DNA from: Chloroflexota bacterium
GTDB lineage: Bacteria > Chloroflexota > Dormibacteria > CF-121
DNA length: 61,383 nucleotides
Direction: 5' to 3'
Assembly: GCA_005880615.1 (NCBI GenBank)
Contig: VBID01000117.1
Location: 1 to 61,383, forward strand
Made by a program: the position numbers and the translations under genes. Of the stretch, positions 1 through 61,383 are shown piece by piece. Positions within the stretch are counted from its first letter, which is position 1. Every line of letters begins with the position of its first letter. The notes under the pieces were generated by a model. It was given only the letters and a program-made list of their open reading frames with translations. It did not search any database and was not told where the DNA came from.

Positions 1-2
1 TC

Positions 3-167
3 AGCGTCACCGCCGTCCCCAAACAGACCAATGATCCCTTGACCATAGGCCGCCGGCCAGACGGGCATTTCACCAACGCGCTCATCGACGAGGTCGCGAT
101 CTACCCGACCGCCCTGTCCGCGGATCGGATCGCGGCGCACTGGCGGATCGCTTCGGCAGCGCGATAG
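3..167 (+). CDS. C-terminal fragment of a LamG-like jellyroll domain protein (5' part outside window)
   Basis: Frame 3 reads ...LTIGRRPDGHFTNALIDEVAIYPTALSADRIAAHW...* with TAG at 165-167; IDEVAIY..ALS...I..H is typical of LamG-like (Laminin_G_3) C-termini. Confidence 0.7.
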   Translation, partial: SVTAVPKQTNDPLTIGRRPDGHFTNALIDEVAIYPTALSADRIAAHWRIASAAR

Positions 168-199
168 CTTGCCGCCGGAGAAGAGGGCCGCAATGCGGA

Positions 200-403
200 T
201 TACTTTTTGATCCAGTTGCTGCCGCCGCCGGTGGCCGCCTCGATTTCGCGCTTGTGTTCGAAGGCCTCCTCCCGCGTCTGAAAGGTCATGAAGTGGCCGC
301 GCCCATGCAGCACATAGATCCCATCCGTATCTCGGGTGACCCTTAGCTCCGGGATATCGACGTTGTAGACCTGCCCGGAGTCGGTGGCCCGGAGTCGCGG
401 CAT
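200..403 (-). CDS. small hypothetical protein (67 aa)
   Basis: Protein-like composition; TAAACT -10 hexamer 6 nt upstream of ATG (leaderless pattern). Confidence 0.65.
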   Translation of the reverse strand: MPRLRATDSGQVYNVDIPELRVTRDTDGIYVLHGRGHFMTFQTREEAFEHKREIEAATGGGSNWIKK

Positions 404-417
404 GAGCCGAGTTTATA

Positions 418-1206
418 GTCCGGATCCACCGAGCGGACGAAGCAGATTGGGATGCGGGGCGTGCCGAGCCGAAGGGGGCGACGAGCACGTGAAGGAGCGC
501 ATCCGTCGATGCGTGACTAAGCGCGCGGAGGAGCCGACGCCCGGAGCCCGGGGCCGCCGGACGAACGAAGCAGATTGGGATGCGGGGCGTGCCGAGCCGC
601 AGGAGGCGACGAGCACGTGAAGGAGCGCATCCGTCAATGCGTGACTGAGCGCGCGGAGGAGACGACGCCCGGAGCCCGGGGCCGCCGGACGAACGAAGCA
701 GATTGGGATGCGGGGCGTGCCGAGCCGCAGGAGGCGACGAGCACGCGAGGGAGCGCATCCGTCGATGCGTGACTGAGCGCGCGCAGGAGCCGACGCCCGG
801 AGCCCGGGGCCGCCGGACGAACGAAGCAGATTGGGATGCGGGGCGTGCCGAGCCGCAGGAGGCGACGTGCACGCGAGGGAGCGCATCCGTCGATGCGTGA
901 CCGAGCGCGCGCAGGAGCCGACGCCCGGAGCCCGGGGCCGCCGGACGAACGAAGCAGATTGGGATGCGGGGCGTGCCGAGCCGCAGGAGGCGACGAGCAC
1001 GCGAGGGAGCGCATCCGTTGATGCGTGACCGAGCGCGCGCAGGAGACGACGCCCGGATCGGCCGCATCCGCGCCCAAGATGCGAGTTTGTGCCGGCGGCC
1101 TCGGGCTCAGGCCGCATCCGCGCCCAAGATGCGAGTTTGTGCCGGCGGCCTCGGGCTCAGGCCGCGTCCGCGCCCAGGATGCGAGTTCGTTTCGGTGGAT
1201 TCGGGC
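418..1206 (+). mobile_element. nested/tandemly amplified 177-bp MITE-like element (5 left arms of 128 bp, 3 right arms of 49-50 bp)
   Basis: 128-bp period with starts at 418, 546, 674, 802, 930; 50-bp period at 1061, 1111, 1161; outer IR GTCCGGATCCACCGA / TCGGTGGATTCGGGC; inner IR GCCCGGGGCCGCCGG / CCGGCGGCCTCGGGC; same family at 24673 and 31573. Confidence 0.85.
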
Positions 1207-3258
1207 TTACCCCGGCTGGTCGTCGACGCGACCGGTCAGGGTCGCCCGCAACAGGACGATGTATTCGGCGTGGGCCCAGACCAGGGGCCGGGCCGAGCCG
1301 GTCGGGGCTCCGGTCCCCTCCCAGACCTGCTCGGAGAGCAGCTGTTCCGGTCCCGCCCAGGCCTCGAGCTCCCGCACCAAGGGCGCCACGTCGTCACCGG
1401 CCAGCACGGCATACACCCCTCGCTCGCCTGAAAGCAGCGGCCACAGGTGCCCATGCCCGTCGGGCGGTCCGCCCAGTGTGCTCTCGCCGTAGCCATCGTG
1501 GGGGTACCGATACCACCCCGACCCGCTGCGGCTGTCGCCCCGGTCAACCGCATCCAGCACCGCCAGCGTGCTCCGGATCCGCGGGTCTGCCGGCGGCCGG
1601 ATGCCCAGCCGAACCAGCTCCAGGAAGCTGGGATCGACGATCAGCCGCTGATCGAAGGTGCCGCCCCCATTGGCGATGGTGAGCGGCTCATCCGCCGTGG
1701 GGTGGCCATCGGCGCTGATCCGCAGGTAATAGCCGCTGCCCAGGGGACCGCTGGTCACGTAGGTGAGGGCCTCCACTTGTGCATCCCACTGATCGGCCAC
1801 CGCCTGCCAGCGCGTCGCCTGGGCAGTCTGCTGCCCGGCTCGAGCCCATTGCGCGGCCGCCCGCAGGGCGGCGATCTCGGCCGCCATGGTGGCCGGCGAG
1901 TACCCGCTGTTCTCCTCCCAGCGCTCCTGCTCGGTGGAGGGGCCGCGGCGCAGCAGGTACTCCGCGGCAGCCGCGATGTCCGGCCCGCTCCCCGAGGCGA
2001 TCCGCGGGGCCAGGCGCACGGCCAGCAGGATGGCATCGGCGGTTTCGTCGAGCTGATCGCCCGTCCACTGCCGGCGGCCGTCCAGGTCCGTGTTCTGGGG
2101 CAGGCTGCCGTCCGCCAGCTGCTGGCTTCGCATGAAGTGGACCACATCCATGGCGGTCCGCTGGTCGCCGGCCGCCAGCAGACCGCTGGCCGCGTGGTAG
2201 AGGTCGCGCGGCCAGACCTTGCGGTAGCCGACATCCACCGGCGAGTCCAGAGTGGCGTTCCCCCAGGGAAGCGCGAGCGAGGCCACGATCGCGCCCGGTT
2301 GCTGCCGGTCCTCGGCGGCTTTGATGATCTCGGCGCTGTGGTAGTAGAGGGCAGTGGCCCGGCCGCCAAGCGAGTCGAGGCGGGCGGCATAGCGCAGCCA
2401 GCCGTCCCGATAGGCGGCGCCCACCGCTGCGAAGCCGGCCTTCAGGCTGTCCGTGACGCTGCCGTCGGCCTGCGCCTGGCTGCTGCCCATCCCTAACGCC
2501 ACCGTCCACTCACTGGCATTCGGCACCTCCCAGGTCAGCGTGATATGGCCGGGACCGGCGCGGTCATCCCGGTGCACGAGGTCGAAGTGGCGCAGCTCCT
2601 CGAACCCGTCGTTGACGCGCAGGTAGCCGGCCGTGTGTCGGGCCATCGTGGCCGTGCTTCCGACGGCCAGCCAGCGGTCGAGCCTGGATACGTAGGCGCG
2701 GTTCGGCGCGAACCAGCCGGTTTGCCCCCGTCCGCCATCGAGGAGATGCGGCACCAGGTACGCGTAAACGTGAAAACTGCGGGGCCCGATGTACTGGGTC
2801 TGCATGAGCACCACCGGCCGCGCCGGGTCGACGACAAATTCGGAGACCAGCACAAATCCATGGACCGGATCGGTCACGGTGGTCTGATACAGCAAGGCTC
2901 GGTCGTCGATGACCCGGCTGACCGCGAGGCCATCGCGCATGCTGTCGAAGAGGAAACTGGACCCGTCGGTGACCAGGTATCCGAACTGGCGCAGGTTGTC
3001 CTGGTCGACTCGGGGATAGAGGAGGTCAGCCAGGCCACCCCGGACCGCCGTGAACCAGAGGGGTGACGCCGGACTCTCCACTGCCGTACCGACGGCGACT
3101 TTGTCGCCGGTCGTCCAGACGTCCGCCGCGACCGAATGGCCGGGGGCGGTCGTGCCGGGCGACGGGGACAGGGGTGCCGTCAGCGCCAGGCTGACGACCC
3201 CCAGCCCCGCCAGCGCGCCTGTGCGTAGCAGCCCGAGCGGGTATCGACGCCGGCGCAT
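1207..3258 (-). CDS. secreted glucodextranase/glucoamylase-like glycoside hydrolase family 15
   Basis: Arg-rich signal peptide; Glucodextran_N-like start (KVAVGTA..SPLWFT..GGL.DL.YP); GH15 motifs WPRD, QERWEE, LSEQVW, PLVWAHAEY. Confidence 0.88.
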   Translation of the reverse strand: MRRRRYPLGLLRTGALAGLGVVSLALTAPLSPSPGTTAPGHSVAADVWTTGDKVAVGTAVESPASPLWFTAVRGGLADLLYPRVDQDNLRQFGYLVTDGSSFLFDSMRDGLAVSRVIDDRALLYQTTVTDPVHGFVLVSEFVVDPARPVVLMQTQYIGPRSFHVYAYLVPHLLDGGRGQTGWFAPNRAYVSRLDRWLAVGSTATMARHTAGYLRVNDGFEELRHFDLVHRDDRAGPGHITLTWEVPNASEWTVALGMGSSQAQADGSVTDSLKAGFAAVGAAYRDGWLRYAARLDSLGGRATALYYHSAEIIKAAEDRQQPGAIVASLALPWGNATLDSPVDVGYRKVWPRDLYHAASGLLAAGDQRTAMDVVHFMRSQQLADGSLPQNTDLDGRRQWTGDQLDETADAILLAVRLAPRIASGSGPDIAAAAEYLLRRGPSTEQERWEENSGYSPATMAAEIAALRAAAQWARAGQQTAQATRWQAVADQWDAQVEALTYVTSGPLGSGYYLRISADGHPTADEPLTIANGGGTFDQRLIVDPSFLELVRLGIRPPADPRIRSTLAVLDAVDRGDSRSGSGWYRYPHDGYGESTLGGPPDGHGHLWPLLSGERGVYAVLAGDDVAPLVRELEAWAGPEQLLSEQVWEGTGAPTGSARPLVWAHAEYIVLLRATLTGRVDDQPG

Positions 3259-3271
3259 CAAGCCACCGGTC

Positions 3272-4285
3272 TTACGTTTGTCGTCCTGTCGATCCTCGCA
3301 GGATTAGTTCGGTCCGCAACGGCTTGGGGGAATGGACCGCCTTGCCGGCGAGGCTTTCGATCAGCAGCCGGGCAGCCTGCCGGCCTTTTTCTGCGATCGG
3401 TTGGCGCACCGTAGTCAATCCGGGATGGGCCCAGGCTGCCATCGGCAGGTCATCGAACCCCACCACCGAGAGGTCCTCCGGGATGCGGACTCCAGCGTCA
3501 CGGGCCGCCGCCATCAGCCCCAGCGCCGCCATGTCGCTCATGGCCAGGACCGCGGTGGGCTTGCGGCGCGCCCGCCAGAGATTTCGAAACGCCTGGATGC
3601 CCGCCGCGAAGGTCACCCCGCCCGGGTCGACCGTGGGAGCCGGCACCCCGGCCGCGTCGATGGCCCCCCGGTAACCGGCCAGCCGCCGGGCACCGATGCC
3701 GAGCTGCGCCCGCTGGGGGCTGGTCCTGCCCAGTCCGATGACGGCGATCCGTCGATGGCCGAGCTCTAGGACATGACGAGCGGCCAGCGCGGCGCCGCCA
3801 AAGTCATCGACGTTCACGGTCGCCACCCCCGAGGGCGCCTCGGCGTCGATCAGGATCCAAGGAAGGCCGAACCGGGCAAGCGTCTCCAGCGCGGGGTCGC
3901 CGGCGTTGAGGCCGAGACTGATCACCCCGTCGACCGGAGCCCGTCCCACAGCGCTCTCCAGGGATCCGTTCAGGGGCGGAACCAGCAGCAGGGTCATGTC
4001 GTGCTGGGCGCACACCGCACCGATGCCCTGCAGCAGTTCGGATACAAACGGATTCGCAAACACGACCTCCAGGGGCTGGGGGGTGAGCAGCCCGATCGAG
4101 CCATGGCGCTTGGTCGAGAGCGAGCGGGCGGAGGGGTGGGGGGCGTACCCCAGCCGGCGAGCCGTGGAGAGGACCCGCGTGCGGGTCGCCACGCTCAGCT
4201 GCTCCGGCTGGTTGAAGGCAAACGAGACCGTCGTAGCGGAGACCCGGGCGGCCTTCGCCACATCCTGGATGGTGACCCGGCTCAT
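3272..4285 (-). CDS. LacI-family transcriptional regulator
   Basis: MSRVTIQDVAKAARVSATTVS HTH; VVGFDD and LTTVRQP motifs; ATG at 4285 overlaps the upstream permease stop. Confidence 0.95.
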   Translation of the reverse strand: MSRVTIQDVAKAARVSATTVSFAFNQPEQLSVATRTRVLSTARRLGYAPHPSARSLSTKRHGSIGLLTPQPLEVVFANPFVSELLQGIGAVCAQHDMTLLLVPPLNGSLESAVGRAPVDGVISLGLNAGDPALETLARFGLPWILIDAEAPSGVATVNVDDFGGAALAARHVLELGHRRIAVIGLGRTSPQRAQLGIGARRLAGYRGAIDAAGVPAPTVDPGGVTFAAGIQAFRNLWRARRKPTAVLAMSDMAALGLMAAARDAGVRIPEDLSVVGFDDLPMAAWAHPGLTTVRQPIAEKGRQAARLLIESLAGKAVHSPKPLRTELILRGSTGRQT

Positions 4286-5115
4286 CCCTTGACCCCGCCG
4301 ACCGTGAGCCCAGATCGGAAGTAGCGTTGGAGCAAGAGGAACAGGGTCATGATCGGGACGGAGACGATCAGGGCGGCCGAGGCGAAGTAGCCCCACGGGA
4401 TCCGGTAGTCGTTCTGCAGGCCCCACAGACCGACCGGGACCGTGTAGGTGTTCTCATCGGATAGCAGCGTCTGGGCCATCACCCACTCGTTCCAGCCTGT
4501 AATAAACATCAGCAGTGCGGTGACTGCCAGCGCCGGCACCGCCAGGGGCAGCGTCACCCGAAGGAAAGCCTGGGTCGGCGTGCAGCCGTCCATCAACGCG
4601 GCCTCATCGATCTCGTGCGGGATGGTGTCGAAATACCCCTTCAGGTTCCAGGCGGCAAACACCAGCGCCACCGAGACGTACGCCAGGATCAGCCCGAGCG
4701 GCGTGCCAACCAGGTGGACGAGCCGCAGGATGATGTAGATCGGGATCAGTGCCAGCACCGTGGGGAACGACTGGATGGCCAGCAGGAGGATCAGGGTCAT
4801 CCGCTTGCCGGCGAACCTGAACCGCGACAGGGCGTACGCCCCGGTGGCGGAGCCAACCAGCCCGGCGAACATGGTGGCAGTGCAGACGATCAGGCTGTTG
4901 CCCAGCCAGGTCGGGAACGGGATCTGGGTCAGGATGTAGTGAAAGTTGTCGAGGGTGGGGTGGTCTGGCCAGAGGCTCAGGGTCAGCGTGTACAGCGACT
5001 GCCCCGGCCGGACCGCGGCCTGGAGCACGAAAAAGACCGGGAACACGGCGATGACCAGCATCGCCACCAGGAAGGCGTGAATGAACAGGCTGGTCGCCAA
5101 CCGCCCTTGCCTCAT
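4282..5115 (-). CDS. malG: maltose/maltodextrin ABC transporter permease (MalG-like)
   Basis: EAA motif (IDEAALMDGCT), multiple TM helices, C-terminal GLTVGGVKG; likely start MRQGRL at 5115. Confidence 0.9.
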   Translation of the reverse strand: MRQGRLATSLFIHAFLVAMLVIAVFPVFFVLQAAVRPGQSLYTLTLSLWPDHPTLDNFHYILTQIPFPTWLGNSLIVCTATMFAGLVGSATGAYALSRFRFAGKRMTLILLLAIQSFPTVLALIPIYIILRLVHLVGTPLGLILAYVSVALVFAAWNLKGYFDTIPHEIDEAALMDGCTPTQAFLRVTLPLAVPALAVTALLMFITGWNEWVMAQTLLSDENTYTVPVGLWGLQNDYRIPWGYFASAALIVSVPIMTLFLLLQRYFRSGLTVGGVKG

Positions 5116-6023
5116 CGGGCTTCCTCTTCCACGAGGCGGGTAAACCGCAGACTGAACATGGTCACAGCGAAAAGGAGAGCAAACATAACTACAGCGAAGG
5201 CCGCGATGTATCCGAACCGAAAGAGCTGGAACGCCTGCCGGAAGGCGTAGATCATGACGAATTCGGTGGCGCCGGGCTTCAGCGCGCTGGTGAACGGCCC
5301 GCCCTGGGTGATCAGGTAGCCAGTGTTCAGGACCTGGAAGGTCAGGATCGCACTCAAGACCGCTGCCGGCAGGATGGCCGGCCGGAGGAGCGGAAGTGTC
5401 ACCCGCCAGAACCGCTGCCAGGCATTGGCCCCGTCGATCGCGGCCGCCTCTAGCAGCTCGAGGGGAATGCTCTGCAGCGCACCAAGGAATACGACCATAA
5501 AAAACGGGTAGGACATCCAGGTGTTGGCGATCACAATGGAGCCAAACGCCCAGGTCGGATCGCTCAACCACGGGAGTCCCGCCTTCGGGCCAAAGACGAC
5601 CCGCACCAGCTGGTTCAGCGTGCCGAACTGCTCGTTGAAGAAGAACTTCCAGATGAAGGCGGTGATATAGCTCGGGACCGCCCAGGGCACGATCAGGGAG
5701 ACGCGCCAGAACGCCTTCCAGCGGGTGAGCGGGTGGTTCACGGCCAGCGCGGTCAGCATCCCGAACAACAAGAAGAGCGGGATACAGATGCCGACGAACA
5801 GGAATGACTTGAACAGGACGATGAAGAAGTCGCCGTTCAGCGAGCTGAAGAGGGTGGCGTAATTGGCCAGCCCGATGAACTGGAAATGCCGGAAGTGGAA
5901 GAGGCTGCGATTCGTGAGCGAGACGTAGACGTTGTAGACGATCGGGAAGAGGCTGATCAGGGTGATGCCGACCAGCATGGGAGCGAAGTACGCCAGGATG
6001 GTTCGCGCAGGGACTCTATTCAT
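5112..6023 (-). CDS. malF: maltose/maltodextrin ABC transporter permease (MalF/MalC-like)
   Basis: EAAAIDGANAWQRFWRVTLP EAA motif; PWAVP; TM helices. Confidence 0.9.
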   Translation of the reverse strand: MNRVPARTILAYFAPMLVGITLISLFPIVYNVYVSLTNRSLFHFRHFQFIGLANYATLFSSLNGDFFIVLFKSFLFVGICIPLFLLFGMLTALAVNHPLTRWKAFWRVSLIVPWAVPSYITAFIWKFFFNEQFGTLNQLVRVVFGPKAGLPWLSDPTWAFGSIVIANTWMSYPFFMVVFLGALQSIPLELLEAAAIDGANAWQRFWRVTLPLLRPAILPAAVLSAILTFQVLNTGYLITQGGPFTSALKPGATEFVMIYAFRQAFQLFRFGYIAAFAVVMFALLFAVTMFSLRFTRLVEEEAR

Positions 6024-6029
6024 AGCGGG

Positions 6030-6066
6030 GTGTCCCGGAGGGCGGCCCAGCCGGCCTCCGGGACAC
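6030..6066 (-). terminator. intercistronic hairpin after the solute-binding protein gene
   Basis: GTGTCCCGGAGG...CCTCCGGGACAC 12-bp stem; typical mRNA-stabilising or partial-terminator position. Confidence 0.6.
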
Positions 6067-6074
6067 TGCTTCTC

Positions 6075-7331
6075 CTACTTCAGTTGTGCCACGTTCTTTT
6101 CCGCGGCCGTTTGCGCGTCGTCCATGGCCTGGTCGGCGCTTTCCTTCCCTGTCCATGCGGCCTCGAGGCCCTTCGAGACGGGATCCCAGAGGGCGGTCAT
6201 GTATGGCGTATTCGGCAGGGGCACCCCGTTGGCGACCTGGGCGCCAAAGGCGGCCACTTGCGGGATCGCCTTGACTTGAGGATCAGCGAGGGCAGCCAGG
6301 TTGGAAGGAATTTCCTTGTTGTCCAGGGCTTCCTTGATCTGATTGTCCTTGTTGCTGAACCACTTCAAGATGTCGACGGCCAGGGGCACGTTCTTGGCGT
6401 TGGCCGAGACCATCATGGTCTTCACCCCCACGAACGGCGACGCCGGCTTGCCGGTACTGGAAATGGTGGGCAGCGTCGTGATGCCATAATCGACCCCAGC
6501 CTTTCCATAATCGGACACGGACCAGGGGCCGTTGATAATCATGGCCGCCTTGCCATCCTTGAACAGCTGATCGGCCGTCCCATAATCGGGCTTCCCCGGG
6601 AACACCGACTTGAAGCTGTCGATGTACTTGACAGCATCCTTGGTCCCCTGCTCTTTCAGGCCGACGGTCCCGTCGGCCTTCACGTAGAAGCCCCCAAACC
6701 CGTACACCCAGGGAGCCTGGAAGTAGGCGTCGTTGAAGGCGTTCCACACGATGCCGTACTGGCCCGGGTGGCTCTGCTGGTACGTCTTGGCGAAGGTCAG
6801 GAGGTCAGTGGTGGTCTTTGGGATATCGCTTTGCTGGATGAGCTTCTTGTTGTAGATGAGCGAAATGGCCTCCACCGTCTCGGGCAGTCCGTAAATCTTG
6901 TTGTCGAAGGTGACCGCCTCGACTGCTGGCTTGCTATAGGTCGAAGTCAGAAAGTCCTTCGAGACCTGGTCGTCGAGCGGCTTAATGATCTCGAGCTTGG
7001 CCATCTTGCCGACCCAGTCATCAACCCAGGCGATGATATCGGGACCCTGGCCGGCCGGAACGGCCGCGGTGACCGCCGTGTCAAGGGTCGGCTTGTGGAC
7101 CAGCTGGATTGTTACGCCGGGGTATTTCGCCATGTAGGCGTCGAAGATCGCTTTCTTGGTGTCGAGGTAACTCCCCTCCCACCCATGCCAGATCGTGATC
7201 GTGCCGGTTCGATTGATACTGGCGGACGGCTGGGTCGTGCCGGTGGTTCCCCCGCACGCCGCCAGCGCCATGCTGACCGCGGCGCCCAGGGCCAGCACGC
7301 CGACCGTTCGCTTTCGCACTGCGTCGAACAT
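6075..7331 (-). CDS. malE: maltose/maltodextrin ABC transporter substrate-binding lipoprotein
   Basis: Lipobox LAAC; GQGPDII, AMIINGPW, PFVGVK and PLPNTPYM..LW MalE-family motifs. Confidence 0.9.
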   Translation of the reverse strand: MFDAVRKRTVGVLALGAAVSMALAACGGTTGTTQPSASINRTGTITIWHGWEGSYLDTKKAIFDAYMAKYPGVTIQLVHKPTLDTAVTAAVPAGQGPDIIAWVDDWVGKMAKLEIIKPLDDQVSKDFLTSTYSKPAVEAVTFDNKIYGLPETVEAISLIYNKKLIQQSDIPKTTTDLLTFAKTYQQSHPGQYGIVWNAFNDAYFQAPWVYGFGGFYVKADGTVGLKEQGTKDAVKYIDSFKSVFPGKPDYGTADQLFKDGKAAMIINGPWSVSDYGKAGVDYGITTLPTISSTGKPASPFVGVKTMMVSANAKNVPLAVDILKWFSNKDNQIKEALDNKEIPSNLAALADPQVKAIPQVAAFGAQVANGVPLPNTPYMTALWDPVSKGLEAAWTGKESADQAMDDAQTAAEKNVAQLK

Positions 7332-7401
7332 AAGCCTTCCCTCGCTTTTGTGAATTCCGTTCTGTCGGTGTCTCGTTAGCGCTCCCGAAGCCTTACCCCC
7401 A

Positions 7402-10400
7402 TCACCTCCCCGCCGTGGCGTCGCCGAGGATGGCTCCGGCCTGGGGCGGTATCAGCACTTCCAGGTCCGAACCATCCCGGCCCACCGTGGCCGCGTCCAT
7501 CCGATCGATCCATTGCCCGGCGCCGGCCTCCAGCCGCCGGCGCTGCGGGCGATCACTGCGGTTGAGCACGACGATGATCGATTCGTCGCCCGCGGTGCGC
7601 CGGTACGCGTACACCGCATCGTCGGCGAGGAGGGCCTGCCGGGTCCCGCGGCGGAGTGCGACCGATTCCCGCCGAAGCTGGCCCAGTCGCTGGAAGTAGA
7701 CAAGCAGCTCCGCGTCCTGATCAGTTCCCCAGGGCATGGGCAGTCGCGCTTCGGCATTCTCCCCGGCGCCATCCTGGCGCTGGGAGAGGCCGACTTCGGT
7801 GCCGTAGTACAGGATGGGGAGGCCGGGCAGGGTGAGCAGGGCCAGCGCTGCCAGCCGGAGTTTTGCCTTGTCGCCGCCAGCCAACCACAGGAACCGGTTC
7901 ATGTCGTGGTTGTCGAGGATCGTCCCCCGCACCAGGCCCGCCAGCGACTGCTCGTGACGCTGCAGGGCTCGATCGAATTCTTTTAGTCGGATGGTCCCGT
8001 CGGCAAAGGTGCGGCGCAGCAGACCAGCCAGCCCGAAGTCGACGACCCCGTCCAGCCGGCCGCGGTACGGGGCGACGTCGGCGTCTTCTCCCGCCACCTC
8101 ACCGAGGAGGAAGGCATCGGGGCGGACCTTTCGCAACTCACGGCGCAACCGGACCCAGAAGGCGGGATCGACTCCGGGGACGTGGTCCAGCCGGAAGCCA
8201 TCGACGCCGAATTCGGTCACCCAATGCCGCGCCACCCCCACCAGGTACTCCTGCACCGTGTCCTGGCTGGTGTCGAGCTCGGGGAGAACGATGTGATCGA
8301 AAAACGACCGGTAATAGTGCGGCCACTGCCAGAACCGGTAGAAGCTGGCCGGCCCGGCGTCCTCCTGCACGGCCTTGACAAACAGCGGGTGGGTTCGCCC
8401 GGTGTGGTTGGGCACAAAGTCGAGGATCACGCGCACACCCCGGGCATGCACCTCCTCCACCAGGCGATGAAGGGCGGCGTCGCCGCCGTAGCGAGGCTCG
8501 ACCGCGAAATGGTCGGCCTGGTCGTAGCCGTGATGGCTCGGGCTGCGCAGCACCGGGCTGAGCCACAGCACGTTCACGCCCAGGGCTGCGATGTGGTCGA
8601 GGTGGTCCCGAATGCCATCCAGGGTGCCACCGTAGAGCTGCGTGGCCGAGCCCAGCGGCGGCCACGGCTGGCCACCCGCCATGGCGAACCGATCCACCAT
8701 GACGTGGTAGGCAAGGGCGTCGCTGGCCCAGTCCGGCGGGTCGGCCGGTTCCACCTCGACAGCAAATTCCTGGCCCCCAAGGCGGGGATCGGCGTCGGTG
8801 GCGTAGAGGGGCGGGCCATCCGGCCGATCGCCCCGGATGCGATAGCGGACCACCGTGGCGGGCTCCGCGATGGGCAGGGTGGCCCGCCACACCGTCACCC
8901 CGTGGCCGTTGGAGGCAGCCTTGACCAGCGGCAGCGCAGCCCCGCCTGCAATCTCAGCGGTGACCGACTTCAGCGCCACTCCGGCCCGCGATTCCACCTC
9001 CAGCTCTGGTGCCGCCCCGGCCGTGCCGGCCGGCACTGGCAGCCCGTAATGGAACAGACCGCCATACAGAGCCCGGGCACGCCGCAGTCGTTGGGCTGAT
9101 GGGTTGTCGTCGAAGAAGTAGTCCCGGCTATGTTGAGCCGGCGGCGGGATCATCGCGTGCACGACTTCGAGGAACCAGGCGTGCGCCCAGGCGAGCGGGA
9201 CCACCCAGATGGCTGCACCGGTCCTGGCATCGACTTGCTCCCCCAGCAGGCCGGTCGCGGTGCGATCCTGCAGGACGCGATCGATGAGCGGAAGCGCGTC
9301 GCGGGTCCGGCCCGTGCGCAGGTAGTGCCAGGCCAGCCACAGGCTGAACAGGGGCCAGGGGTTGCCGCCGCGGTAGGTGTCGCCGCGGTAGCGTCGCACC
9401 CGGCCCGAGGGCAGGACCAGGGCTTTCTCGATAGCCTGGACGGTGGCCATCAGGCGCGGGTCGTCAGCGGCCAGTACGCCGAAGGGCACGCTTAGCCCCA
9501 GCAGGCTGGCATCCGGCGTGAAGTCCGGGACCGGCTCGACACTGTGATCCTGGACCAGGGCCCGGGCCAGCGCCCCGCTCCGGGGGTCGACCGGCCAGGC
9601 GTCCAGGGCCATGCGCAGCCGTTCTTCGCATCGCGACAGCAGCGAGCCGGCTTCGCGATCGTGGGCGTCGCGAGCACGTGCCGCCCAGGCGGTGGCGGCC
9701 GCCAGCAGGGCCGCCAGCGTGTAGAGGTGGGCGGCGTCCTGGTCCTCCCACAGGTTCTGCGTCACCGGCGGCCAGCCCGTTTCGGCGGCCAGCTGGGTGA
9801 CGGCGCGAAACGTGCGGACCGCGGCCGGCAGGCCTCGCTCCGCCAGCGAGCCGTCCCACGCGACGCGGAGATGCTGGTCCAGTCCCCAGAGAACGGCGGC
9901 GCTTTCGTCCAGCTGATGGACCGCCCACGACGGCGCCCGGACACCGTCGGCGAAATAGCGCTGCTCCCAGATGCCGCTATCCGGCTGCAGCGCCAGGATC
10001 CATTCGTAGAAAGCACGGGAGGCCCCCCGTTCGCCCGCGACATCGAGGGCGTGGGCAATGAACGCCCCATCGCGCGGCCAGCTATACCCGTAGCCGCCGC
10101 TGCCCCGGTACTGGGCGTCCACCGGCGGCGCCGCCATCAGGGCGCCGCTGCGGTCAGTCAGTTGGGCGATCGTCAGAATGCTGCGCGCGTAGCCGTCGGA
10201 GGCCGGGGCGCGAACCCGGGCCAGGCCCGCGATGCCGTCCAGCGCCGCCGCCCGGGTTGCCCCGCTCAGCGGCGGTGGCGCGAATTCCGACGGCCACCCG
10301 GCGGAGCCGTCCAGCTGGCGGCGGAGCTCGACCAGGCGATCGATCACCTCCGGCGACGAGCCCAGCGCGATAAGCAGCAGGACAGGGCGCCCCGACTGGG

Positions 10401-10983
10401 CCGTGACGTCAAGCGTCGCGGCGACCTCGCCAACCGCCGCCAGCCGGGAGCCGGCCGGACGGCTCACGCCACCCCCACCCGCACCCTTCGCCTGGGCGCG
10501 GACCTCCGAAGCCCGCGGGCTCGCCCCGATGGCCAGCGCGTATTCGCGGAAGTAGGCGTACAGCACATCGCGGTCGGGATGGTAGATGAGGGCATTGGCC
10601 AGCACCTGGCCTCCCACCTGTGGCGCCAGCTCCCACCGGAGCCGGGCCGCGGCGGGCCCGTCGATGCGGACCGCAATGGCCAGGGCATCCCCGATGGCCG
10701 CGGCCCGCTGCTCGATCCGCAGGCGGCCTCCAGCTCGCTCCGAGCGGGTGGTCAGGACGTTGGTGCCCGGCACGTAGGTCTGCACGTGGCGCCAGCCGGG
10801 TCCGTCCAGCCAGTCCAGCGTCCGGGTACCGATCGCGATGCGGCTCGACCGCACGTGCTGCGGATAGTCCAGGTGGGGACCGGTGAGCATGCGCAGCGAC
10901 CCGGCCCCGTCGAATCCGGCCAGCAGCCGGCCGTTCCCCACGATGGCCGCAACTTCCAGCGGTGTCGGCGCGGGCCGGACCAC
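7402..10983 (-). CDS. GH15 glucoamylase - GH13 neopullulanase/cyclomaltodextrinase fusion protein
   Basis: N-half GH15 (YSWPRD, LWED, LGEQV, PLAWAHA); C-half GH13 (HHGYD, DFVPNH, DGFRLD, GEV, DNHD, YYGTEVG); SD GAGGGAAG before GTG. Confidence 0.9.
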   Translation of the reverse strand: MVRPAPTPLEVAAIVGNGRLLAGFDGAGSLRMLTGPHLDYPQHVRSSRIAIGTRTLDWLDGPGWRHVQTYVPGTNVLTTRSERAGGRLRIEQRAAAIGDALAIAVRIDGPAAARLRWELAPQVGGQVLANALIYHPDRDVLYAYFREYALAIGASPRASEVRAQAKGAGGGGVSRPAGSRLAAVGEVAATLDVTAQSGRPVLLLIALGSSPEVIDRLVELRRQLDGSAGWPSEFAPPPLSGATRAAALDGIAGLARVRAPASDGYARSILTIAQLTDRSGALMAAPPVDAQYRGSGGYGYSWPRDGAFIAHALDVAGERGASRAFYEWILALQPDSGIWEQRYFADGVRAPSWAVHQLDESAAVLWGLDQHLRVAWDGSLAERGLPAAVRTFRAVTQLAAETGWPPVTQNLWEDQDAAHLYTLAALLAAATAWAARARDAHDREAGSLLSRCEERLRMALDAWPVDPRSGALARALVQDHSVEPVPDFTPDASLLGLSVPFGVLAADDPRLMATVQAIEKALVLPSGRVRRYRGDTYRGGNPWPLFSLWLAWHYLRTGRTRDALPLIDRVLQDRTATGLLGEQVDARTGAAIWVVPLAWAHAWFLEVVHAMIPPPAQHSRDYFFDDNPSAQRLRRARALYGGLFHYGLPVPAGTAGAAPELEVESRAGVALKSVTAEIAGGAALPLVKAASNGHGVTVWRATLPIAEPATVVRYRIRGDRPDGPPLYATDADPRLGGQEFAVEVEPADPPDWASDALAYHVMVDRFAMAGGQPWPPLGSATQLYGGTLDGIRDHLDHIAALGVNVLWLSPVLRSPSHHGYDQADHFAVEPRYGGDAALHRLVEEVHARGVRVILDFVPNHTGRTHPLFVKAVQEDAGPASFYRFWQWPHYYRSFFDHIVLPELDTSQDTVQEYLVGVARHWVTEFGVDGFRLDHVPGVDPAFWVRLRRELRKVRPDAFLLGEVAGEDADVAPYRGRLDGVVDFGLAGLLRRTFADGTIRLKEFDRALQRHEQSLAGLVRGTILDNHDMNRFLWLAGGDKAKLRLAALALLTLPGLPILYYGTEVGLSQRQDGAGENAEARLPMPWGTDQDAELLVYFQRLGQLRRESVALRRGTRQALLADDAVYAYRRTAGDESIIVVLNRSDRPQRRRLEAGAGQWIDRMDAATVGRDGSDLEVLIPPQAGAILGDATAGR

Positions 10984-11007
10984 CTTCCCTCTTCTTCCCC
11001 TCTTGTC

Positions 11008-11034
11008 CTAAAACGCTTTACTAAAGCGCTTTAG
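11008..11034. promoter_or_regulatory. tandem LacI-type operators
   Basis: Perfect palindrome CTAAAGCGCTTTAG (11021-11034) plus adjacent CTAAAACGCTTTAC (11008-11021), just downstream of the operon promoter. Confidence 0.8.
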
Positions 11035-11037
11035 GCG

Positions 11038-11066
11038 ACTGTAGCGGGCTCCCCGAGCCGTGTCAA
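11038..11066 (-). promoter_or_regulatory. sigma70/SigA promoter of the maltodextrin operon
   Basis: Minus strand TTGACA-17 nt-TACAGT. Confidence 0.8.
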
Positions 11067-11100
11067 GCCGGAAACAGCTGTTCGGGCTGGGCCGCCGCCA

Positions 11101-11131
11101 CCCTCCCCTACCATTCCCAATGGAGAGGGGA
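11101..11131. repeat. REP-like CCCTACC...GGAGAGGGG palindrome, copy 1
   Basis: Similar hairpins at 17202 and 53045, each just downstream of a gene end. Confidence 0.5.
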
Positions 11132-11135
11132 ACCT

Positions 11136-12212
11136 TTAGGCGATGGTTACCTGGTCCATCAGGTAAACGTCCTGGACCGCATTCAGCAACGCCACGCCGT
11201 CTTTGAACGGTCGCTGGAAGGCCTTGCGCCCGGTGATCAGGCCCATCCCGCCGGCCCGCTTGTTGATGACGGCGGTCTTAACCGCCTCCTTGAGATCGTT
11301 GTCCCCCACCGAGGCGCCGCCCGAGTTGATCAGGCCGCTGCGGCCCAGGTAGCAGTTGATGACCTGGTAGCGGGTGAGGTCGATAGGATGGTTGGTGGTC
11401 AGCTTGTCGTAGACCTTGGCGGTGGTCTTGCCGAATTTCAGGACCTCAAAGCCCCGGTTGGTCTCCGGCAGTTTCTGCTTGATGATGTCGGCCTCGATGC
11501 TGACTCCCAGGTGGTTCGCCTGGCCGGTCAGGTCGGCGGCAAGGTGGTAGTCGACGCCATCCTTCACAAACGCCGCATTGCGGAGATAGCACCAGAGCAC
11601 CGTGGCCATGCCCAGCTGATGAGCTTCATGAAAGGCCACCGCGATCTCCTGCAGTTGCCGGTCGGCCTGGTCTGAACCGAAATAGATGGTGGCCCCCACG
11701 GCCACCGCACCCAGCTCCCACGCCTCCTTGACCGTGCCGAACAGGATCTGGTCGTACTTGTTGGGGTAGGTGAGCAGCTCGTTGTGGTTGAGCTTGCAGA
11801 TGAAGGGGATCCGGTGCGCGTACTTGCGCGCCACCGAGCCCAGCACCCCGAAGGTGGAGGCCACCGCGTTGCAGCCGCCTTCGATGGCCAGCTCCACGAT
11901 TTTCTCTCCGTCGAAATAGGCGGGGTTGGCCGCAAATGAGGCGCCGGCCGTATGCTCGATCCCCTGGTCCACCGGCAGGATGGACAGGTAGCCGGTGCCA
12001 CCCAATCGGCCGTGGTCGAACAGCGACTGCAGGCTGCGCAGGGCCCGGGTGGGCCGATCGCTGCCGATCCAGATCCGTTCCACGAAGTCCGGACCGGGCA
12101 GATGCAGTTGAGATTTGGGAATGGTGTTCGAGGTGTGCTGCAGGAGATCCTTGGCATCGTCGCCGAGGATGGACTCCAGCGCGGTTAGCGAGGTCGCGGT
12201 AGCGGTTGCCAT
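11136..12212 (-). CDS. fbaB: class I fructose-bisphosphate aldolase
   Basis: [26 protein letters not shown] and [10 protein letters not shown] motifs; SD GGAGGA. Confidence 0.95.
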
Positions 12213-12251
12213 CCAGCTCGTCCTCCAATGGAACGGTTTGCTTTCAGTTTA

Positions 12252-12265
12252 GTCTGGATTCGGGC
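12252..12265. repeat. 14-bp end remnant of the MITE family
   Basis: TTA|GTCTGGATTCGGGC|TAA. Confidence 0.55.
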
Positions 12266-12295
12266 TAAGTCCGGCGCTGACCCTACACTGGGGCG

Positions 12296-13087
12296 GTGCG
12301 CAGGCGGACGGTGACGGTCGCCGTCGGGGTGGCCACCGGTCTGCTAGCCGGGCTGCTGGGCGTGGGGGGCGGCCTGATTATGGTGCCCGGGATGACGCAG
12401 CTGCTGAAGATGCGCCAGCACGAGGCGGTCGGCACCTCACTGCTGGTGATCATCCCCATCGCCCTGGTGGGCGCCCTGGTGCTGGGCCAGAGCCACGACG
12501 TCGATCCCCTGGTGGGCGTGATCCTGGCGGTCGCCTCGATTGGCGGCGCCGTGCTGGGCGCCAGGCTCACCCGGACGCTCTCGGACCGGACCCTGCGCCG
12601 CGTGTTCGCGATAGCGGTGCTCGTGGTCGCGGTCATCATGCTCGTCAGTGCTGGTGCCACCATGCTGCACGAGGGCATCGGCTTCCACCCGGGCTCCCGC
12701 CCCTCGGGGGCGCTGCTGGTCGTCCTCGGGCTCGCCATCGGCCTGCTGACCGGCATCGTCAGCGGGCTGCTCGGCATTGGCGGCGGCATCGTCATGGTCC
12801 CGGCGATGGTGCTCAGCCTGGGGCTATCCCAACACCTGGCTCAGGGCACCTCGCTGTTCGTCATCGTTCCCACCGCGGCCGCGGGCTCGGTCACCCACTT
12901 CCGGCTGGGGAACATCCGGCTGGTCGTGGCGGGCTGGCTCGCCATCGGCGGCGTCGCCGGGGCCCTCGCCGGAGCCATGCTGGCCCTGCTGGTGCCCGAC
13001 CAGGGGCTTCGCCTCCTGTTCGCGCTCTTCCTGCTCTACACCAGTGCTCGCTTGTTTAGAGACCCCGGTGCGGCAGCCGTAGAATGA
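12296..13087 (+). CDS. sulfite exporter TauE/SafE family protein
   Basis: Duplicated GLLG(V/I)GGG..MVP and GTSL motifs, about 8 TM helices; TACACT 6 nt before GTG. Confidence 0.9.
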   Translation: MRRRTVTVAVGVATGLLAGLLGVGGGLIMVPGMTQLLKMRQHEAVGTSLLVIIPIALVGALVLGQSHDVDPLVGVILAVASIGGAVLGARLTRTLSDRTLRRVFAIAVLVVAVIMLVSAGATMLHEGIGFHPGSRPSGALLVVLGLAIGLLTGIVSGLLGIGGGIVMVPAMVLSLGLSQHLAQGTSLFVIVPTAAAGSVTHFRLGNIRLVVAGWLAIGGVAGALAGAMLALLVPDQGLRLLFALFLLYTSARLFRDPGAAAVE

Positions 13088-13094
13088 GACCCCG

Positions 13095-13448
13095 ATGTCT
13101 CTGACCGACGCCGCCGTCTACGTGTTTGGCGGGTATGTCGTCTTGATCATTCTGGTGGCGGCGTTCCTCAGCATTTCGAGTGGGGTGGGCGAGCAGGCAG
13201 CTGTTGTCGCCGAGCCGGAGGATAGCGGCCCACTGGTGCTCCGTCAGCAGCAGGGCGTGATGCCACCCAAGCCCTGGGGATTCCGACCCGCCGTCAAGCA
13301 CTCGCACTATGACCCGGCGCCCTGGCAGGTGCGCCCTCCCGAAGGCGAGGAGGACAGCCTGGAGAATGTCGACCGCGCCACCGAGATCAAACGCGAGCTG
13401 GGCAGCGAGCACCCGCCCTGGGACCGGCTGGACCGGCGCGGCCTCTAG
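13095..13448 (+). CDS. hypothetical protein with N-terminal TM helix
   Basis: Hydrophobic N-terminus followed by a charged tail; fills the intergenic space; GC3-rich codons. Confidence 0.6.
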   Translation: MSLTDAAVYVFGGYVVLIILVAAFLSISSGVGEQAAVVAEPEDSGPLVLRQQQGVMPPKPWGFRPAVKHSHYDPAPWQVRPPEGEEDSLENVDRATEIKRELGSEHPPWDRLDRRGL

Positions 13449-13455
13449 ACCCGGG

Positions 13456-13860
13456 CTACGCGCCCGCCGGCCTGTCCAGCTGTCCGACCAGCTCCGTCAC
13501 GCGGTGCCCGATGTCGTCACGGGTGGCCCGTACTTCTGCCAGCGGCCGTCCCGCCGGATCCGGCAGATCCCAGTCGACGTACCGCTTCCCCGGGAGGTAG
13601 GGGCACTCGTCACCGCAGCCCATGGTGACCACCACGTCAGCCCATTCCGCCAGGTCATCGGTCAACGGTCGCGGCACGCGTCCGGAAAGGTCGATCCCGA
13701 CCTCCCGCATGGCCTCGACCGCGGCCGGATGGACCCGCGGTCCGGGTTGCGTGCCCGCGGATCGGGCTTCGTGCCGCCCCTGGGCGGCCCGCTCGAACAG
13801 TGCCTGGCTCATCTGCGAGCGGCCGGCATTGTGCAGGCAGACGAAGAGGACCCGGGCCAC
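13456..13860 (-). CDS. arsC: arsenate reductase (LMW-PTP fold)
   Basis: FVCLHNAGRSQM, TMGCGDECP and DWDLPDP motifs. Confidence 0.92.
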   Translation of the reverse strand: MARVLFVCLHNAGRSQMSQALFERAAQGRHEARSAGTQPGPRVHPAAVEAMREVGIDLSGRVPRPLTDDLAEWADVVVTMGCGDECPYLPGKRYVDWDLPDPAGRPLAEVRATRDDIGHRVTELVGQLDRPAGA

Positions 13861-13869
13861 GGCTCGGCG

Positions 13870-14211
13870 CTAGCCGACGACGTCCATCAGGGCTCGGGTG
13901 GCGGGCTCGAGCTGGGGGCGAAGGCGGTAGTAGGACCAGATGCCCTTGCGCGACACCTCCACCAGGCCGGCGGCGCGCAACTTGCTCATGTGGTGCGAGA
14001 TGGTGGGCTGCGAGAAATTGAATGCCGCCGTAAAGTCGCAGATGCAGACGGGCTGCTGCGCGCGTTTCAGCATCCCGATCATCTGCAAGCGGGTGGGATC
14101 GGCCAGCGCCTTCAGCACGTCAACCGTGCGATCCACCCGGCCTGGCGAGAGCGGCATGGGCGGTGGGGAGCAGACCCCCTTCGCCCGGTCGGGTACCGCG
14201 AAGGCCTTCAT
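13870..14211 (-). CDS. arsR: ArsR/SmtB family transcriptional repressor
   Basis: KALADPTRL, CICDF, SQPTISHHM..LRAAGLV. Confidence 0.9.
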   Translation of the reverse strand: MKAFAVPDRAKGVCSPPPMPLSPGRVDRTVDVLKALADPTRLQMIGMLKRAQQPVCICDFTAAFNFSQPTISHHMSKLRAAGLVEVSRKGIWSYYRLRPQLEPATRALMDVVG

Positions 14212-14231
14212 CGATTTCAGTGTAGCATACC

Positions 14232-14284
14232 CATTGACAAACGTCTATCGATGCGATAGCCTATGGCATAGATCGTTGTCGATG
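14232..14284 (+). promoter_or_regulatory. arsM promoter with two ArsR-type inverted repeats
   Basis: TTGACA (14234)-17 nt-TAGCCT (14257); IRs ATTGAC-N4-GTCTAT over the -35 and ATAGAT-N4-GTCGAT downstream of the -10. Confidence 0.7.
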
Positions 14285-14316
14285 GAGACGGCGAACTCCC
14301 ACTCAGGAGGTCGGAC

Positions 14317-15087
14317 ATGGACTCGATCCGCGACGCGGTGCGCAGCCGATACGCCAGGACTGCGATCCAGATGCAGGAAACCGGCAGGTGTTGCGATTCG
14401 GCGTGCTGCGGGGGCACCGACGCCATCTCCGGACCCATTCACGAGGCGGACTACGTCACCTCAGAGCTGGCGGAGGTGGGCCTGACCACCGGCGCCAGCC
14501 TGGGCTGTGGCAACCCCACCGCCCTGGCGGAGCTCCACCCCGGCGAGATCGTGCTCGACCTCGGCAGCGGGGCCGGCCTTGACGTCCTGCTGTCGGCCCG
14601 CCGGGTGGCGCCCGATGGTCACGCCTATGGGGTCGACATGACCGACGAGATGCTCGCCCTCGCCAACGCCAACAAGGCCAAGGCGGGCATCCAGAACGCC
14701 ACCTTCCTGAAGGGCACCATCGAAGCCGTGCCGCTTCCAGATGCCTCCACCGACGTCGTGATTTCCAACTGCGTCATCAACCTGGCCGCGGACAAGAGCG
14801 CTGTGCTCCGGGAAGCCTTCAGGGTGCTCAGACCGGGTGGACGGCTGGCAGTCGCCGATATGGTGGAGGTGGAGCCGCTGCCGGCGGAAGTGAAGGGCGC
14901 CCTGGATGCGTGGTCGGGTTGCGTGGCCGGGACGATCCCGGTGGCCGCTTACGAGTCGGCCCTGGTCTCGGCCGGTTTTGTTGACCTGGAGGTCGAGATC
15001 ACACAGACCTTCGGTCCCGGCGAAGCCGGGCTGCCCGCCGGCGACGGAAAGATCGCCAGCGCCTACATCCGCGCCCGGAGGCCTTAG
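14317..15087 (+). CDS. arsM: arsenite S-adenosylmethionine methyltransferase
   Basis: SLGCGNP, LDLGSGAGLD, ISNCVINL and WSGCVAG motifs; N-terminal CC..CC; SD AGGAGG. Confidence 0.93.
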   Translation: MDSIRDAVRSRYARTAIQMQETGRCCDSACCGGTDAISGPIHEADYVTSELAEVGLTTGASLGCGNPTALAELHPGEIVLDLGSGAGLDVLLSARRVAPDGHAYGVDMTDEMLALANANKAKAGIQNATFLKGTIEAVPLPDASTDVVISNCVINLAADKSAVLREAFRVLRPGGRLAVADMVEVEPLPAEVKGALDAWSGCVAGTIPVAAYESALVSAGFVDLEVEITQTFGPGEAGLPAGDGKIASAYIRARRP

Positions 15088-15100
15088 CCCGGATCCGGGC
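15087..15100. repeat. 14-bp perfect palindromic end remnant of the MITE family
   Basis: TTA|GCCCGGATCCGGGC|TTA, overlapping the arsM stop codon. Confidence 0.7.
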
Positions 15101-15117
15101 TTAGCCCCACTCGCCGG

Positions 15118-15987
15118 TTAGAGGTGGTCGAGCGACTCCAGCTCCGCTGGGATGAGCTTCAGGCTGGCGGCGACGACGTTCTCCTCCAGGTGCGCGACCT
15201 TCGACGTCCCCGGGATGAGCAGCGTTGCCGTAGAGTGCGCCAGTAACCAGGCGAGAGCCACCTGCGATGGCGTGGCGCGGTAGCGGGTCGCGATCTCATG
15301 CAGCGGCCCACCCTGCCGTTCGCTGCTATCGGCGAGCGGCCGCCACGGGATGAAGACCAGGCCCCGTTCCTCACAATCCTGTAGCACTGGTTCCGACGAG
15401 CGATCGGTGAGGCTGTACTTGTTCTGGACCGACACAATCGGGGTCATCCGCTGCGCCCGTTCCAGCTGATCGACATCGACGTTCGAGAGTCCGATGTGGC
15501 GGATCTTTCCCTCGCGCTTGAGCTCGACCAGGGTCCCCACGGACTCCTCGAAGGGAACCTTCGGGTCCGGTCGATGAAACTGGTAGAGATCAATCTGGTC
15601 GACTCGCAGCCGCCGGAGGCTACCCTCGCACGCCTTCCGTAGGTACTGCGGCCGGCCGTCGGGCTCCCAGCGGCCCGGGCCTGGTCTCACGAGTCCCCCC
15701 TTGGTCCCGATCACCAGCTCCTCGGGATAGGGATAGAGAGCCTCGGCGATCAGCCGCTCGCTGACCTCCGGACCGTACGAATCGGCGGTATCGATGAAGT
15801 TCACCCCGACCTGGATGGCCCGCCGAAGCACCCGCTTGCACTCCTCCGGATCGCCGGGCTCCCCCCAGATTCCCTCGCCGGTGATCCGCATCGCCCCAAA
15901 CCCCATCCGCCGCACCGGCAGATCGCCGCCCAGGGCGATGATGCCGGCCGCCTCCGCGGTGATGGTGGTCGTTCTCTGCTGAGCCAT
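15118..15987 (-). CDS. aldo/keto reductase
   Basis: GFGAMR, FIDTADSYG, TKGG, KIRHIGLSN and IPGTS motifs. Confidence 0.93.
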   Translation of the reverse strand: MAQQRTTTITAEAAGIIALGGDLPVRRMGFGAMRITGEGIWGEPGDPEECKRVLRRAIQVGVNFIDTADSYGPEVSERLIAEALYPYPEELVIGTKGGLVRPGPGRWEPDGRPQYLRKACEGSLRRLRVDQIDLYQFHRPDPKVPFEESVGTLVELKREGKIRHIGLSNVDVDQLERAQRMTPIVSVQNKYSLTDRSSEPVLQDCEERGLVFIPWRPLADSSERQGGPLHEIATRYRATPSQVALAWLLAHSTATLLIPGTSKVAHLEENVVAASLKLIPAELESLDHL

Positions 15988-15998
15988 CTTGCCTCCTG

Positions 15999-16313
15999 TT
16001 ATTCGCCTAACTCGCGGCTGACACGGTCGAGTACGTCCAGCATGCGGCGCGAGGTCGCATGGAGCGAGTCCTGCAGCAAGCTGAGCGTGTGATGGGCGTC
16101 GGCCAGGATGTCGGCCTCAGCGCCCAGTTCGCGGCCGTCGGGCTCTCCAAAGCGGGTCAGGACCTGCCGGTAGAGGAGCAGGAACCGCTGCTCCGCGAGG
16201 GCCAGGCAGGCTGCCAGGGTGAGCGCCGCTTCGTCCTCGGCAGTGGGGTCGAGGCTCTGCAGAGCCTGCCAGGCCGGCCCAGACAGGTTGCTGTGGCCCG
16301 CGCCCTCCTCCAT
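15999..16313 (-). CDS. hypothetical helical protein (104 aa)
   Basis: Protein-like composition; TAGAAT 6 nt before ATG; abuts the AKR gene. Confidence 0.6.
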   Translation of the reverse strand: MEEGAGHSNLSGPAWQALQSLDPTAEDEAALTLAACLALAEQRFLLLYRQVLTRFGEPDGRELGAEADILADAHHTLSLLQDSLHATSRRMLDVLDRVSRELGE

Positions 16314-16330
16314 ATCGGCATTCTAGTGTG

Positions 16331-17134
16331 GTGTTTGTCACCGCCGCCGACGGCACCCGGCTGCATTTCATCAGCGCCGGCGCGGGCGTGCCGCTGGTCC
16401 TGGTGGGAGGCAAGACGTCGACCATCGACGGCGCCTGGTGGCGACAGGTCCCGGTGCTGAGCCGCCCTTTCCGCGTCATCGCTTTTGACAATCGCGGCGC
16501 CGGTCAATCCGACAAGCCGGATGTGCCCTACACCACCCGCCTGATGGCAGAAGACGCGCTGGCGGTGCTGGCGGCCAGCGGCGAGACCTCGGCCCATTGG
16601 TTCGGCCTCTCGCTGGGCGGCATGATCCTGCAGGCGCTGGCGCTGGCCCACCCGGAGGCGGTGCGTAGCCTGATCCTGGGGGCGACCCATTGCGGTCCAC
16701 CGGCGACCCTGACTCCGCTGTCGGCGCAGGAGGCCCAACGGGTCAGCGCCAGCCCGCACAAGCGACTGGCAAACCTGTATAGCGTGGACTTTCTGCTCGC
16801 GAAGCCCAACTGGGTGACCGAGGACGCAACCCACTTCGGCAAGATGCCGTTGCACGCGATCCACCGCCAGGACCAGGCGGTCCGCCACCACGACTCCTGT
16901 CGCCGGCTCGGGGAGATCCGGGCTCCGGTCCTCATCCTGCACGGCCGGCAGGACCGCATGGTGCCGATCGACCGGGCGGAACAGCTCCACGCCGGCATCG
17001 CTGGGTCCGACCTGGTGGTGCTGGACGGCGCCGGCCACCAACTGCAGTCTGAACGGGCCGAGGAGGTCAATCGCCTGGTCATCGACTTTGTCACCCGCGT
17101 GGAAGCCCGCCGCATCGGTCACCGCCAACAGTGA
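16331..17134 (+). CDS. alpha/beta fold hydrolase
   Basis: FDNRGAGQS, GLSLGG nucleophile elbow, HGRQD, AGH; start at 16328 or 16331. Confidence 0.88.
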   Translation: MFVTAADGTRLHFISAGAGVPLVLVGGKTSTIDGAWWRQVPVLSRPFRVIAFDNRGAGQSDKPDVPYTTRLMAEDALAVLAASGETSAHWFGLSLGGMILQALALAHPEAVRSLILGATHCGPPATLTPLSAQEAQRVSASPHKRLANLYSVDFLLAKPNWVTEDATHFGKMPLHAIHRQDQAVRHHDSCRRLGEIRAPVLILHGRQDRMVPIDRAEQLHAGIAGSDLVVLDGAGHQLQSERAEEVNRLVIDFVTRVEARRIGHRQQ

Positions 17135-17201
17135 GGTGGTGCGCGCGAGGTCCGTGAGGCGTTCGCTCCGGTGGCTCGCGCTGGAGCCAGACGGAATACC
17201 T

Positions 17202-17232
17202 CCACCCCTACCCTCTCCGCAAGGGGGAGGGG
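17202..17232. repeat. REP-like CCCTACC...GGGGAGGGG palindrome, copy 2
   Basis: CCCCTACCCTCTCCGCAAGGGGGAGGGG between convergent genes. Confidence 0.55.
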
Positions 17233-17248
17233 GATTCGGCTACCGGAA

Positions 17249-18217
17249 CTAGGCGGCCGCCCACTGAACGCGGTCGTCCGCATTCATCCGTTTGATCAGC
17301 CGGCCGTCCTGGGCCAGCGACTGGCAATGGGCCAGGGTTTCCTGGAGCGCAAGGCGCTGATGGAAGACACCGCGCTGGGCCAGACCGGGAAAGAGTCCCG
17401 CAGCCAGCTCCCACCCGGTCTGCGGCGCGGCCGCCAGGCGCAGCAAGGCGGCCAGGCGCTCCTGGTGGTGCTGGAGGATCTGGCTGACCCGTTCGCGCGG
17501 CTCCCGAAAGCTGGGGCCGTGAGCCGGCAGCACTTCGTCAATGGCCAGGGCCGCCACCCGCCGCAGTGACGCCAGGTAATCGTCCAGCGGATCGGCGCTG
17601 GACTGCGGATGGAGCCCGATGTTGGGGCTGATCTTGAGCAGCAGATGATCTCCCGAAAAGAGCAGCTTGCGGGCCGGCCAGTAGAAAGCGCAGTGTCCCG
17701 GTGAGTGGCCGGGCGTCCAGACCACAACCAGGTCGTCGCCGTTCACCGCCAGCCGCTCGGCACCCTCCAGCAAGACGTCGGGGCTGACCACAGACACGAA
17801 CTCGCGGGCCGCCATGGAGGCGGTCTGCAGGAAATCGCGCTCCTCGGCCGGGACGCCGTTGACTTCCAGCCAGCGCGCAACTTCGCGCACCAGGTCTTCC
17901 GCCCTCGCGTAGCGGGGCTCCATCAGCGCCACCTCGAGGCGGTGGATGACGAGCTCAGCCCCGGTGCGCTCGCGCAACTCCCGCGCCAGGCCGAAGTGAT
18001 CGGGATGGATATGCGTGATCAGGATGCGGCGGATCTGCCGCAGCTCGACGTGCGCCGCCTGCAGTCCGGCGTGCAGCGCAGCGCGCGACTCATCGGTCCG
18101 CAGCCCGGTGTCGATCAACGTGTACCCCTCGCCGTCGCGAAGAAGATAGACGTTCACGTGCCGCAGCTCGAAGGGCATGGGCAGCTGAAACTGGAAGATG
18201 CCGGGCAAGATCTCCAC
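17249..18217 (-). CDS. MBL-fold metallo-hydrolase
   Basis: THIHPDH, TPGHSPGH, SGDH and PAHG motifs. Confidence 0.92.
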   Translation of the reverse strand: MEILPGIFQFQLPMPFELRHVNVYLLRDGEGYTLIDTGLRTDESRAALHAGLQAAHVELRQIRRILITHIHPDHFGLARELRERTGAELVIHRLEVALMEPRYARAEDLVREVARWLEVNGVPAEERDFLQTASMAAREFVSVVSPDVLLEGAERLAVNGDDLVVVWTPGHSPGHCAFYWPARKLLFSGDHLLLKISPNIGLHPQSSADPLDDYLASLRRVAALAIDEVLPAHGPSFREPRERVSQILQHHQERLAALLRLAAAPQTGWELAAGLFPGLAQRGVFHQRLALQETLAHCQSLAQDGRLIKRMNADDRVQWAAA

Positions 18218-18264
18218 GCGAGAAGTATGAATATCCGGCTGGCCGGATTAAGGGGTCAGGCGGC

Positions 18265-19530
18265 TCACGCGGCCGTGCGGGCGGTGGCTTCGTCCGGACG
18301 GGCGGGGATAGGCTTCTGTCCCTCTTCCAGGGTGGGCAGTGGGAGATGGACCGTGTCGTGGTCGATCATGTCCACGAAGACCTCGACCACTTTGGGGTCA
18401 AAGTGTGTGCCGCTGCCGACCCTGATCTCCTCCATAGCCTTCGCCAGGCCGAGCGAAGGCCGGTAGATACGGTCCGCCACCATCGCCTCGAAGGCATCGG
18501 CGACCGAAATGATGCGAGAGCCGAGCGGGATGGCGTCGCCCTTGAGCCCATTGGGGTAGCCGGAGCCGTCCCATTTCTCATGGTGGTGCCGGATCAGCGG
18601 GGCCACGTGGTGCAAGCCTTCCACCGGCGCGATGATGTCGGCGCCGATCTGGGGATGACGCCGCATCCAGGCCATCTCATCTTCCGTGAGCGCCATCGAC
18701 TGCCGGAGGATCCGATCGGGGATGCCGATCTTGCCCACGTCGTGGAGGATGGCTCCCAGCTTGATGGCCCCCACCTCATCCGGGGTGAGGCCCATCCGGG
18801 CGGCGCAGGCCCCGGCGAGCTTGGCCAGCCGTTCGGAGTGGCCGCGGGTATAGCTGTCCTTGGCTTCGATGGCGTTGGCCAAAGCCATGTTGACCTCGGT
18901 CATCAGTTTGGCTTCCAGGTCCCGCCGCACCACGACCTCGCGATGCTGGCCCAGGGCGCGAGCCATCACGGCACCCACCACGGCCACCACGACGAAGAGG
19001 AACAGCTTCTGCAGAATGACCACCCGCTCGCTGGCGACAGTTGCGAAATAACTCCCCTCCTGCAGCGGCGCCACCGCGCCGGCCACCAGGTAGAGGACGC
19101 CGACGATGAGCGCGCAGAGCAGGGACACCGCCACCCCGAAGCGGAGGGCCGACACCGTGATCACCAGGAAGAATGTGCTGGCCAGCGGACTCACGTAGCC
19201 GCCCGACAAGTAGGTGACCATGGTCGCCACCAGCAAGTCGACCCCAGTCGTGACATAGCCAAACAGGCGGCCCGGGCGGTGGCGCAGGAAGAGGACACCC
19301 AGACTGGTCAGGCAGACCACGCCCCACATCGCCAGGATGGCATTGATCCGGCCTTGCGCCTGGCTGCTGACCTGATTGTTCAGGTTGTTAAGGATCACGG
19401 CGAAGATCAGCAGGGTCCACCGAAACAGCCCCGTCAGACGTTCGTTGCTGGCGGTGATCAGGCTCTCGTTGGGGTCCTTGACCAGGGGACGTAATTTACG
19501 CGGCAAACCGCGGACGGCGGGCACGCCCAA
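18265..19530 (-). CDS. membrane-bound HD-GYP domain c-di-nucleotide phosphodiesterase
   Basis: 5-6 TM helices, then YTRGHSER, LHDVGK, HHHEKWDGSGYP, ADAFEAM; start uncertain. Confidence 0.88.
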   Translation of the reverse strand: MGVPAVRGLPRKLRPLVKDPNESLITASNERLTGLFRWTLLIFAVILNNLNNQVSSQAQGRINAILAMWGVVCLTSLGVLFLRHRPGRLFGYVTTGVDLLVATMVTYLSGGYVSPLASTFFLVITVSALRFGVAVSLLCALIVGVLYLVAGAVAPLQEGSYFATVASERVVILQKLFLFVVVAVVGAVMARALGQHREVVVRRDLEAKLMTEVNMALANAIEAKDSYTRGHSERLAKLAGACAARMGLTPDEVGAIKLGAILHDVGKIGIPDRILRQSMALTEDEMAWMRRHPQIGADIIAPVEGLHHVAPLIRHHHEKWDGSGYPNGLKGDAIPLGSRIISVADAFEAMVADRIYRPSLGLAKAMEEIRVGSGTHFDPKVVEVFVDMIDHDTVHLPLPTLEEGQKPIPARPDEATARTAA

Positions 19531-19616
19531 ATTATGTGGGAGCCCTGTGACGGGAACCGTTACAAAACGGTCGCACCCCTGCCACAGGCCGTCAAGGCTT
19601 CACGAAATACTCCGAA

Positions 19617-20285
19617 TCACGGTGGGAGCGTGAGGCCGAGAAACTGCGACAGGAGGCCCTTGGGATCCTGAAACTGCCGGAAGGCCTCATCGGCCGCGGC
19701 CAGCGCCATGTCGACCTGGTCGTACGCGGCGCGCAGGGGCGGCACCAACCCCGTGGTGGTTACCTGGGCGCGTTCGTGGTGAGCCAGCAGCAACTGCTGT
19801 CCAATGGTGACGGCCGCGGCCGCGTAGCGTTGGGCCAGGGCGTCGGCGTCGTGGGCGAGGGCGGCCAGGTCGGCCGGGGTCAGGGTCCGACCGGCATAGG
19901 ATTGCCGGAGGGTGAACACCCCCTCGGCGATCTGCTCGGCCGCCGACCCGGCCTGCGCCATGTCATCACCAATCGCCGCCAGGTGGATCACTGCGGCGAC
20001 CTGTTCCTGGCTGGCCGATACGCGGGCCCCGGCCATGAGAGCTGGATCGGTCCGCAACCGGACGGATCCACGCTGGAAGTCGGCATCCGCGGCCTCCAGC
20101 TCGGTGGCGGCGGTGCGTAATGTCGCCAGGTCTCCGGTCTTCACGGCCGCGTCCAGGTCGGCCTGACCAGCGATCAGATGGTCTCGACCGCCGCCGAGGT
20201 CCTGGTAGACGCGGACCCCGGCGTACACGGTATAGCCGGCCGCGGTCAGCCCCGCGAGTAGCAGCACGGCGATCAGGCGGAGCAC
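19617..20285 (-). CDS. hypothetical membrane-anchored helical protein
   Basis: N-terminal TM/signal segment, Ala-rich helices; GATACT 6 nt before GTG at 20285. Confidence 0.65.
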   Translation of the reverse strand: MLRLIAVLLLAGLTAAGYTVYAGVRVYQDLGGGRDHLIAGQADLDAAVKTGDLATLRTAATELEAADADFQRGSVRLRTDPALMAGARVSASQEQVAAVIHLAAIGDDMAQAGSAAEQIAEGVFTLRQSYAGRTLTPADLAALAHDADALAQRYAAAAVTIGQQLLLAHHERAQVTTTGLVPPLRAAYDQVDMALAAADEAFRQFQDPKGLLSQFLGLTLPP

Positions 20286-20314
20286 CCGGACAGTATCCGG
20301 GATCCGGAGCAATG

Positions 20315-20341
20315 AAAAGGCGGGCGCGTCACGCGCCCGCC
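20315..20341 (-). terminator. intrinsic terminator downstream of the GlsB/YeaQ gene
   Basis: GGCGGGCGCG-TCA-CGCGCCCGCC stem followed by TTTT on the minus strand. Confidence 0.7.
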
Positions 20342-20370
20342 CTCACGGAAAGAGGTCCGGATTCAGCCGG

Positions 20371-20619
20371 CTAGACGCGTTTGGGGGCGACCAGACGGAT
20401 GACCCAGAGAAGGACGATGGCCCCAACAAAGGCGGCGATCAGCTGCCAGATCAGTCCGCCACCGCCAACCCCAATGAGTGAGAAGAGAAATCCGCCCACG
20501 AAGGCTCCGATGACACCGACGATGATGTCCCCCAGGATCCCGTAGCCGTGGCCGCTGACGACCCGACCAGCGAGTGCTCCCGCGATCAGACCGATCAGGA
20601 TGAAGAGCAGAATTCCCAT
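20371..20619 (-). CDS. GlsB/YeaQ/YmgE family membrane protein
   Basis: GLIAGALA..G.G..GDIIVGVIGAFVGG pattern; SD GGAGG. Confidence 0.9.
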   Translation of the reverse strand: MGILLFILIGLIAGALAGRVVSGHGYGILGDIIVGVIGAFVGGFLFSLIGVGGGGLIWQLIAAFVGAIVLLWVIRLVAPKRV

Positions 20620-20757
20620 TCAATTTCCTCCGTTCTCGCCCACATCCGGGCAATCTGACGTGTCTTTACCTCTTGTACCCCGTTCCAGGCAAACATGTCA
20701 ATAGAGCTATCAGGATACATGTATCTGGCCGAACGGAGTGCGCCCGATTGGGGCTTA

Positions 20758-20771
20758 GCTCAGATTCTGGC
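20758..20771. repeat. degenerate 14-bp end remnant of the MITE family
   Basis: TTA|GCTCAGATTCTGGC|TTA; the right TTA is the stop codon of the PIG-L gene. Confidence 0.5.
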
Positions 20772-21581
20772 TTAGCTCGCCTGGCGCTCGACTGGGGCGC
20801 CCGACGCCCGGCCGGCCAGGAGGTCGCGTTCGATCACCCCGGTGATCCAGGGATGGGGGAAGCCCCGGGCGAAGAACTCCTGCCCCCACAGGTCCGCCAG
20901 CAGCGCCGGATCGATGCCGTCGAAGGCGGGATCGAGTTGCGAAGCGTGCGCCCTGATGGCCTCCAGCTTGCGTCCGAGGCTGGCCCGCACATCGATGATG
21001 GTGCTCACCCCGGCGGCACTCTCGATCGTGCCCCGCACCCCCGGAATGGCGCTGGTTGGGACGCCGCCGGTCTCGAGCACCCGCAGAGCCCGTCCGGCAT
21101 GCGGCTCCGGCCAGAGGGCGAAGTAGAGCTTGTCCGGTCCGGAGAATCCATCGCCCGCCAGCGTGCGGGCGGTGAAGAAGGCGCCGGACGCGGCCGCGTG
21201 GACCGCTCGGTGGTCGGAGTCCCCGTTGAGCCCGTCGCGACCGAAGGTCACCACCACCTCCGGCTCGACGGCGCGAATCAGGTCGGTGAAGAGGTCCTCC
21301 AGGAGCTCCGGGTCCAGGCTGGCGAGAGCGCCGTCCGCGTAGTCGAGCGACACCACGTCGCGCACCCCGAGGATCCGCCCAGCGGCCTGGAACTCCCGGG
21401 TTCGAATGACTCCCAGCTCATCGCTGGCGGCCATCCCACGCAGGACAGGGGCCGCCTCACCCCGGGTGGCCGACACCGCGATGACCTCGCAGCCCGCCCC
21501 CGCGTATCGGGCCAGCGTACCGCCGGTCAGGAGGCTGGCGTCCCTGGGATGGGCGAACAGGGCAAGCAGCCGGACCGGCAC
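20772..21581 (-). CDS. PIG-L/LmbE family deacetylase-like protein with degenerate metal motifs
   Basis: FAHPRDA (canonical AHPDDE), ATRGE, DSDH (canonical HPDH), KLEAIRAHASQ. Confidence 0.85.
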   Translation of the reverse strand: MPVRLLALFAHPRDASLLTGGTLARYAGAGCEVIAVSATRGEAAPVLRGMAASDELGVIRTREFQAAGRILGVRDVVSLDYADGALASLDPELLEDLFTDLIRAVEPEVVVTFGRDGLNGDSDHRAVHAAASGAFFTARTLAGDGFSGPDKLYFALWPEPHAGRALRVLETGGVPTSAIPGVRGTIESAAGVSTIIDVRASLGRKLEAIRAHASQLDPAFDGIDPALLADLWGQEFFARGFPHPWITGVIERDLLAGRASGAPVERQAS

Positions 21582-21635
21582 AAGCTGGATAACCGGGAAG
21601 CGCGCGGAAACTTTCGAGCGGGGTTCTACCGGGCT

Positions 21636-22172
21636 TTAAGCGATGGCTCGGGAGCTGGAGAGGAGCCGGTCGTAGGCCCGCTTCAGCTCCGGGTAGCGCA
21701 GGAAGATCAGGTGGGCAAACTCCTGGGTCAAGGCGCGCGGCGAGCGGACCAGGCGCATCCCCGCCTCGCTCAACAGCCGGTTCCCTTTTCGTCCGTTGCA
21801 ACGGCGGCAGGCAATCACCTGGTTTTCCCAGCTGCGACTAGAGCCACCGCGCGAGGTGGGGACCACGTGGTCGACAGAGAGTTGGGAGGAGGGCATGGTC
21901 TTGCCGCAGTACTGGCAGGTGTTGTCGTCCCGCAGGAGCAGGTTTCGCCGGTTGGCCCGCAGCATCCGGCGCGGGATCTGGATGTTGGTCAGCAGGCGGA
22001 CGATCACGACGTCCTCACCCAGGCAGCGGCGCGCCATCGCCTCTTCCACCAGCTGCCGGGCCAGGTCGTCCACAAACGTGACCCGCTGCTTGGTCAGCAG
22101 GATAACCAGGCGCCGCTTGCTAATGACGTTCAGCGGCTGAAGTGAGGCGTTCAGCAGCAGGACGAGTTTAAA
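21636..22172 (-). CDS. HNH endonuclease (no canonical start codon for the conserved N-terminus)
   Basis: RDDNTCQYCG, VDHVVP.SRGG..SWEN...CRRCN..KG; frame extends upstream through KLVLLLNASLQPLNVIS to an AAGGAGGT SD. Confidence 0.85.
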   Translation of the reverse strand, partial: FKLVLLLNASLQPLNVISKRRLVILLTKQRVTFVDDLARQLVEEAMARRCLGEDVVIVRLLTNIQIPRRMLRANRRNLLLRDDNTCQYCGKTMPSSQLSVDHVVPTSRGGSSRSWENQVIACRRCNGRKGNRLLSEAGMRLVRSPRALTQEFAHLIFLRYPELKRAYDRLLSSSRAIA

Positions 22173-22304
22173 CGACCTCCTTTTGCCGGTCCTGCGCCTT
22201 CCGGGAGCAGGGGCGGACGGTTACCTAATATAACGAAACCGTTCCGGCAAGTTTGGCAGGCCCGCTAGATTCGGGCCAGAGCCCGGCGGATTTCGGGCTT
22301 AGGC

Positions 22305-23441
22305 TTAGCTGGCGGCCGCCACCCGCTGGTCGATCGGCACGTAGGGAACCTTGCGCTCGCCCACGTACTCCGCCCGGGGCCGGATCAGCCGGTTATCGGC
22401 ATATTGCTCGAGGACATGGGCGGCCCAGCCAGCAATCCGGCTGACGGCAAACACCGGCGTGAACAGGTCGATGGGGATACCCATCGAGTAGTAGCAGGTG
22501 GCCGAGTAGAAGTCGACGTTGGCGTAGAGGTGCTTTTGCTGCATGACCACCTCTTCCAGCCGGCGGGAGATCTCGTACCAGCGCGTGTCGCCGGCACGCT
22601 CGCCCAGCTCTTTCGACATCTGCCGCAGGTGGGTGGCGCGCGGGTCCTCGGTTCGGTAGACGCGGTGGCCGAAGCCCGGGATCTTCTTGTGGGCCGCCAG
22701 CGTTTCCATCACATAGGCGTCGGCGCGATTCACCTCACCGATTGTCTTCAGCATCTTCATCACCTGCTCATTGGCGCCGCCGTGCAGGGGCCCGGTCAGG
22801 GCGCAAATGGCCGACACGACCGCCGCGTACAGATCGGCCAGCGTGGCCGCCGTGACTCGGGCAGCGAAGGTGGACGCGTTGAGCTCGTGATCGGCGTGCA
22901 GGATGAGCGCCAGGTCCATGGCATGCACCATTAGGGGGTCCTGCTCTTTGCCAAAGAGCATCCGCAGGAAGTTCGCTGCATGGCTGCCGGCGGTGGTGGG
23001 CGCGATCGGTTCGCGGCCCTTTCGGATGCTCTCCGACGCCGCCACCAGGGTGGCCAGCTGGGCGGTCAGCCGGCCGGCTTTGGCGACGTTGGCCTCCCGC
23101 GAGTTGTCCTGGGCCTGGGGATCGTAGAAGGCCAGCGCCGAGACCGCCGTGCGCAAGGCGTCCATCGGGCGGGCCGTCCGGGGAAACGCCTTCATGAGGG
23201 CGATGACCTCGTGGGGCACCTGCCGGTTCGCCGCCAGTTCGGCGCTGAAACCCTCCAGGGCGCCGCGCTCGGGGAGGTGGCCGAACCAGAGGAGATACGT
23301 GGTCTCTTCGAATGATGAATGCTGGGCCAGATCGTGGATGTCGATCCCGCGATAGGTGAGCCGGCCCTCTGATCCGATGACCTCGCACACCGCCGAGTTG
23401 GCGGCCACGACGTCCTCCAGACCAGCCTTGGTCAACGGCAT
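22305..23441 (-). CDS. gltA: citrate synthase (type I / 2-methylcitrate synthase-like subfamily)
   Basis: HADHELNAST, GPLHGGAN, GFGHRVY..DPR and NVDFY motifs. Confidence 0.92.
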   Translation of the reverse strand: MPLTKAGLEDVVAANSAVCEVIGSEGRLTYRGIDIHDLAQHSSFEETTYLLWFGHLPERGALEGFSAELAANRQVPHEVIALMKAFPRTARPMDALRTAVSALAFYDPQAQDNSREANVAKAGRLTAQLATLVAASESIRKGREPIAPTTAGSHAANFLRMLFGKEQDPLMVHAMDLALILHADHELNASTFAARVTAATLADLYAAVVSAICALTGPLHGGANEQVMKMLKTIGEVNRADAYVMETLAAHKKIPGFGHRVYRTEDPRATHLRQMSKELGERAGDTRWYEISRRLEEVVMQQKHLYANVDFYSATCYYSMGIPIDLFTPVFAVSRIAGWAAHVLEQYADNRLIRPRAEYVGERKVPYVPIDQRVAAAS

Positions 23442-23472
23442 GGCCCTAAGTATAGGAAGCGTCTGTTGGCCG

Positions 23473-24663
23473 TTACGACGTGGGCGGCAGGGCGATGTGT
23501 TGCACCAGCATCCGGTCGCCGTCGCTCACGCGCAGGTCTACCACGCCACTGTGGTCAGCCGGGTCGATGTGGATGGCAATGGAGCCCGAGGTATCGCCGG
23601 CAGCCGGCAGGCTGGCGATTACGGTTTGCAGTCCGCGGTGGCTATCAGCCAGCGAGACCGCCAGTGGCAGGGCGTAGCCGGCCGCCCGGCGGACGGAGGG
23701 ACAGATGGTCACGGTGGTGGAATCAACCCGCGTCACCGACGCCGGACCCAGCACGAATGCCCGTACCAGCTGGTCGATCCGACCCGCATCGAACTCGGTC
23801 ACAAAGAGGTTGCCGGCGCTGTCCAGCGCGATGCCCTGCGGGTTCCGCAGTCCGCTGAGGAGGCTGGTAATGGAGCCATCGGCACCCACCAGGTGGACCA
23901 TTCCATCCCCGAGGGTGTTCACGATCAACGCCCCATTTCGATCGACCAGCACGTCATCGGGAATGCGCAGGCTGGCCACCCGCATCTGGGTGCGCGGCGA
24001 GCCGGCGATCTTCCAGATGGCACCGCCCTCGTCGGCCACGAAGACGTTGCCGCGCACGTCGACATCGGCGCCCACCGGCCGGACCATCCCCTGACCGATC
24101 TGGGTCGCCCGCGAGCCATCGCTCGGCAGCCGCCAGACGACGCCGTTCGGACTATCCGGGAGAACCACGTCGTGCGTAGCTCGATCCAGACCGAGCCCAT
24201 CAATCCCGTCGCGACCGGTCCGGTTGGGGAACACCCGCCAGCTGCCCACGGTGTGGGTTTGCGGGTCGACGACGTCTACCCGATTGAGCAGCTGCTCGGC
24301 CACCAGCAGCGTGCCGTCAGCCTGGACCACGATCCCCTCCGGGTTGCGGATGCCCCTGGCCAGCGTCTGGACCGACCCGTCCGGTTCGCGCCGGGAGACG
24401 GTGCCCGCCTGGATATCGCTGAACAGGAGCCGGCCCTGGGCATCGAACGCCAGGTCATCCGGGGCGGGCAATCCGGTGAGGATGGGCTGCGCGCCGGCCG
24501 GAGCGGCTGGCCCCGCGGCGCAGGTCGGCAATGGCACCGGGGATGCGCTCGGCGCACTCGGCTCGCTCGGCGAGGGGGAGGTTCCGACGCCGATGGACGA
24601 TTGACAGGCCGTGATACCAGCCCCAACGATGATCGCGATCAGCGCGTGCGAGGGTCTTCTCAC
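23473..24663 (-). CDS. beta-propeller (SMP-30/NHL-like) lipoprotein
   Basis: Lipobox-like ITAC; repeated GL..P.G/D.A.D..G.L.V.E units; start moved to GTG 24663 because the ORF's upstream codons lie in a MITE. Confidence 0.75.
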   Translation of the reverse strand: MRRPSHALIAIIVGAGITACQSSIGVGTSPSPSEPSAPSASPVPLPTCAAGPAAPAGAQPILTGLPAPDDLAFDAQGRLLFSDIQAGTVSRREPDGSVQTLARGIRNPEGIVVQADGTLLVAEQLLNRVDVVDPQTHTVGSWRVFPNRTGRDGIDGLGLDRATHDVVLPDSPNGVVWRLPSDGSRATQIGQGMVRPVGADVDVRGNVFVADEGGAIWKIAGSPRTQMRVASLRIPDDVLVDRNGALIVNTLGDGMVHLVGADGSITSLLSGLRNPQGIALDSAGNLFVTEFDAGRIDQLVRAFVLGPASVTRVDSTTVTICPSVRRAAGYALPLAVSLADSHRGLQTVIASLPAAGDTSGSIAIHIDPADHSGVVDLRVSDGDRMLVQHIALPPTS

Positions 24664-24672
24664 CGCGCCTAA

Positions 24673-24849
24673 GCCCGAATCCACCGAGACAAACTCGCAG
24701 CTTGGGCGCGGATGCGAGCGATCCGCGCGTTGGCTCCTGCGCGCGTTCGGCCACGCATCGACGGATGCGCTTCCTCACGTGCTCGTCGCCGCCTTCGGCT
24801 CATCTCGCCCCGCATCCCAATCTGCTTCAGCCGTTCGGTGGATCCGGGC
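24673..24849 (-). mobile_element. 177-bp MITE-like element, single copy
   Basis: IRs GCCCGAATCCACCGA / TCGGTGGATCCGGGC, flanked by a TAA direct repeat; homologous to 418-1206 in reverse orientation. Confidence 0.88.
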
Positions 24850-24896
24850 TAAGGGTAGCGTTTGACCCTCTCTCCGGGCGGGACTACGATGTCGTC

Positions 24897-25781
24897 GTGC
24901 TCAAGGTCATCACGCCCAAAGAACTGGCTCGCAACCTCGATCCGATCCTGGCCGCCCTGGAAGAGAGCGGCTCTACCGTGATCATCAAGAAGGAGGATCT
25001 ACCGAGCGCCCTCCTGCTGCGCTTCGACGCCTACATGGCCATGCTGGCCACCATGGATTATTCCGGCTGGGAGCGTTGGGTGGAAGAGGTCCGGAGCGCA
25101 TTCCCGAGGGCAACCTTGAGTCCGCCCCGGCGGCCGAAGTCGCTGGTGCCGTCGTTCATCGATCCAGTGGACCTGGGATACGATCCGAAGTCGGGCCAGG
25201 TCGGGACGGAGGGCGGCCGCCGGCGGCTCGCCGACGAGCTCACCGAAATGGGCATCACCCTCGATGAGGCCGGCCTCAGCGCCGCGTACTCGCTCGTCCT
25301 CAACCTGGCCGAGCGCAAGCGCGTCCTGTACCCCGAAGACATCCGGCTCGCCGCCGACGAGGCCCAGGGTCGGACCACGCCCGGCCGCTACGCCCTGGAC
25401 GAGATCGACACCCACTTGCAGAGCGGCCTTCCGTGCACCGCTTCGGTGACGGTCCTGGTGGAGGGCACCCGCAAGAGTGCGAGGGCCTCCGGGGCCGGGC
25501 CGCTGGATGCCTGCTTCAAGGCAGTCCAGGAGGTCACCGGCATCGCCCCCGAGCTGGAAGACTTCAGCCTGGCGGCCGCCACCCGGGGCAGCGATGCCCT
25601 CGGCGAGGCGGTCGTCACCCTGAGCTTCGGCACCCAGGTGGTCGTGGGTCGGGCCGTTTCGGTGGACGTGGTGGAGGCCGGTGTGCGGGCGTACCTGAAC
25701 GCGCTCAACTGGCTGACACCCAGCCCGGCCGGCACCCATACCGCCGCCAGGGCAACTGAACCGAACCGATCGGCTGGCTAA
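24897..25781 (+). CDS. Phd/YefM-like N-terminal domain fused to a LeuA-type allosteric (regulatory) domain
   Basis: N-term MLKVITPKELARNLDPILAALEESGSTVIIKKEDLPSALLL; C-term GAGPLDACFKAV..LEDFSL.AAT.GSDALGEA..G.AVSVDVVEAGVRAYLNALN; TACGAT 6 nt before GTG. Confidence 0.75.
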   Translation: MLKVITPKELARNLDPILAALEESGSTVIIKKEDLPSALLLRFDAYMAMLATMDYSGWERWVEEVRSAFPRATLSPPRRPKSLVPSFIDPVDLGYDPKSGQVGTEGGRRRLADELTEMGITLDEAGLSAAYSLVLNLAERKRVLYPEDIRLAADEAQGRTTPGRYALDEIDTHLQSGLPCTASVTVLVEGTRKSARASGAGPLDACFKAVQEVTGIAPELEDFSLAAATRGSDALGEAVVTLSFGTQVVVGRAVSVDVVEAGVRAYLNALNWLTPSPAGTHTAARATEPNRSAG

Positions 25782-25792
25782 CCGGGCTAGCC

Positions 25793-26221
25793 CTAATGCT
25801 TGACCAGCTTGATCACTGGCTCGAGCAGCGGCTCGACGACGAAGTAAATCCAGCCGAAGATCAGGAGGAAGATCAAATAGACGAAGAAGATGCCGCCCAC
25901 AATGATGCCCAGCAGCAGGCCCTTGGAGAAGCGGTTCATCTCCACCCGGACCCCCCTCAGCAGCAGGCTGGCCATTAACAGGCCGAAGGCGGCACCGAAC
26001 GGATTGGGCCCGTTCCAGAGCGCCAGCAGGGGCACCGGCAGGTAGCAGGCCAGCTCCGGGAGGGTGCGCGGGATCAGGCCTGAGCGGCGTGGCCCGGCAA
26101 CGGCGAGCGCGCCCCCAGCCGGGGCGGCCCCTGCCCCCATCCAGCCCTTGCACTTGCCGCAGTACTGGTTTTCGGGCGCGTTGTAGCGGTACCCGCAGAG
26201 CGGGCAGACCTTGAGTTCCAT
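25793..26221 (-). CDS. zinc-ribbon membrane protein
   Basis: CPLC..CGKC N-terminus followed by about 3 TM helices. Confidence 0.7.
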   Translation of the reverse strand: MELKVCPLCGYRYNAPENQYCGKCKGWMGAGAAPAGGALAVAGPRRSGLIPRTLPELACYLPVPLLALWNGPNPFGAAFGLLMASLLLRGVRVEMNRFSKGLLLGIIVGGIFFVYLIFLLIFGWIYFVVEPLLEPVIKLVKH

Positions 26222-26228
26222 TGTGGCG

Positions 26229-26549
26229 TCAGGCCGCTCCGCGCAGACGGAAGATTTCCTGCTCCAGCTCGTGGATGCGGTTATCGCGTTCCACGATCAT
26301 CCGCTTGTGTTCGGTGAGCACCTTCCGGTTGTGGCGGCCGCCCAGATACAGACGCAGCCGACCGATCAGGGCGATGATCCCGACCATCAGCGCTCCCACG
26401 GCGGCGGAAGCCAGCACCAGCGACCAGACGGGCAGGACCTGGGACGGCACGCCCCAGAAGCTGATGGGCACGGTCCCCGGGTTCTGGACCGCGAACAGAG
26501 CCAGGCCGATCCCCAGGGCGAGCGCGATAATCCAGCCGACAATTACCAC
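26229..26549 (-). CDS. LapA/DUF1049 family membrane protein
   Basis: LFAVQN..V.I.F motif, 2 TM helices, coiled-coil tail. Confidence 0.8.
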   Translation of the reverse strand: MVIVGWIIALALGIGLALFAVQNPGTVPISFWGVPSQVLPVWSLVLASAAVGALMVGIIALIGRLRLYLGGRHNRKVLTEHKRMIVERDNRIHELEQEIFRLRGAA

Positions 26550-26616
26550 AGTAATAAACCCCCGCGTCGTATAACCCGGGCTCCGGGGTGAACTTGCGGA
26601 CGGTACACTGCCGAAC

Positions 26617-27411
26617 GTGCCGTCCCTCAGCCCGCCCGGAACGATCTGGAATACGCCTACGGACGCCGAGGCGATCCGGCCATTCCGGCTTCGGGGCGGG
26701 AGTCGCGGCTGCCTGCTGCTTCATGGCTTCGCCGGCACTCCTCCCGAGGTGCGCGAGCTGGGTGAGTTCCTGGCCGCCCACGGGTACGATGCCCTGGGCC
26801 CGGTGATGGCCGGCCATGGCGAGACCCCCGAGGCCATGGCCCGGACCCGGTGGACGGATTGGGCGCGGTCCGCCCAGCACGCGCTCGACCGGCTTCGCCA
26901 GGACTGTCGCGAGGTCTTCGTGGCCGGCCAATCGCTGGGCGGCACCATGGCCCTTCACCTGGCGGCCAACAACCCGGACATCCGAGGCATCGTGCCCATG
27001 GGGGCGATGGGACATCCTCGGTTCTTCCCCGACCGGCGGCTGTGGATCATCCGGTGGCTCAAATACCTACGGCCCTGGCACGTTCCATCGGCTGACTGCG
27101 ACCTGGGAGACCCGTCCCGACTGCTGGCCCTGCATAGCTATGCCCGCCGGCCCTCGGTCTGCATCGAGAGCCTGATGCACTTCCTCCGGGTGGTGCAGAA
27201 GGAGCTGCCCTCGATCCGGGTCCCCACGCTGCTCCTGCACGGGCGCCGCGACCGCACCGTGCCCGTCCAGAATGCCCCCTACATCCTGGAACGACTCGGC
27301 TCCGCTGACAAGCAGCTCATCTGGTTCGAGCGATCAGGTCACACCATCACCGTCGACCTGGAGCGAGACCAGGTCAACCGCACCGTGCTGGCCTGGCTCG
27401 AGCGCCATTGA
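26617..27411 (+). CDS. carboxylesterase (YvaK/Est30-like alpha/beta hydrolase)
   Basis: LLLHGFAGTP, GHG.TP, GQSLGG, DRTV, SGH. Confidence 0.9.
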   Translation: MPSLSPPGTIWNTPTDAEAIRPFRLRGGSRGCLLLHGFAGTPPEVRELGEFLAAHGYDALGPVMAGHGETPEAMARTRWTDWARSAQHALDRLRQDCREVFVAGQSLGGTMALHLAANNPDIRGIVPMGAMGHPRFFPDRRLWIIRWLKYLRPWHVPSADCDLGDPSRLLALHSYARRPSVCIESLMHFLRVVQKELPSIRVPTLLLHGRRDRTVPVQNAPYILERLGSADKQLIWFERSGHTITVDLERDQVNRTVLAWLERH

Positions 27412-29000
27412 GTTCGGAGGGCTCCTGGCCGGCGCAAGAACCCCGGCGGGCCCCGACCGCCATGATCGCCAGCCTCAATGTGCTGGCGAGCTCAGCCGGC
27501 CTGGACGTCCTTCGGCGAGGCGGCAACGCCGTGGACGCCGCGGTTGCCGCCGGAGCCGTCCTCACCGTGACCGAGCCCTGGAGCGGCCAGCTGGGCGGCG
27601 ACGGGTTCCTCCTGGTCCGGTCGGGGGAGACCGGTCAGGTCACCGCCGTCAACGGCAGCGGGGCTGCCCCCGCCGCCGCCCGGCTGGATGCCTTTGCGGC
27701 CCGTGGCGCGATTCCGGAGACCGGCTGGTGGGCATCCACGGTCCCCGGGTTGGTCGATGCCTGGCGGGTGGCCCTGGAACGCTTCGGCAGCCGTTCCCTG
27801 GCCGAGCTCTTGGAACCGGCCATTGCCTACGCCGAAGACGGCTTTCCGCTCACCGCCCGGCAGTCCCGCAGCATCGAGGCCATGGCTGCCGGGTTTACCC
27901 CGGAGACGGCCGCCGTCTTCCTACCCGGCGGGTCCGCCCCCCAGCCGGGATACCGGCTCCGGCAGCCGGCGCTCGGCCGAACGTTGCGGCGCCTGCAGAC
28001 GGCCGGGCCGGATGATTTTTACCGGGGCGAGATCGCGGCGGCGCTGGTGGCGGCGTCGGACCAGGGGGGAGGCCTCTTCAGCGCCCAGGACCTGACCGAA
28101 CACCGCACCGTCGTGCTCGAACCATTGCGGGCCACCTACCGCGGCTGGACCGTTTATGAGCAGCCGCCCGTCTCCCAGGGCATCGTGGTCCTGCTGGCAC
28201 TGATGACGCTGGAGCACTTCGACCTGCCCCACCTGGACCCAGCCAGCCCGGAAACGATCCACCTGCAGGTGGAGGCGTACAAGCTGGCCCTGGCCGACCG
28301 CCTGGGTCACCTGGGCGACCCCCGTTTCGAGCGGGTCCCGATCGCGTCCCTGCTCTCCGCCACCCGAGCCCGGCTGCAGGCGCAGCGGCTGGACCGCCGG
28401 CGAGCGGCCGCGCTGGTGCCCGCGCCGGCGGGGCCCCCCGATACCACCTACCTCTGCGTCGTCGATGGGGCGCGGACCATCGTTTCCTACATCCACAGCC
28501 TGTACAGCGGCAGCGGTGTGATGGCCGGGGACACCGGCATTCTCCTGAACAATCGGATGGCGGGCTTCTCGCTGGACCCGAACAGCCCCAATAGCCTCGC
28601 CCCAGGCAAGCGACCGATCCACACCCTGAACTCGTGGATGCTCTTCCAGGAAGAGCAGCCGCGCGCGGTGGGCGGGACCCCGGGCGCTTTTTGGCAGATC
28701 CAGACCAACCTGCAGCTGATCAGCCAGCTCGTCGATTTCCAGGCCGGCGCGCAGGCGGCCGTCGACGCGCCGCGCTGGACGATGGGATCACAGACCGACT
28801 GGTCCGACACCAGCCTGAATCTGGAGGCCCGGGTCGGCGCCGATGTCCTGACCGAGCTCCAAGCGCGAGGCCACGCCGCCAGCATGATGGGCGGCTGGGC
28901 GGCGGGCGGCGCAGCCCAGCTGGTCACGCTCGAGGCTGACGGCACCTTGTGCGGCGCCGGCGATCCACGGCCTGGGACTAGCGCCGTACTGGGCATGTAA
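27408..29000 (+). CDS. ggt: gamma-glutamyltransferase family protein
   Basis: GGNAVDAAVA, LGGDGF, DTTY (Thr nucleophile), LNNRM.GF, PGKRP.HT, GTPG. Confidence 0.9.
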   Translation: MSSEGSWPAQEPRRAPTAMIASLNVLASSAGLDVLRRGGNAVDAAVAAGAVLTVTEPWSGQLGGDGFLLVRSGETGQVTAVNGSGAAPAAARLDAFAARGAIPETGWWASTVPGLVDAWRVALERFGSRSLAELLEPAIAYAEDGFPLTARQSRSIEAMAAGFTPETAAVFLPGGSAPQPGYRLRQPALGRTLRRLQTAGPDDFYRGEIAAALVAASDQGGGLFSAQDLTEHRTVVLEPLRATYRGWTVYEQPPVSQGIVVLLALMTLEHFDLPHLDPASPETIHLQVEAYKLALADRLGHLGDPRFERVPIASLLSATRARLQAQRLDRRRAAALVPAPAGPPDTTYLCVVDGARTIVSYIHSLYSGSGVMAGDTGILLNNRMAGFSLDPNSPNSLAPGKRPIHTLNSWMLFQEEQPRAVGGTPGAFWQIQTNLQLISQLVDFQAGAQAAVDAPRWTMGSQTDWSDTSLNLEARVGADVLTELQARGHAASMMGGWAAGGAAQLVTLEADGTLCGAGDPRPGTSAVLGM

Positions 29001-29028
29001 GGGCGGCAGGCGTGGCCCCACCCGCAGC

Positions 29029-29057
29029 TTGTCTTTGCAGGGGCACGATGCTATAAC
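29029..29057 (+). promoter_or_regulatory. SigA-type promoter of the histone-like gene
   Basis: TTGTCT-17 nt-TATAAC with an extended -10 TG. Confidence 0.6.
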
Positions 29058-29145
29058 ACGCAGCGTAGGTCGACATCATTCGTGCCTTGTGACACGAAAA
29101 TCCCAGCGAGCGAGTGGTGAACTCGCAACAAGGAGGGTCTTAGGA

Positions 29146-29646
29146 ATGCCGGCGAAGAAGAAGAAGTCCGCGAAGAAGGCGGCGCCCAAGAAAGCGTCCG
29201 CCCGGCGATCGGGGGGCAAGGCGAAGAAGACCACGGCCAAGCGCAGCACCGCCAGGAAGGCCACTGCCAAGAAGACCACCGCCAAGAAGAGCACGGCCAA
29301 GCGGCCGGCGAAGAAGACGACCGCCCGGCGACCGGCAGTCGCCAAGGCGGCCGCGCCCAAGGTGGCCGTCGCCGCTGCCACGCCGGCCTTCGTCGCCCCC
29401 AAGCCAGCTCCGGCTCCCGCACCGGCCGCGTTCCGGCCCGCACCGGCCCCGCCTCGGCCGGCTCCTGCACCCCGGCCGGCCGCCAGCCCGGCGCCGTCGC
29501 CAGCTCCTACCCAGCGGCCGGTGGCCCGACCCGCGGAATCCCCGTTTGGGAGTGAAAACGCGGGGTCGTTCCCCGGATCCGAACGGGTGAAGATCGGCGA
29601 GCGACCGCCCGAACAGACCTGGCCCGGCGGCGGCCAGAGCCGCTAG
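29146..29646 (+). CDS. histone H1-like Lys/Ala/Pro-rich protein
   Basis: MPAKKKKSAKK, repeated (T/S)TAKK units, PA-rich segment; SD AGGAGG upstream. Confidence 0.8.
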   Translation: MPAKKKKSAKKAAPKKASARRSGGKAKKTTAKRSTARKATAKKTTAKKSTAKRPAKKTTARRPAVAKAAAPKVAVAAATPAFVAPKPAPAPAPAAFRPAPAPPRPAPAPRPAASPAPSPAPTQRPVARPAESPFGSENAGSFPGSERVKIGERPPEQTWPGGGQSR

Positions 29647-29661
29647 CCGAGAGCCAATCAG

Positions 29662-29694
29662 AAAGAGGCCTCCGCGCGCAGCGGAGGCCTCTTT
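29662..29694. terminator. intrinsic terminator hairpin
   Basis: AAAGAGGCCTCCGC-5 nt-GCGGAGGCCTCTTT. Confidence 0.8.
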
Positions 29695-29816
29695 GTAACG
29701 AGGGGCGTTACGACTCCGCTAAGGCCATACGGACTGCATCGTAGGTCATTGGGACCACAGCCACTATCAGGGCCGACCGGGGCACCGTTATCCAATTTGA
29801 GGAAGCTTTTCACAAG

Positions 29817-30281
29817 ATGAACGCCGCACGACGTCTGCTGGCAGCCGCCATGCTCCTGGGGTTCGCCCTGGCGTGCACGGTGACCACGGCTGGCGCTGTC
29901 GATCACCCCACAGCGGCCATCCCGCGGAAGACCCCGAAGGTTTTCATGGTGAGCCCCGCCACGGTCAACCTTAAGGTCCAGCCAAACATCGTCTTGATCG
30001 GCCAGAACCTCGCCACCACGACCCGGGTGGTCATCGGCGGTCGTGCGGCCACGACCATTGAAGCCCCGGACACCAACCACTTGATGGTCCAGGTCCCGGC
30101 CGATCTCGAGGACGGCACCTATATCCTGCAGGCCAGCAATGGCGACCTGTCGTCGACGGCGGACGAGATGCTGACGGTAAAGGCCGGGACGATCATTGAC
30201 CAGAAAACCATGCTGATCGTGGTGGGCGCCATCGTCCTGCTGCTGCTGGCGGCTCGCCTGGCCCACTTCCAGACGTTTTAG
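29817..30281 (+). CDS. IPT/TIG-like domain surface protein with C-terminal TM anchor
   Basis: Signal peptide; P.V..VSP..I.L.G.N..V.IGG..L.V.VP..GTY pattern; C-terminal TM helix. Confidence 0.75.
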   Translation: MNAARRLLAAAMLLGFALACTVTTAGAVDHPTAAIPRKTPKVFMVSPATVNLKVQPNIVLIGQNLATTTRVVIGGRAATTIEAPDTNHLMVQVPADLEDGTYILQASNGDLSSTADEMLTVKAGTIIDQKTMLIVVGAIVLLLLAARLAHFQTF

Positions 30282-30286
30282 GCTAA

Positions 30287-30333
30287 GCCCGAATCCACCC
30301 GAATCGAACTCGCATCTTGGGCGCGGGGCGGGC
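30287..30333 (-). mobile_element. internally deleted 47-bp copy of the MITE family
   Basis: TAA|GCCCGAATCCACC...CTCGCATCTTGGGCGCGG..CGGGC|TAA between convergent genes. Confidence 0.75.
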
Positions 30334-31454
30334 TAAGAAACGAGTCGAGGTCGGCCGGCGCCATTATCGGGACCGTCTGCCTGGATGGGCAGCAGGTCGG
30401 CCTGGTCGTGCTCGCCCACCAGGCTAGCGTCTGGGACCGATCGCAGGGCGGCGACGGCCCCCCGCATCTGGCCCAACGTTCGCTTGGAATCGGTGTAAGC
30501 GTTCTGGATCATGGTGCTGCCCCGGGAGATGCTGTTCTCCAGCGAGCGATCCAGGGTGGTGATTCCGTCTTCGATTTGCTGCAGATACCCTTCCAGGTTC
30601 TCGATATCGACGGTCCTTAAGTTCTGCAGGTGCAGGCGGAACAGGGCCAGGATGAATGGCACCGCCATGCTGTACGGCATCAGCACGACGCCCTCGCGGT
30701 GGGCCTCGATGTGGGCCCGCCGGCACGCCTGGAACACGGGATCCGGGACCGCCGCGATCGCCCAGGGCAGGGTCACGGACGGGTCGATGTACTGGCGGAC
30801 TTCCCGGATCTTATTCTTCAACACCCGCTCGACCTCATCGGAGATGGCTGTGCCGGCCTCGTCGGGATCGTCCCCCTGAGCCAGCCGGTCCAGGAGCTCG
30901 GGCAGCGGCCACTTACTGTCGATGGGCAGCCGCTTACCGTTGGCGAGCACGAGCGCGTACTCGACGACCTTCCCGTTGACCCGGAAATTCAGGTCGATCA
31001 TGCCCGGCGGAAACTGCTTGAACGCGTCGTGCAGGATGTTCTCGCCAGCCGCGCCCCGGGTGCGACTGCCCAGCAACACCGTCTCGATTCGCCGCGAGGA
31101 TGCCTGGATCTCTTCCTCGAGGCGCTGGCGGGCCATGGCGTCCGCCTTGAGCCGTTCGACCGCGACCCGCGCTTCCTGCACTTGCCGTCCCAGCGTTTCC
31201 TGCACCCCGGCCGAGCTCTGCACGATCCGCGTCTCCACGCCCTGCAGCGCCGTCTGAAGCCCGCCCAGCGTCTGGGTCAGCCCAACCTGCTGGGCCGTGA
31301 GGGCATCCATCTGGGCCCTCACCCCACCGAGGTCGGCCAGCGACCGGAGAAGGGAGTCGGGCGGGGTGCTCCGCCGGCCACGAGCCAGCAACCCGAGAGC
31401 CAGGCCCACCGCGCCTAGGGCGACGCCCAGCAGGACCAGATCCATGACGTTCAC
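30333..31454 (-). CDS. rmuC: DNA recombination protein RmuC
   Basis: N-terminal TM, coiled coil, RGAAGE.IL, LPIDSKWP, YIDP; SD AAGGAG before GTG 31454. Confidence 0.85.
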   Translation of the reverse strand: MNVMDLVLLGVALGAVGLALGLLARGRRSTPPDSLLRSLADLGGVRAQMDALTAQQVGLTQTLGGLQTALQGVETRIVQSSAGVQETLGRQVQEARVAVERLKADAMARQRLEEEIQASSRRIETVLLGSRTRGAAGENILHDAFKQFPPGMIDLNFRVNGKVVEYALVLANGKRLPIDSKWPLPELLDRLAQGDDPDEAGTAISDEVERVLKNKIREVRQYIDPSVTLPWAIAAVPDPVFQACRRAHIEAHREGVVLMPYSMAVPFILALFRLHLQNLRTVDIENLEGYLQQIEDGITTLDRSLENSISRGSTMIQNAYTDSKRTLGQMRGAVAALRSVPDASLVGEHDQADLLPIQADGPDNGAGRPRLVS

Positions 31455-31519
31455 TGCGACTCCTTCAAGACGTGGGCAGGACCGGTATTGCGGTCCATCC
31501 TGTCGTGGCGCATGGCGAA

Positions 31520-31554
31520 AGTCAAGCAGGGCCCTGTGACAGCTGCCTGTCACG
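31520..31554 (-). promoter_or_regulatory. palindromic operator GTGACAG-N4-CTGTCAC located 10 bp upstream of a -10-like hexamer
   Basis: Identical 18-mer TGACAGCTGCCTGTCACG also at 40918-40935 with the same spacing. Confidence 0.7.
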
Positions 31555-31572
31555 GCCGAGGCCCAGATCAAA

Positions 31573-31749
31573 GCCCGGATCTACCGGTCGGGCGCCGCAG
31601 ATCGGGATGCGGGGCGTGCCGAGCCGCAGGAGGCGACGAGCACGGGAGGGAGCGTACCCGTCGGTGCGTGACCGAGCGAGCGCAGGAGACGACGCCCGGA
31701 TCGGCCGCATCCGCGCCCGAGATGCAAGCTCGATCCGGTAGATTCGGGC
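31573..31749 (+). mobile_element. 177-bp MITE-like element, single copy
   Basis: IRs GCCCGGATCTACCGG / CCGGTAGATTCGGGC; same length and core as the 24673 and 930-1106 copies. Confidence 0.88.
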
Positions 31750-31800
31750 TTAGCTTGGTTGCGGTTGGGTGCCGAATCCGGCATATTGGGGCTCAAGTAA

Positions 31801-32046
31801 GTGGCACGGGTGGAAATTGAGCGAACGATCCTGGCCGAGGATCTCGCCATCGAGAAAGTCAAGGCGCTCCAACTCTCCCCAGTGGAGGTTTCCAGCAACG
31901 GAAGCCGGATGATCCTCGAGGGCCCGGACATCGTCGTGGCTCGCGCCTGGGTAGTGGACCCCGAGGCCTGGAAGGGCCTGGCCAGCAGCGTGGTGGCCGG
32001 CCGGGTGCTGATCTTCGACGCCACCCAGCTAAAGGTCGGGAGCTAA
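31801..32046 (+). CDS. small hypothetical protein (81 aa)
   Basis: Globular-like composition, GC3-rich codons. Confidence 0.65.
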   Translation: MARVEIERTILAEDLAIEKVKALQLSPVEVSSNGSRMILEGPDIVVARAWVVDPEAWKGLASSVVAGRVLIFDATQLKVGS

Positions 32047-32087
32047 CCAGCCGCCCACCAGGGCCCGGCGCAACCTGCCGGGATCCC

Positions 32088-32441
32088 CTACCGCTCTGTG
32101 GGATATCCCTTCTCGATCCAGGCGGCGGTGCCGCCATCCACGTTCGTGACGTCGGTGTAGCCCGACGCCAGCAGAAAAGCCGCGGCCGTCCAGCTGCGGA
32201 CGCCACTGTGGCAGACCGCCAGCACCGGCCGGTCTCTGGGCACTTCGGCGACGCGACGGTCGAGCTCTCCCAGCGGCACCAGCACGGCGCCGGGAAGATG
32301 GCCGGCCCGGTACTCCCAGGGCTCGCGAACGTCGAGGACGTAGGGAGGCCGCTCTCCCTGGAGCCGGCGCCGGGCTTCTACGACGTCGATGCCCGGCACC
32401 TGGGGCGGCGGCGGAGACGCGGCTGCGCCGGCTCTGGGCAT
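32088..32441 (-). CDS. rhodanese-like domain protein
   Basis: LDVREPWEY..GHLPGA, CHSGVRS, GGT.AW; TACGAT 6 nt before ATG 32441. Confidence 0.9.
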   Translation of the reverse strand: MPRAGAAASPPPPQVPGIDVVEARRRLQGERPPYVLDVREPWEYRAGHLPGAVLVPLGELDRRVAEVPRDRPVLAVCHSGVRSWTAAAFLLASGYTDVTNVDGGTAAWIEKGYPTER

Positions 32442-32509
32442 TCTCCAATCGTACGGACGGACCGCGCCAGCGCAAGGATAGGGTCGCCGGGTGCGTCGAA
32501 CCACCTAGC

Positions 32510-33256
32510 ATGAGCAGAGCCCCCCAACACCTCCAATTCTTCGGATCCCAGCCCCTGCACCTTCTCCACGAGTGCGCGGCCACCGAAGCGGCCAAAGGTG
32601 CCCAGAGCCCGTGCCAGCAGCTGGCCAGGCTCGATCGCCGCCCGCAGCTCGGCTTCGGCAACCCGCACGGTCCCCTGCTCTTCCTCAGTCCCAGCCCCCT
32701 GGATCCGGAAAGCGCCTCCGACGCCGCCTTCGAAGCCTGGCTGGAGCGCGAGTCGAACCTGGAACACCAGTTCCGGTGGGAAGTGGTCCAGCCCTATTTC
32801 CAGTTCAGCCAGAGAGTCTTCGCCGGATTGCGGGAGCGATTGAGCCTTCCGCACGCGAAGCGCGACGCCCTGGATTTTGCCTTCCACACCTGGGCAGTCC
32901 GCTGCCCGACTGGGAATCCCGATCGGGTCACCGACCCAGCGCTCACCCAATGCGTGACCCGGCACCTCGAGCCGATCGTGAAACGGGTCGCCCCCCAGGC
33001 AATCGTGGCCATGGGCGGGACGACGGCCGCCTACTTCTGGCAGCGTACCATCAGCGGGTGGAAGGCCTGGCGCCCGATCGAGCAGCTGCATGGCAAGACG
33101 CTCGCCTACCGCTTCGACGGGCGCTCCATCCCGGTGATATTGAGCGTGCATCCGTTCCAGCGAGGCCTCGACCTGCATCCAGAAGTCATCGCGCATGCCC
33201 TCTCCACCTGCTTGCGCCCCGAGGATCTCGAACCCCATATGCTCCAAGCCGCGTAA
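32510..33256 (+). CDS. uracil-DNA glycosylase superfamily protein (divergent)
   Basis: G.GNP.GPLLFL..SP, VRCP, C...HL...V..V.P..IVAMG..A, HG, VHP. Confidence 0.65.
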   Translation: MSRAPQHLQFFGSQPLHLLHECAATEAAKGAQSPCQQLARLDRRPQLGFGNPHGPLLFLSPSPLDPESASDAAFEAWLERESNLEHQFRWEVVQPYFQFSQRVFAGLRERLSLPHAKRDALDFAFHTWAVRCPTGNPDRVTDPALTQCVTRHLEPIVKRVAPQAIVAMGGTTAAYFWQRTISGWKAWRPIEQLHGKTLAYRFDGRSIPVILSVHPFQRGLDLHPEVIAHALSTCLRPEDLEPHMLQAA

Positions 33257-33257
33257 A

Positions 33258-33583
33258 TAGGGATTGGGTACGGCCGAAGGCCGAGGGGGGAGCGGCCGGT
33301 AGGCGCTGCGATCCACGCAGCGCCGGTGCGCAAGGGTCGCGTCTCGGGCCGGCGATGGCGGATCGCGGCCCAGACCGTCGAGGCCAAGGAGGCGACGAGC
33401 ACGCCAACGCGCCTATCCGTCGATAGGTAAGTGAGCGCGCGCAGGAGCCGACACCGGCACCGGCGGAAATGGGCCGATGAGACGCCAAGCAGGCCCCGGG
33501 ATGCGACCCTGGGGTCAAAAGAAGTAGCCGTGGCGGCTTTTGACCGCCCTCAACATCGGCCAGCTGGGGGGATCTGCCCCCTA
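33258..33583 (+). repeat. long imperfect hairpin element carrying a diverged copy of the MITE core (33387-33452)
   Basis: Core AGGAGGCGACGAGCACG..CCTATCCGTCGATAGG..GAGCGCGCGCAGGAGCCGAC enclosed by different IRs (AGGGTCGC/GCGACCCT; GCGTCTC/GAGACGC); outer limits approximate. Confidence 0.6.
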
Positions 33584-33732
33584 GCCCGTATCGATGCCGC
33601 GAGGGCCGATCTCTGAGGCGCGGCGTGCGCCGACGCCGTCACGTTGGTGGCGAGCCACCTCGCTGGCCGCCACCCCGGCATGCACTACGAAGAAGAACAG
33701 CCTCGCCGGCTCACGCCTGGCTCGCCCCGTTT

Positions 33733-34017
33733 CTACGCGGCGATGCTCGATGGTTTCTGGCCGCACTTGGGGCACGCGGTGCCCGCTTTCAGTTCGACCC
33801 GACGGAAGGCGTGACCGCCGCAGGAGGGACAGAGCGCACCCGGACGTAGCGGCTGCTGCCGGGCGGCCCGCTGCGCTCGTTCCCGGACGTGGCTTACGGA
33901 CGGGTCGTCGATGACTTGGGGATCGAAGGGCTCGGGCTGCACGGGGCTCAGGATAGGCGGCGCACCGAGCACTGGCGACCGCAATGCACTCACGGGATCG
34001 TGACGGATCCGTCGCAA
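33733..34017 (-). CDS. small zinc-ribbon protein
   Basis: C-terminal CPSCGG...CPKCG; start uncertain. Confidence 0.55.
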   Translation of the reverse strand: MRRIRHDPVSALRSPVLGAPPILSPVQPEPFDPQVIDDPSVSHVRERAQRAARQQPLRPGALCPSCGGHAFRRVELKAGTACPKCGQKPSSIAA

Positions 34018-34054
34018 CCGAATATTTGCCTGGATCTGCTAACGTTCGGGCGCC

Positions 34055-35101
34055 GTGAAGGAGCCAGGCGCCTTTCTGCGCGCGGCGATCGAGAACCAGG
34101 GGGAGCAGGCGGCCCGCCTGCTGGCGGACACCGAGCCGGTGGCGGCGGCCGCCAACCGGCTGCAAGGCGTGCGCCGGCTGTTCATCGCTGGCACCGGCAC
34201 CAGCTACCACGGCGCGATGGTCGGGGAGCACCTCTTTCGGGCAGCCGGCTACGAGGCGTGGGCGGTCCCGGCCTTCGAGTTCAGCCAGTACCCGCCGGCG
34301 CTCCGTCCCGGGGACGGCCTGATCGTCCTCAGCCATCGCGGCACCAAGCGCTTCAGCATGGGGGCCCTCCAACACGTCAGCGGGCTGGCCGACCGCTGGA
34401 TCGCCATCACCGGCCAGGGCTCGCCGTTGACGGGCGCCGGCGTCGTCCAGACCGTGCCGCAGGAGCGCTCCTCGGTCCATACCGTCAGCCACGTCGGCGC
34501 GCTGGTGCGCCTGGCCCAGCTGGCGACGCACGCGTCGCCCGATCTCCACTCGGCGTGGGCCGAGGCGATGGAGGGGCTCCCCGCTCGCGTGCAATCCGTC
34601 CTGGAGGACAGCCGCGACCCGATCGCCGCCCAGGCAGAGCAGATTCGCTTCGATCGCGGGACCTTTTTCATCGGTGGCGGCCCGGCGACCGCCACCGCAT
34701 TGGAGGGCGCGCTCAAGCTGCGCGAGGCATCCTTCGTGTTCGCCGAGGGCCACGAGGTCGAGGCCGTCCTCCATGGACCGCTGATCAGCATCGATGCCGC
34801 CGACCGCGCCGTGATGATCGCCGAGCCGGGGCCGAGCCTGGCGCGGACCCAGGATGTGGCGGCCGGCCTGAGCGCGATCGGCGTGCCGTTTGCGGCGGTT
34901 GGCTCAGCGGCCGCAGCTCTCGATGCGGCTGGGTGGACGTTTGCCACCCCGCCCCTACCGGAGCCGCTGGCCCCCATCCTCAACGTGATTCCGTTGCAGT
35001 GGCTGGCCTATTTCGTCTCGCGCCGGCGGGGCGTCGATGCGGACCTGTTCCGGGCCGACAACCCTAGCTACGCCGCGGCGCACGCGCGCTACGAGCTGTA
35101 G
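34055..35101 (+). CDS. double-SIS domain protein (GlmS C-terminal / FrlB-like sugar-phosphate isomerase)
   Basis: AGTGTSYH, LSHRG, EGALKLRE, E...HGP, PLQWLAY. Confidence 0.88.
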   Translation: MKEPGAFLRAAIENQGEQAARLLADTEPVAAAANRLQGVRRLFIAGTGTSYHGAMVGEHLFRAAGYEAWAVPAFEFSQYPPALRPGDGLIVLSHRGTKRFSMGALQHVSGLADRWIAITGQGSPLTGAGVVQTVPQERSSVHTVSHVGALVRLAQLATHASPDLHSAWAEAMEGLPARVQSVLEDSRDPIAAQAEQIRFDRGTFFIGGGPATATALEGALKLREASFVFAEGHEVEAVLHGPLISIDAADRAVMIAEPGPSLARTQDVAAGLSAIGVPFAAVGSAAAALDAAGWTFATPPLPEPLAPILNVIPLQWLAYFVSRRRGVDADLFRADNPSYAAAHARYEL

Positions 35102-36128
35102 CGGGCCGCCCGGCGGCCGGGGGCGGGGCGCCGGTCTGGCCGTTGGCCGGTCTGACGCCGCCCACACCGGCGTGGCGCTCCGCCAGCGCGCGACCGATTT
35201 CGACGATGCGCAGGCGCAGGTCCGGTGGTTCCAGCACCTCCACGGTCTCGCCCCAGCCAAGGATCCAGGGCGTGATCTCGACCGTCCCCGCCACGGTCAC
35301 GCTCATTTCCAATGATCCATCGGCCAGTGGGCGTAGACGCTGGGACGGATGCCAGGTCGACTCCGTGACCCGGGCCGCGGCGGGCGGAAAGAAGCGGAGG
35401 CGGACTTCCACGGGCTCACCGGAATGGAAGATGCCCCAGGCCCGCGACAGGTAGGTGTTGATGTCGAAGTCGGGTGGGATCTGATAGGTGTCGGCCGTGA
35501 GTTCCGCCCGCACGATGCGCTCTACCTTGAAGGTGCGCATTTCGCCAACGCCGCGATCCCGGGCCACCACGTAGAGGCTGTGGCCGATCTGGGAGGGCTC
35601 GAGAAAGTAGGGCTCGATCAGCCGCGGCGGCGCGTCGGCCTCAGCCGCCCGGTACCAGATTCGCGCCACCCGGCGGCCGGCCCACGCCAGGGCCAAGGTT
35701 TGCACGGTACGCGAGTACCCCGGGTTGGCCGGGCGTTTCAGCATTTGCGCGACGGTGGCGTGCACGTACTCGGCTACCGGTGCCGGGAGCACGGCGGCCA
35801 GCTTGCTGAACGCGTCGGCGGCGTCCGGGTCGGCCTCATCCGTGTAGCGCGACCACAGCCGGACGCCAATCAGGAGGGCCATGGCTTCGCCCAGCGTGAA
35901 TTTCACGGGGGCCACGAAATAGTTGGGATCGATCAGGATCCGTCCCCCTTCCTCGTAGACGGGAACGTTCATCGCCTCCAGCGCCCGCACGTCACGGTAG
36001 GTCGTCCGGACCGTAACTCCCGTCCGGCGGGCCAGCTCCGCGCGAGTCAGGCCGCGGGGATTGCCCTGCAAGAGGGTCTGCATCTTCAGGATGCGGGCCC
36101 CTCGGTCCCCCTTCTCAAACGACCCCAT
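35064..36128 (-). CDS. HTH-WYL-WCX transcriptional regulator (YafY/PafB/DriD-like)
   Basis: ELARRTGVTVRTTYRD HTH; IEPY.L, LYVVARD, RTFKVERI; C-terminal WHPSQ and WILGWG..VEVLEP. Confidence 0.92.
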   Translation of the reverse strand: MGSFEKGDRGARILKMQTLLQGNPRGLTRAELARRTGVTVRTTYRDVRALEAMNVPVYEEGGRILIDPNYFVAPVKFTLGEAMALLIGVRLWSRYTDEADPDAADAFSKLAAVLPAPVAEYVHATVAQMLKRPANPGYSRTVQTLALAWAGRRVARIWYRAAEADAPPRLIEPYFLEPSQIGHSLYVVARDRGVGEMRTFKVERIVRAELTADTYQIPPDFDINTYLSRAWGIFHSGEPVEVRLRFFPPAAARVTESTWHPSQRLRPLADGSLEMSVTVAGTVEITPWILGWGETVEVLEPPDLRLRIVEIGRALAERHAGVGGVRPANGQTGAPPPAAGRPATARSARAPRRS

Positions 36129-36239
36129 GACCTGTCACGTTAACGGACGCACGCGGACACCGTATTCCCAGCCACAACCTTCTATAATGTCGGCAACCTC
36201 GAACCGAATTTCTCGGCAATTCGCCTTTGCGGGAGATCT

Positions 36240-37331
36240 TTGGCCCTTCGCCTGCTCCATTTCGCCGACCTGCATCTCGACCGATCCTTTGCTCCGCAGC
36301 GACTCTTCGGGGTCGCGGCACAGCGGCGACGCGAAGACCTTCGGGCCGCGCTGCAGCGAATTCTCGAACGGGCCGATCACGAGCAGGTGGATCTAATCAC
36401 CTGCGCCGGTGATCTGTTCGAGCACGATCACATCACCCGGGAGACCGCCCTCTTCCTGGCCCAAACGCTGGGGCAAACCTCTCGGCCGGTGTTGATCGCG
36501 CCCGGGCATAGCGACCCGGCCACGGCCAGCTCCCCGTATCGATATCTCCGCTGGCCCGCCAATGTCACCGTGGCCACCCATGAGGACCTTCGCCCCTACG
36601 TCTATGGCGGCGTCAGCGTCTGGGCGGCGGGCTTCAATCCGGCCAACACCTCCGAGACCCCGCTGGCGGCCACGCCGTCGCTGGGCGATGGCGCCCACCT
36701 GCTCCTGCTGCATGCCTCGGACATGCACACGGTCCCCGACGGCGTCACGCCGGTGGCGCCCATCGTGCAAGCCCAGGTCGAGCAGGCGGGTTTTCGCCAT
36801 GCGCTCCTCGGCCATTACCACAATGCCATGAGCCAAGGCTTGCTGACCTATCCAGGAAGCCCGGAGCCGCTGGGATGGGACGAGACCGGCCGTCACTGCG
36901 TGGCCTTCGTCACGGTCGCCGATGATCGCAATCTGTCGGTCGACTTGCAGGACATCAATCACCGCCGCTTTGTGGAGGAGACCCTGGACGTCACTGGTAT
37001 GACCAGCCGGGAACAGGTGCGTGATGCCATGCTGGCCGCCCGCGAGAGCCGGCACCTGGACGGCGCCGTCCTGCGCACCCGGCTGGTTGGCGAACGAACC
37101 CAGTCGCTGGACCTGGATCCGCGGGCGCTGGCCCTGGAGTGCAATGACGGGTTCGCGCACCTGGAATTCCTGGACGAAACGCGGCGGATCCACGACCTGG
37201 AGGCGGTGGGCAGCGAATTCACGAGCCGAGGAGAAATGGTCCGGCAGCTCCAGGCCCACCGGGGCGACGCGGAAAAAGATGAGACGGTCGGCCGCGCCCT
37301 CCAGCTGGCCCTGGATGCCTTCGAGCCATGA
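36240..37331 (+). CDS. SbcD/Mre11/YhaO-like metallophosphoesterase (DNA repair exonuclease)
   Basis: HFADLHL, AGDLFE, LGHYH and YPGSPE motifs; GHSD replaces GNHD; TATAAT at 36183. Confidence 0.88.
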   Translation: MALRLLHFADLHLDRSFAPQRLFGVAAQRRREDLRAALQRILERADHEQVDLITCAGDLFEHDHITRETALFLAQTLGQTSRPVLIAPGHSDPATASSPYRYLRWPANVTVATHEDLRPYVYGGVSVWAAGFNPANTSETPLAATPSLGDGAHLLLLHASDMHTVPDGVTPVAPIVQAQVEQAGFRHALLGHYHNAMSQGLLTYPGSPEPLGWDETGRHCVAFVTVADDRNLSVDLQDINHRRFVEETLDVTGMTSREQVRDAMLAARESRHLDGAVLRTRLVGERTQSLDLDPRALALECNDGFAHLEFLDETRRIHDLEAVGSEFTSRGEMVRQLQAHRGDAEKDETVGRALQLALDAFEP

Positions 37332-37355
37332 GCCCAGCGTGGATCCGGGCATAGC

Positions 37356-40300
37356 ATGCAGCTGACGCGCATCCAGGTCGACGGCTTCGGCGTGCTACGC
37401 GCCACCGACTTGCGTTTCGGCAAAGGGATGAACCTGGTGATCGGGCCCAACGAGGCCGGCAAGTCCACGCTGCAGGAAGCCATCCTCACCGGCCTGTATG
37501 GCTTCCAGTCGGAAAAGACGCGCGGCCCCGCCGCCGCGGCGGCCGTGGAGCGGTGGCGGCCGTGGCACGACAGCGCCTTTCGGCTGGCGCTGGAGTTCGA
37601 GCTGGACGATGGCCGCCGGCTGCGGGTGGACCGCGACTTCGATGGCGAGACGGTCGTCGTACAGGATCTGGAAACCGGCGAGGACCTGACGGCGCATTTC
37701 CTGACCGACGGCGAGACCGGTTCGCTGGGGCGGCGCATCCTGGGGATCCCCAAGGACATCTTCACGGGCACGGCCTGCATCTCGCGAGCGGAAGTGATGC
37801 GGATCGAGGACTCGGGGGCGATCCGGGAAGCGATCACGGCGCTGGCCGACTCGGCCCATCCCGATCGCACGGCCCGCAAGGTCCTGGACCGGCTGCGACA
37901 GGAACGGATCGAACGGGTGGGCCGCCCCCGCGGCCGAACCGGCCCCCTGCACCTGCTGGCCGCCCGTCTGGCGGAGCTGGAGCGCCAGCTGGCCGCGGCC
38001 CGGCAGGCTCGGAGCGCGGTTGAAGAGCTGGCCCTGAAGCGAGAGGCGGTGGCCACCCTGACCGAGGCCGAGCTCTCCGTGGTGCAGACACTGGAGGCGG
38101 CGGTGCTGACCGCCCGGTTCGAGGACGCCCGGCGGCGCCTGGACCGGGTGCAGCAGATCGACCAGATGATCGCCGATGAGAATGCCCGCCTCCAGGAGCA
38201 CGCCGCCTTTTCCGGTTTCCCGCGTGCGCGCGACGAGGAGGTGCGCGGCCTGCGGACGCGCTTGCGGGCGACGGAGGAAGCCGAGCGAGAATTCGCCACC
38301 CGGGCCGCGGAGGCCGCCTCCGAAGTGACCTCGCTCGAGGCGGAGCGCGCGAAACTCGAGCAGGAGTATCAGGGCCAGATCGCCCGCGCGCGCGGCGTCA
38401 GCCCGAGCTCCCTGAAGGAAGAGCCGATGGTGCGGGAGCTGGTGTCCTCGCTGAGTCTGATGGATGCCCAGGCCCCGGAGGCCCACCTGCGCGCCCGCAC
38501 CTGCGCCGACGAGGTGCAGCACCTGGCCGATCGACATCCCGGCCTGATCGGCCAGGGCGCCGAGTGGACGTCGCGGCACGTCGAGTTCCAGCGCGTCTAT
38601 GCGGAGTGGCGCGAACGGAGCAATGCCGCGACCGAAGCCCGGCGTCGGGCCGGGGCTGAGCTCCCCCCGCGCCTCGAGCAGCTGAAGCAGGACGTCTCTC
38701 GCTACAAGGAGGTACCGGAGACAATCAAGGCGGCCCAGCAGGCGGAGGATGCGATGCGGCACGAAGAGACGATGGCCGAGCGTTCCCGCTCCCAGTACGG
38801 GACCTGGGGCATTGTGACGCTGGTCGGGGTGCTGCTGATGGCGGTGGCCTTCCTGGTCATGTTCGTCGGGCTCAGTGTCGGCCCGCTGGCGTTTATCGTG
38901 GCCGCCTTCCTGCTGGGCATGGGCCTGCTGGGGGCCATCCTGGGACTGGTCTTGCGCGGCGCGGCCAACCGGCAGGTCGACCGGCGGCTGCGCGCCAAAG
39001 ATGATGCGCGGTTACGCCGTCGAGAGATTCTCGGTCCGTGGGGCGTGCGCAGCTCCGGTGAGCTGCAGCAGGCGCTGGTGGACCATCTGCAGCGAATTCG
39101 GTCCGATGCGACCCGCTTGGAGCTCGACCGGCAGGCGGCGGAACTCGAGGAACGGTCTCGCGCCGCCGGCCGCACCCTCCGCGAGCTGATCGGCAGTTGG
39201 GGCCTTTCCCAGCCGGCGCCCACCGAGGACTCGCTGGAAGGGACCGCCCAGCTGATGCAGTCCCTGGCGGATGATGATGCCCGCTGGAAGGCCGCCCAGC
39301 TGCGCTGGGAAGAGGCCACCCGAACCGAGAAGGCGCTCGACGACCGGCGGGAAACCCTTCGGCAGCGGCTGCATGGGGTCCTGGACCGGCTGGGCTTCGA
39401 TCGGCGGGAAGCACTGGCGGCCGGTCAGGATTTCCTGGGAGCCTGCGAGGCGGGACGCGCCGCGCAGCAGCTGCGCACCCGGATCCAGCAGCTGGAGGCG
39501 CAACTTGACCAGCTGCGGCAGCCGGCGGACCGGGCCATGGCCGAGCACGAGAAGGCCACCCAATACCGAGCCAAGCTGGAGGCCATCTATCGACCCGCGG
39601 GGATCACCGACGCGGATCCCGAGGGGTCGGCCCGGCGCTGGGACGACGCGGTGGCCCATGTCGACACCTACGTCACCTCCATCGCCAGGCTCAAGGAGCT
39701 CCGGGACTCGCATATTGCCGTGGCGGGCGACCAGGACATGGCCGGACTGGTCAAGCTGGTGGGCGAGCTGGAAGGGCAGTCGCAGCAAGCCCAGCAGGGC
39801 CTGGCTGCCGGCAGCCTGGAGCCATACCGAGCGGTTCCGCTGGCGGATCTCGAGCGCCAGCTGGATCAGCATCGGGCGTCCAAAGAGCGGGCACAGGAAG
39901 AGCGTGCCCGAGCGGAAGAGCTCTTGAATGACCGGTTGCTCCAAATCGGTGACGTCGCCTCGCTGGAGGAGGAGATGGTGACCGTCCAGGAGCAGCTGCA
40001 GGAGCTGGAGGCGCAGGCCCATGCCTACGACCTGGCGATCGACACCCTGGAGGAAGCCGCCAAGTCGGTGCGACGAGCCGTGATCCCGCAGATGAAGGCC
40101 CAGCTGCAGAGCCAGCTGGCACCCATCACCAACGGGCGCTACCGAGAAGTCCAGGTGATGGACGACCTTGGCCTGCAGGTGCGCACGCAGGATCATCGCG
40201 CCTTCAAGGATGTGGACCACCTCAGCATGGGTACCCGGTCGCTGATTTACCTGCTGCAGCGGGTCGCCCTGGCCCGCATCATCAGTGGCAGCACCGAGTC

Positions 40301-40565
40301 GCTGCCGCTACTCCTGGACGAGGCCCTGGTGCACGCCGACCGCCGGCGAATGAAGGCGGCGCTGGACGAGCTGGGACGGCTCGGACAGGAGCACCAGATC
40401 CTGCTCTTCTCGAAGGATGAAACCCTGGCCGAACGGGGTGAGCGGGCCGGGAACTGGACGATCATCCGGCTGCCGGGCCCGTCGGTCGCCTCACCACACA
40501 CACCGCCCGACCCCAGCCGCAACGGCGATCAAGCCGATGTCGCCAACGAAGAGGTCAGCGCCTAA
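37356..40565 (+). CDS. SbcC/YhaN-like SMC-type ATPase with internal TM hairpin
   Basis: Walker A GPNEAGKST, long coiled coils, two central TM helices, signature LSMGT, Walker B LLLDE. Confidence 0.9.
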   Translation: MQLTRIQVDGFGVLRATDLRFGKGMNLVIGPNEAGKSTLQEAILTGLYGFQSEKTRGPAAAAAVERWRPWHDSAFRLALEFELDDGRRLRVDRDFDGETVVVQDLETGEDLTAHFLTDGETGSLGRRILGIPKDIFTGTACISRAEVMRIEDSGAIREAITALADSAHPDRTARKVLDRLRQERIERVGRPRGRTGPLHLLAARLAELERQLAAARQARSAVEELALKREAVATLTEAELSVVQTLEAAVLTARFEDARRRLDRVQQIDQMIADENARLQEHAAFSGFPRARDEEVRGLRTRLRATEEAEREFATRAAEAASEVTSLEAERAKLEQEYQGQIARARGVSPSSLKEEPMVRELVSSLSLMDAQAPEAHLRARTCADEVQHLADRHPGLIGQGAEWTSRHVEFQRVYAEWRERSNAATEARRRAGAELPPRLEQLKQDVSRYKEVPETIKAAQQAEDAMRHEETMAERSRSQYGTWGIVTLVGVLLMAVAFLVMFVGLSVGPLAFIVAAFLLGMGLLGAILGLVLRGAANRQVDRRLRAKDDARLRRREILGPWGVRSSGELQQALVDHLQRIRSDATRLELDRQAAELEERSRAAGRTLRELIGSWGLSQPAPTEDSLEGTAQLMQSLADDDARWKAAQLRWEEATRTEKALDDRRETLRQRLHGVLDRLGFDRREALAAGQDFLGACEAGRAAQQLRTRIQQLEAQLDQLRQPADRAMAEHEKATQYRAKLEAIYRPAGITDADPEGSARRWDDAVAHVDTYVTSIARLKELRDSHIAVAGDQDMAGLVKLVGELEGQSQQAQQGLAAGSLEPYRAVPLADLERQLDQHRASKERAQEERARAEELLNDRLLQIGDVASLEEEMVTVQEQLQELEAQAHAYDLAIDTLEEAAKSVRRAVIPQMKAQLQSQLAPITNGRYREVQVMDDLGLQVRTQDHRAFKDVDHLSMGTRSLIYLLQRVALARIISGSTESLPLLLDEALVHADRRRMKAALDELGRLGQEHQILLFSKDETLAERGERAGNWTIIRLPGPSVASPHTPPDPSRNGDQADVANEEVSA

Positions 40566-40591
40566 GTCCAAACCTTGGGGCTAGGCCAGGC

Positions 40592-40894
40592 TCAGGAGTC
40601 GGCGCCGCCGGTAAGGACCCGAAGCATGGCTGTCCGCCGCGAGGGGCTGGAATAGTCGGGAGCTTGGCCGCGGCGGGCGGTGCGATAGGCCTGGGCAACC
40701 CGGGCTGCCGCCTGCTGCGCCGAGGCCACCAGATCTCCGGCCGCCGCGTCCGGCCCACTGAGACTTTCCGGCTCGAGGTCGACGAGCTCGCTGAGGCACA
40801 GCTGACGCTCGGGGTCGATCACCACGACCCCCACGAAGGCCGAGCGCGACTTGATGCTGGGATGGATCTGAGACCAGGGAATGACGTTGTCCAT
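40592..40894 (-). CDS. hypothetical protein (100 aa)
   Basis: TAGGCT 6 nt before ATG; preceded by the palindromic operator. Confidence 0.6.
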   Translation of the reverse strand: MDNVIPWSQIHPSIKSRSAFVGVVVIDPERQLCLSELVDLEPESLSGPDAAAGDLVASAQQAAARVAQAYRTARRGQAPDYSSPSRRTAMLRVLTGGADS

Positions 40895-40900
40895 ACCGAC

Positions 40901-40935
40901 AGCCTAGAAGGGGTCTTTGACAGCTGCCTGTCACG
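40901..40935 (-). promoter_or_regulatory. palindromic operator TGACAG-N4-CTGTCA plus N10 spacer and -10 (TAGGCT)
   Basis: Minus strand CGTGACAGGCAGCTGTCAA-N10-TAGGCT-N6-ATG; identical 18-mer at 31537. Confidence 0.72.
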
Positions 40936-41025
40936 ACCCCGGAACGCGTTTGGGTATCATGTTGGGCGCCCGCCGGCCGCCCCAGAGCCACTCAGGCGAT
41001 CCCCGGCGACGGCCCATTGCCACCA

Positions 41026-41745
41026 ATGAAAGAGAAAATCGTCCCGCCCGAAAAGAACGACGAGATCGTCGCCACCTACGACCGGGTGGAGCAGGTCGCC
41101 TTGCGCGAAGGCCTGGGAGCCGAGCAAGACGCCTACTACGTGGCGATTGCCGACCAGTTCGAGCACGAATGGTACGGCAGCCGGGAGGCCGACAAACGCT
41201 ATGCCAGCGACCTCCAGGAGATGGCGGACGCGGTCGACGCCTTCGCCCGGGGCGACCTGCTGGAGGTCGGCGCCGGCAGCGGACACTGGACTATCCGCTG
41301 TCTCAACGCCGGCGCCCGGGTCACCGTGGTGGAACCGTCGGAGACCATGCGCTCGGTGACCAGGCGGCGCCTGACCAGTGCCGGCAAGACGGCCCGCTTG
41401 ATGCTCGGCCGGTCCGAGGCGATCCCGCTGGGCGACCACAAGATGGATCGGTGCCTGATGGCCTTCGTCTTGAGCCACCTGGACGGCGCCACCCGCGACG
41501 CGACCTTCAAGGAGATCGCGCGGGTGGTGCGACCCGGTGGCGAACTGCTTCTGATGGACAGCCTGCGGGAACCTGGCGATCCCGGGGTCCTCGTGGTCCG
41601 GCGGGTGGTGAACGCCCAACCGTTCCGGGTCCTGAAGGTCCTGCACAAGCCCGAGGAAGTGGCCGCCATGATCGACCCCGTCGCCCGGGTGCAGGAGATG
41701 AAGACTCTGAACCACGCCTGGGTCCTGCGCGCCCGGCTGGTTTAG
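41026..41745 (+). CDS. class I SAM-dependent methyltransferase
   Basis: LLEVGAGSGHW motif I; F.LSH; RVVRPGG. Confidence 0.85.
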   Translation: MKEKIVPPEKNDEIVATYDRVEQVALREGLGAEQDAYYVAIADQFEHEWYGSREADKRYASDLQEMADAVDAFARGDLLEVGAGSGHWTIRCLNAGARVTVVEPSETMRSVTRRRLTSAGKTARLMLGRSEAIPLGDHKMDRCLMAFVLSHLDGATRDATFKEIARVVRPGGELLLMDSLREPGDPGVLVVRRVVNAQPFRVLKVLHKPEEVAAMIDPVARVQEMKTLNHAWVLRARLV

Positions 41746-41753
41746 CCCAAAAG

Positions 41754-42185
41754 CTAGAAGGGTCGCGCGGTCATCAGGAAGACGACGACGACCAGGAGCG
41801 CCCAGGCGGTGACCTCAACGACGGTCCCGCTGGCATCCGCCGCCGCCGGCGACGTGCCGCTGCGGGCCGCGGCGTGTAGCCGGCGCAGGTTGGGAGCGAG
41901 GAAGGCTCCGTCCAGGGCCGCGGCCGCCAGATAGAGCAACACGCCCAATAAGAGCCAGCCAGTCAGGAACTTGATCCGGTCCGTGACCCAGAGCGCGATC
42001 CCGGTCACCAGCACCACGGCCGACCCCGCCGAGACCATGGCCAGCTGGACTCGCCGGGCCACCGCGAGCAACGGCTCGGATCCTCCTGCCACTCCACCCG
42101 CTTGCAGCCGGACCAGCAACTGGGCGCTAATCCCACCCAGCATGAAAATCGCGCCCATCACGTGCAGTCCGCGCAGCACACCCAT
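41754..42185 (-). CDS. DUF2269-like 4-TM membrane protein
   Basis: LHVMGAI N-terminus, TG..L, C-terminal LMTARPF. Confidence 0.75.
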   Translation of the reverse strand: MGVLRGLHVMGAIFMLGGISAQLLVRLQAGGVAGGSEPLLAVARRVQLAMVSAGSAVVLVTGIALWVTDRIKFLTGWLLLGVLLYLAAAALDGAFLAPNLRRLHAAARSGTSPAAADASGTVVEVTAWALLVVVVFLMTARPF

Positions 42186-42254
42186 GGGCCTACAGGATAA
42201 GGCACAGGGTTAGCCGGTATCCACCGGTCGGGCCGAGCCCGATATAGTTGGCGC

Positions 42255-42557
42255 GTGCCCGACCCACGTCCGGAGGTCGAGGTGGTCATCCCGCAACCAT
42301 GGCTTGTTCCGAACCTCACGCTCGACGCGGTACGCGCGTTGCAGCGCAGCGATACCACCTCGGACATGGACCAGGGCAACCTTCGCCTGACCGGCGCGGA
42401 AGTGCTGGTCGCCCGCAACTGGGTGCAAGACGAATTCTGGCCGCGCATCCAGGACGCCATCCAGCGCGGGTATGCCACCGAGAAGACCTACACCTTCCTG
42501 CGGGTCCGGAGTGATCGGCGCCGGCGGCGGCGCGCGAAAGGGCAGCCGGGACACTAG
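42255..42557 (+). CDS. hypothetical protein (100 aa)
   Basis: TATAGT 6 nt before GTG; globular composition with a basic tail. Confidence 0.65.
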   Translation: MPDPRPEVEVVIPQPWLVPNLTLDAVRALQRSDTTSDMDQGNLRLTGAEVLVARNWVQDEFWPRIQDAIQRGYATEKTYTFLRVRSDRRRRRRAKGQPGH

Positions 42558-43792
42558 TTTCGGATCGGGCTGAGCTCTTCGTTCACGCCCATCGGCACCA
42601 GGACCAGTTCGGGCGCCGCGTCCAGCCGGTCCTCGAACACGAAAACCCGGTTGCGGCCGAAGGCCTTGGCCTGGTAGACCGCGCGATCGGCCGCCTGCAG
42701 CAGGTCGGTGGCGGTCTTCCCATCGCGCGGGAAGTGCGCTACCCCGACACTCACCGTGATCGGCAGCGACTGTCCAGCGGCCGTGTCAGAGAGGCTCTCG
42801 ACTTCGCGCCGGATGCGCTCGGCGACGACCACCGCGTCCGGCAATGTACTTTCTGGCATCAACACCGCGAACTCGTCACCGCCGAACCGGGCGGCCAGGT
42901 CGTACTCGCGCACGGCCCGTCGAATGGCCTCGGCGACCCGCCGGATCACCTGATCCCCAGCCAAATGGCCGCGGCCGTTATTGATCTCCCGCAGGTGGTC
43001 GAGGTCGGCCATCAGGACGCTCAGCGGACGGCGAAAGCGGCCCGCTCGATCGATCTCCATGGCGCAAGCCTCGTTGAAATGCTTCATGTTGGCCAGGCCG
43101 GTCTTGGGGTCCGTGCGCGCCTCTTCCTGCAAGCCAGGGATTCGCAATGACTGGTAGATCAGGAACAGCGGAGCCAGGCAGAGCGGCACCAGCCAGGGGT
43201 CCGTCCGCCACACCAGGGCCGCCAGCGCCCCCAGCGCCGCCAGGGCAAGGTCGGTGCCCAGATTCTCGCGGCTTAAGGTGCCCGCCTGCTTGATCGGGAT
43301 TCGGCGGGCCCACAGGATGACCAGCGCGGTCAGCAGATGATTGAGCAGCACGAACACCAGTCCGGCCGCGGCCGCCCGGAGAACGAGGCCCGCGCCGGGC
43401 GCGGCGGTGGCCGGCTGGCCGACGGTATACATGACGCGGGCCACCAGGCCCGCGATGGTGAAGTTGGCAATGTTGAAGGCCTGGATGTACCAGCGATAGC
43501 GGGCGTGCAGCAGTTCGACCAGGTGGGACAGCACGACCGCCGCCACCAGCTCGACCGGGCTGAGGAGGATCGCGCCCGCCACAAAGAAGATGGTGGTCAG
43601 GAAATAGGTCTGGTGCTTGGGGCTGCGCACCTTGAACTGCTGGACGCCAGTGGCCAGCCCCAGGATCAGCGCGGCCACAGCCAGGTCGGGCACCACAGGT
43701 CGGGCCTGCGACACGCTAACGACGGTCAGGAGCGCGGCAACCGAAAAGACGGCCGCTAGGTAAACGCGGGCCGGCGGTGCCAGCTCACGCAT
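42554..43792 (-). CDS. membrane diguanylate cyclase (MASE-like TM domain + GGDEF)
   Basis: About 7 TM helices; TDPKTGL, D.D....IN...GH..GD, RxxD I-site and intact GGDEF. Confidence 0.92.
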   Translation of the reverse strand: MRELAPPARVYLAAVFSVAALLTVVSVSQARPVVPDLAVAALILGLATGVQQFKVRSPKHQTYFLTTIFFVAGAILLSPVELVAAVVLSHLVELLHARYRWYIQAFNIANFTIAGLVARVMYTVGQPATAAPGAGLVLRAAAAGLVFVLLNHLLTALVILWARRIPIKQAGTLSRENLGTDLALAALGALAALVWRTDPWLVPLCLAPLFLIYQSLRIPGLQEEARTDPKTGLANMKHFNEACAMEIDRAGRFRRPLSVLMADLDHLREINNGRGHLAGDQVIRRVAEAIRRAVREYDLAARFGGDEFAVLMPESTLPDAVVVAERIRREVESLSDTAAGQSLPITVSVGVAHFPRDGKTATDLLQAADRAVYQAKAFGRNRVFVFEDRLDAAPELVLVPMGVNEELSPIRN

Positions 43793-44510
43793 CCTGCCGC
43801 CTGGCCCGGGCCAGGGCGCGCCGCCGCGGCGGGCTGCCGGCCTCGAGCAAGGACGCGAGCGCGGGGCGGACCAGGAAGAGCGGCCCCGCCGTTACCAGGA
43901 CCGCCACCGGCCCGGCCACCGCGATCAGCGCCAGGATGGGCGCCGACACCCAGATGATGATCAGGTCCACCGCCAGCAGCTCGGGCCGGAACAGGCCGGA
44001 GCGCGCCGGCGACAGTCCGCGCGCCAGCCACAACACCCCGGCAACCAGTACCCGGTTGACGATCACGAAGGTGCAGCCCGCCGTCAGCGCCGCCTCCATC
44101 TGGCCGATTACCGGGGTGCCTAGCTGATGGATGGCGACCCGATACATCACCCCCGCCAGCGCGGCGGCCAGGAAGTATCCCGTGGTGTTGAAGACCTGGA
44201 TGTACCAGCGCCGGTGGGTGCGCAGCTGCTCCGCCAGGTGAATCAACACGATGAAGATCGCCAGCTCCGGCGTGGTGAAGAGGGCCGCCGCCACGACCAC
44301 GAACGGCAGCGTGGCATGGTACGCCTCGTGGTGGCGGCCCTCCAGCGGGAACGCGTGACTGAGGGCGCCGGCGGCCACCACCAGAAGCAGGGCCAACGGC
44401 GAGCCCGACTGCTGGCCGGCACGCCAGAGGACGATGGCAGCGATCACGGCCAGGCCCGCGACGCTGACCAGGTAGAGCCGGGCAAGCGGCGAGAGGTCGC
44501 TCTTGCGCAT
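43785..44510 (-). CDS. stand-alone MASE-like membrane protein, paralog of the adjacent DGC sensor domain
   Basis: Shares L.P.AR.YL..V, RWYIQ.FN and AG..FV..N..L.A.V...AR motifs with 42554-43792; no output domain. Confidence 0.8.
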   Translation of the reverse strand: MRKSDLSPLARLYLVSVAGLAVIAAIVLWRAGQQSGSPLALLLVVAAGALSHAFPLEGRHHEAYHATLPFVVVAAALFTTPELAIFIVLIHLAEQLRTHRRWYIQVFNTTGYFLAAALAGVMYRVAIHQLGTPVIGQMEAALTAGCTFVIVNRVLVAGVLWLARGLSPARSGLFRPELLAVDLIIIWVSAPILALIAVAGPVAVLVTAGPLFLVRPALASLLEAGSPPRRRALARARRQDA

Positions 44511-44512
44511 GG

Positions 44513-46060
44513 CTAGGACCCCCAGCTCACGGCGGCCCAGTTGATGTCGCCCCAGCTCACGCTGCCCCAGGAGACGCTGTCCCAGGAGACGCTGTCCCAG
44601 GACACGGTCGTGCCCGCGATCAGCTGGTTCACGGTTATGAACAGGACCTTCAGATAGTTGTTCGGGCTCAACCCGGCGTTGACGTTGCCAATCGTGCCGT
44701 TGTAGTCGAGAGCCACTGCGGCGTCGGCGTAGCCGGCTCCGGCGCCGACCGGGATTGTGCTCAGGAGGCCAAAGCCGTGGGCGGTCGTCCTCAGGACCCC
44801 TTTAAGTTGTGCGGGCCGGATGCCCGGGTGGGCCTCGAGGTACAGGGCCGCGATGCCCGATACCTGCGGCGCTGCCATCGAGGTTCCGCTCAGCTGGACG
44901 TATTGCGTGCCCACTAGATATTGCGGGTAGGTGGTGGCAATCGTGCTCCCGGCGGCGGCCGTGGAGATGATGTGCCGCCCCGGCACAACCAGATCAGGCT
45001 TGGCGAACCCGTCCTGGGTGACCCCGTAGGAGGAGAACGACGCCAAGCTGTCGTCGGCCGGCGTCACGGTCCCGGCATCATCCGTCGCGCCGACGGTGAT
45101 GACGTAGGGGTCGTTGGCCGGCGCGTAGAGGGCGCTGTTGGGACCCAGGTTGCCAGCCGCGACCACGACCGCAATACCTTTCAGCCACGCATACTCGACG
45201 GCCGCGTCCAGGGGGCTGGTGGTGTAGCTCTCTGCGATCGAGGAGACCAGCGAGAGGTTGATCACCCGGACGTTATAGGCGTCTTTGTTGATGATGGCCC
45301 ACAGGATGGCATTCATGATGTCGGACGTGCCAGCCGCCCCAGTGCCGTCATTGACGCGCAGGTTGAGGAGCGTCACTTCGGGGGCAATCCCGATGTATTG
45401 GCCACCGCTGGCGCTGCCGTTGCCGCCGATGATGCCGGCCACGGCCGTGCCGTGGCCGTACCCATCTACCGGGCTGGTCGCGGTTGACGCGAAGTTCAGG
45501 TTCACCGCGACCCGGTTGTCAAAGTCCGGGTGGGGCGCGACCCCGCTGTCGATGACGGCCACCCCAATCCCCTTGCCGGTGAGCGGTGCCAGAGGATTGC
45601 TCCAGAGGGCGACGGCGTCATCGGTCCAGGGGTACGCGGTCGCCAGGGCGACCGGATTGAGCGCCGTGTCCATCAGCTGGACCGGCGCATCGTAGACGAT
45701 GCGGAAAACGTTCGGGTCGGCAGCGAAGTACTGGATGGCCGCCGCGGTCATGGTGGTACTGACCCCATGGACGATGGGGACCCGCTTGACCTCCCTGTTG
45801 AAGCCCTGGCGATGGAGGTCCTGGATCACGTCGGTCAAGTCGCCGCGGGCGATCAGCATGACCTTGATAGGCGTGCCCGACTGCAGCCGGAGCGCGACTT
45901 GCCGGTCGATTTTCTGGCTGCCGCCGGCAGCTGCGAGCGCCGGTGTGGCGGCCAACCCGGGGGCGGCCAGGAAAACAGTCAGGAGAAGGCCAACGAGGCC
46001 ACGGAGCGCCGGCGAGTGGTAACGGGCCGGGAACAGGCTTGTCACAGTCGGTGACGCCAC
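44513..46060 (-). CDS. secreted S8 subtilase with C-terminal Trp pentapeptide repeats
   Basis: Signal peptide and prodomain; VAVIDSG, GHGT, AAGN and GTSMAAP catalytic motifs; tail TVSWD-SVSWD-SVSWG-SVSWG-DINWA-AVSWG-S. Confidence 0.92.
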   Translation of the reverse strand: MASPTVTSLFPARYHSPALRGLVGLLLTVFLAAPGLAATPALAAAGGSQKIDRQVALRLQSGTPIKVMLIARGDLTDVIQDLHRQGFNREVKRVPIVHGVSTTMTAAAIQYFAADPNVFRIVYDAPVQLMDTALNPVALATAYPWTDDAVALWSNPLAPLTGKGIGVAVIDSGVAPHPDFDNRVAVNLNFASTATSPVDGYGHGTAVAGIIGGNGSASGGQYIGIAPEVTLLNLRVNDGTGAAGTSDIMNAILWAIINKDAYNVRVINLSLVSSIAESYTTSPLDAAVEYAWLKGIAVVVAAGNLGPNSALYAPANDPYVITVGATDDAGTVTPADDSLASFSSYGVTQDGFAKPDLVVPGRHIISTAAAGSTIATTYPQYLVGTQYVQLSGTSMAAPQVSGIAALYLEAHPGIRPAQLKGVLRTTAHGFGLLSTIPVGAGAGYADAAVALDYNGTIGNVNAGLSPNNYLKVLFITVNQLIAGTTVSWDSVSWDSVSWGSVSWGDINWAAVSWGS

Positions 46061-46104
46061 CGTAACAGCCGTGCCTTACGGAGTTTGTGACGGCGGTGAA
46101 CTTG

Positions 46105-47379
46105 TTACAAGCCGGCAGGCACTAGCAGCGGTCGCCCGGCCTGGTGGACGATCGCGCCCCCCTTGACCACCAGCTGCACCCGGCCAGGATCGCTGAACAG
46201 ACCGATCTCGGCCAGGGGGTCGCCCCGGACGGCCACCAGGTCGGCCAGCTTCCCCGCCTCGAGGGTGCCCAACCGGTCGCCCAGACCCAGCAGACGGGCG
46301 GGGGTGCGGGTGCTGGCCAGGATGGCCTGCATGGGCGTCATTCCGCGCTCGGCCATGAGCACCAGTTCCTGCCCGTTGCGGCCGTGGTCTCCCACCCCAC
46401 TGTCCGTTCCCATGGCGATCTCGACGCCGGCCTCGAGCGCCGCCCGGAAGGAGGCCGCGTGCCGCTCGACCGTGTCCCGGGCTTTCTGCACCATGGACTC
46501 CGGGATGCTGGCGGGGTCCTTGGCGGCATTGCGAATCACATCGACGGGCGCCACCAGGGTCGGAACCAAGGTGGCGCCCCGCTGCCTCATGAGCGCGATG
46601 CCCTCTTCATCCAGAAAGCAGCCGTGCTCGATCGTTCGCACTCCCGCCCGCAGGGCATTCTTGATGCCCTGGGCGGACATGGCATGTGCCATGCAGCCCT
46701 TGTCCTGCGCCTGGGCTTCATAGACCGCGGTCGCAATCTCCTCCACCGTGAGCTGCGCCGCGTCGGGCGTATCCGAGGCGGAGAGAACGCCGCCGCTGGT
46801 GCAGAGCTTGATCCAGTCGGCTCCGCTGCGGAGGACTTCGCGAACCCGCCGGCGCATGTCGTCAACCCCATCGACAACGCCGGCGGGAACGTCCAGGCCG
46901 GATCCGAAATCCAGCCCCACGCCGCACGGCATGAAGGGGTCGGCGTGACCCCCTGTCTGACCGAGAATGCTAACCGCCACCTGCAGCCGGGGTCCAGGAA
47001 ACAGCCCCCGCTCCACGGCGAGCTTCACGCCCGCGGGGGTCAGGCCGGCGTCGCGCACCGTGGTGAAGCCCGCCCGGAGCGTGGCCGCGCAGTTCGGCAC
47101 GGCGTAGAGGAGGGCCAGCGCCCTGGGGGTCATCAGGATGCGCGGGAAGTTGACCCCCGCCTGCATGCCCAGGTGCACGTGCAGATCCATCAACCCGGGC
47201 AGGACGGTCAGGTCGTCTTCTTCGATGACCTCGGCGCCCGCCGGAATGCGAATCTCGGCGCGCGGACCGACCGCGGATATGCGCTCGCCTTCCCAGATCA
47301 CCGCGGCCGCCTCGATCGGGTCTCGGCCGGAGCCGTCGATCAGCCGGTCGGCCACCAGGGCGACGGTATAGTCGGCCAT
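46105..47379 (-). CDS. metal-dependent amidohydrolase (Xaa-Pro dipeptidase-like)
   Basis: PGLMDLHVH, GFTTVRDAG, WIK, AHA, IEHG, GTD. Confidence 0.9.
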   Translation of the reverse strand: MADYTVALVADRLIDGSGRDPIEAAAVIWEGERISAVGPRAEIRIPAGAEVIEEDDLTVLPGLMDLHVHLGMQAGVNFPRILMTPRALALLYAVPNCAATLRAGFTTVRDAGLTPAGVKLAVERGLFPGPRLQVAVSILGQTGGHADPFMPCGVGLDFGSGLDVPAGVVDGVDDMRRRVREVLRSGADWIKLCTSGGVLSASDTPDAAQLTVEEIATAVYEAQAQDKGCMAHAMSAQGIKNALRAGVRTIEHGCFLDEEGIALMRQRGATLVPTLVAPVDVIRNAAKDPASIPESMVQKARDTVERHAASFRAALEAGVEIAMGTDSGVGDHGRNGQELVLMAERGMTPMQAILASTRTPARLLGLGDRLGTLEAGKLADLVAVRGDPLAEIGLFSDPGRVQLVVKGGAIVHQAGRPLLVPAGL

Positions 47380-47428
47380 CGGTGGAAGTTTAAGGCTCCG
47401 CGCGGCCTCTTCTGGTACCCTCAGCGTC

Positions 47429-49012
47429 GTGCCGGCGTGGGCCGAGATCGAGCGAAAGGTCTTCGACGGCTTTTTCCACTTCTCGCCTGGGTACGGTCGC
47501 CGGGTCGGCGATCATGCGTACGACGGCCGGGTGGGCGACGCCTCCGCGTCGACCGTCAAAAGCCGCATCGGGGAGATCGATCAGCAGCTGAGGCTGCTGG
47601 AGGGCCAGGCGGGTCTCTCCCGCGACCAGGACGTGGATCGGCGGGCGATCATGGCCCAGCTGCGCGCGCAGCGGTTTGAGCTGCACGACCTGCGCGAACC
47701 CTTCCAGAACCCGCTGTTTTACGCCGGCTGGGGTACGGAGCTGGACGTCAGCGTCTACATCAAGCGCGCCTACGCGCCTTTACCGGTCCGCCTCGCGGCG
47801 CTGCGCCTGCATCTTGAAGGGTATCCCGGCGTCCTCGAGGCAGCTCGGAGCAACCTCGAGCCGTCGTTGCCGAGGCCCAACCTCGAAATCGCGATCGAGG
47901 CCACCGAAGGGTTCAGCCAGTACCTGGCCCGCGAGGTCACCGCCGTGGCGCGCGACCACCCGCAAACCGTCGCCGCGGTCGGTCAGGCGATTCCGCAGCT
48001 CGATGCGTTTGCCGCCTGGCTGCGGTCGCGGCTGCCGCAAGCCCATGGCGACTACGCGCTGGGCGAGGCGCGCTTCACGAGCTACTTGCGCACACGCGAC
48101 CTCGTTACCCTCGATCTGCCGACCCTGGAGGCGATGGCCCGCGAGGATCTCGAGCGGAACACGGCCCGGGCGCGCGTGGTGGCGGCCCGCATCGCGGCCG
48201 ACGGCATTCCGCTGGCGCTGGACGCGATCCAGTTCCGGCATCCCAGCGTCGAGACGCTGATCCCCGAGACTGCTGCCATGCTCGAAGGCATCCGGACCTT
48301 CATCGTGGACCGGGACATCATGACCATTCCGTCCGATGTGCGGTGTACGGTAGCCCCGACGCCCAGCTTCATGTCCTGGGCCAGCGCCGCGCTCGACAGC
48401 GCCGGGCCGTTGGAGACCGTCGCGACTGAGAGCTACTACTACGTCACGGTCCCGACGCCGGACTGGGGCGCGGCCAAGACCGAGGAATGGCTGCGCTACC
48501 TCAACTACGCCGTGCTGGAGAACGTATCCATTCACGAGGCCTACCCCGGCCACTACGTGCAGGCCCTGCACGAGCGGGGCGCCTCGTCGCTGACCCGCCG
48601 CCTGTTCTGGGTGCAGAGCACAGGGGAAGGCTGGGCGCATTACTGCGAGCAGATGATGCTGGAGGCCGGCTACAAGGATGACCCCCGCCTGGAACTCGCC
48701 CAGGTGATGGATGCGCTTCTGCGCAACTGCCGTTTTCTGGTCGCCATCGGTCTCCACTGTCGCGGCATGACGATGGAGGATGCGGTGCGAACATTCATGG
48801 AGAAGGGTTTCCAGACCGAGCTGCCCGCGCGGCGGGAAGCCACCCGGGGGGCCTTCGATCCCCTGTACCTGAATTACACGCTCGGCAAGCTGCTGATCTA
48901 CGAGGTGCGCCGGAACGCAGAGCGCCAACCGGGGTTCTCCCTGAAATCCTTCCACGACCGCTTCCTCAACTGCGGCAACCTCCCCATCCCGCTCATCGCG
49001 GAGCTGGTTTAG
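47429..49012 (+). CDS. DUF885 family protein (putative zinc metallopeptidase)
   Basis: HEAYPGHYVQ, EGWAHYCE, Y.LGKL. Confidence 0.88.
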   Translation: MPAWAEIERKVFDGFFHFSPGYGRRVGDHAYDGRVGDASASTVKSRIGEIDQQLRLLEGQAGLSRDQDVDRRAIMAQLRAQRFELHDLREPFQNPLFYAGWGTELDVSVYIKRAYAPLPVRLAALRLHLEGYPGVLEAARSNLEPSLPRPNLEIAIEATEGFSQYLAREVTAVARDHPQTVAAVGQAIPQLDAFAAWLRSRLPQAHGDYALGEARFTSYLRTRDLVTLDLPTLEAMAREDLERNTARARVVAARIAADGIPLALDAIQFRHPSVETLIPETAAMLEGIRTFIVDRDIMTIPSDVRCTVAPTPSFMSWASAALDSAGPLETVATESYYYVTVPTPDWGAAKTEEWLRYLNYAVLENVSIHEAYPGHYVQALHERGASSLTRRLFWVQSTGEGWAHYCEQMMLEAGYKDDPRLELAQVMDALLRNCRFLVAIGLHCRGMTMEDAVRTFMEKGFQTELPARREATRGAFDPLYLNYTLGKLLIYEVRRNAERQPGFSLKSFHDRFLNCGNLPIPLIAELV

Positions 49013-49028
49013 CGTTCTTCCGAGCCTG

Positions 49029-50135
49029 ATGTCGTTCAACCCGGTCGACGTCTTGCTGGACCTCGACGGCGATCTCCTGACCGGCATCATCTGCGCGCTG
49101 GCCTTCATCGAAGAGATGGGCGTGCCGGTGCCCTTTGCCCCGGGCGACATCCTGCTCATCACCGGCGGCATCGCCATTGCCAGCGGCACCGTCCAGGCCA
49201 CCGCGTTTGTCCCCGCCGTGGTGCTGGCCAGCATCGCCGGCGCGCTGGTTGGCCGGGAGATTTTTGCCCTCATCGGCCGCGCGGCGTTGCTGCGGGCCGC
49301 GGACGCGTTGCGGTTTCGCCACGCGGTGGACCGGGCGGCAGGCATGGTCCAGCAGCAGGGGTGGCGGGCCATCCTGATCGGTCGGCTGATCCCCGGCCTG
49401 CGCATCCACACCACTCAGGTCGCCGGCGCGGCCCGTCTGCCGCGGCGCAGCTTCGCCGCCGGACTGGTGCCCGCGGTCCTGATCTACGTCGCCGTGTTCA
49501 CCGGGCTCGGTTTCGCCTTCGGCCTGCCGGTCATCGATTTCTTCCACCGCGCGGAGCGGCGACTGTTCGTCATCATCGTTTCCGCCCTCCTGGTGGCCGC
49601 CTTCCTCGTCTCCCTACGATTCCTCGCCCGCCGGGGTGCATTCGCCACCCTCCAACCCATCGTTATCGGCGTCCCGCGCGAGATGGCGGATACCCTCGAG
49701 CGGCGGCTCGGCCGGCACGGCGCGGCGGGCGTTCGCTGGCGAGAATTCCCGTTGGTCCGCCGGGTGGTGGCCGCGGCGATCGATGTGACCCTCATCGTCG
49801 GCGCCACCCTCTTCCTCGTCACCCTGGTGGCCAACTTCGCCGACACCGACGTGGTATTCGACCCACCGGGGTTGGCGGCCCTGGCATTCCTAACGCTGGT
49901 CTATCGGATTGGGATGGAGTGGCGGTTTGGCATGACCCTGGGCAAGGCGGTGATGGGCCTGCGCGTCTACGGGACAGCTGGGCCACAGGCTCACTGGTGG
50001 CAGATCGTGGCGCGCAACCTGTTCGCGGTGATCATCGTGCTCTGGCCCATCGACGCCGTCCTGATGTTCCGCAGCCGCATCCGTCAGCGCATCGGTGACC
50101 AGATCAGCAGGACCCTGATCCGGCGGGTCGCCTGA
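49029..50135 (+). CDS. DedA/VTT domain - RDD domain fusion membrane protein
   Basis: EEMGVPVP..PGD and GRLIPGLR (DedA); RRVVAAAID, TLGK..MGLRV and QRIGD (RDD). Confidence 0.85.
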   Translation: MSFNPVDVLLDLDGDLLTGIICALAFIEEMGVPVPFAPGDILLITGGIAIASGTVQATAFVPAVVLASIAGALVGREIFALIGRAALLRAADALRFRHAVDRAAGMVQQQGWRAILIGRLIPGLRIHTTQVAGAARLPRRSFAAGLVPAVLIYVAVFTGLGFAFGLPVIDFFHRAERRLFVIIVSALLVAAFLVSLRFLARRGAFATLQPIVIGVPREMADTLERRLGRHGAAGVRWREFPLVRRVVAAAIDVTLIVGATLFLVTLVANFADTDVVFDPPGLAALAFLTLVYRIGMEWRFGMTLGKAVMGLRVYGTAGPQAHWWQIVARNLFAVIIVLWPIDAVLMFRSRIRQRIGDQISRTLIRRVA

Positions 50136-50149
50136 CAGCCCGGGCTAGC

Positions 50150-51400
50150 CTAAGAGCGATAGCCGGCCAGCAGCTCGAGGACCAGGTCCACCTCGCTCGG
50201 CCGGTTGTAGTGGGCCAGGCCGATCCGGAGCGTGCCGCCACGGTCCTGCAAGCCCAGCCGTTCCATGAGTCCGGGCGCGTAGTGGTCGCCGTGCGTGGTG
50301 AAGACTTGGTGCTCCCCCAGCCAGCGGGCAATGTCCTCCGGGTGATGAGGCGGCCACGAGATTGACACCGTCGGCGCCCGCTCGCCGAGCTGCGCTGGGT
50401 CGGTGATCCCGAAAATCTGCACGCCCGGAATCCGGCTCAGGCCCTCGAGCAACCGCGCAACCAGGAATCGCTCGTATCGCCCGAGCCGGCCCATAGCTGC
50501 CACGAGCTGGGCACGCGGTGTGCCGTTGCCCTCGGGTGAGAGACCAGCCAGATACTCGAAGGCGCCCAGCATGCCGGCCAGGCCTTCGTGGTTCTGGGTG
50601 CCGGTCTCCCAACGGCCCGGTCCCTTATCCGACGCCGGGCGCACCTTGAATGGGCGCAGCCGCTCGAGCAAGTCCTGGCGACCATATAGGAGGCCGAGGT
50701 GCGGACCGTAGAACTTGTAGGCGGAGCAGACCAGGAAGTCGCAGTCGATCGCCTGAACGTCGATCGCCCCATGCGGCCCGAAGTGCACGGCATCGACCCA
50801 GAACCAGGCGCCGGCGGCGTGGGCCAGGTCCGCCACCTGTCGCAGCGGAGGGATAGTTCCGACCGCGTTGGAAGCGTGGGTCAGCGCCACCAGGCGGGTG
50901 CGAGGCGTCAGCTGCTGTTTCAGGCTCTCGACATCGAGCATGCAGGCGGGCAGCGTGATGTCGGCGACGCGGACTCGGATTCCCTGGTCCGCCAGCGCCA
51001 GCCAGGGTGCGACATTCGCGTCGTGCTCCAACCGGCTGACCACGATCTCGTCGCCCGGCTTGAGCTCGCGACCAATGGCCCGGCTCACGGCGAACGTGAT
51101 GGTGGTCATGTTGGGTCCGAACACAATCTCCGCTGGGCTCCGCGCGTTGAGGAACGCCGCCGCCATGATCCGGGTCTTGGCGAGCAGCGCGTCCGAGCGC
51201 TGGCTGGTGGCAAAGACGCCCCCTTGATTCGCGTTCATGGTCCGCCAGTATTCGGTGAGGCGGTCGATGACTCGCTGCGCGACCTGGGTGCCGGCCGGGT
51301 TGTCCAGGTAGACGGCGGGCTGGCCGTCGATGCGCAAGCTCAGCGCCGGGAACTGCCGCCGGACCGCCTCGACATCGAGGGCCTGGGTGGCGAGCGACAT
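50150..51400 (-). CDS. cysteine desulfurase-like PLP protein (class V aminotransferase, VC1184-like)
   Basis: YLDNPAGTQ, EHDANVAPW, VDAVH, CSAYKFYGPH, ETGT. Confidence 0.9.
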   Translation of the reverse strand: MSLATQALDVEAVRRQFPALSLRIDGQPAVYLDNPAGTQVAQRVIDRLTEYWRTMNANQGGVFATSQRSDALLAKTRIMAAAFLNARSPAEIVFGPNMTTITFAVSRAIGRELKPGDEIVVSRLEHDANVAPWLALADQGIRVRVADITLPACMLDVESLKQQLTPRTRLVALTHASNAVGTIPPLRQVADLAHAAGAWFWVDAVHFGPHGAIDVQAIDCDFLVCSAYKFYGPHLGLLYGRQDLLERLRPFKVRPASDKGPGRWETGTQNHEGLAGMLGAFEYLAGLSPEGNGTPRAQLVAAMGRLGRYERFLVARLLEGLSRIPGVQIFGITDPAQLGERAPTVSISWPPHHPEDIARWLGEHQVFTTHGDHYAPGLMERLGLQDRGGTLRIGLAHYNRPSEVDLVLELLAGYRS

Positions 51401-51410
51401 CAGGTGAATT

Positions 51411-51953
51411 CTACGTGGAGACCGATACCCGACCGACCGCGACCCGGGCCACGGTCAGAATCACCACGAAGGCGAAGGTGGCCCACACGGCGGCCGCGAT
51501 CACCGGCCGGCCCAGGTCGGTCCCCGACAGCACGGCGTGCAGGAACATCAGCCCGAACATGAGATAGCTGGTGCGATGCAGCCAGCGCCAGGTCGCGGCG
51601 CCCATCTGTTTCCGCAGGTAACTGGTGACCCCCACCATCAGCAACACATCAAACCCCAGCGTGCCCAGCCCGATGGGCAGCGGCCCGTACGGCACGCGGA
51701 GTGGGATGACCACGTCCAGCGGGGTCAACCGCGAGACCGGATCGAGCAGGCCTGCCAGCACGTGGACCACGATCAGCGGCGCCCAGCAGACGGCCAGGAA
51801 TCCGTGCACGGCCACTGCCTCTCGCCGTCCGACCCAGCCTTCCAGGACGAAGGTCCGCAGCGCCTGCCCGGTGATGAGAGCGGCGGCGATGACGAAGAAG
51901 GCGGTCAGGGCAGCGGTGCGCGAGGTCAGCCAGAGGAGCTCCGCGACGGTCAC
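51411..51953 (-). CDS. ferric reductase-like (MsrQ-like) heme membrane protein
   Basis: W..SR..A, paired His in TM helices, WRWLHR.SY, H...SGTD. Confidence 0.85.
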   Translation of the reverse strand: MTVAELLWLTSRTAALTAFFVIAAALITGQALRTFVLEGWVGRREAVAVHGFLAVCWAPLIVVHVLAGLLDPVSRLTPLDVVIPLRVPYGPLPIGLGTLGFDVLLMVGVTSYLRKQMGAATWRWLHRTSYLMFGLMFLHAVLSGTDLGRPVIAAAVWATFAFVVILTVARVAVGRVSVST

Positions 51954-52801
51954 GCCGCCGCGGCCGGCACCGCGGGCGCCACCACGGCGAAGTGGCCCGC
52001 CCGCTGGCTGAGGAAGGGCAGGCCATCGGCCGACCCCATCAGTACGGCAGTCTTCGCGTAGATTTCCGCGTGCAGCGCAGTATCGGTCACCACCGAGACT
52101 TCGGTCAGGTCGGTATACACCGGGAGTCCCGTGCGCGGGTCCAGCAGGTGATGCATGCCCTTGCCCCAGCGCCGGCGAGTGGTCCCGCTGGTGGCCACGC
52201 CCCCGGCCGTCAGCGCCACGACCGACCCATCGCAGAGGCCGATGTGCCAGCCGTCGCCGCTCGGGCCTGATCCGCGCACCCGCAGGTCACCGCCGAGATT
52301 GCAGACCGCATCCTGGCCGAGCTCGGCGATGAGCAGGTCGGCCAGGGCGCCCTTGGCGATCCCGCCCAGGTCGAGCGCCGCCCCTGGGGCGAGGGCGACG
52401 GTGCGGGTGGCCGGATCGAGCCAGAGCACCTCGGGCAGGGCCGGCGTCACCGGCGGGGTCAGGCTGGACGGCTGCGACAGACCCAGGCGGAAGGGCCGGT
52501 CGTAACCCGCGGCGCAGAGGGCCGGCAGGACAGCGATATTGACCAGTCCCCCGCTGGCCGCGTAGGCGTACAACCCGGCCTCGAGCATGCCGTAGAGGAG
52601 GGGGCTGGCTGGCATCGGACGACCCTTGGCGGCATTGAGCTGCGACAGTTCACTGTTACGCACGAAGCGGGTCAGCCGGGCGTCCGCGTCCAGCACCAAA
52701 GCCTGGCCGCGCTCCAGCGCCGCCGGGCTGGCTCCCACCGCGATCAGCTCACAGGTGGAGCCCAGCGCCGAGAAGTGACGGGCCTGGAGATTAGGAGACA
52801 T
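51950..52801 (-). CDS. apbE: FAD:protein FMN transferase
   Basis: F.ALGS, RF...SELS.LN, LDLGGIAKG, GGD, ATSG, HHLLDPRTG; true start MSPNL at 52801. Confidence 0.9.
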   Translation of the reverse strand: MSPNLQARHFSALGSTCELIAVGASPAALERGQALVLDADARLTRFVRNSELSQLNAAKGRPMPASPLLYGMLEAGLYAYAASGGLVNIAVLPALCAAGYDRPFRLGLSQPSSLTPPVTPALPEVLWLDPATRTVALAPGAALDLGGIAKGALADLLIAELGQDAVCNLGGDLRVRGSGPSGDGWHIGLCDGSVVALTAGGVATSGTTRRRWGKGMHHLLDPRTGLPVYTDLTEVSVVTDTALHAEIYAKTAVLMGSADGLPFLSQRAGHFAVVAPAVPAAAA

Positions 52802-52973
52802 AGGTCTGGGTGTGGACCTCCGACCCGGCGGGGAGCACGCGCAGGCTCGGGTGCAGGGCGGCCGCCTGGGGCTTGGGCGCGGTCGCGACCGCGGCGCCAA
52901 AGACCCCAGTCAACAGCAGGGTGCCAATGATCGCCACTCGCTTGAGCGTCTTCTCCGAGACCAGTGTGCTCAT
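52791..52973 (-). CDS. small membrane-anchored protein (60 aa), first gene of the apbE operon
   Basis: TAGGCT 6 nt before ATG; one TM helix; C-terminal HTQTYVS; overlaps the apbE start. Confidence 0.7.
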   Translation of the reverse strand: MSTLVSEKTLKRVAIIGTLLLTGVFGAAVATAPKPQAAALHPSLRVLPAGSEVHTQTYVS

Positions 52974-53006
52974 GACCTCAGCCTACCGAGCAGTATCGCG
53001 CGCTCG

Positions 53007-53033
53007 CTGAATGTGCCTGAGAAAAACCTGAGA
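53007..53033 (-). promoter_or_regulatory. OmpR/MprA-type direct-repeat box
   Basis: Minus strand TCTCAG-N5-TCTCAG-N4-ATTCAG at the -35 region of the apbE operon. Confidence 0.6.
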
Positions 53034-53044
53034 CGTTCCAGCAA

Positions 53045-53076
53045 CCCCCTCCCTACCCCTCCCCGGGGGGAGGGGG
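53045..53076. repeat. REP-like CCCTACC...GGGGAGGGG palindrome, copy 3
   Basis: CCCTACCCCTCCCCGGGGGGAGGGGG downstream of the oxidoreductase gene. Confidence 0.55.
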
Positions 53077-53084
53077 AATGTGTC

Positions 53085-54518
53085 TTATTGGACCTCGAGC
53101 GCGATGCGGTGGTATCCGCTGGCCCCATCAGGCAGCGTTGGCACCCGCTGCGCCGTCTGCCAGGCGCCGGTGCCGTCGCGGGCCCGGACTTCGATGTCGT
53201 AATGCCCGGTCACCACGGAGGCGGTGAGTCCCCAGAACCGCCAGGCGTACGGCGAGAACTCGGGATCGAGGTCGGCGGCTTGCCAGGGGCCGTTGTTCAA
53301 GCGGATTTCTACGGCGCTGATCCGCCGGTTGCCGGCGAAGGCAATGCCCCGCATGGCGATCGGGCCGACCGGGACCACCAGCCCATCCAGCGGCGCGTCG
53401 ATGCGGGACATGGTCTTGACCACAGCCCGCTCGTTCCACCCGTTCTGCTCCCAGTAGCCGCGCTGGTCCGTCGCCGACAGCCGCAGCCGGGTCACCCATT
53501 TGGGTTGCTTCATCCCGTAGTGGCCGGGGAAGATGAAGCGGGCCGGAAAGCCATGGGCCCAGGGCAGGCCATCCCCATTTAGATGGGTCGCCAGCAGGTG
53601 GTCGGGCGTCAGCTCCTCCAGGGGCAAACTCTCCGTATAGCCGTCGGCCGCTTCCATCAGCAGCCAGCGCGCGTCGGGATGGTCGCCCCCGTGAGCGGCC
53701 AGAAGGTCCGTGACCCGCGGCCCGCGCCAGCGCCCGTTACTGATCAGCGTGCCGCCGATCTCATTGCTGATGCACGAGAGGGTCAGCTCGACCTCGGCGG
53801 CCGGGAGAGCCAGCAGCTCGGCGTAAGTGAGGGAGGCGCCGTCGGGGAGGACGAGGAGCCACCCGTTGGCGTCGACGACTGGATCGCCCGCAATGTTCTT
53901 GGAAACGACGTAGAAGTCCGCCACCGGCGTGATCTCCGTCATCGACCGGGTGCCCTCCCGGGTGGCCAGGGCCGTGACAAACCGGCGGACGTCGACATAG
54001 GCAATCCCCAGCACCGCCAGCCCGACCGATCCGACCAGCAGGTTGCGGAGCAAGACGCGCCGGTCGTCGCTGGTTGAGCCGGGCTGCAGCAGTGCCGTGC
54101 TCCAGCTGTAGGCGATCGTGCCCGCCACCGCCAGGACCGTCGCCTCGATCAGAGCCGGGATTCCGTCGCCAGCCACCAGGCCGACGGCCAGCGTCACCAG
54201 CCCGATCACGCCGGCAATCGCCGGGCCCCGACTCACCGTGAGGCGCCGGTCGATGATCACGGTGGCGGCTCCGAACAAGACGATCAACCCCACGGTGCTA
54301 CCAACCAGAAGCAGCGGACGCGCCAGGACCCCCAGGGTGCGGATCACGGCCTCGAAGACGGGCAGGGGCAAGACCTTGACCAGCAGGCCGCCCGCCTCCT
54401 CGGGAAGCAGCGGGATGCCGAAAACGGCGCGGGCCAGGTAGCCGATCCCCAGGGTCAGGCAGCCGACGGCCAGTCCAATCAAGACTAGGCGCCGGGTGGC
54501 CACCGGAGCGTGAGCCAC
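53085..54518 (-). CDS. membrane-bound molybdopterin oxidoreductase (sulfite oxidase/MsrP family)
   Basis: N-terminal TM helices; TP..DFY, LSCISN, HGFPAR, YGMKQPKW, GYWE.NGW; Mo-co dimer C-terminus. Confidence 0.9.
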   Translation of the reverse strand: MAHAPVATRRLVLIGLAVGCLTLGIGYLARAVFGIPLLPEEAGGLLVKVLPLPVFEAVIRTLGVLARPLLLVGSTVGLIVLFGAATVIIDRRLTVSRGPAIAGVIGLVTLAVGLVAGDGIPALIEATVLAVAGTIAYSWSTALLQPGSTSDDRRVLLRNLLVGSVGLAVLGIAYVDVRRFVTALATREGTRSMTEITPVADFYVVSKNIAGDPVVDANGWLLVLPDGASLTYAELLALPAAEVELTLSCISNEIGGTLISNGRWRGPRVTDLLAAHGGDHPDARWLLMEAADGYTESLPLEELTPDHLLATHLNGDGLPWAHGFPARFIFPGHYGMKQPKWVTRLRLSATDQRGYWEQNGWNERAVVKTMSRIDAPLDGLVVPVGPIAMRGIAFAGNRRISAVEIRLNNGPWQAADLDPEFSPYAWRFWGLTASVVTGHYDIEVRARDGTGAWQTAQRVPTLPDGASGYHRIALEVQ

Positions 54519-54521
54519 GGA

Positions 54522-54743
54522 CTACCGCGAGCGCGACTGGCGCGCGACGCCGCGGTACAGGAGATAGACGCCCGCGACGTCGAGGATGATCCCGATGGCA
54601 AGCCAGAACCGTGAGCCGGTCATGAAGCTTCCCGCCAAGACCCCGGCGCCCTGCAGCGTCCACACCAGGCCCACCAGCAGACAGAGTCCGCCCAGCGCCA
54701 ACGTTACGACGCCCAGTCGACGGTCACCCACTACGCCGACCAT
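54522..54743 (-). CDS. small 2-TM membrane protein
   Basis: GLVWTLQG.G.L.GSFMTG..W motif. Confidence 0.75.
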   Translation of the reverse strand: MVGVVGDRRLGVVTLALGGLCLLVGLVWTLQGAGVLAGSFMTGSRFWLAIGIILDVAGVYLLYRGVARQSRSR

Positions 54744-54867
54744 ATCCGGTTCGGCGTTACGGCGCTCGATTGATCGGGTGAAGCTGGTGCTCGCAGATCC
54801 GGGCCGCCGGCACCAACCGAGTGCGGAAGGGGCCCTGCGGTGTGCAGGGCACCCTTGCCGCTGCGTA

Positions 54868-54880
54868 GCCCGAATCGGGC
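54868..54880. repeat. 13-bp end remnant of the MITE family
   Basis: GCCCGAATCGGGC directly abutting the stop codon at 54881. Confidence 0.55.
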
Positions 54881-56305
54881 TCAGGCTTGCTGTGCGACCG
54901 GTTCCTCGATGGGGGCGTCCTTGCCCGCCGGCCGGACACCCGCCTCCACCTTGGCGAGGGCCAGCTGACCGATGTTGAGTCCCTGAATGGTGGCCAGGTC
55001 CCCGAGCGCCCGCAGGAAGTACTGCCGGCGCCGCCGTTCCACCACTCGGTTGATCTCCGCCTCGAAGTTGGCGATGCCATCGACCGACGTGATGCGGAAG
55101 GGATCGCTGATCCGGGGGCGCGGCGCGCCCATCTCTTCCTGGACCATCTTGCGGGCGTCGCCTGACATTCCCTCGTTACTGACGATCACGCCTTCGGATG
55201 CCTTGATCCGCGAGACCTTGGCGTTGAAGCTGTAGGCGTCGGCCAGGTTGAACTCGCGGTCCTTGAGAACGGCCAGCACCAGGTCACCGCTGACATCCAG
55301 GATGATGTCGGTCCCACTTCCGTTGGCTCCGGCGTCCACGATGATCGCCTCGCGCGGCACGCCGATGCGGGACAGGCTGGCTACCGCCATGGTTGTCATC
55401 CAGCGACCCCGGTCGTTCAGCTCGCGGGCCCTTTCCGTGGGGATGATCACCTGGTCCACCCGCTCTTCGCTGAGGGATCGTCCGCAGGCGCATTTCATCC
55501 AGTCGGGCGCCATCTTGGCGAGCTTGTTGGGATCGTCGGTGCGCAACACCGCGTTCCCGGTGCGCGAGCACACGATGACGTACTCGGATTGGATCAGCCC
55601 CATATCGCGCAGCTCACCGAGCCGTCCGGCGACGGCCGCGCCCTGCGACTCACCGAGGACGCGGGGCAACTCCGACGAGGTGAGGGAGCCAACCCGCTCC
55701 AGGTCCCGAATCAGGGCCCGGACTTCCGGAATGGCGAAGGCGCCAACGGCGCGAGCCTCGTCCGTCGAGAGCTCGGCGCCCTGGCGATTGCGCCGGATAT
55801 TTTCGAAGTTGTGGCTGGTGGCTGGGGTCAGCACGGGCCAGCCGGACGGCGCGCCAATCTCCTGGCCCATCACCTCGGCCGCAGCGGTCCGGACCCGCTT
55901 CAGAAAATCGTTGCGCAGCTTCTCGCTGCCTGATCGGTGGGCGATGCCGACCTCGGCGAAGGCGGGTTTGCCGGCATGCTCGAGCTCCATGAAGTGGACA
56001 TCATCGGAGCGAAGCTCGCGCAGCGTGGCCGAGCCGGGTCGCCGCACCCGGAGCCACCCCACGACCGGCGCCGAGCCGAAGAAAATCTCGCCTTCCTCCG
56101 GGGCCGACCAGCTGCGAGTGACGTCGAACTGCAGAAACTTGCTGAGCAGGTCGATGGTGAAACCGATCCCGGCGCTGTCGAAGATGGCCTCTCGCGCCCG
56201 ATAAAGGACGCCCATGAATTCGGGGCCGTTGATCCGCGACACGAGGGTCCAGAACTGGTCGGGGGTCGGGGCGATGTCGAGCCGGCGGACTTCTACGTGC
56301 AGCAT
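54881..56305 (-). CDS. hypothetical protein with putative Zn site and C-terminal restriction-endonuclease-like region
   Basis: 474-aa ORF with SD GGAGG; CSRTG...CACG; TDIIL....LVLAVLKD resembles a degenerate PD-(D/E)xK motif. Confidence 0.7.
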   Translation of the reverse strand: MLHVEVRRLDIAPTPDQFWTLVSRINGPEFMGVLYRAREAIFDSAGIGFTIDLLSKFLQFDVTRSWSAPEEGEIFFGSAPVVGWLRVRRPGSATLRELRSDDVHFMELEHAGKPAFAEVGIAHRSGSEKLRNDFLKRVRTAAAEVMGQEIGAPSGWPVLTPATSHNFENIRRNRQGAELSTDEARAVGAFAIPEVRALIRDLERVGSLTSSELPRVLGESQGAAVAGRLGELRDMGLIQSEYVIVCSRTGNAVLRTDDPNKLAKMAPDWMKCACGRSLSEERVDQVIIPTERARELNDRGRWMTTMAVASLSRIGVPREAIIVDAGANGSGTDIILDVSGDLVLAVLKDREFNLADAYSFNAKVSRIKASEGVIVSNEGMSGDARKMVQEEMGAPRPRISDPFRITSVDGIANFEAEINRVVERRRRQYFLRALGDLATIQGLNIGQLALAKVEAGVRPAGKDAPIEEPVAQQA

Positions 56306-56488
56306 CCTTTGGCGCTCCTCCGTGTGCAGGTGGGCAATCTCGGCGCCTGCCCCGGAACTTCCCCTCGACCCGGTGGCGCATCGCGCAGCTTAGGACGGCG
56401 CAAGCGCGTTGTCAAACGAAGCTGATACCAAATGACCCGCATCACGTCGTACATCTGTTTCTGCTAGTGCCGGCTGATACTGGATGAG

Positions 56489-56650
56489 ATGACGGAGCGC
56501 GACCAGTTGGCGGCCGCTGCCCGCGCCGCCGGCCTGCGCGTGTCTCAGAGTGAACTCGAGCGGCTGCTCCCGGCGTGGCGTCGATACCAGGACCTAGTGC
56601 AGGCCATGCGGGCCCAGGCGCGCCGACAGCCGGACCCGGAGCTGCCGTGA
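56489..56650 (+). CDS. small GatC/AtzG-like amidase partner (53 aa, below the ORF-track cutoff)
   Basis: MTERDQLAAAARAAGLRVSQSELERLLPAWRRYQDLVQAMRAQARRQPDPELP*; GATACT 7 nt before ATG; TGA overlaps the amidase GTG. Confidence 0.7.
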   Translation: MTERDQLAAAARAAGLRVSQSELERLLPAWRRYQDLVQAMRAQARRQPDPELP

Positions 56651-57999
56651 CCGTCGACGACCTGTGCGACGCGCCGCTGACCGAGGTGGCACGCCGCCTC
56701 CGCCGCCGAGCCGTGTCCCCCGTCGAGCTGGTGGACGCATACCTGGCGCGGATCGTGAAGGCCCACCGGCTGCGGGCCTTCATCAGCGTGACCGGAGAGA
56801 CCGCCAAGCGCCAGGCGCGGGCTGCGGAACGCCAGTTGCACCGGGGCGAGACCGGGCCCTTGCTGGGGGTGCCGATGGCCCTCAAGGATCTGCTCGCCAC
56901 CCGCGGGGTGCGCACCACGGCCGGCTCCCGGATCCTGGCCCGCTGGGTGCCCCGCCAGGACGCGACCGCCGTGAGCCGGCTCCGCCAGGCGGGCGCCGTG
57001 ATGCTGGGCAAGCTCAACCTGCACGAGTTCGCCTACGGGGTGTCGACCAGCAATCCCTTCTTTGGGATCGCCCGCAATCCCTGGGATCCAACCCGCATCC
57101 CGGGCGGCTCCAGCGGCGGATCGGCGATTGCGGTGGTGGCGGGATTGTGCGCCGGCAGCCTGGGAACCGACACCGGCGGATCGATCCGGATTCCGGCCGC
57201 ACTCTGCGGCTGCGTCGGATTGAAGCCGACCTATGGGAGTGTGCCGGTGACCGGGGTCCTGGCGCTGGGGCCGTCGCTCGACCATGTGGGCCCCATCAGC
57301 AGGAGCGTGGCCGATGCCCGCCTGCTGCTCGAGGTGATTGCCGGGCGCCGGGTGCGGCCCGCATCCGTGAAGGGCATGGTCATCGGCGTGCCCGATGGAT
57401 TTTTCGGGCAGCAGGTCGAACCCGGGGTGGCGCGGCTGGTCGCCGCCACCGTCTCCGGGCTCCGGGCGGATGGGGCGCGCCTGCGCCGGGTGAGGCTGCC
57501 GGCGATGGTGTGGTCGGTCGCGGTCCAGCTGGTCACCCTGCGGGCCGAAGCCGCCGCGGTGCACGCCCGCTGGTTTCCCGCCCGGTCGGCAGACTATGGC
57601 GTCGAGACCCGCGCCCGGTTACAGCTGGGGCACCTGGTCAGCGGCGCCGACTATCTGCTGGCTCAGCGGCTGCGGCAACGATTGCGCGACGAGCTGCGCT
57701 CCGTCTTCGAAGAGGTCGACGTGCTCGCCGTGCCCGCTGTTCCGCTGGTGGCGCCTCGAGTCGGGCAGCCGCAAGTCCGCTGGCGAAACCGCCAGGAGCC
57801 GGTCGACGCCGCGCTGGTGCGATTTACGGCACCCTTCAACCTGACCGGCGCGCCCGCGCTCTCGGTGCCGTGCGGCCTCTCCCAAGGACTGCCAGTCGGG
57901 ATTCAACTCGTGGGCCGATGGAACGATGAGGCGACCATCCTGGCGGCGGGGCAGGCGGTTGAGGACCGGGTCGGGCGCTTGGGGCGGCCGTTTGAGTGA
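56647..57999 (+). CDS. amidase signature family enzyme (GatA/AtzE-like)
   Basis: KD, GKLNLHEFA, GGSSGGS, GTDTGGSIRIPA, GLKPTYG; start GTG 56647. Confidence 0.92.
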   Translation: MTVDDLCDAPLTEVARRLRRRAVSPVELVDAYLARIVKAHRLRAFISVTGETAKRQARAAERQLHRGETGPLLGVPMALKDLLATRGVRTTAGSRILARWVPRQDATAVSRLRQAGAVMLGKLNLHEFAYGVSTSNPFFGIARNPWDPTRIPGGSSGGSAIAVVAGLCAGSLGTDTGGSIRIPAALCGCVGLKPTYGSVPVTGVLALGPSLDHVGPISRSVADARLLLEVIAGRRVRPASVKGMVIGVPDGFFGQQVEPGVARLVAATVSGLRADGARLRRVRLPAMVWSVAVQLVTLRAEAAAVHARWFPARSADYGVETRARLQLGHLVSGADYLLAQRLRQRLRDELRSVFEEVDVLAVPAVPLVAPRVGQPQVRWRNRQEPVDAALVRFTAPFNLTGAPALSVPCGLSQGLPVGIQLVGRWNDEATILAAGQAVEDRVGRLGRPFE

Positions 58000-58198
58000 C
58001 ACGAGCAGGCTGAGGACCCCCTCCTCAACCTCGAAAGAGGAGGAAATGCGCGGCACGCGCCGTGATGGAGGGCCGCGGTCGGGGCATTCGGACATGCGCG
58101 ACAACGGTCAGATTTATTGATCGAGGGAGCAGGGCGCGCACTTGTGCTGGCGAGCGCTCAGGGCCCGACCCTGGAGCCGGCCGTCTGACTACGGCCGG

Positions 58199-59215
58199 CT
58201 AGTAGATAAAGCCGATCAGGGGAATCGTGCCGGGGACCACGCGCCGCGTGTCGACCTTGCCCCAGCCGCCGCCGCTGCCACCGTAGTAGTTCATCTCCGA
58301 CACCAGCCAGCTGCCGTCGGAGTTGACTTTTTCCACGTAGGCCACGTGCCCCCAGTAGGGGTTCTCCCAGGTGACCATGATGGCGCCCACGCGGGGCGCC
58401 GGGCCTTCGGGCCGGCCCCAGGCGCGCGCGCGACCATACCATTCCCAGGCGTTGCCGCCCCACGGTGCGGACCGCCGCGTGTTGACGTAATAGGTGCATT
58501 GACCGAACGGATAGAGGCCGCCCCCGCCGCCGGCGGAGACAGGCGAGATCCACACCGGTCGACCGCCGGCCGACACGGTCCGGGGATTGGCTTCGGGGAC
58601 AGGCGCCGCCTCGGGGCCGACCCCGAAGGGGATCATCAACCATGACCCGACCGCCAGGTTCTCGGGGTGCCGGAGCAGGTTGAACTCGATGATGGCGTCC
58701 ACCTCGGCCCGGTACTTGCGTGCCAAGGCCGGCACCGTATCGTCGCGCTCGACCCGGACCAGCACGCCGTCAATCGGCGGAATCATGATCACCTGGCCAT
58801 GCTCAAGGAGGTCGACGGCGCCGGGATTCGACCAAATCAGCGTGTTCACGGTGAGGCCGTACTGGGCCGCCAGAGCGCGCAGGGTGTCCCCATCGGACGC
58901 GCGATAGGTCAGGATCGGCCGGTGCTGCTCTTCGATCCCAGCCGCGGTCAGTGACAGTTCGGGCTTCACCATGAAGCCATCGGTCGACCACTCGCGGTGA
59001 TCGGCCCAGCGGGCGGGCGGCGCCACGACCAGGGTCCGATCTTTGGCCAGGGCCGGCGCCGGTCCGATGGGCGCATGGACAGCCAGCCAGGGCAGGGCCC
59101 CGGCCAGTATCAGGACGATCGCGTGAGTCGCGTGCCGCGGCAGTGCGGTGAGCAGTCCGGGTCCCCCTTTTTCGGGATCCGGCCCGGGCAACGCCCGAAC
59201 CTCTATGCCTGCCAA
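58199..59215 (-). CDS. LysM-CHAP peptidoglycan hydrolase
   Basis: TM anchor, two LysM repeats, CHAP motifs GQCTYY, GNA.EW, GHVAYVE, SEMNY. Confidence 0.9.
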   Translation of the reverse strand: MAGIEVRALPGPDPEKGGPGLLTALPRHATHAIVLILAGALPWLAVHAPIGPAPALAKDRTLVVAPPARWADHREWSTDGFMVKPELSLTAAGIEEQHRPILTYRASDGDTLRALAAQYGLTVNTLIWSNPGAVDLLEHGQVIMIPPIDGVLVRVERDDTVPALARKYRAEVDAIIEFNLLRHPENLAVGSWLMIPFGVGPEAAPVPEANPRTVSAGGRPVWISPVSAGGGGGLYPFGQCTYYVNTRRSAPWGGNAWEWYGRARAWGRPEGPAPRVGAIMVTWENPYWGHVAYVEKVNSDGSWLVSEMNYYGGSGGGWGKVDTRRVVPGTIPLIGFIY

Positions 59216-59340
59216 CTGCGAAGAGGCCGCGGGCTTGCGATTTTTGTCGCGCCGCCGCTGGTATTGTGACGAGCTCGTTACGCCCCGAGGCCACTCTCCG
59301 TTAAGGCGAAGTGCGCGCTGAAGCCATACAATGCCCTCGC

Positions 59341-60882
59341 ATGGCGGACGAGGCCACCACGCCCGGCCGACGCTACGTCGAGGCCGTCATCAGCGGGGCC
59401 GCCCCCCTGCCGGCCTACCTCGCACTCCTCGGGATGCGCGTAACCGCGGCCGGGGATGGCACGGCGACCTACGAAATGCCGGTCACCGAGTCGCTCTACA
59501 ACCCCAACGACGTGGCCCATGGTGGCGCGCTGGCGTCGCTGCTGGACAGCGCCATGGGGTTCGCCGTGGTCACCACATTGGCATCCGGGGAAAACTTCAC
59601 CACGGTCGACCTGACCGTCAATTTCATCCGGCCGGTCACCGTCCAGTCCGGAATGCTGCGCTGCATCGGCCGGGTGGTTCACCGCGGCCGCCAGATCGCC
59701 GTTGCCGAGGCGGTCTGTACCGACGGCGCCGGTGAACTGATTGCCCGGGCTAGCTCCACCAACCTGGTGCTGGCCGGCACGCCGCCACAAACACAGCCGC
59801 AACCGCCGCTGCCCGCACCACCGCCCGCTCCTCCAATCGCGGCCCCCCCGGTCCCCGTCATGGCTCCACCGCCGCCGCCACCACCACCGCCGCCGCCGCC
59901 GCCGCCGCCACCGCCACCGCCACCACTACCACCACCTCCTCCTCCGGTGGCTGCCTTCGTGCCACAGCCGGCTGGGTTCGGCCCTCCGCCTTCACGGCTG
60001 GAACACGAGCGGATGGCGACCACGCCGGTGACTGAGTCGCAGCCGATCGCCCCCTCGGCATTTACGCAATCGAAATGGCGCGTGCGCCTCTTCGGGGGGG
60101 ACATGACGTACATCCGGCGGGGGCAGGGACCGCCGGTTGTGTTGCTCCACGGCATCCCGAGCTCGTCGTATCTCTGGCGCGACGTGATCGATCCGCTGAC
60201 GCACTACTTCGACGTGGTGGCTCCGGACCTACTGGGCTATGGTGACTCCGACAAACGGGTGGATGCGGACCTGTCGGTGGAAGCGCAGGAACGCTACGTG
60301 ATCGCCCTCATGGAATCGCTGGGAATCCAGCGGGCGCACCTGGTGGGTCATGACATCGGGGGCGGGATCGCGCAGCTGATCGCCGCCGACGAGCCCGCCC
60401 GGGTGGGCAAGCTGGTGCTCATCGACAGCATCATGGACGACAACTGGCCCATCCCGGAGATCGCCCGTCTTCACGACCCCTTCTGGGACCAGCGGATGGT
60501 CAGCGCCGACCTGCGCAAAGGCTTCGGTGAAGGCCTCCAGGCCGGCATCGTCACCCCCGGCCGGATCACCGCCGAGCTGCTGGACGAGTGGGTCCGCCCC
60601 TTCAGCGACCAGGCCGGCCGACGTGGATATCTCCGGGCCGCCCGCGCCCTCAACAACAAGGACCTGGTATCGCGGTCCAACGACATTCGCGAGATCCGGG
60701 TCCCGACCCTGATCCTCTGGGGCGCGAACGACAAGTTCCTGGAACGGGGCTGGGCCGAGAAGCTCCATCAGAAGCTGCAGAACAGCGTGGTCCAGATCAT
60801 CGACCCGGGCGGGCACTTCCTCCCGCTGGACCGGCCGGACGCGCTCGTCCCTCTCCTGCTCCAGTTCCTCACGCAGCCCTAG
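59341..60882 (+). CDS. PaaI hotdog thioesterase - polyproline linker - alpha/beta hydrolase fusion
   Basis: NP..VAHGG....LLD (PaaI); about P20-L-P6 linker; HGIP, GHDIGG (Asp nucleophile), GHF; TACAAT 8 nt before ATG. Confidence 0.85.
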   Translation: MADEATTPGRRYVEAVISGAAPLPAYLALLGMRVTAAGDGTATYEMPVTESLYNPNDVAHGGALASLLDSAMGFAVVTTLASGENFTTVDLTVNFIRPVTVQSGMLRCIGRVVHRGRQIAVAEAVCTDGAGELIARASSTNLVLAGTPPQTQPQPPLPAPPPAPPIAAPPVPVMAPPPPPPPPPPPPPPPPPPPPLPPPPPPVAAFVPQPAGFGPPPSRLEHERMATTPVTESQPIAPSAFTQSKWRVRLFGGDMTYIRRGQGPPVVLLHGIPSSSYLWRDVIDPLTHYFDVVAPDLLGYGDSDKRVDADLSVEAQERYVIALMESLGIQRAHLVGHDIGGGIAQLIAADEPARVGKLVLIDSIMDDNWPIPEIARLHDPFWDQRMVSADLRKGFGEGLQAGIVTPGRITAELLDEWVRPFSDQAGRRGYLRAARALNNKDLVSRSNDIREIRVPTLILWGANDKFLERGWAEKLHQKLQNSVVQIIDPGGHFLPLDRPDALVPLLLQFLTQP

Positions 60883-60889
60883 ATCCGGG

Positions 60890-61383
60890 CTAAGACAACA
60901 AGCCGTCGACGACGGCGGCCGGCGTGGCCCGCCAGGCCGCCAGGCGGATCAGGGGTGTCACCTGCGGACCATGGAAGTCGTCGCCACCCGTGGCCAGCCA
61001 TCCGTACCGTCGGGCCACCTCGGCGAAGCGCTCCATCAGCCTGCGGCTGCCCGGTCCGTATGGATCGCTGGGGTCCTGCGGATAGGTCACCTCCAGACCG
61101 GCCACCCCAGAGGCGGCGGATGTGTCGAACGTCGCGCCCAGGTCGGGGATGTGCCGGTAGACTCCCGGATGGGCCAGCACCGGGACGCCGCCCGCCCCGC
61201 GGATCAGTTCCACTCCCTCCTCAAAAGAGAGGTCCTGGGCCCGTGGCACGTGGGCGATGCCCCCCGGCCCCATCAGGCTGTACAGGTCCTCTCGCGCGAC
61301 TTCCGGCCGGACGGCCTCGATCGCGGCGACGATGTGTGGCTTGCCGACGTTCCCACGGGCCCGACCGCGGACGTCCGCCCAGG
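60890..61383 (-). CDS. PHP domain protein (5' part outside window)
   Basis: GKPHI, GGVPVLAHP, GLEV.YP, TGGDDFHG motifs. Confidence 0.85.
   Translation of the reverse strand, partial: WADVRGRARGNVGKPHIVAAIEAVRPEVAREDLYSLMGPGGIAHVPRAQDLSFEEGVELIRGAGGVPVLAHPGVYRHIPDLGATFDTSAASGVAGLEVTYPQDPSDPYGPGSRRLMERFAEVARRYGWLATGGDDFHGPQVTPLIRLAAWRATPAAVVDGLLS

Follow-up and report, generated by a model that had tools for sequence, protein, structure and literature searches.

How does a short, dispersed hairpin repeat become an array with more left arms than right arms? This question is raised by a block of repeats near the start of the window, the 61,383-nt stretch of DNA analyzed here. The window is contig C232 of the source genome G000, a 3.59-Mb MAG of 241 contigs with 66.7% G+C that is 90.5% complete.

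Anatomy of the Array

The block spans positions 418-1206 and consists of five 128-bp units followed by three 50-bp units. The first-pass annotation had described units of these two sizes that sum to 789 bp. The arithmetic (177 + 4 x 128 + 2 x 50 = 789) agrees, and so does Tandem Repeats Finder: its period is 128 bp from 437 to 1057, with 4.9 copies and 96% matches, and 50 bp from 1060 to 1187, with 2.6 copies and 97% matches. A repeat search placed the starts of 128-bp units at 417, 545, 673 and 801, with a spacing of 128, and found the 50-nt units that start at 1060 and 1110 to be 100% identical and the unit at 1160 to be 82% identical. Read from the sequence, the order is L_o-B, (L_i-B) x 4, TC, (C-R_i) x 2 and C-R_o, in which L_o and R_o are the outer arms, L_i and R_i the variant (I-type) arms, B the body and C the C module. 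Rereading the sequence gave the same five left arms and only three right arms as had been counted before.

All units lie on the + strand. Unit U1 (418-545) comprises the outer left arm (418-441) and the outer body up to the internal site ..CGCCCGGA; its arm matches the orthologous solo copies of the congeners G001 and G002, and its body positions 55-117 carry the outer alleles. Units U2-U4 (546-929, period 128) each have an I-type left arm and a chimeric body, and the alleles of these bodies pass from outer-like to inner-like. U5, which equals the I-type consensus except for one base, forms together with the first 50-bp unit and its variant right arm a complete 177-nt inner (I-type) copy at 930-1106 that has 85% identity to the solo copy at 31573-31749. 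The second 50-bp unit (1110-1159), a C module with a variant right arm, is 100% identical to 1060-1109, and the outer C module and outer right arm (1160-1206) follow, with a TA next at 1208-1209. The monomer at 930-1106 and the two solo copies reported for the window were all located, and every inner unit follows ..GACGCCCGGA, which bears out the claim that inner copies always start at one internal site.

Four inverted-repeat pairs link the junctions at 538-579, 666-707, 794-835 and 922-963 each to 1073-1114 (42 nt, 71% complementary). The ssDNA fold predicted for the array (-239.7 kcal/mol, z -5.0 from 20 shuffles) contains the nested stems L1-R3, L2-R2 and L3-R1, with L4 and L5 lacking a right arm. 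Inverted repeats and predicted fold thus both agree with the earlier proposal that variant left ends pair with variant right ends and outer ends with outer ends.

On the right, the array's outer right end directly meets the stop codon (1207-1209, read as reverse complement) of a GH15/glucodextranase-like gene (1207-3261, - strand). A 67-aa ORF without Pfam match (200-403, - strand) lies downstream of the array on the - strand, and this flank is conserved in both congeners. The array sits between two co-directional genes, and its well-folding strand is antisense to both.

Reliability of the Unit Numbers

The numbers five and three rest on a single short-read MAG contig, and the array starts 417 nt from the end of that contig. 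A short-read assembler could have cycled through the repeat and added spurious units. Among the Logan contigs of four soil runs (54-58% of sampled words) none spans the array, as they fragment within the repeat, and both inner 50-bp units have an identical sequence, which would suit such cycling. The neighboring 128-bp units, however, differ at 2-5 positions in an ordered manner, which a graph cycle would not produce. Furthermore, the flanks of the array are syntenic with two congeners on both sides, and a like architecture of 128 and 50 bp occurs at C83, C223, C183, C15 and C113 of G000 and at several G001 loci. A 372-nt Logan contig corresponds to 1136-1500 with zero differences; it possibly derives from the source sample, so its support is weak. 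We therefore regard an assembly artefact as very improbable.

The 177-bp Family in the Source Genome

A genome-wide BLAST search with the monomer, as had been recommended, gave 104 segments at 74 loci of G000, with both solo and nested copies present. For further analysis 46 solo copies of ~177 bp were aligned and 18 composite or partial loci were inspected. The window itself has two solo copies. For the copy at 24673-24849 (- strand), the orthologous site of G001 also has a copy, which is internally deleted; for the copy at 31573-31749 (+ strand), the orthologous sites of G001 and G002 are without the element.

For the monomer the predicted fold is a single long, imperfect hairpin at -109 kcal/mol (z -6.7), against -99.5 kcal/mol for the opposite strand. 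The arms form terminal inverted repeats that pair over ~21 nt, and the fold runs on to the apex. The element has no coding capacity: it is 177 bp long, copies differ by indels, start codons are not conserved and the only ORFs are those that read through the array. A search of the window and seven related loci against Rfam 15 gave no matches at gathering score and, with E values up to 10, one chance miRNA match. Genes around 60 loci were called with a crude GC3-based method, and in 30 instances an element end lay no more than 8 nt from the 3' end of a gene; 17 of these abutments combine the left end with a gene on the same strand and 13 the right end with a gene on the opposite strand. These features make the element MITE-like, a non-coding foldback repeat of 177 bp.

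Target Site

A TA is present directly at both ends of 20 of the 46 solo copies when a terminal A or T is taken as optional (left end 27, right end 30), while TA makes up 1.43% of the dinucleotides in G000. The targets rebuilt from the 20 TA-flanked copies are CTAG (7), CTAA (6), TTAG (2), TTAA (2) and others (3). TA...TA flanks are shared by the outer copy of the array in G000 and its counterpart in G002. Nine of the 46 solo copies carry identical triplets on either side (TAA 7, TTA 2). A 3-nt TNA duplication of the IS5 or PIF-Harbinger type is the less favored reading, as it accounts for 9/46 copies vs 20/46 under TA. Since all nine identical triplets can also be read as TA, and TA covers 20/46, the reading of the flanks that we favor is a duplicated TA within YTAR, with TA on both sides in under half of the copies. 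Among filled/empty pairs, the repeat was perfect in L118, L121, L124, L128 and L145 and absent in L110, L123, L144 and L146. At L110, L144 and the site-2 nest of C169 the flanks appear inverted and not direct.

Elements of the IS630 type duplicate TA, often within CTAG. The preference for TA/CTAG seen here resembles that of IS630-type elements, and by this analogy we do not claim membership. The family would spread by transposition into TA (YTAR) sites, which in a genome with 67% G+C would mostly be stop codons.

Orthologous Sites, Turnover and Loss

At the site orthologous to the array, congener G002 has one copy of ~172 bp and congener G001 one internally deleted copy, both with the same flanks, the GH15 end and the small ORF. 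Since these orthologues agree with the window array in the outer arms, the outer copy is ancestral and the inner units arose in the G000 lineage. The inner stem segments of the outer copy read GTGCC.. and ..GGCCGC in G000 vs GAGAT.. and ..GCTCG in G001 and G002.

The comparison was extended to 40 element loci of G001, whose flanks are about 90-99% identical to G000. At 24 of these the flanks are adjacent in G000 without the element, six are shared and ten are unassignable because of contig ends or paralogous matches. Relatives therefore do have empty sites, as the first-pass annotation had asked: 24/40 G001 loci are empty in G000, and the copy at 31573 is absent from both congeners. Judged from these orthologous sites the family turns over fast. 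It is a very active, undescribed MITE family of uncultured soil Chloroflexota.

Some of the 24 sites are cleanly empty; others (e.g., L147 and L148) hold a relic of 14-16 nt, in which the arm tips are fused at a palindromic GGATCC. One relic of fused arm tips in the window (GCCCGGATCCGGGC, 15087-15100, no strand assigned) is 14 nt long with TTA on either side, and the relics near 12255 and 60880 are the counterparts of L111 and L119. A search of the whole genome gave 48 matches to the fused-tip motif with at most one mismatch vs 16 in a shuffled genome, and many of the real ones are TA-flanked. In sequence the relics fit a deletion across the hairpin between short direct repeats, and it would be by this route that copies are lost and fused arm tips of 14-16 nt are left behind.

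An Obligately Nested Subfamily

Nested copies are not limited to the window; at least ten loci in G000 and more in a congener have them. A regex scan of G000 found all 16 I-type left arms preceded by the internal site (..cccgga or ..ccggga) and 17 of 18 I-type right arms followed by TCA/TCC and the C module. In the G001 sample the internal site precedes 9/9 I-type left arms, and 13/14 right arms behave as in G000. Judging by the G000 scan and the G001 sample, the I-type is never found solo and is always nested.

The numbers of left and right units vary independently among loci. Left/right counts in G000 are 5/3 in the window, 4/3 at C83, 4/2 at C223, 2/3 at C183, 2/2 at C106 and twice at C162, and 1/2 at C116, and the arrays of G001 include three right units with one or zero inner left arms and up to three extra right units.

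The first internal site, ..CGCCCGGA, is the 3' foot of the conserved apical domain, and the internal site and the element terminus have GCCCGGATC in common. Six G000 loci use a second nesting site, which follows ..GAGATGAGCG at the other foot of the apical domain. The two nesting sites are exactly the two feet of the apical domain. C169 of G000 holds an inner copy, and its ortholog in G001 is an intact, uninterrupted solo copy, which proves insertion into a resident copy.

At the nesting junction the sequence reads without TA and without direct repeat, and the net gain is the element plus 1 nt, not plus 2. The same junction occurs in outer copies of two subfamilies; in the other outer subfamily (C162 twice, C113 and C229) the outer-specific sequence resumes within ~5 nt on the left side and 3 nt on the right side of the module. 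At L139, L140 and L141, G001 and G000 differ by the presence or absence of an entire composite, and composites may thus move as units. A site-specific recombination model, in which a circle integrates into GCCCGGATCCGGGC, was set aside for the nest, as the inner copy retains both of its own complete ends.

Probable History of the Array: One Nesting Followed by Expansion

The five 128-bp units of the window were aligned to an I-type consensus, built from 14 units of seven loci elsewhere, and compared at 12 positions. Eleven of these vary among U1-U5; at the remaining one, arm position 12, all five have C where the consensus has T. U1 keeps the outer alleles at positions 55, 59, 73, 76, 101, 102, 111 and 117. 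U2 keeps them at 73, 76, 101 and 111, is inner at 55 and 59, and has one private change; U3 keeps them at 101 and 117; U4 at 117 only, with one private change; U5 keeps none, its body being the I-type consensus with one private change. A C at arm position 12 is present in all four inner left arms, and in the regex scan it was found elsewhere only at C106.

From this pattern it is quite probable that the array stems from one nesting event and subsequent local expansion, with some conversion within the array, comparable to a VNTR. Firstly, the ancestor of the genus evidently already had one copy between the GH15 stop codon and the small ORF. Secondly, this resident copy would have gained an I-type member with co-varying arms right after ..CGCCCGGA, an outcome that is visible in the sequence. 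The mechanism of this step may not be transposition, since the junction lacks both a TA and a direct repeat and gains 1 nt. The resulting order, L_o-B-L_i-B-C-R_i-C-R_o, would contain direct repeats B...B 128 bp apart and C...C 50 bp apart. Thirdly, the chimeric cline suggests that the left module grew to five units as these direct repeats engaged in unequal crossover or replication slippage, and the right module would have expanded independently to three units. The chimeras are 5'-inner and 3'-outer, as would be expected because unequal crossover of an inner body with an outer body on the other chromatid yields this type. Such exchange after a single nesting also predicts the shared C at position 12 of the inner left arms, the identity of the two inner right units and the free left/right combinations at other loci, right-only arrays among them. 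Intra-array conversion would have partly homogenized the units, which would also account for the present divergence of the outer copy from its orthologues in the inner stem segments; these stem differences mean that conversion is needed besides insertion.

The first-pass annotation had proposed a self-targeting element or recombination as the origin of the nest. Copy in copy at one site is upheld, at a single level; serial self-insertion is not, in view of the chimeric cline and the unequal arm numbers. Under serial self-insertion an I-type copy would have entered the previous copy again and again, giving a nest five deep from which two right halves were later deleted. The internal site is indeed used every time, GCCCGGATC is found both there and at the element terminus, and a nested insertion is seen at another site (C169). 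Such a history predicts U2-U5 to be pure I-type, whereas U2-U4 are graded chimeras with outer alleles. Left and right units are moreover unequal here and elsewhere in both directions (2/3, 1/2, and zero left with three right), and locus-specific variants are common to the units within a locus. Serial self-insertion is for these reasons highly unlikely.

A tentative alternative, which we consider possible though clearly the lesser likelihood, is that the inner module arrived and spreads by homologous recombination or ectopic gene conversion from other composite loci, without transposition, the body and the C module serving as flanking homology. All junctions are identical and lack a target duplication, the I-type has no solo copies, and at the window locus 10-15 nt on each side of the junction have switched from the G001/G002 type to the module-associated type; an invariant junction, the lack of solo I-type copies and these flanking changes favor recombinational spread. 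Bodies are also visibly homogenized within loci. On the other hand, the outer-specific sequence is back within ~5 and 3 nt at C162 (twice), C113 and C229, which is unusually precise for conversion tracts, and this precision favors site-specific insertion. The presence or absence of the composites L139, L140 and L141 as a whole fits transposition of the composite, and later exchange within the array can also have altered the sequence beside the junction at the window locus.

Search for a Mobilizing Enzyme

Profile searches of G000 gave three genes for PF01609 and two for PF13358 (IS630-like, DDE_3), all on contigs other than the window, and no matches for PF13359, PF01797 (Y1 transposase/RAYT) and PF07282 (TnpB) in this 90.5% complete genome; the window is hence without mobilizing enzyme, as had been stated. 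Of the three PF01609 loci C71, C89 and C110, the first two were checked, and their inverted repeats are unlike the element ends. The PF13358 locus at C148 has clear TIRs with unrelated ends (CTAGTGTCCTGA..), and at C228 no element-like ends were seen. The suggested search for a transposase bounded by the ends of the element thus gave none among the PF01609 and PF13358 loci of G000 that were examined. Insertion sequences are often missing from MAGs, so the lack of an autonomous partner in G000 is a weak negative.

Pairs of element ends 0.4-4 kb apart bracket only ordinary genes that lie between two separate copies (RmuC-like, GT4, SHMT, methyltransferase, MFS, Y-family polymerase, SBP_bac_5 and a LeuA-dimer protein); a looser scan for the end motif, with two mismatches, was too noisy. 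Over 41 relatives, DDE_3 genes were found in 4/16 genomes with the element vs 5/25 without it (one of the five being G014, flagged unpublished), and there is no association. The ends of the IS630-like IS at C148 recur only in a second MITE family, which has about 15 ends of the type TAGTGTCCCGGATC.. and has CCCGGATC in common with the 177-bp family.

Distribution, Conserved Core and the Folded Strand

Among 41 relatives, 16 have the element or its core; a phylum-wide sample of 301 genomes yielded it in 22, with four families of the class (f1-f4) and one family of another class represented. Positions ~56-124 have ~75-87% identity across families, while the arms are unrelated in sequence yet always complementary. 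Ends in other genera read TA-GTG...CAC-TA. The genes that flank distant copies are unrelated housekeeping genes, which makes a cis-regulatory leader unlikely.

Over the predicted stems of the 46 solo copies of G000, alignment cells comprise 2236 Watson-Crick pairs, 275 G.T, 14 A.C and 45 others, counts that are inflated by shared descent. Among 15 diverse representatives, whose arms differ between lineages, the + strand is predicted to be more stable in all 15, by 1-27 kcal/mol, with 91 G.T pairs vs 11 single A.C mismatches. Copies abut genes in both orientations, so selection on host mRNAs is unlikely. From the strand-asymmetric wobble it seems that the element needs one of its strands to fold while it propagates, which would mean that this strand has to be single-stranded at some stage of the life cycle. 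The orientation of copies points the same way: the + strand is co-oriented with the local gene majority or with G>C skew at only 17/60 loci, as counted with a crude gene caller over loci that are not independent.

These properties could also be those of a functional structured RNA under host selection, the array being a sponge or regulatory RNA with three GGA-containing motifs per unit, or a stabilizer in a 3'-UTR or between cistrons. The conservation of the apical core over four families of the class and one of another class at ~75-87% identity, the compensatory changes in the stems, the strand-asymmetric wobble pairing and the position of the array between two co-directional genes would all suit such a role. 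Against it, no Rfam family matches, copies are insertion-polymorphic between congeners and stand beside unrelated genes, they abut gene ends in both orientations (17 vs 13), here the strand that folds well runs antisense to the genes on either side, and a single or broken copy suffices in the congeners at this locus. We consider a host-selected RNA extremely improbable.

A more speculative idea concerns the element itself. The apical core might be a functional ssDNA or RNA module of foldback elements with unrelated termini in two Chloroflexota classes, kept foldable on one strand by G.T wobbles in each lineage, with a structure-specific enzyme that would recognize the folded apex and insert copies at stem/apex junctions of resident copies and at TA sites. 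We rate this as unlikely; if true, the I-type would be a hyper-parasite that targets only other copies.

Comparison with Known Systems

Bacterial MITEs with TA duplication include Correia/NEMIS of Neisseria and RUP of the pneumococcus, the latter linked to IS630-Spn1. The 177-bp family is like these in being short, non-coding, present in many copies, bounded by terminal inverted repeats and folded over its whole length into a hairpin, and also in its intergenic position near gene ends, its TA flanks (20/46) and its presence/absence polymorphism. It differs in that a cognate transposase with matching ends was not found in G000, in that the interior and not the termini is conserved across genera, and in having an obligately nested subfamily.

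For the array, BOX of Streptococcus pneumoniae, with its structure boxA-boxB(n)-boxC, and the BIME-2 clusters of E. coli come to mind. They share with it a variable tandem internal module between fixed end modules and a stable fold, and across G000 loci the left module is present in one to five copies and the right module in one to three; the analogy concerns architecture and we do not claim homology, and Rfam, which covers described RNA-like repeat families, gave no match. Unlike in BOX and BIME-2, two modules (128 bp left, 50 bp right) vary independently here, and the repeated modules carry the arms of nested copies, which lets one trace the modular build back to a copy within a copy.

The ERIC/IRU sequences of enterobacteria have long forms with insertions at specific internal sites, and the plant MITEs Tourist and Stowaway nest. 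As in the 177-bp family, these are imperfect palindromes with size variants due to extra sequence at fixed internal positions, or MITEs within MITEs. In contrast, the insert here is a full member of the family that is confined to that position and then locally amplified. In the parts of the literature covered, the nested MITEs among the matches listed were eukaryotic cases only, the other matches including general tools and a review of mobile elements in Acinetobacter, and none of those listed for Limnocylindria was on repeats.

The PATEs of IS200/IS605 and the REP/REPIN-RAYT systems are likewise hairpin repeats with activity through one folded DNA strand, and the G.T asymmetry found here points to a similar trait. 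G000 however is without PF01797 and PF07282, the ends of the element pair with each other and have no separate subterminal hairpins, and the TA flanks look like a duplication. The element thus comes closest to bacterial MITEs that duplicate TA, and the modular array to BOX or BIME-2. New are the obligately nested subfamily, the independently varying half-modules and the conservation of the core over the termini; we do not propose a new category. Obligate nesting, strand-asymmetric pairing and stronger conservation in the core than at the termini set the family apart from the usual MITE and might point the way to the mobilizing enzyme.

This locus and the outgroup loci display stepwise how a dispersed hairpin repeat may become a tandem array. 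As nesting creates direct repeats and unequal exchange expands the halves, this may serve as an origin model for BOX or BIME-2 clusters. On a practical level, ~60% of sampled loci differ between genomes that are ~90-99% identical in the locus flanks, and this turnover also affects strain typing. Contigs break at the 177-bp repeats, which affects MAG assembly, and copies land on stop codons, which affects the annotation of gene ends.

Insertion site and retained pairing of the 177-bp element

The insertion of the solo copy of the 177-bp family at 31573-31749 (+ strand) does not show the footprint of clean cut-and-paste. Window positions 31520-31572 were compared with the corresponding 'empty' sites of two congeners, G001 (contig C93) and G002 (contig C45), between which there is an 8-nt difference. 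The genome containing the window (G000) has 9 + 4 additional bases beside the copy, which include a 9-nt near-duplicate of the left tip of the element (GCCCAGATC). An RmuC-like gene (30336-31571, - strand) is bracketed by this copy and by a right-end fragment of the element at 30287-30326, and a core fragment is located at 33379-33464.

Three further positions in the window carry relics of former copies. At 15087-15100, a 14-nt fusion of two arm tips is flanked on each side by TTA. Diverged remnants are present at approximately 12240-12275 and 60880-60892, and in both cases G001 still contains the full copy (loci L111 and L119, respectively).

Three genomes of genus g5 share one orthologous copy (L006, L007 and L008), whose flanks are conserved. 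Since its arms differ among these genomes by compensatory changes, e.g. TGAGCC/GGTTCA versus GGGGTC/GGCCCC, arm pairing is preserved even in a copy that was passed on vertically. Over the 60 element loci of G000, the well-folding strand runs in the direction of the local gene majority and of the G>C skew in just 17 cases. If this orientation bias is true, it would imply strand-specific insertion or retention of the element.

A second MITE-like family and an IS630-like insertion sequence

G000 also contains a second, unrelated MITE-like family (contigs C29, C32, C151, C178, C183:42402, C226 and C234:6096), with one member in the window at approximately 18828 (- strand). Its ends (TAGTGTCCCGGATC..) are similar to those of an IS630-like insertion sequence of approximately 1.16 kb (C148:2827-3989, equal to L156:908-2070), which encodes a DDE_3 transposase and has 22-nt inverted ends starting with CTAGTGTCC and CTAG-type flanks. 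The ends of this insertion sequence are also present on C89 and C29. The ends of the second family have the 8-mer CCCGGATC in common with the 177-bp family, and in G001 one element of the second family encloses a composite of the 177-bp family (L141).

Follow-up and report, generated by a model that had tools for sequence, protein, structure and literature searches.

The usual definition of bacterial MITE-like repeats rests on their ends, and they are seen as junk with incidental hairpins. ERIC and Correia repeats are bacterial MITE-like hairpin repeats, and BOX elements are laid out in modules. Elements of the IS200/IS605 type have a Y1 transposase, lack inverted ends and keep a fixed orientation relative to the lagging-strand template. 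Parts of two accounts (PMC10969869, PMC3049150) present ERIC (IRU) and Correia (CREE/NEMIS) as non-coding repeats of 100–200 nt, located between genes, with inverted ends and termini rich in A/T, a description that also fits the element reported here. As far as such partial accounts go, the likeness extends to the long hairpin formed when single-stranded, to presence that varies between strains, and to a position at gene ends with frequent co-transcription. Pneumococcal BOX elements are built of boxA-boxB(n)-boxC modules, according to a portion of Croucher et al. 2011 (PMC3049150). REPs, in the corresponding portion of another study (PMC3733652), are units of 20–40 nt, one end of which bears an unpaired GTAG or CGTC tag, and REPINs form long imperfect hairpins.

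The window analysed here is a stretch of 61,383 nt, contig C232 of a draft genome (G000) of 3.59 Mb in 241 contigs with 66.7% G+C. A first-pass annotation had flagged positions 470–540 as a possible structured motif. Our results indicate that this stretch forms the conserved centre of a family of mobile MITE-like foldback repeats, small and non-coding, in uncultured soil bacteria, and that selection acts on the core in the form of a folded single strand, either RNA or DNA. What is new is that the conserved part is an internal, covarying and strand-specific structure, found across end families of poorly known soil lineages.

The flagged positions are the middle of the first core unit (459–555, + strand; 74.9 bits and E 1e-21 with the covariance model R1), which is the first of eight cores that R1 detects in the window. 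This unit belongs to a composite array at 417–1209 (+ strand), made up of repeat families D1–D3, in which an outer left arm is followed by five 128-nt units, each a left arm plus a core, and then by three tandem 50-nt right-arm units (1060–1209, + strand; family D3). Tandem Repeats Finder gives a period of 128 × 4.9 at 437–1057 and of 50 × 2.6 at 1060–1187. The second to fourth core units lie on the + strand at 587–683 (R1 72.1 bits), 715–811 (82.9 bits) and 843–939 (81.1 bits). The fifth and innermost, at 971–1067 (+ strand; 102.1 bits), is the top match of the genome and forms a complete element with the first right-arm unit. In the array, the inner arms differ from the outer ones by covarying changes (GGGGCCGCCGG with CCGGCGGCCTC). 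The last right-arm unit ends in GGGCTTA, and its TTA is the stop codon of a GH15 glucoamylase-like gene (1207–3261, − strand; Pfam Glucodextran_N and Glyco_hydro_15; end taken from rough gene calls).

The remaining copies in the window are dispersed. One full single copy (24672–24848, − strand; nhmmer model positions 1–177; R1 92.2 bits), with its core at 24712–24808, lies between divergently read genes, and the same site is occupied in the sister genome G001. Another (31572–31750, + strand; nhmmer; R1 90.5 bits) has AGCCCGG...CCGGGCT ends and a core at 31614–31710, and metagenome contigs with other flanks place the match boundaries at 31571/2 and 31750/1. The copy at 33334–33509 (+ strand; R1 85.3 bits) has the same core, at 33373–33469, within a second arm family, as seen in the alignment and the arm comparison; its arms resemble those of copies in three genomes of other genera (G005, G011 and G020), unlike those of the main family, and it matches the G020 element in BLAST. 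A lone right-arm fragment (30284–30326, − strand; BLAST 86% over 43 nt; nhmmer model positions 130–177) sits between two convergent genes. No gene consistently adjoins the copies; among the flanking proteins in the window, five have a Pfam match, and these five are unrelated. All sequences quoted in the first-pass annotation are present in the window. Its central stem variants were located as GCGCATC-CGTC-GATGCGT in the array (at about 497–514 in the first core unit) and, reverse-complemented, in the copy 24672–24848, as GCGTACC-CGTC-GGTGCGT at 31653–31670 and as GCCTATC-CGTC-GATAGGT at 33411–33428; the outer stem pairs CCACCGA/TCGGTGG, CTACCGG/CCGGTAG and CCGCCGG/CCGGCGG were found as well. 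The CGTC that these variants have in common is one among many loop sequences of the central hairpin.

In the whole draft genome, an iterated nhmmer search gave 114 hits, which fall into 76 loci and include 59 that are nearly full length, and R1, the covariance model that the first-pass annotation had suggested building, finds at least 83 cores. The element is thus a non-coding sequence of about 180 nt in many dispersed copies, as expected of a MITE. Terminal inverted repeats are present (AGCCCGGATCYACCG... pairs with ...CGGTRGATYCGGGCT), and the pairing of the arms spans their full 52–58 nt. Partial nhmmer hits break at model positions ~52–56 and ~127–130, and the element therefore acts as three modules, namely left arm, core and right arm. 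Arrays elsewhere in the genome likewise consist of repeated arm-plus-core units followed by repeated right arms, and arm pairs without a core occur too.

The 196-nt copy at 31565–31760 folds as one long rod, with an RNA folding energy of −113.5 kcal/mol against −85.4 ± 4.6 kcal/mol in 200 shuffles (z −6.2). In the element two paired arms of 52–58 nt flank a core of ~75 nt, which R1 matches over ~97 nt. The core has four short covarying helices, and between them lie constant purine-rich loops: AAGG, GACGA facing AGGA, a single A facing GAG, and a tandem G-A next to a G-U pair that is itself conserved. The arms have tandem G-A loops as well, of the form AGAU/AGAU. Covariation was scored for a hand-derived structure on an alignment (A1) of 71 distinct, diverse cores from many genomes, which were picked by a pattern fixing GACGAGCA, GTGA..GAR and GCAGGAG, so that invariance at these places is partly by construction. 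In A1, 86.9% of cells are paired compared with 73.1% in shuffles, and both sides have changed in 235 cells compared with 79. The covariation score is 0.344 against 0.134 when shuffled, none of 500 shuffles reaches it, and it is at most 0.076 when partners are slid by 1–3 columns. The earlier claim that the stems covary around fixed loops is therefore upheld.

Exchanges between base pairs are found in several of these helices. Pair 46–56 of the central hairpin is UA in 37 cores and CG in 33. In the 2-bp helix that adjoins the hairpin, pair 37–64 is CG in 37 and GC in 31, and pair 36–65 is GC in 55, AU in 5 and GU in 5. Pair 20–83, in the 3-bp helix before GACGA, is GC in 25, CG in 19 and AU in 10; pair 11–94 of the base stem is GC in 29, CG in 23 and UA in 10. 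RNAalifold found the same helices independently, except for the register of one invariant helix, and helix 31–33/71–73 is present only in one of two core variants, being unpaired in about 30 of the 71 cores. The tandem G-A (columns 38/40 with 62/63) abuts pair 41–61, which is G-U in 63 of the 71 cores, where the opposite strand would have A-C.

Two of the earlier structural statements need to be narrowed. The purine-rich strands had been called nearly invariant; this is true of the loops, but the three bases before GACGAGCAC vary, covarying with the bases just after AGGA on the 3' strand (A1 pairs 19–85, 20–83 and 21–82). The tandem G-A loops had been likened to kink-turns. A canonical kink-turn consists of a helix, a 3-nt bulge and then tandem sheared G-A pairs. 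The loops are indeed mostly GA/GA, with 133 of the 193 2×2 internal loops being of this kind in sense-strand folds of 47 arm-family representatives, but they are symmetric 2×2 loops, and in the A1 reading no 3-nt bulge was found directly before a GA. As for known families, a search of Rfam 15 was negative at gathering scores for the entire window, and also at E up to 10 for 31540–31780.

The two strands are not equivalent. In 90 of 106 elements the fold of the core-sense strand is the more stable one, the mean difference being 12 kcal/mol. For 31565–31760 the other strand reaches −102.6 kcal/mol with RNA energies, compared with the −113.5 of the sense strand, and with DNA energies the values are −58.0 (sense) and −54.6; the asymmetry is larger with RNA energies, and RNA fits at least as well as DNA. 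Among transition mismatches in the arms of 99 elements from other genomes, G-T outnumbers A-C by 251 to 122, G-T being in excess in 58 elements, in deficit in 24 and equal in 17. In the draft genome the counts are 154 and 45, from 45 non-identical copies that are related by descent. The usual deamination bias predicts the opposite excess and gives no account of the G-U surplus. At least one GA/GA loop is found in 45 of the 47 representatives (none in two, one in six, two in ten, three in 12, four in 14 and five in three), with about 2.8 tandem G-A loops per element, whereas in antisense-strand folds TC/TC is the commonest 2×2 loop (29 of 71). AGAU opposite AGAU gives A-U, G-A, A-G and U-A, and such mismatches therefore keep the sense helix stacked while weakening the antisense helix. 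The one-strand G-T bias that had been noticed in a few copies is confirmed, and covariation together with strand asymmetry bears out the proposal that selection acts on the fold of one defined strand.

The core is common to many arm sequences. BLAST of the element against 40 relatives gave matches in 15, and outside the genus mostly only positions ~45–135 match, at 75–89% identity; the arms of the other genomes differ strongly in sequence and yet, in the alignment, pair with each other. In a set of 112 elements the cores form one BLAST cluster of 111, the one left over being a false positive, compared with 48 clusters of 5' arms and 52 of 3' arms; a repeated count on 110 elements gave 47 arm clusters. 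Arm length is nonetheless constant at ~52–58 nt, and many arm sets have AGAU-type motifs in common and end in TAG/CAG...CTA. It had been argued that transposase-recognised inverted repeats do not covary so freely. This is a fair point, but complementarity of the arms alone is expected of any foldback transposon; the covariation in the core, the strand asymmetry and the occurrence of one core in about 47 arm sets are the stronger evidence.

An exact-pattern scan of one genome per species gave at least 114 loci. Among the matches listed, roughly one fifth are, from the reading of their sequences, chance matches in coding DNA of unrelated taxa; the true cores among them come from Chloroflexi/Chloroflexota, Limnocylindria, Dormibacterota, Eisenbacteria and a few others, these names being depositors' record titles for bins that can be wrong. 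R1 matches 12 of 151 genomes sampled across the phyla-level group, namely 8 of 15 others of the same class, three in one further family, and the draft genome itself. A plasmid collection gave no BLAST match to the 180-nt element. Three exact pattern matches in viral contigs were rejected as chance matches, R1 accepting none of them.

Comparison with sister genomes indicates that the element is mobile. The copy at 31572–31750 is absent from both G001 (contig C93) and G002 (contig C45), where its flanks are joined, G002 having eight other bases at the empty site. Of 40 distinct copies in these two genomes, 20 have both flanks at most 25 nt apart in G000 without the element, and for six G000 is filled at the same place. 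Two empty sites (L156 and L164) keep ~14 nt of one element end and look like deletions. In five orthologous pairs between G000 and G001 or G002 the divergence of the element is similar to that of its flanks; in a sixth (L186) the copies are in opposite orientation, which allows no comparison. At an operon junction of G020 a copy lies exactly between the stop codon TAG of one gene and the ATG of the next, with TAG on both sides. It is missing from all 11 relatives read and present in G005, of another genus, and this patchy presence implies recurrent insertion or loss. The copies that G005 and G020 share at this junction differ by two double changes and two changes to G-U; a reading of these as compensatory evolution in place was dropped, since the other 11 relatives lack the element. 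The comparison table for this junction includes three unpublished genomes, on which nothing here rests. With regard to the earlier suggestion of a mobile structured RNA, mobility is borne out by the empty sites; the folded strand may be RNA or DNA.

The orientation of the element is biased relative to GC skew in one genus. In the draft genome 44 of the 59 loci have the sense strand on the C-rich strand (Fisher p 4e-4), the skew being taken from flanks with repeats masked on draft contigs and serving as a proxy only. The bias is also seen with one locus per contig (25 of 32), and it stays with flanks of 10 kb or more, 5-kb flanks giving 31 of 49 (p 0.09). The sense strand runs against the local gene majority in 41 of the 59 loci. 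Independent insertions in G001 and G002, mapped onto contigs of G000, are on the C-rich strand in 18 of 23 cases (p 0.011). In a second genome with other arm families, G035, the bias was not reproduced (14 of 24, p 0.54). Such a bias can result from insertion coupled to replication, or from faster loss when the stronger hairpin is on the lagging-strand template. Its sign, with the sense strand on the C-rich strand, is opposite to what we take to be the rule for IS200/IS605.

Taken together, these data are best accommodated, in a tentative reading that falls just short of probable, by a mobile MITE-like element whose rod is a cis-acting structure for its own recognition and propagation. A putative protein would read the folded core and its loops in a single-stranded intermediate, and not the end sequences, and with recognition based on the fold the arms would therefore drift or be swapped freely as long as their pairing persists. 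We infer that the selected strand is the propagation intermediate, the core being what the protein reads, and we lean slightly towards single-stranded DNA because of the replication-linked bias.

It is possible, if rather unlikely, that the element is instead an ordinary MITE of a DDE transposase, derived from an IS630- or IS5-type element with a TA or TWA target, with the core as a passenger that spread recently and horizontally. The complementarity of the arms would then stem from a foldback origin and from two-ended transposase binding, and the asymmetry and skew bias would arise after insertion, through faster deletion of hairpins on the lagging-strand template. The junctions bear directly on this. 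They are untidy, with TAA, TTA, TAG or TCA common at both ends; in the comparison with empty sites one clean TCA/TTCA duplication was seen, at L163, several junctions combine TAA at one end with TTA at the other, and several lack a duplication or have a few replaced bases. Untidy junctions of this kind are therefore compatible with a DDE transposase of TA or TWA target, and the duplication at L163, the TAG on both sides of the G020 copy and the inverted-repeat ends, mostly flanked in the alignment by TAA, TTA, TAG or CTA, favour one; the many junctions without a clean duplication do not. Other arm families end in TAGTG...CACTA or CAGTG...CACTG, presumably Tc1/IS630-like ends, and the ~14-nt remnants at L156 and L164 fit palindrome instability.

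The element has the size, copy number, inverted ends and presence/absence polymorphism of a MITE; a partner insertion sequence was not found in the genomes searched, which are drafts, where insertion sequences often fail to assemble. IS630-type (DDE_3) and IS4/IS5-type (DDE_Tnp_1) genes do occur in G000, but none of the 10 transposase genes located there is bracketed by element ends (up to 4 mismatches per 16 nt tolerated). None of the transposase families is shared by all five copy-rich genomes. DDE_Tnp_4 was rejected as the mobiliser, being present in G001 only and without the ends of the element, and so were DDE_Tnp_1, DDE_3, TnpB and IS110, each of which is missing from at least one copy-rich genome. 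A recent spread, moreover, should have left the arms and ends no less conserved than the centre, yet about 47 arm clusters surround one core. Covariation in short core helices between fixed loops is left unexplained by the binding of ends, and C-to-T change on the G-rich, mostly antisense strand would be expected to give an excess of A-C on the sense strand, whereas the observed excess is of G-U.

Somewhat less likely again is that the rod is a structured RNA used by the host, co-transcribed at gene ends and operon junctions, with a core under host selection as a 3' stabiliser, as a processing site for RNase III or RNase E, or as a platform for an RNA-binding protein. RNAs that are bound by proteins typically have G-U pairs, tandem G-A loops and constant purine-rich loops, the difference in stability between strands is larger with RNA energies, and Correia and ERIC repeats are processed as RNA in the portions of the literature at hand (PMC10969869, PMC3049150). 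The position of the copies can be read in the same way, as, across 63 loci, 34 element ends are at most 8 nt from a called stop codon (stop codons and genes being placed by our own rough gene caller) and the G020 copy is a sense insertion exactly between an operon's stop codon and the next start codon. Stop codons are, however, among the few A/T-rich words at 67% G+C, and target choice plus survival may suffice to explain such positions. Orientation relative to neighbouring genes is random: copies that adjoin a stop codon are sense in 18 cases and antisense in 16, and those between genes of the same direction are sense in 14 and antisense in 18. Species of a single genus differ in half of the copies, so that single copies are dispensable, and two copies scanned have no terminator-like tail after the element. 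No RNA sequencing runs with the element were found on record; four other runs that match it consist of contigs of doubtful type, which cover the repeat alone, with many different flanks, and are uninformative about expression.

More speculative, and improbable in our judgement, is a form of structure-guided DNA movement not described before, in which an enzyme would recognise a single-stranded copy by its folded purine loops and place it into short A/T-rich words. The copy would be DNA, or RNA copied back, and its ends would hold no sequence information and be free to drift or be exchanged. Movement of this kind would explain the single core in about 47 arm sets and the untidy junctions, as well as the failure to find a matching insertion sequence and the link between orientation and replication. 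Very improbable is an independent family of small-RNA genes, each with its own promoter and multiplying as a repeat in the role of a guide, decoy or defence-related RNA, for despite the defined polarity, the many copies per genome and a conserved core exposing purine loops that resemble GGA and AGGAG, no sigma-70-like promoter was seen in or beside two copies scanned (promoters of this phylum may differ), the conserved unit ends at the base of the hairpin and not at promoter or terminator features, and no gene is a constant neighbour.

If the core is a binding platform, as the preferred reading of a cis-acting recognition structure would have it, it points to an unrecognised protein partner, which, if real, may be a structure-reading mobilising enzyme or a conserved host factor that binds RNA or single-stranded DNA. 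R1 offers a concrete sequence and structure model for the search for this partner, and the family is a natural test of per-strand hairpin stability against replication. The repeats also matter for annotation, as they break assemblies and sit on stop codons and operon junctions.

In the literature searched, no description was found of a conserved, covarying core common to many MITE end families, nor, supplements of repeat surveys apart, of this core family. SRP RNA, 6S, Y RNA, bridge RNA, retron msd, attC and single-strand origins were discarded, as they give no match or have their conserved parts elsewhere. With Tourist-like and IS630/Tc1-like MITEs the element has in common a small foldback structure and TAA/TTA/TAG or TA ends, often on stop codons; it is unlike them in that a clean duplication is found at a minority of the junctions read, and in that no partner insertion sequence has the same ends. 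The REP/REPIN-RAYT and IS200/IS605 systems, to judge from part of Di Nocera et al. 2013 (PMC3733652), resemble it in relying on a fold rather than on inverted ends and in being strand-specific, which is here proposed. Within the same limits of the source, orientation linked to replication is a further likeness, seen here as a skew proxy in one genus. REP/REPIN elements with a RAYT were nonetheless rejected, given that the unit is ~180 nt, that CGTC is merely one hairpin loop and that a search for Y1/HUH transposases (Y1_Tnp) gave nothing over cut-off in the five copy-rich genomes. Compared with PATE and IS200/IS605, no Y1 was found in these five genomes and inverted ends are present, and the skew bias, seen in one genus and not in G035, has the sign opposite to the IS200/IS605 rule.

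Like BOX, the element is modular, and the number of internal modules varies in tandem, with five arm-plus-core units and three right arms in the window. Unlike BOX, the element repeats no middle box, its tandem units being a 128-nt left arm with core and, apart from these, a 50-nt right arm; the host lineage is another, and no sequence similarity was seen. From ERIC and Correia, to which it has no sequence or Rfam relation, the element differs in being most conserved at its centre, which is common to about 47 unrelated arm sets, in having a rod with regular tandem G-A loops and a two- to threefold excess of G-U over A-C, and in an orientation that, in one genus, is biased with respect to GC skew.

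At one orthologous site (locus L186), the hairpin repeat is found in opposite orientations in the source genome (G000, contig C16:3617-3793) and in its sister genome G002 (contig C145). The difference reflects either separate insertions at a single hot spot or an inversion of the element through its own arms. A second dispersed repeat, of about 140 nt, occurs in G000 at C234:17560-17935, with further copies on contigs C151, C183, C226, C32, C178 and C16. Its position beside the hairpin element at three loci of the sister genomes G001 and G002 (L162, L167 and L176) suggests that the two repeats are nested or share insertion sites.

Within the window, a separate 57-nt repeat containing the palindrome GTGACAGCTGCCTGTCAC is present in two copies with 75% identity (31501-31557 and 40882-40938), the first of which lies immediately to the left of the full hairpin-repeat copy at 31572-31750. 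This repeat may be an operator or a further small repeat family. To the right of the copy at 24672-24848, the only match of the gene at 24888-25781 is to the LeuA allosteric dimerisation domain, and the frame as read contains no catalytic domain. Tandem repeats with units of 15 and 30 nt, AAGAAGACCACCGCC and variants of it, occupy positions 29161-29459 and are predicted to encode Lys/Ala/Thr-rich repeats resembling those of histone-H1-like tails, and a simple repeat of CCG/CCACCG extends over about 70 nt at 59866-59936.

Outside the window, an IS110-family transposase gene with a 388-aa frame (G000, C162:109208-110604) immediately adjoins a truncated copy of the hairpin repeat, which is broken off close to the boundary between arm and core. 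The insertion sequence appears to have integrated within the repeat, in the way that IS110/IS1111 elements insert into REP sequences.
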